NCBI GenBank assembly: GCA_030747675.1
Contig: JASLKH010000026.1
Coordinates: 1 to 12,904, forward strand
DNA from: Candidatus Thalassarchaeaceae archaeon
GTDB lineage: Archaea > Thermoplasmatota > Poseidoniia > Poseidoniales > Thalassarchaeaceae
Direction of reading: 5' to 3'
Length of the DNA stretch: 12,904 bases
Positions 1 through 12,904 of the stretch are shown here, piece after piece. The notes below the pieces were generated by a model. That model had not been told where the DNA came from and did no database searches. It saw only the letters and a program-made list of their open reading frames with translations. Position numbers and translations under genes: made by a program. Numbering within the stretch: position 1 is the first letter of the stretch; every line of letters starts with the position of its first letter.

Positions 1-2
1 TC

Positions 3-2591
3 TCACCCGAAACATTGAGCACTGGTGGGGCTGGAATAAAGGTCAACCAGTCGTATGGTTTGGGTTGGTTTGCAGTTCGTGATGTTGAAGGAGAAGTTGT
101 AAATGATGATCTACAAAATGGCGATTGGGTTGTTGCAGGTGAAACAATACATTTCCAAGGCCAAATTTTGTTTGTAGATACCCAAGATGCGCCATTAAAC
201 TCAGTTTACGATGTCCGAGTGGCACGTAAAGATAGTCAAGGTGATTTTGTTGCATCATCTTGGAAAGATAATTCTAATCCAAATGGTTCATTCTTCATTT
301 CTGTACAAGTTCCTGAAATCAATATCCCCGAAGGTGTAACATTTGAAGTTCAAACCTACAATGAAAGAGACTCAACCAAAGTCATGCCTGTCAATTCATC
401 GTGGAGACGCACAATCCGAGTCGATAATTCAGCACCACTAATTATCAACAATTGGCCTCAAGATAGTGATTATGAAGCATCCAGTACATCCCAACAGATT
501 GCAGTTACTGTCCGAGATGAAGTAGGAGACCCTGAAGAATTGATTCTACATTATTGGGTAGAAGCAGACCATGACTCCAACAGAAATGGTATTGCGGATT
601 CAAATGAGTATGTGAATCAAACACTTACAAATCAAACCCATGAAGAAGAAAAAGTATTCTTTGGTATGATTGATGATTCACGTAATCCGAATATGGCTAG
701 AGTTTCATACTTTATTTCAGGTACTGACCCTGCAGGGAATTCACTGATATCTCCTGATGGCCCTGGATTTGATTATGATTTAGCTACATATCGTACACGA
801 AAAGATATGGCTTCAGTATTTACCGGATTAAATTGGGTAAATCATGCAGATGGATCAGATGTTTTCAGTGGTACCGACCAATCAATTTCTGTAGGCCTTG
901 TAGATGCAAATGGAATCATTGATTTTGAGTATATTTCGCTAGTATTTGACTTTGAAGGTCCAGATCCTGAACGCGATCAACAAAAAATTTCATACAATGG
1001 AAGAAGCGGGATGTGGTCATATGACGATGCGTATCTTGAATTGCTCCCTAGTAGTACTACATCAGTAACTACAAACACTTCAGGATTACCTTGGATTTTC
1101 ATCAATTTTGACTTCAAGTTTTCATGGGATTGGCCTGATGAAGATATTTCTGACTTAGCCTTGGTTTACAAAGAACTAGGCTCCACAGAACCAACTCGAA
1201 TTGAATTTGATGAGTACACTTTCAGTGTAGAAAATGATCTCGTTCTAGACGCATCTACATACCTCGTAGAGGATGTTGCAGAGCCAAGAGTTGGACAAGT
1301 AGATGATGCCACTCCTGTCCGACCAGATGATCGATTACGATGGTCTGGAAGAGTAGTCTATGAAGGAAGTAATGTTCCGGCTCCAAATGATTTGGGAATC
1401 ACTGTTGAAGTCTTTGATGGGGTAGAATATTGGTCCGATGGGAGTCTTACTGACGATGGGCGCTTTGGGATTGAAGTTCCATTAAACGCTGCAACAACTT
1501 TGCAAAGTGCTGAATCTCGAACTTTCTTAACCGGTGTTCGAAATGTACCTGGTCGGGGAGAGGACATGACAAGAAGTACGGTCGCAACAACATTGCAACT
1601 GAATGTAGACCATACACCACCAAGGGTCCATCATAGAATAGAACCCGTGAATGTCATTGACATTTCTGCTGCCAGTGACTTAACCAATGTTCCTGTTAAA
1701 TTTGTAGGATGGGAAGAATGCTTATTGGTTGATGATGATGACCGTTGTGCTGCATTTGGACAAAGTCCACAATGGGTGAATTGGGTCATGAGAGATGATG
1801 CAAGGACTATTGCTGCTGGACAATCACTGTTAGCCATGCAAGTTCTTGATGACAGCATCGAATGGATTGGTGAAGTTGATCTTACTAGCGATGGAGTTGT
1901 TTCACCTCGTGCAGGCTACAGAGTTGGTTTTTGGATAACTGGACATGACGCTGCTGGGAATGAATTTCCTATGGCAACGAATACTGAGAGTGACCCTGTT
2001 CGTGAACGTGCAGATGATGATGATGATTACAATCTTGCTTGGGTTAAACTTGGAGCCACAGTTGCAGAACTTATGGTAAAAAGTATTACTTTAGAAAAAG
2101 ATACACTAAGCGAAGGAAGTGAAGTGGAAATTTCAGCAATTATAGCTAATGTGGGTGGCCAAACAGAATCATCATTTACAGTTCAATTCATAGCGGAAGG
2201 TGAAGTTTTTGATTCACAGCGTATTGCTGGGTTGCCTAGTGAAACAGAATTCCCAATAAAAGCTACATGGAAGGCTGAAAAAGGAGTAGATCGAATTACA
2301 ATCTTAATTGATGCTGACAATGAAGTTGTTGAAGTAGACGAAGACGGTAATAGTATGTCAATTGGCGTATCAGTAGAGTATTCATGGGGAATGGGATGGG
2401 TTGACAGTTGGCGACAAAATCCCTTGACTGTAATTGGTGTGATTATTGCTTTAATCCTGTTACCAACAATTGCTGTGATTACGTGGAAAACTTCTCTCTC
2501 AACTTCTTCTGATTTGTATGATGATGAATTACATTACGAAGATGATGAGGATGATGATTGGGAAGATGAGGATGAGGATGATTGGGAATAA
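3..2591 (+). CDS. Large acidic cell-surface protein with C-terminal CARDB (Ig-like) domain, single transmembrane anchor and acidic tail; 5'-truncated
   Basis: The frame is open from the window edge (tca ccc gaa aca ttg...), so the TTG at 15 is not the real start. It contains beta-rich acidic repeats and an EF-hand-like loop DSNRNGIADSNE (573-608). A CARDB-like segment spans ~2064-2378 (ELMVKSITL...ISAIIANVG...ATW...ITILIDADNEVVEVDEDGN). A hydrophobic helix LTVIGVIIALILLPTIAVITW (2424-2486) is followed by a D/E-rich tail. Stop TAA at 2589-2591. Confidence 0.8.
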   Translation, partial: SPETLSTGGAGIKVNQSYGLGWFAVRDVEGEVVNDDLQNGDWVVAGETIHFQGQILFVDTQDAPLNSVYDVRVARKDSQGDFVASSWKDNSNPNGSFFISVQVPEINIPEGVTFEVQTYNERDSTKVMPVNSSWRRTIRVDNSAPLIINNWPQDSDYEASSTSQQIAVTVRDEVGDPEELILHYWVEADHDSNRNGIADSNEYVNQTLTNQTHEEEKVFFGMIDDSRNPNMARVSYFISGTDPAGNSLISPDGPGFDYDLATYRTRKDMASVFTGLNWVNHADGSDVFSGTDQSISVGLVDANGIIDFEYISLVFDFEGPDPERDQQKISYNGRSGMWSYDDAYLELLPSSTTSVTTNTSGLPWIFINFDFKFSWDWPDEDISDLALVYKELGSTEPTRIEFDEYTFSVENDLVLDASTYLVEDVAEPRVGQVDDATPVRPDDRLRWSGRVVYEGSNVPAPNDLGITVEVFDGVEYWSDGSLTDDGRFGIEVPLNAATTLQSAESRTFLTGVRNVPGRGEDMTRSTVATTLQLNVDHTPPRVHHRIEPVNVIDISAASDLTNVPVKFVGWEECLLVDDDDRCAAFGQSPQWVNWVMRDDARTIAAGQSLLAMQVLDDSIEWIGEVDLTSDGVVSPRAGYRVGFWITGHDAAGNEFPMATNTESDPVRERADDDDDYNLAWVKLGATVAELMVKSITLEKDTLSEGSEVEISAIIANVGGQTESSFTVQFIAEGEVFDSQRIAGLPSETEFPIKATWKAEKGVDRITILIDADNEVVEVDEDGNSMSIGVSVEYSWGMGWVDSWRQNPLTVIGVIIALILLPTIAVITWKTSLSTSSDLYDDELHYEDDEDDDWEDEDEDDWE
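2544..2588 (+). repeat. Imperfect tandem duplication in a coding low-complexity tract (DEDDDWE / DEDEDDWE)
   Basis: GATGAGGATGATGATTGGGAA (2544-2564) is followed directly by GATGAGGATGAGGATGATTGGGAA (2565-2588). Confidence 0.75.
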
Positions 2592-2654
2592 TTCCCAATA
2601 AGTTCGGCGGATTCAAAGCATTGGAGCAGGCGCCACTGAATGGGAGCCGAGAGA

Positions 2655-5600
2655 ATGGGAGTATTCGATTCACTTTGTATTCCTTTGAACTCTCACCTGG
2701 CTGATGAAGGGTGGGTGCCAACACCCATACAAGAATCTGCCATAATACCAATTTCATCTGGTAAAAATTGCATTTTAATTGCACCCACGGGTTCTGGAAA
2801 AACTGAAGCTGCAATTCTTCCTATGATTAGCAGAGCCTTTTCTAAAGAATGGGGGCCGATGTCCATACTCTATGTTACTCCACTTAGAGCATTAAACCGA
2901 GATATTGATCGTCGCTTGGAAAAATGGGTTAAATTGGCCGGGATTACAGTCGGTCTACGACATGGAGATACCTCTCAATCTGAACGAAATAAGCAATCAA
3001 GAAAACCCCCTCACTTACTTGTTACAACACCTGAAACATTGCAAATAATGATGACTGGGAAGAGACTGCGAGAGCATTTGAAAAACGTACGTGCGGTCAT
3101 TGTTGACGAAGTACATGAATTAGCGGCATCGGAAAGGGGGTCCCAGCTATTAGTTGGCCTTTCAAGAATTGAGGAATTGGCAAAAAGAAAAATTCAGCGA
3201 GTTGGATTATCTGCTACAGTGGGAAACCCCAATGAAATTGCCAATTGGTTAGCAACTGAAAATTGTGAACCGATTATTGCCCCAGCACCCCGCGGCACAG
3301 AAATTAGAATCACCTGTTCTCAGCCAGAAGATCAAGATGAAGCCATTGCATTGGAACATAACACTTCACCAAAAGCAATGGCTTCACTACGAATGCTGGC
3401 TAAAAGATTGAAGAAAGATGCTCCTTCATTAATTTTCGTAAATAGCAGAAATGCAGCAGAGACTGTTGCTTCAAGGTTAGCAACTTTTGACAAATCCCTA
3501 GATATTGGAATTCATCATGGATCTCTGTCAAGTGAATTACGAGAAGAAATGGAAGAACGATTGCAATCCGGAAACATTCATGCATTAGTTTGCACCAGTA
3601 GTTTGGAACTTGGAATTGATGTTGGTGCTATTCGTCATGTGCATCAAATTCAGTCCCCACGTTCAGTTGATAGATTGCTGCAAAGAGTAGGCCGTGCGGA
3701 ACATGTATTGGGTGGAACTGGAAGAGGGGATTTGGTTGCATGGGAACATGATGAGATTGGTGAAGCCGCAGTAATTGCACGTCGTGCTATATCGGGTGAA
3801 TTGGAAGGAGTTCGTTGGCGTACAATGCCACGAACCGTAGCTGCAAACCAGATGGTCATGATGACTTTGTCCGAAGGAATCACACCTCTTGATGCTACAA
3901 CCACTTTATTCCAAAGAACTTCAATATTCAAGGAATGGACTCATCAAGATACGCTTTCACTAGCAAAAATTCTTGATGATCGTTGGCTAATTCGACTCGT
4001 CGAAAATCCTATGATATCCGATCCATTAGAGTGGGCTCCATCACTTTGGAGGAAACTTGCTGAGGGAATTTCTGTTCCTGAAGAAAGGCCAAAGCCCGAA
4101 GAAATCGAAGATGTAGATGAAAGCAAGGTTAACCTTTGGAGAGAAGCGATTCGATCTCAACTTCCTCAACATTTGAAAGGAGGTTGGACTTCTGCAGCTG
4201 CAAGAACTCGTCAATATATGATGAAGCATCTCTCAATGATACCAGATGAGCAGCGATATACAGTTAGAGATTCTGTTTCAAGAAAGGCAATCGGTTCCGT
4301 AGATGAAGCATTTGTTCTTTCATTGAATGATTCTGGGCAAGAAACTGATGGAATTGCTCGAAGGTTTGTGATAGTTGGTCGTACATGGGAAATAATTGAA
4401 GCCGACCCTGAAAAATCCGAATTACTAGTTGCTCCAGCCGGACCTGGGGGTTCGGCCCCAGTTTGGAGTGGAGAATTACCTCCCGTTCCAGCAACAATTG
4501 CAAGAGAAGTTGGTGCACTGCGAAGAAAGGTTCGCGAACTAGCGGAAGGGACAAATGAAGAGGATTATGAAAAATTCGAGCGTTTGGATTGGATAGGTGG
4601 ATTGCCACCAAAAACTGAAATCGAAGATTATCCGTTGGCACCTGACGCTTTGGAACTGTATATGAATACAATAACTGAACATGTTGCAGCAGCAGAAAAT
4701 CTTCCTGATGAGCGAAACATCGATGTTGAAACTCGTCGTGATGCAATTGTTGTTCATTCTTGTCATGGTAGCCGAGTTAATGAGACGCTAGCACACTTTC
4801 TACAGGCTATGGCATCAACTATTGAAGGTCGAATGGGGCGAGTAATTGTTGATCCATACCGCATCAGTTTGCAAGTTCCAGGACTACGTGCAACGCATGT
4901 CGTAGATTGGTTGACACAAACCAAACCCGAAGGATTGGAAAGTATCATGAGAGTTACAATTCCAAATGGAAGACAACTACGGTGGAGACTTGTGCAAGTT
5001 TGCAAAGTAATGGGTGTCCTTCAATCAGGTGTTGATCCAAGAAAAGTGAATCTATCTGGAATCATTAATCGGTACAAAGGAACACCTTTGATGGAGGAAG
5101 CATTAGATAAATTATTCAATGAACGAATGGATATTGAAAGCACCATAGATTTACTCCATGCAATACAATCAGGGATTGTTCAAGTTGAACAACGGAGTCC
5201 AGGACGACTTGGACTTTCACCAAAGTCAGAAAGAGATCTACAACTTCCTGATTGGTCAAATGTTGAAGTCCGAAAAAGATTAGAAGGGCGACTAATCAAT
5301 GAAAGAGTTCTAACAATTTGTTTACGTTGTCAGGCTACCACTAGATTCAGAGTAGCTAGATATCCTGAAATTGATAAGAAATGTACAATATGCAATGCAA
5401 CAATGCGAGCGGTTGCTCGAGAAGGTCTAGCAGATGAACTCAAAAAATGGGTCAAGTCCGATGAAACAAAAGTGAAAAATCGTATGCTAAAGAATGCTGA
5501 AATGGTTCAACATCGTGGCTTGGATGCAATTCTCTGCCTGATGGGAAGGGGTATTGGTGAAGAAACTGCAACACGAATTCTACGAGCAAATCCAATTGGC

Positions 5601-5678
5601 TGCCAGCGAGACGCATTGCTAAAATCAATTCATGATGCTGAAATTCAATATGCACGAACAAGGCGCTTCTGGGGTTAG
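2655..5678 (+). CDS. lhr: ATP-dependent SF2 helicase, archaeal Lhr family (DEVH box) with C-terminal Cys4 zinc-binding motif
   Basis: Motifs seen: Q motif (PTPIQESAI), I APTGSGKT, Ia YVTPLRALNRD, RHGDT, Ib VTTPETLQ, II DEVH, III GLSATV, IV IFVNSR, HHGSLS, V CTSSLELGID and VI LLQRVGRAEH. Lhr-type downstream segments include SMIPD, GRTWEI and PVWSGELPPV. CLRC...CTIC lies at 5319-5393 and the protein ends ARTRRFWG. The start is either ATG 2655 (GGAG 8 nt upstream) or ATG 2640. Confidence 0.9.
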   Translation: MGVFDSLCIPLNSHLADEGWVPTPIQESAIIPISSGKNCILIAPTGSGKTEAAILPMISRAFSKEWGPMSILYVTPLRALNRDIDRRLEKWVKLAGITVGLRHGDTSQSERNKQSRKPPHLLVTTPETLQIMMTGKRLREHLKNVRAVIVDEVHELAASERGSQLLVGLSRIEELAKRKIQRVGLSATVGNPNEIANWLATENCEPIIAPAPRGTEIRITCSQPEDQDEAIALEHNTSPKAMASLRMLAKRLKKDAPSLIFVNSRNAAETVASRLATFDKSLDIGIHHGSLSSELREEMEERLQSGNIHALVCTSSLELGIDVGAIRHVHQIQSPRSVDRLLQRVGRAEHVLGGTGRGDLVAWEHDEIGEAAVIARRAISGELEGVRWRTMPRTVAANQMVMMTLSEGITPLDATTTLFQRTSIFKEWTHQDTLSLAKILDDRWLIRLVENPMISDPLEWAPSLWRKLAEGISVPEERPKPEEIEDVDESKVNLWREAIRSQLPQHLKGGWTSAAARTRQYMMKHLSMIPDEQRYTVRDSVSRKAIGSVDEAFVLSLNDSGQETDGIARRFVIVGRTWEIIEADPEKSELLVAPAGPGGSAPVWSGELPPVPATIAREVGALRRKVRELAEGTNEEDYEKFERLDWIGGLPPKTEIEDYPLAPDALELYMNTITEHVAAAENLPDERNIDVETRRDAIVVHSCHGSRVNETLAHFLQAMASTIEGRMGRVIVDPYRISLQVPGLRATHVVDWLTQTKPEGLESIMRVTIPNGRQLRWRLVQVCKVMGVLQSGVDPRKVNLSGIINRYKGTPLMEEALDKLFNERMDIESTIDLLHAIQSGIVQVEQRSPGRLGLSPKSERDLQLPDWSNVEVRKRLEGRLINERVLTICLRCQATTRFRVARYPEIDKKCTICNATMRAVAREGLADELKKWVKSDETKVKNRMLKNAEMVQHRGLDAILCLMGRGIGEETATRILRANPIGCQRDALLKSIHDAEIQYARTRRFWG

Positions 5679-5698
5679 TAACCCTCATGGACGGGGAG
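5679..5698 (+). repeat. Left arm of an imperfect inverted repeat (partner at 6704-6723)
   Basis: TAACCCTCATGGACGGGGAG versus the reverse complement of 6704-6723, TAACCCTCAAACGCGGGAAG: 15/20 identical, with the first 9 exact. Confidence 0.55.
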
Positions 5699-5700
5699 GT
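5695..5700 (+). promoter_or_regulatory. Shine-Dalgarno site of the kinase-like gene
   Basis: GGAGGT, 12 nt upstream of ATG 5713. Confidence 0.55.
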
Positions 5701-5712
5701 AAACCTCGGTGC

Positions 5713-6261
5713 ATGTGGTTCGGGCTCACGGGGCGGAACGCCTCTGGAAAAACAACTGTAGTTGAGTGGCTCAAAAAGCATGGATACAAAGCAACTTCAT
5801 GCTCTGATTCAATACGCTCATGGTTACATGAGGAAGGTGAAGAAATCACACGTGAAAATCTAATTCAAGGTGGTAGAACGCTGCGTGAAATGGGTGGAGC
5901 GGGGATATTAGCAGAAATGCTACGTGACTCAAATTCTGATGAAAAAAAATTGGTGATTGATTCTATTCGTACTCCTGCTGAAGTTGAGGCACTTCGACAG
6001 CGAGTTGAGTTTCAATTAATTGAAGTTCGAGCTAGTAGAGAAGTTCGCTGGGAACGTCTCCAATCAAGAGCAAGACCAGGGGACCCTGAGACCTATGAAT
6101 TATTTGTTGAGCAAGAAGAAGCTGAATTAATTGCGGTGAATACCAGTGGCCAGGCGCTTGATGCTACAGCAAAAATGGCCGATATTGTAATCAATAACAA
6201 TGGCATTTCAGATGAGTTGGATAGAGCCCTAGAGAATCTACTCAAGCCTGACGAATCTTGA
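5713..6261 (+). CDS. P-loop nucleoside/nucleotide kinase-like protein (COG0237 / dephospho-CoA-kinase-like AAA family); substrate uncertain
   Basis: Walker A GLTGRNASGKTT sits at the N-terminus. Also present are SCSDSIR, TRENLIQGGRTLRE, VIDSIRTPAEV, RWERLQSRARPGD and ADIVINNNG. ATG 5713 follows GGAGGT (5695-5700) and avoids the overlap with lhr that a 5632 start would cause. Confidence 0.8.
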   Translation: MWFGLTGRNASGKTTVVEWLKKHGYKATSCSDSIRSWLHEEGEEITRENLIQGGRTLREMGGAGILAEMLRDSNSDEKKLVIDSIRTPAEVEALRQRVEFQLIEVRASREVRWERLQSRARPGDPETYELFVEQEEAELIAVNTSGQALDATAKMADIVINNNGISDELDRALENLLKPDES

Positions 6262-6679
6262 GTCCAGCCTCGGTCATCATTTGGGTTGATGTGTCAAAGT
6301 CATGCATCCATCGTTCAGGTACTTCACTGTCTTCTGGATAGACAACTTCGATTACACCTGCCTGAATTAATGAGCGGGCACAGCGAGTGCAAGGCGGCCA
6401 AGTAACATATGCTGTACAACCTTTCAGAGAAAGGCCTATTCGAGCTGCATGCATAATTGCATTTTCTTCAGCGTGACAGATTAAGGGGTATTTTTGCTCA
6501 CGATCTGAGAGGCGTTCTGAATCATCTTTGATACCCCTTGGGAATCCATTGAATCCAGTACTCCTAATTTCACGGTCCTCACCGACCACAACACATCCCA
6601 CCTTTGTGGAAGGATCTTTTGACCAACCGGATATATGACCTGCCAAATCAAGAAATCGCTTATCCCACTTGTCACTCAT
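6242..6679 (-). CDS. dCMP (deoxycytidylate) deaminase, ComEB/DCTD-like zinc-dependent deaminase
   Basis: Motifs: WSKDPSTKVGCVVV, GFNGFPRG, the zinc/catalytic HAEENAI and PCTRC, and LIQAGVIEVVY. ATG at 6679 is preceded by the archaeal SD AGGTGA. The TTG start at 6694 is less likely. Confidence 0.92.
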   Translation of the reverse strand: MSDKWDKRFLDLAGHISGWSKDPSTKVGCVVVGEDREIRSTGFNGFPRGIKDDSERLSDREQKYPLICHAEENAIMHAARIGLSLKGCTAYVTWPPCTRCARSLIQAGVIEVVYPEDSEVPERWMHDFDTSTQMMTEAGLKIRQA

Positions 6680-6683
6680 TGGC

Positions 6684-6689
6684 TCACCT
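6684..6689 (-). promoter_or_regulatory. Shine-Dalgarno site of dCMP deaminase
   Basis: The minus strand reads AGGTGA-GCCA-ATG. Confidence 0.6.
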
Positions 6690-6703
6690 TTCAATCGCTG
6701 TGG

Positions 6704-6723
6704 CTTCCCGCGTTTGAGGGTTA
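6704..6723 (-). repeat. Right arm of an imperfect inverted repeat (partner at 5679-5698)
   Basis: The minus strand reads TAACCCTCAAACGCGGGAAG, starting at the base immediately after the folC stop. Confidence 0.55.
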
Positions 6724-8088
6724 TTATGCAACAGGGTCAACTCCATCCTCTCCTTCTGGAGGAACTAATATGCTCATTGCATCATATGAGCCATGGTCTA
6801 GATGATTCAAAATATCTCCAATGAGGTAAAGACTACCGATACACAACACTGGCGGAGGAGTCTCGGAGTCAATTTCAATTGCTCTACTATGTGCAATTTC
6901 AAATGCTTCCAAAGGATTTTCTGATAATTCAATATTCAACTCCAAACCTTGCTCAGAAATTACCTTGGCTAATTTGGAATTATCTACTGGTGGTCTACGG
7001 CCCTGAGAGGGTTGGGTTACTACAACATGTTCAATTTGACCTTCGACAATAACTTCAACAAGTGGATGGATAAATTCGTGCAAATCATTTTGATTTGTGC
7101 ATCCAACCAATATTACTCCCGGCATGGGGGCTTCATCACGAGACTTCTGAAATCTAATTTCTTCACATGTTCGTTCCATTCCACTAGGGTTATGGGCAGC
7201 GTCCAGCAAGATTGGTACTGATTCAAATTCAATCCATTGCATTCGGCCTGGCCAATGGGTATGTGTTATTGCCCTTGGAATTTCATTAGCGGCTCTAAAT
7301 AAACCCATATTCAATAGAGCATTTTTAGCCAACATTGCTGCCTCTTCTTTGTAAGGAATCCATCCATCAAAATCTGTCCTTGTTTCTCTAAATGGTTTCA
7401 CTGCATCATCGAAAAGAATCCCTTCCATTCGATCAGCACGCCACCACCATGCCATTTGATGGTCGTTGACAGCATTTTCAATTACTTCTCGGGCATCTTT
7501 GTCATAAGTCCATGATGCAATAAACGGCCGACCTTGGCGAATGATTGCAACTTTCTCATCCGCTATTTCTGCAAGTGTATTTCCTAAAATTTCAGTATGC
7601 TCAAGAGATATTTCGGTCAAAATGCAACAATCTGCATCAACTAACCGAGTAGCATCATATCGCCCTCCAAGTCCAGTCTCAATAACAGCTCTTTGAACAC
7701 CATTTTCACTAAAAGCAATCATTGCAGCAAGAAAAGTTGCTTCATAGAATGTGGGTAAAATTGGCGGATCCTGTAAGGCAGCATCCTTGATTTTAGATAA
7801 ACATGCATCTAACATTTCATTTGTTATCGGAACGCCATCAATTCGAATTCGTTCATTGACATGCCAAAGATGTGGGGAAGTAAAGAGGCCTGTACATGTT
7901 CCTGAAAGGGTTATTGCATTCGATAATATTGCACAACATGTCCCCTTCCCATTGCTTCCCGCTACATGAATTGAAGGAAAGGAATGTTGTGGCATTCCAA
8001 GTCTAGTAAGGAGAGCGGCGGTACTCTCAATTCCTTTACGCATGCCCATGGATTTTAGAGAATTTAACCAAGTTCTAGAATCGTCCAT
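6724..8088 (-). CDS. folC: Folylpolyglutamate synthase / dihydrofolate synthase
   Basis: Motifs: HVAGSNGKGT, FTSPHL, ERIRIDG, PTFYE, VIETGLGGRYDAT, ISLEHTEILGNTLAEIADEK, WPGRMQ, LDAAHNPSG and GSLYLIG. ATG 8088 (MDDSRTWL...) has GGAGG 9 nt upstream. The longer start at 8199 overlaps the divergent gene. Confidence 0.93.
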   Translation of the reverse strand: MDDSRTWLNSLKSMGMRKGIESTAALLTRLGMPQHSFPSIHVAGSNGKGTCCAILSNAITLSGTCTGLFTSPHLWHVNERIRIDGVPITNEMLDACLSKIKDAALQDPPILPTFYEATFLAAMIAFSENGVQRAVIETGLGGRYDATRLVDADCCILTEISLEHTEILGNTLAEIADEKVAIIRQGRPFIASWTYDKDAREVIENAVNDHQMAWWWRADRMEGILFDDAVKPFRETRTDFDGWIPYKEEAAMLAKNALLNMGLFRAANEIPRAITHTHWPGRMQWIEFESVPILLDAAHNPSGMERTCEEIRFQKSRDEAPMPGVILVGCTNQNDLHEFIHPLVEVIVEGQIEHVVVTQPSQGRRPPVDNSKLAKVISEQGLELNIELSENPLEAFEIAHSRAIEIDSETPPPVLCIGSLYLIGDILNHLDHGSYDAMSILVPPEGEDGVDPVA

Positions 8089-8153
8089 AGTTTGGCCCCT
8101 CCGGGGCTCCGTGAACGGTCGCCTTGAAATGGCCTTTGAGGCTCGCCCGAGGT
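8089..8153. promoter_or_regulatory. Compact divergent promoter region (folC / presenilin homologue)
   Basis: A 65-bp spacer between two divergent starts must hold both promoters. The central CCTTGAAAT (8122-8130) reads as a TT(C/G)AA element on both strands. Confidence 0.5.
8098..8102 (-). promoter_or_regulatory. Shine-Dalgarno site of folC
   Basis: Minus-strand GGAGG, 9 nt upstream of ATG 8088. Confidence 0.65.
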
Positions 8154-10433
8154 ATGTCAGGCGAAGGTTTCGCTGCCAAACGGCGTGCTTCCAAAACATC
8201 TGGAGGTACCAACAGTGCTGGAATTAATTCAAAACCATCATTGATTGATGCACTCAAAGAACAGGCTCCATCAATGGCAGGGATGGCTGCAATGTTCATC
8301 GTTACAATTCTACTTGCAATGTCAATACAAGAATTCTATGACCATGATGAAATGAGGGCATTTGGAGATTCAGGGTCTACGAAAGCAGGATTTATTTTTA
8401 TGGAATTATTCTTCATTTTCGTCTTTACAGCAGGAATTATTTTCATGGCAAGAAAAGGAATGGAGAAATTCATTCGTCGGGGTGTGCTTTTTGTATTGTG
8501 GATTGCACTGGTTTACACCATGATGCCACTAACCGATATGATTCTTGGTGATGGTGACCCTACACTTTCATTAACGGACGAAAATCAGTCAGAATCATAC
8601 ATAATTTCCACATGGGAAGATGGAAGTTTCATATTATACGAACCAACAAATAGCCAAAATGGAACTATCAGTTATATGACTGATGCAGGTGGCTCTGAAG
8701 GTGATTATGGTGGAGCTATAGTTGAATGGTCGCATGAAATCAAACATGAAAATGGACAAGAAAGTCAAGCATCTTGGCCACAGGTTCTACGTTCTGATGA
8801 TGGATTTGTCCTCTGTGAAGGTACTCAGTGGGTATTACTAAATTCAGAATCAGGAATTGAAATTGAAGATGAAAGAAGTTCCATGGATTGTATTCTTGGT
8901 CTTAGAGATGAATACAATTCGAATACAAACCCTTCGTGGGAAAATTGTGATGGTCATGAAGTCCCGCAAGATTGGAGATTAATTGGTAATATAATGAGTC
9001 CAATTCCTCATTTGAATGATTTTGAAGGTTCTCAAGAATGCATTGGTGCAAATGGAAATTGGCAGAGAATGTTTCCAGAAAGTTATCACGGTGTTGAAAG
9101 CATTATTTTGGTCGAAGAAATTGGTAATCATCACTTCTTGATTGTATCCAGTCAATGGGCAGGAATGGTTGTTTATCCAGAAGTATCTAGCGCAGCATTT
9201 GGTAGCGAATTGGCTGATGTTGAAACAACTTGGGAGAAAAGTCTAGACGGTGATGAAATGTTCACATCTGCTACTTACGGATCTGCTCCAGGAAACGAAA
9301 TCAGTGGTCATGAGAAATTGCTGGTGCTGGGAACAAGTGAGGGTTCAGTTACTGGTTGGACAATGAACATGACCACTGGAAATGTTGAATCTGATAGTAG
9401 TATGAAATTTGATTCAAGAGATGCTTTCAATGAACCTATTCGCGGTTTATTACTAGCTGATTGTTGTAATGGAGGGAGTAATGACCTATGGATAGTTGAG
9501 GGAGATCAACTTAGAATATTCATGTATGAGGGGTTGATAGAAAAACCTCTAGGATTGAAAATATCAGGCAGTAACCAAGTAAATATGTCTCTACACACAA
9601 TAGAAAATCCGGATCATAATTGGGAAGATGGGATATTATTAATCGAAAGAAATGGGGGTTGGGTTTCAACGATTTACGACCCGAGTGAATTTCAACCAGA
9701 ATTTGCCTTTGTCATTGATGGTGTTGGTGGTGTATCTTGGGCAGAAATTGTAGCTCTAGTGATTGCAATTAGTTTGATGATTGCACTCATCAAATATCCT
9801 GAATGGTATGTGGTAAACACTGTGGGTATATTGGTCGGAGCTGGAGTTATTACCATTCTTGGGGTTTCATTTGATGAATGGTTAATCATTCTCTTCATGG
9901 TATTGGCTGCCTGCTATGATGCTTGGGCCGTTTACAAATCCAAGCATATGCTAGAACTAGCGGATACAATGATTGGGTTGAAATTACCAATATTGCTCGT
10001 TGCTCCTCAAGACAAAGAATACTCATTCCTTGATGAAGGTGAAAATGTGATGGCCGATAGAGATGAGGTCTCAAAGAATGAATCCACGCAATCTGATGTG
10101 CAGGCTAATCAGCCACGACCGATAAAGAAAGGTGGAGAGGCAATGTTCATGGGTCTTGGAGATGTTATATTCCCTGGAATGTTGTGTATTTCCGCAATGA
10201 CTTGGTTACCCGAAATGAGCGGACCCCTTGGATGGGCTGCATCAACTTGGGTAGCCCTAGGTACAATGATTGGTGGTTTGTTCGGTTATCTGTGGCTAAT
10301 GACTTATGTTGCACGTGGAAAGCCACAAGCAGGGTTGCCTTTATTGAATGGTGGTGCCATTTTAGGATATGTAATTTCTGCAATGATTTTCGTTGGTAGT
10401 AGTGCCTTTGAATTCAACATTAGCCTATTCTGA
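8154..10433 (+). CDS. Presenilin/signal-peptide-peptidase-type GxGD intramembrane aspartyl protease (archaeal PSH family) with a ~390-aa inserted extracytoplasmic domain
   Basis: There are nine predicted TM helices. Catalytic YD is at 9915-9920 (YDAWAVYKSKHM) and GLGD at 10152-10163. A PAL-equivalent GKPQAGLPLLN starts near 10323. The PSH-typical segments KYPEWYVVN and LKLPILLVAP are present. ATG 8154 is preferred over TTG 8124. Confidence 0.9.
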   Translation: MSGEGFAAKRRASKTSGGTNSAGINSKPSLIDALKEQAPSMAGMAAMFIVTILLAMSIQEFYDHDEMRAFGDSGSTKAGFIFMELFFIFVFTAGIIFMARKGMEKFIRRGVLFVLWIALVYTMMPLTDMILGDGDPTLSLTDENQSESYIISTWEDGSFILYEPTNSQNGTISYMTDAGGSEGDYGGAIVEWSHEIKHENGQESQASWPQVLRSDDGFVLCEGTQWVLLNSESGIEIEDERSSMDCILGLRDEYNSNTNPSWENCDGHEVPQDWRLIGNIMSPIPHLNDFEGSQECIGANGNWQRMFPESYHGVESIILVEEIGNHHFLIVSSQWAGMVVYPEVSSAAFGSELADVETTWEKSLDGDEMFTSATYGSAPGNEISGHEKLLVLGTSEGSVTGWTMNMTTGNVESDSSMKFDSRDAFNEPIRGLLLADCCNGGSNDLWIVEGDQLRIFMYEGLIEKPLGLKISGSNQVNMSLHTIENPDHNWEDGILLIERNGGWVSTIYDPSEFQPEFAFVIDGVGGVSWAEIVALVIAISLMIALIKYPEWYVVNTVGILVGAGVITILGVSFDEWLIILFMVLAACYDAWAVYKSKHMLELADTMIGLKLPILLVAPQDKEYSFLDEGENVMADRDEVSKNESTQSDVQANQPRPIKKGGEAMFMGLGDVIFPGMLCISAMTWLPEMSGPLGWAASTWVALGTMIGGLFGYLWLMTYVARGKPQAGLPLLNGGAILGYVISAMIFVGSSAFEFNISLF

Positions 10434-10476
10434 CCCGCCGGCGCCTTCAAGCGCGATAAGCGGTTCCGTAGGAACC

Positions 10477-10481
10477 GGAGG
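10477..10481 (+). promoter_or_regulatory. Shine-Dalgarno site of serS
   Basis: GGAGG, 8 nt upstream of ATG 10490. Confidence 0.7.
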
Positions 10482-10489
10482 CCCCCACC

Positions 10490-11773
10490 ATGCTCGACAT
10501 TAGGATGTTTCGAGACCATGCAGATGTAATCCGTGCTGATTATGACAAACGTGGTATCCCTCATGATTCGATTGATGCTGTAATTAGTCTTGATGAAGCA
10601 TGGAGGAAATCCCAATACGATGCTGATCAATTGCGTCGAAAGAGAAACGAAGCCGCACGTGGAATTGCTGCTGCAAAGAAGGCCGGTGATGAGGAGGCAT
10701 TTGCTCTAATCAAATCAGAAGTTGATTCAATCGCATCGGAGATAGAAAAACTGGGAGTAAAAGCAGAACAACTCCAAACAGAACGTGATGCTATTCGAAT
10801 GAGTGTTCCAAATATCCTTCACGAGAGTGTTCCTGCAGGAAACGATGAGGAAGGAAATACACAGCATAGTATGCATGGAATGAAACCTGAATTCTCATTT
10901 GACCCTCGAACCCATAACGAATTAATTGAAATGAACAAATGGGTCGATTTACCACGAGCTGCGAAAGTTGCGGGAAGTCGATTCTATTTTCTCAAAGGTG
11001 ATTTGGCAAGGCTTGATCTAGCACTACAACAATATGCTGTTGATTTTATTAATTCCAAAGGATATACATTCGTACAACCTCCTGCTATGATGAATAGGCA
11101 TGCATACGAAGGAGTGACCGATTTAGGCGACTTTGAATCAGTAATGTACAATGTACAACCTGATGGCCTATACACCATTGCCACCAGTGAACACCCTCTG
11201 ACTGCAATGTTCATGGACGAAGTTATCGAACCTAGCCTACTTCCAATCAAAATGGTCGGTGTTTCACCTTGCTTCCGACGAGAAGTTGGTGCACATGGTC
11301 AAGGTGACAAGGGTATTTGGCGAGTACATCAATTTACAAAAATTGAGCAAATAATCATCAGCCATCCAGATGACTCATGGGATTTTCATGAAGAATTACT
11401 AACCAACTGTGTTGAATTATGGAACAATCTTGGATTACACTATGAAGTGGTAAACATATGTACAGGTGATATGGGCACTGTTGCTGCCAAAAAATACGAC
11501 CTTGAAGCTTGGTTACCTGGACGAGGTGAATACAAAGAAGTGGTATCTTGTTCAAACTGTACTGATTACCAAGCCAATCGTCTTCGGATGCGGTATCGCA
11601 CACCAGATGGGAATTCGGCAGTTCATACTCTAAACTCTACTGCAGTTGCAACATCTAGAGCCCTCGTTGCGATTATGGAGCAATATCAACTTGAAGATGG
11701 TCGTGTCCAAGTACCTGAGTGCTTAATATCAAGAATGAATGGAAAGACACACCTAGAACCTTGTGAATGGTGA
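10490..11773 (+). CDS. serS: Serine--tRNA ligase (standard type, class II aaRS)
   Basis: N-terminal MLDIRMFR and a coiled-coil arm, then GSRFYFLKG and IATSEHPL. Motif 2 is CFRREVGAHG...GIWRVHQFTKIEQ. Also AAKKYDLEAWLPG, EVVSCSNCTDYQ and motif 3 HTLNSTAVATSR. GGAGG lies 8 nt upstream of the ATG. Confidence 0.97.
   Translation: MLDIRMFRDHADVIRADYDKRGIPHDSIDAVISLDEAWRKSQYDADQLRRKRNEAARGIAAAKKAGDEEAFALIKSEVDSIASEIEKLGVKAEQLQTERDAIRMSVPNILHESVPAGNDEEGNTQHSMHGMKPEFSFDPRTHNELIEMNKWVDLPRAAKVAGSRFYFLKGDLARLDLALQQYAVDFINSKGYTFVQPPAMMNRHAYEGVTDLGDFESVMYNVQPDGLYTIATSEHPLTAMFMDEVIEPSLLPIKMVGVSPCFRREVGAHGQGDKGIWRVHQFTKIEQIIISHPDDSWDFHEELLTNCVELWNNLGLHYEVVNICTGDMGTVAAKKYDLEAWLPGRGEYKEVVSCSNCTDYQANRLRMRYRTPDGNSAVHTLNSTAVATSRALVAIMEQYQLEDGRVQVPECLISRMNGKTHLEPCEW
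11769..11773 (+). promoter_or_regulatory. Shine-Dalgarno site of the M28 peptidase overlapping the serS stop (probable translational coupling)
   Basis: GGTGA includes the serS TGA and lies 4 nt before ATG 11778. Confidence 0.55.
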
Positions 11774-11777
11774 TTGA

Positions 11778-12904
11778 ATGCGAGCTATCATGCTAACCTT
11801 GCTGTTTTTCATATCCACATTTAGTGGTTGCTTTGGAAATATCGATGGTTCTGAACCTTCGGCTAATCTTGTAGTTTCTGAAGATTTGAATTCGAATACT
11901 GCACCTCGAGGACAAATCTTCACAATAACAATTGAATCCAATGTTGATTATACAGTTCATCGAGCGAATGGTACGTTCTTTGTCGATGAGTTTGGCGTAT
12001 TCCGAGACGATATGAACATGATTTTCGATGAATCGATAAAAAAAGTCAAACTACTGATTATGGATACTGAATTGTCCTCGATTGACTTGATGATTACTGC
12101 CGGGAATGAAATTTGGAATGGAACCATAGAACTCATCGATAGCGATGAAATGATGATTGTAGATGGTCGTAGAGCCTACGATACAATCGATATGCTCACC
12201 ACATCATACAACAATCGATGGTGTGCTTCTGCTTCTGTACATGAAGGGGGTGCAGCCTACGAGGCGGCGGCTGAAGCGATGGCAGACAATATGCGAAGCA
12301 TGGGTTTTGATTTCGTAGAGGTGACTCGTTACGAAGATGACCCTGACCAACTCAACGTAGTTGGTTACAATTGGGGACGTGTTAATCCAGATGAGTATAT
12401 TGTCATCGGTGGACATTTTGACATCGCTTATGCCTTAACACCACCAAGTGGTGGTACTAACGAAGGTGCGAATGATGACACATCAGGTTCAACCGTTTCA
12501 CTTGAGATGGCTCAAGCTCTGGCACAACTTGAATTTGATCACACCGTGGTTGCTGCACTGTGGGCGTGTGAAGAAGAAGGACTTCTAGGTTCGAGGGCTT
12601 ATGTTGACCATCTACCGGAGAACATTACAGTTCGTGCTTACATGAATTTTGACATGGTCGCACTCAATTACCCAATTACACCACGTAGCGAACCCCTCAT
12701 TGGACCTGGTGGTGAGATATTTTCTGCCACGAAATATGATTGGACTATCAGTGTGGCTGGTGCCAATGATAGCAATATGCAACGCATGCACGATTGGGTT
12801 GGAGTGACCATAGAGGATGATTTGGCTTACCAACCCACAGCAGGCAATCCAATCACTTGGCAAATTGAAGAATCTTGTGCATCAGATCATTGTTCATTCT
12901 TTTC
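11778..12904 (+). CDS. M28-family zinc metallopeptidase (aminopeptidase-like), predicted lipoprotein; 3'-truncated, absent from the supplied ORF track
   Basis: My own translation from ATG 11778 begins MRAIMLTLLFFISTFSGC (signal peptide plus lipobox, Cys at 11829-11831). It then shows IVIGGHFD (His 12414), GANDDTSG (12465-12488), WACEEEGLLGS, YMNFDMV and ASDHCSF, and stays open to the window end. The SD GGTGA overlaps the serS stop. Confidence 0.92.
   Translation, partial: MRAIMLTLLFFISTFSGCFGNIDGSEPSANLVVSEDLNSNTAPRGQIFTITIESNVDYTVHRANGTFFVDEFGVFRDDMNMIFDESIKKVKLLIMDTELSSIDLMITAGNEIWNGTIELIDSDEMMIVDGRRAYDTIDMLTTSYNNRWCASASVHEGGAAYEAAAEAMADNMRSMGFDFVEVTRYEDDPDQLNVVGYNWGRVNPDEYIVIGGHFDIAYALTPPSGGTNEGANDDTSGSTVSLEMAQALAQLEFDHTVVAALWACEEEGLLGSRAYVDHLPENITVRAYMNFDMVALNYPITPRSEPLIGPGGEIFSATKYDWTISVAGANDSNMQRMHDWVGVTIEDDLAYQPTAGNPITWQIEESCASDHCSFF

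Follow-up and report, generated by a model that had tools for sequence, protein, structure and literature searches.

The gene at positions 8154 to 10433 on the plus strand of the window (the whole 12,904 nt stretch of DNA analysed) encodes a presenilin-type protease of 759 amino acids whose TM3-TM4 loop carries a large additional domain, confidently modelled as a folded seven-bladed beta-propeller. The ORF begins with ATG and comprises 759 codons plus stop, in one uninterrupted frame that is open from TTG 8124. The protein matched PF06550 in Pfam (6.4e-54, 183.8 bits against a cut-off of 23.9) and, in two stretches, NF041679 in NCBIfam (231.8 bits, cut-off 125); the only other Pfam matches of the whole protein were PF04258 and a sub-threshold DUF5366. 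By these profile matches it is an archaeal presenilin homologue (PSH; presenilin-type aspartyl protease, MEROPS A22), and the gene is the only PSH match in its genome (G000, 78% complete). In total 913 homologues were found, and homologues at 57-68% identity cover the full length (residues 1-759). The public gene call is 637 aa long, begins at residue 123 and is thus truncated; as it lacks TM1-TM3, the architecture is hidden from annotation-based surveys. The long forms of Marine Group II (MGII) are annotated by NCBI simply as PSH.

The membrane core is split by the insert into two parts, with all features of the gene lying on the plus strand. A cytoplasmic N-terminal tail (residues 1-36, 8154..8261) is modelled with low pLDDT and carries the basic motif KRRASK at residue 9; an N-terminus on the inside is the PSH topology (4HYG; PMC7248309). 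The first part of the core (8262..8546) consists of TM1 (37-62), TM2 (78-100), a basic TM2-TM3 loop with RKGMEKFIRR at residue 100, and TM3 (104-131), as delimited by the profile and by the AF2 helices H30-62, H78-100 and H104-131, and superposes on PSH residues 7-98. TM4-TM6 (9738..9938; helices H529-547, H551-572 and H575-595) contain the YD motif at residues 588-589, with the catalytic Asp589 at nt 9918-9920. They are followed by the cytoplasmic TM6-TM7 loop (9939..10139), which is partly disordered (pLDDT <50 at residues 631-658) and varies in length among homologues. TM7-TM9 (10140..10391) bear GLGD at residues 667-670 (Asp670 at nt 10161-10163) together with PQAGLP, the PAL-type motif, at 724-729 (nt 10323-10340), and this region aligns to PSH 4hyc with 30-32% identity. 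Residues Y588, D589, G667, L668, G669, D670 and P724 to L731 are invariant across 43 homologues. Compared with the crystal PSH 4y6k_B, the AF2 model gave Z 22.1 and rmsd 3.4 over 242 of 245 residues with 32% identity, the superposition running through the insert (model range 39-744). In the model the nine-helix PSH fold and the catalytic motifs are therefore intact around the insert. All motifs from which a sequence-only reading of this DNA had proposed an intact GxGD protease (YD, GLGD, PQAGLP) are present, and from both Asp motifs and the PAL-type motif the protein is predicted to be a catalytically intact PSH.

The insertion site is sharply defined. The NF041679 profile is split such that its positions 2-88 align to nt 8283-8549 and its positions 86-280 to nt 9723-10382, leaving nt 8550-9722 (residues 133-523, 391 residues) as an insert in the TM3-TM4 loop, where the earlier reading had placed about 390 aa at nt 8550-9719. 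A phmmer alignment to the PSH 4hyc pairs query residues 43-132 with residues 11-98 and query residues 527-745 with residues 100-292, so that the insert replaces 1 or 2 residues of the crystallised PSH; this alignment to an archaeal PSH, proposed as a check of the insertion point, confirmed it.

The insert (8550..9722, defined by the profile gap and the AF2 model) comprises 28 strands in 7 groups of 4 in the full AF2 model, with pLDDT mostly 83-95, and modelled alone it reached pLDDT 82.8 and pTM 0.87. A structure search with the insert (VIA) gave RACK1 as best match (Z 17.7, rmsd 4.0, 281 residues aligned), below which several hundred seven-bladed propellers form a plateau at Z 15-17. The resemblance to propeller blades suspected from the letters alone is thus borne out by the model. 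The structure searches thus singled out no specific propeller family. Nicastrin-like or PA-domain entries were not among the structure matches listed, and the absence of nicastrin there is not used as evidence. At E<=1 Pfam detected neither an intein nor any other family in the insert of the window, and none above threshold in 28 orthologous MGII inserts, which yielded nothing beyond marginal matches to various propeller models. The best conserved part is blade 6 (9438..9521) with an FG-GAP-like loop (IRGLLLADCCNGGSNDLWIVEGDQLRIF); its mean top-residue frequency is 0.60, compared with 0.27-0.45 for the remaining blades.

The propeller almost certainly lies outside the cell, as judged from the distribution of charges, the sequons and the occurrence of Cys in co-occurring pairs. 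As previously noted from the letters, the insert is acidic (D+E 68 vs K+R 15 in this protein) and contains six Cys (221, 246, 265, 296, 437 and 438) and four sequons (144, 169, 405 and 477). Over 43 homologues the net charge of the TM2-TM3 loop is +3.3, as against -46 for the insert, and sequons number 5.6 per insert compared with 0.2 in the cytoplasmic TM6-TM7 loop. The Cys count of the insert is even in 40 of the 43 homologues. C221 and C246, situated in blades 2-3 (8814..8891), are Cys in 42 and 43 of these, respectively, and probably form a disulfide. The propeller is probably both glycosylated and disulfide-bonded, and the outward loop in presenilin orientation that had been suggested for this protein agrees with all of these features.

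A search of the propeller profile against 1.84 billion (1.84e9) representative proteins returned PSH as every full-length strong match, the remaining matches being short fragments and six weak FG-GAP-type proteins; the propeller is therefore a dedicated module and not a shuffled domain. The non-PSH proteins reached by the insert profile belong exclusively to the FG-GAP/VCBS class (E 4e-8 to 9e-4), hhalign to FG-GAP proteins gave probabilities of 55-80% over blades 5-6, and the nearest ESM-Atlas feature clusters are of the same class (0.79-0.81, to be taken as a lead only). FG-GAP/VCBS propellers are a class of extracellular binding domains, typically ligand binders. The FG-GAP models, however, did not match the insert of the window even at E<=1, let alone at the gathering score, and FG-GAP_3 was reached by only 2 of 28 MGII inserts, at E 0.12. 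A kinship with FG-GAP/VCBS propellers (PF01839, PF13517) is thus weak: they share with the insert a seven-bladed extracellular propeller, a fold that is also common to WD40 proteins and hence unspecific. Integrin alpha6 (integrin alpha N-terminal domain, e.g. 7CEC chain A) gave Z 15.3, and structurally the insert is no nearer to integrins than to WD40 proteins. A WD40 propeller (PF00400) was likewise rejected, as the 28 inserts contained no WD40 match and the similarity is generic (Z 15-17, 6-12% identity).

The gene is flanked by folC for folylpolyglutamate synthase, a divergent neighbour (6724..8199, minus strand; TIGR01499, 285.6 bits), and downstream by serS (10490..11773, plus strand; TIGR00414, 469.9 bits). 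This folC-PSH-serS locus is kept across the order: folC lies upstream of long and short PSH alike in loci L004-L038, and serS lies downstream of both forms order-wide. The two neighbours are markers of conserved synteny, and folC has no functional link to PSH. The propeller itself is conserved in most of the order Poseidoniales, and in the phylum sample the insert matched only two families, both of the order of the window. It is absent in several genera, those with genomes of 1.3-1.5 Mb. In small-genome genera of the same family, short orthologues located between folC and serS have about 8 residues at the insert site, and since these same-locus orthologues lack the propeller, the enzyme as such can do without it. 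Co-occurrence of long and short forms as paralogues was rejected for five genomes (G000, G083, G174, G039 and G003), in each of which the long gene is the only strong PSH match, with extra matches at 20-24 bits.

Other, uncultured families of Thermoplasmatota (loci L069-L085, L092 and L095) also have a sole PSH with an insert at exactly the same TM3-TM4 site, 232-401 aa in length; FG-GAP_3 is matched by some of them, down to 8.5e-8. By hhalign no homology of these other inserts to the MGII insert was detected (probability 8% for the mixed set A3, 1% for the f18-type set A5). In a tree of the PSH core all long forms fall outside one clade of 30 short forms, and 2 changes between long and short suffice; the tree is unrooted, having no outgroup from another phylum, and gain and loss are not separable at the phylum level. 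In the family tree a long stem (1.02 substitutions per site) leads to the MGII core. The layout is common among Marine Group II database sequences, and inserts of similar size occur at this loop elsewhere in Thermoplasmatota. It is thus unusual compared with characterised PSH, yet not rare in nature.

With the PSH of Methanoculleus marisnigri JR1 (MCMJR1; 4HYC, 4HYD, 4HYG, 4Y6K) the protein shares the nine-TM fold and the YD, GxGD and PAL-type motifs. MCMJR1 is a stand-alone enzyme without partner subunits, and has 1 or 2 residues where the protein of the window bears its 391-residue propeller. Nicastrin forms a type I subunit of its own, and its alpha/beta fold is aminopeptidase-like. Gamma-secretase (presenilin, nicastrin, APH-1 plus PEN-2; 5A63, 6IYC, 6IDF) likewise combines a presenilin core with a large extracellular domain, which is there a separate subunit, whereas here it is an all-beta propeller in the TM3-TM4 loop of the same chain. 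A nicastrin-type subunit was rejected as identity of the ectodomain, which lies within the protease chain and is all-beta. The eukaryotic GxGD proteases SPPL2a/b/c have a luminal PA domain before TM1 and the inverted (SPP) orientation. They resemble the present protein in possessing their own extracytoplasmic globular domain in cis, and differ in that our protein has its propeller in the TM3-TM4 loop, has presenilin orientation and contains no PA domain by Pfam. The natural substrates of archaeal PSH are not known (PMC9263693, PMC8305020). In a full-text literature search, the scope of which did not include Raut, Glass and Lieberman 2021 (Proteins 89:232; long forms may be mentioned there), we came across no description of an archaeal PSH that bears a propeller or ectodomain.

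Regarding the role of the propeller, we consider it about an even chance that the domain which replaces the short TM3-TM4 turn in the single PSH of this MGII archaeon (Poseidoniales, Thalassarchaeaceae-type) acts in cis, by analogy, as a nicastrin-like substrate selector or gate. In presenilin, TM2, TM3, TM5 and TM7 form the pocket occupied by APP and Notch, and the nicastrin ectodomain sterically hinders substrates and selects short stubs (PMC7248309). The propeller would hang where TM3 and TM4 end on the outer side, and because TM3 lines the presenilin substrate pocket it would be situated above or beside the substrate entry. There membrane-protein substrates may be bound by their extracellular stub or ectodomain, or else a partner protein may be bound, and the propeller would thereby select or sterically gate the helices that reach the two aspartates, so that the role of nicastrin in gamma-secretase would be performed here within one chain. 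Against such a gate stand the different fold of nicastrin and its nature as a separate subunit, the loss of the propeller in several genera, and the fact that the loop could equally serve assembly, since TM3 and TM4 of presenilin contact PEN-2. That the feature is an artefact (assembly chimera, wrongly joined ORF, intein or other mobile insertion, disordered or cytoplasmic linker) is hardly credible. The truncated public gene call does show that annotation of the locus is error-prone, but the 913 homologues come from independent assemblies and include full-length matches, the frame is single, synteny is conserved, the model is confidently folded, and Pfam detects neither an intein nor another family in the insert; together with the phylum sample these refute an artefact. 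None of the conditions set beforehand as refutations held: the predicted insert is ordered and outward-facing rather than disordered or cytoplasmic, and its presence in hundreds of independent assemblies excludes a chimera.

It is unlikely, though worth weighing, that the propeller instead anchors the protease to the envelope, to a membrane complex or to itself, or binds independently of proteolysis, the core being a general peptidase for signal peptides or TM remnants either way. Short orthologues manage without the propeller, its loss is specific to genera with small genomes of the size given above, as expected for an accessory function, the strongly acidic, sequon-rich surface resembles archaeal surface proteins, and in presenilin TM3 and TM4 form the interface for assembly with PEN-2 (PMC7248309). 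The restriction of full-length strong propeller matches to PSH, however, argues for a function linked to the protease, and distant families also carry their insertion in this very loop. Quite improbable, in our estimate, is a receptor-protease in which binding of a soluble ligand, an ion or a glycan to the propeller switches proteolysis on or off allosterically via TM3/TM4, the propeller making no contact with the substrate. Such a switch would fit the presence, in the best conserved blade, of an FG-GAP-like loop that resembles a Ca site, the ligand binding typical of FG-GAP propellers, and the shift of TM3/TM4 between conformational classes of presenilin (PMC7248309); but the Ca-like loop, DDQRDGRVD in some MGII homologues and DCCNGGSND here, is not conserved as such, no significant ligand-binding motif was found (Pfam giving no family in the insert of the window), and the conserved neighbourhood consists of folC and serS only, with no signalling partner.

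The choice of substrates by presenilin-type proteases is a central question of intramembrane proteolysis, which in gamma-secretase cannot easily be separated from the workings of a complex with four subunits. A stand-alone PSH with a folded ectodomain, together with sister-genus orthologues that occupy the same locus and differ essentially by this domain, provides a natural with/without pair suited to testing steric gating or substrate recruitment. More tentatively, and with rather more doubt than conviction, the propeller-bearing PSH may represent an ancient subfamily, perhaps with one origin, that extends across several Thermoplasmatota orders, a stand-alone presenilin with its own substrate-selecting ectodomain and a one-chain equivalent of presenilin plus nicastrin, in which repeated loss of the propeller in situ would mark lineages giving up the corresponding substrates. 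If this is true, ectodomain gating of intramembrane proteolysis could be tested in a minimal system of simple genetics. The propeller-bearing PSH offers a first handle on the physiological role of archaeal PSH, and does so in a group that ranks among the most abundant archaea at the ocean surface.

The presenilin homologue (PSH) is encoded on the plus strand of the window (GC ~0.42) in a frame that is open from nt 8124 to 10433, and translation from the ATG at 8154 yields 759 residues. The protein is matched by Pfam PF06550 (SPP/presenilin aspartyl protease, 6.4e-54) and by the NCBIfam model NF041679 ('presenilin family intramembrane aspartyl protease PSH'), whose score of 231.8 bits exceeds the curated threshold (125) and whose match is divided over two stretches. 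When the genome to which the window belongs was searched in all six frames, profile positions 2-88 fell on nt 8283-8549 and positions 86-280 on nt 9723-10382, both in a single stop-free frame, so that the family profile is interrupted by nt 8550-9722 (residues 133-523), essentially the interval of 8550-9719 proposed in the sequence-only reading. Aligned with phmmer to the crystallised Methanoculleus PSH (4hyc), residues 43-132 correspond to 11-98 and residues 527-745 to 100-292; the insert thus replaces one or two residues of the crystallised protein. The catalytic motifs named in the earlier reading are all present (YD 588-589, GLGD 667-670, PQAGLP 724-729), the protease core is intact and presumably active, and by every testable criterion the protein belongs to PSH in MEROPS A22.

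The frame is open from a TTG at 8124, and either 8124 or 8154 may be the start; the ten codons upstream of the ATG ('KWPLRLARG') are similar to the N-termini of two homologues, P0047 and P0092. Nucleotides 8124-8199 are shared with the beginning of the folC ORF, which is read divergently and whose real start is probably Met38 (nt 8088). The public gene call (P0002, 637 aa) begins at an ATG at nt 8520, equivalent to residue 123, and therefore leaves out TM1-TM3 (8154-8519). This truncation conceals the insert character of the domain in annotation-based surveys, which would read a soluble N-terminal domain followed by six TM helices and not an insertion.

The full-length AlphaFold2 model, built from a 43-sequence alignment (mean pLDDT 81.4, pTM 0.72), contains nine long helices and, between helices 104-131 and 529-547, seven four-stranded groups (28 strands in total), with most pLDDT values at 83-95. 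Modelled alone from 28 orthologous inserts, residues 133-523 reached pLDDT 82.8 and pTM 0.87, and the ectodomain is predicted to be folded. An exhaustive comparison of this model with 48,161 PDB representatives gave a broad plateau of seven-bladed propellers, headed by RACK1 (7qca_SGG, Z 17.7, rmsd 4.0 over 281 residues) and followed by many WD40 proteins (Z 15-16), integrin alpha6 (Z 15.3) and plexin/semaphorin sema domains (Z 15.0-15.2). Sequence identity to these structures was 4-11%, and no specific propeller family stood out among the representatives. Model and comparison thus bear out the propeller blades that had been guessed from the sequence. The membrane part (model range 39-744) superposes on the PSH crystal structure 4y6k_B with Z 22.1 and rmsd 3.4 (242/245 residues, 32% identity); as the superposition on PSH crystal structures continues straight across the insert, the propeller is a true insertion in an otherwise intact PSH fold.

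For the window's insert, no Pfam model gave a match at E<=1, and over all 28 inserts the matches were marginal (BBS7 propeller 0.0032, PQQ_2/BamB 0.051, FG-GAP_3 0.12). Scored against 1.84 billion representative proteins, the 28-insert profile found 77 matches in all. The strong full-length ones are all proteins of 688-779 aa, matched over roughly residues 100-520, and the four that were scanned all carry PF06550; the short matches are fragments. Among these representatives the full-length ectodomain is limited to PSH, and we read the insert as a dedicated propeller family. All six weak non-PSH matches, with E values from 4e-8 to 9e-4, are FG-GAP, FG-GAP_3 or BBS7-type propeller proteins, profile-sequence comparison links blades 5-6 to FG-GAP-type proteins (probability 55-80%), and the nearest ESM-Atlas feature clusters are FG-GAP/VCBS (0.79-0.81, to be taken as a lead). 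Conservation peaks in blade 6 (residues 429-469, 'IRGLLLADCCNGGSNDLWIVEGDQLRIF'), with a top-residue frequency of 0.60 versus 0.27-0.45 elsewhere, and in some homologues from Marine Group II (MGII, the order Poseidoniales of the window) its loop reads DDQRDGRVD, nearer the FG-GAP Ca-site pattern. Our reading is that the family is distantly of the FG-GAP/VCBS class, membership of which the insert reaches by no curated threshold. Judged by their curated models, the insert does not belong to the FG-GAP or WD40 repeat families.

The remaining features listed in the sequence-only reading were all found: the basic segments KRRASK before TM1 and RKGMEKFIRR between TM2 and TM3, six cysteines (221, 246, 265, 296, 437, 438), four N-X-S/T sequons (144, 169, 405, 477) and an acidic composition (68 D+E, 15 K+R). 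Over 43 aligned homologues the net charge is +3.3 in the TM2-TM3 loop, +1.5 in the TM8-TM9 loop and -46 in the insert, and sequons average 5.6 per insert versus 0.2 in the cytoplasmic TM6-TM7 loop. The cysteine count of the insert is even in 40 of the 43 sequences, and cysteines are conserved in matching twos: C221 with C246 (42 and 43 sequences), C265 with C296 (16 each) and C437 with C438 (24 each). Combined with the N-in topology known for PSH and presenilin (4HYG; PMC7248309), these charges, sequons and pairs put the propeller, by inference from sequence, outside the cell.

In a collection of 5.8 billion proteins, 913 relatives were found (417-1329 aa). The 120 best ones (424-788 aa, median 714) come from many independent assemblies, with named sources in Poseidoniales, Thalassarchaeaceae or 'marine group II/III euryarchaeote', and the closest span residues 1-759 at 57-68% identity. 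This disposes of a chimeric assembly, which the sequence-only reading had named as a possible refutation, and that the feature is an artefact of any kind is extremely improbable. Queried with the window's insert, a sample of 401 genomes from the phylum Thermoplasmatota contained 33 with a match, each in an open frame of 500-902 aa and, with one exception, of at least 700 aa; matches were restricted to the two families of the window's order, f1 (11/36) and f2 (21/58), with none in any other family sampled. The insert is homologous between the two (E down to 3e-12). Genomes are small (1.3-1.5 Mb) in those f1 genera that gave no match, and the PSH of these genera gives an unbroken profile match (positions 2-279) with about 8 residues at the insertion point. 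Genes with and without the insert both sit between divergent folC and downstream serS, and the short genes are thus orthologues at the same locus; the ectodomain is dispensable for the PSH enzyme as such. One small genome (G339) holds two short copies, L034 and L038, each between folC and serS, more likely from two strains binned together (contamination ~3%) than from a real duplication.

A maximum-likelihood tree was built for the PSH core (quick search, 76 rows, insert columns removed, unrooted). In it, long and short MGII forms make up a single clade on a long stem (SH-aLRT 100), with the six short forms in one clade (support 96) and the 28 long forms on the other side (support 87). Given the homology of the insert between f1 and f2, the most economical history on this unrooted tree would be one gain before the order diversified and one loss in situ in the small-genome lineage. 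The PSH family model detected a PSH in 175 of the 201 Thermoplasmatota genomes sampled. PSH was absent from all 23 sampled genomes of family f5 (1.3-1.9 Mb, with a completeness of 98-99% in the 17 listed one by one), and nearly every other family has exactly one. The sister group of the window's order within the class (f3, probably MGIII) has a short PSH. Split PSH genes were found in eight further families (f6, f10, f18, f35, f37, f39, f42, f45), all uncultured 'Thermoplasmata/Thermoplasmatota archaeon' MAGs, with inserts of 232-401 aa at the identical TM3-TM4 site; in the four genomes checked (G083, G174, G039, G003) the split gene is the only PSH. FG-GAP_3 matches 3 of 12 of these inserts (down to 8.5e-8), and profile-profile comparison found no significant homology to the MGII insert (probability 8% and 1%). 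Thirty short forms make up one clade (support 88) to which no long form belongs, and two long/short changes suffice on the tree. A single ancient origin of all inserts is compatible with these data, and independent origins in one permissive loop are possible. In one long PSH from f45 (L075, genome G166), the open frame upstream of TM1 would, if translated, give a Lys/Glu-rich stretch of ~140 residues.

Elsewhere in the window, nt 3-2591 (+) encode a protein of at least 858 aa, open at the window's 5' end and with a CARDB domain near its C-terminus, probably a cell-surface protein. An Lhr-type DEAD/DEAH helicase follows (2640-5678, +; 1012 aa, DEAD_assoc domain; PRK13767 382.7 bits, under the cut-off of 849), its 3' end sharing 47 nt with the start of the next ORF. 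Genes for an AAA_18 kinase-like protein (5632-6261, +) and a dCMP/cytidine deaminase (6242-6694, -) are convergent with slight overlap. Each fits one half of NF041025 ('anti-phage dCTP deaminase') with 48.6 and 68.2 bits against a cut-off of 400, and the pair probably serves housekeeping nucleotide metabolism rather than defence.

The nearest precedent for the window protein is SPPL2, likewise a GxGD protease that has an extracytoplasmic domain of its own; there it is a PA domain before TM1, and the orientation is opposite. Full-text search found no published description of a propeller-bearing PSH, the survey of Raut et al. 2021 lying outside its coverage.

In presenilin, the pocket for APP and Notch is formed by TM2, TM3, TM5, TM7 and a kinked TM6, lateral entry is gated by TM2 and TM6, PEN-2 is contacted by TM3 and TM4, and the nicastrin ectodomain is a steric hindrance to substrates (PMC7248309). 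The literature assigns archaeal PSH neither natural substrates nor a physiological role (PMC9263693, PMC8305020). By analogy, the propeller would hang at the extracellular tips of TM3 and TM4, above or next to the site where substrates enter, and could select or gate substrates by their extracellular stub, acting like nicastrin in cis; we consider this about evenly balanced. A role in the envelope, in assembly or in adhesion, unconnected with proteolysis, would fit the finding that streamlined genomes have lost the propeller and the use of TM3/TM4 as an assembly interface in presenilin, and we regard it as unlikely overall; an allosteric ligand sensor seems rather improbable. The propeller-bearing PSH itself we take to be real and well supported structurally and evolutionarily. 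As to its function, inferred by analogy, a propeller gating substrates in cis, though unrelated to nicastrin, would at most make the protein 'presenilin plus nicastrin in one chain' in its working.
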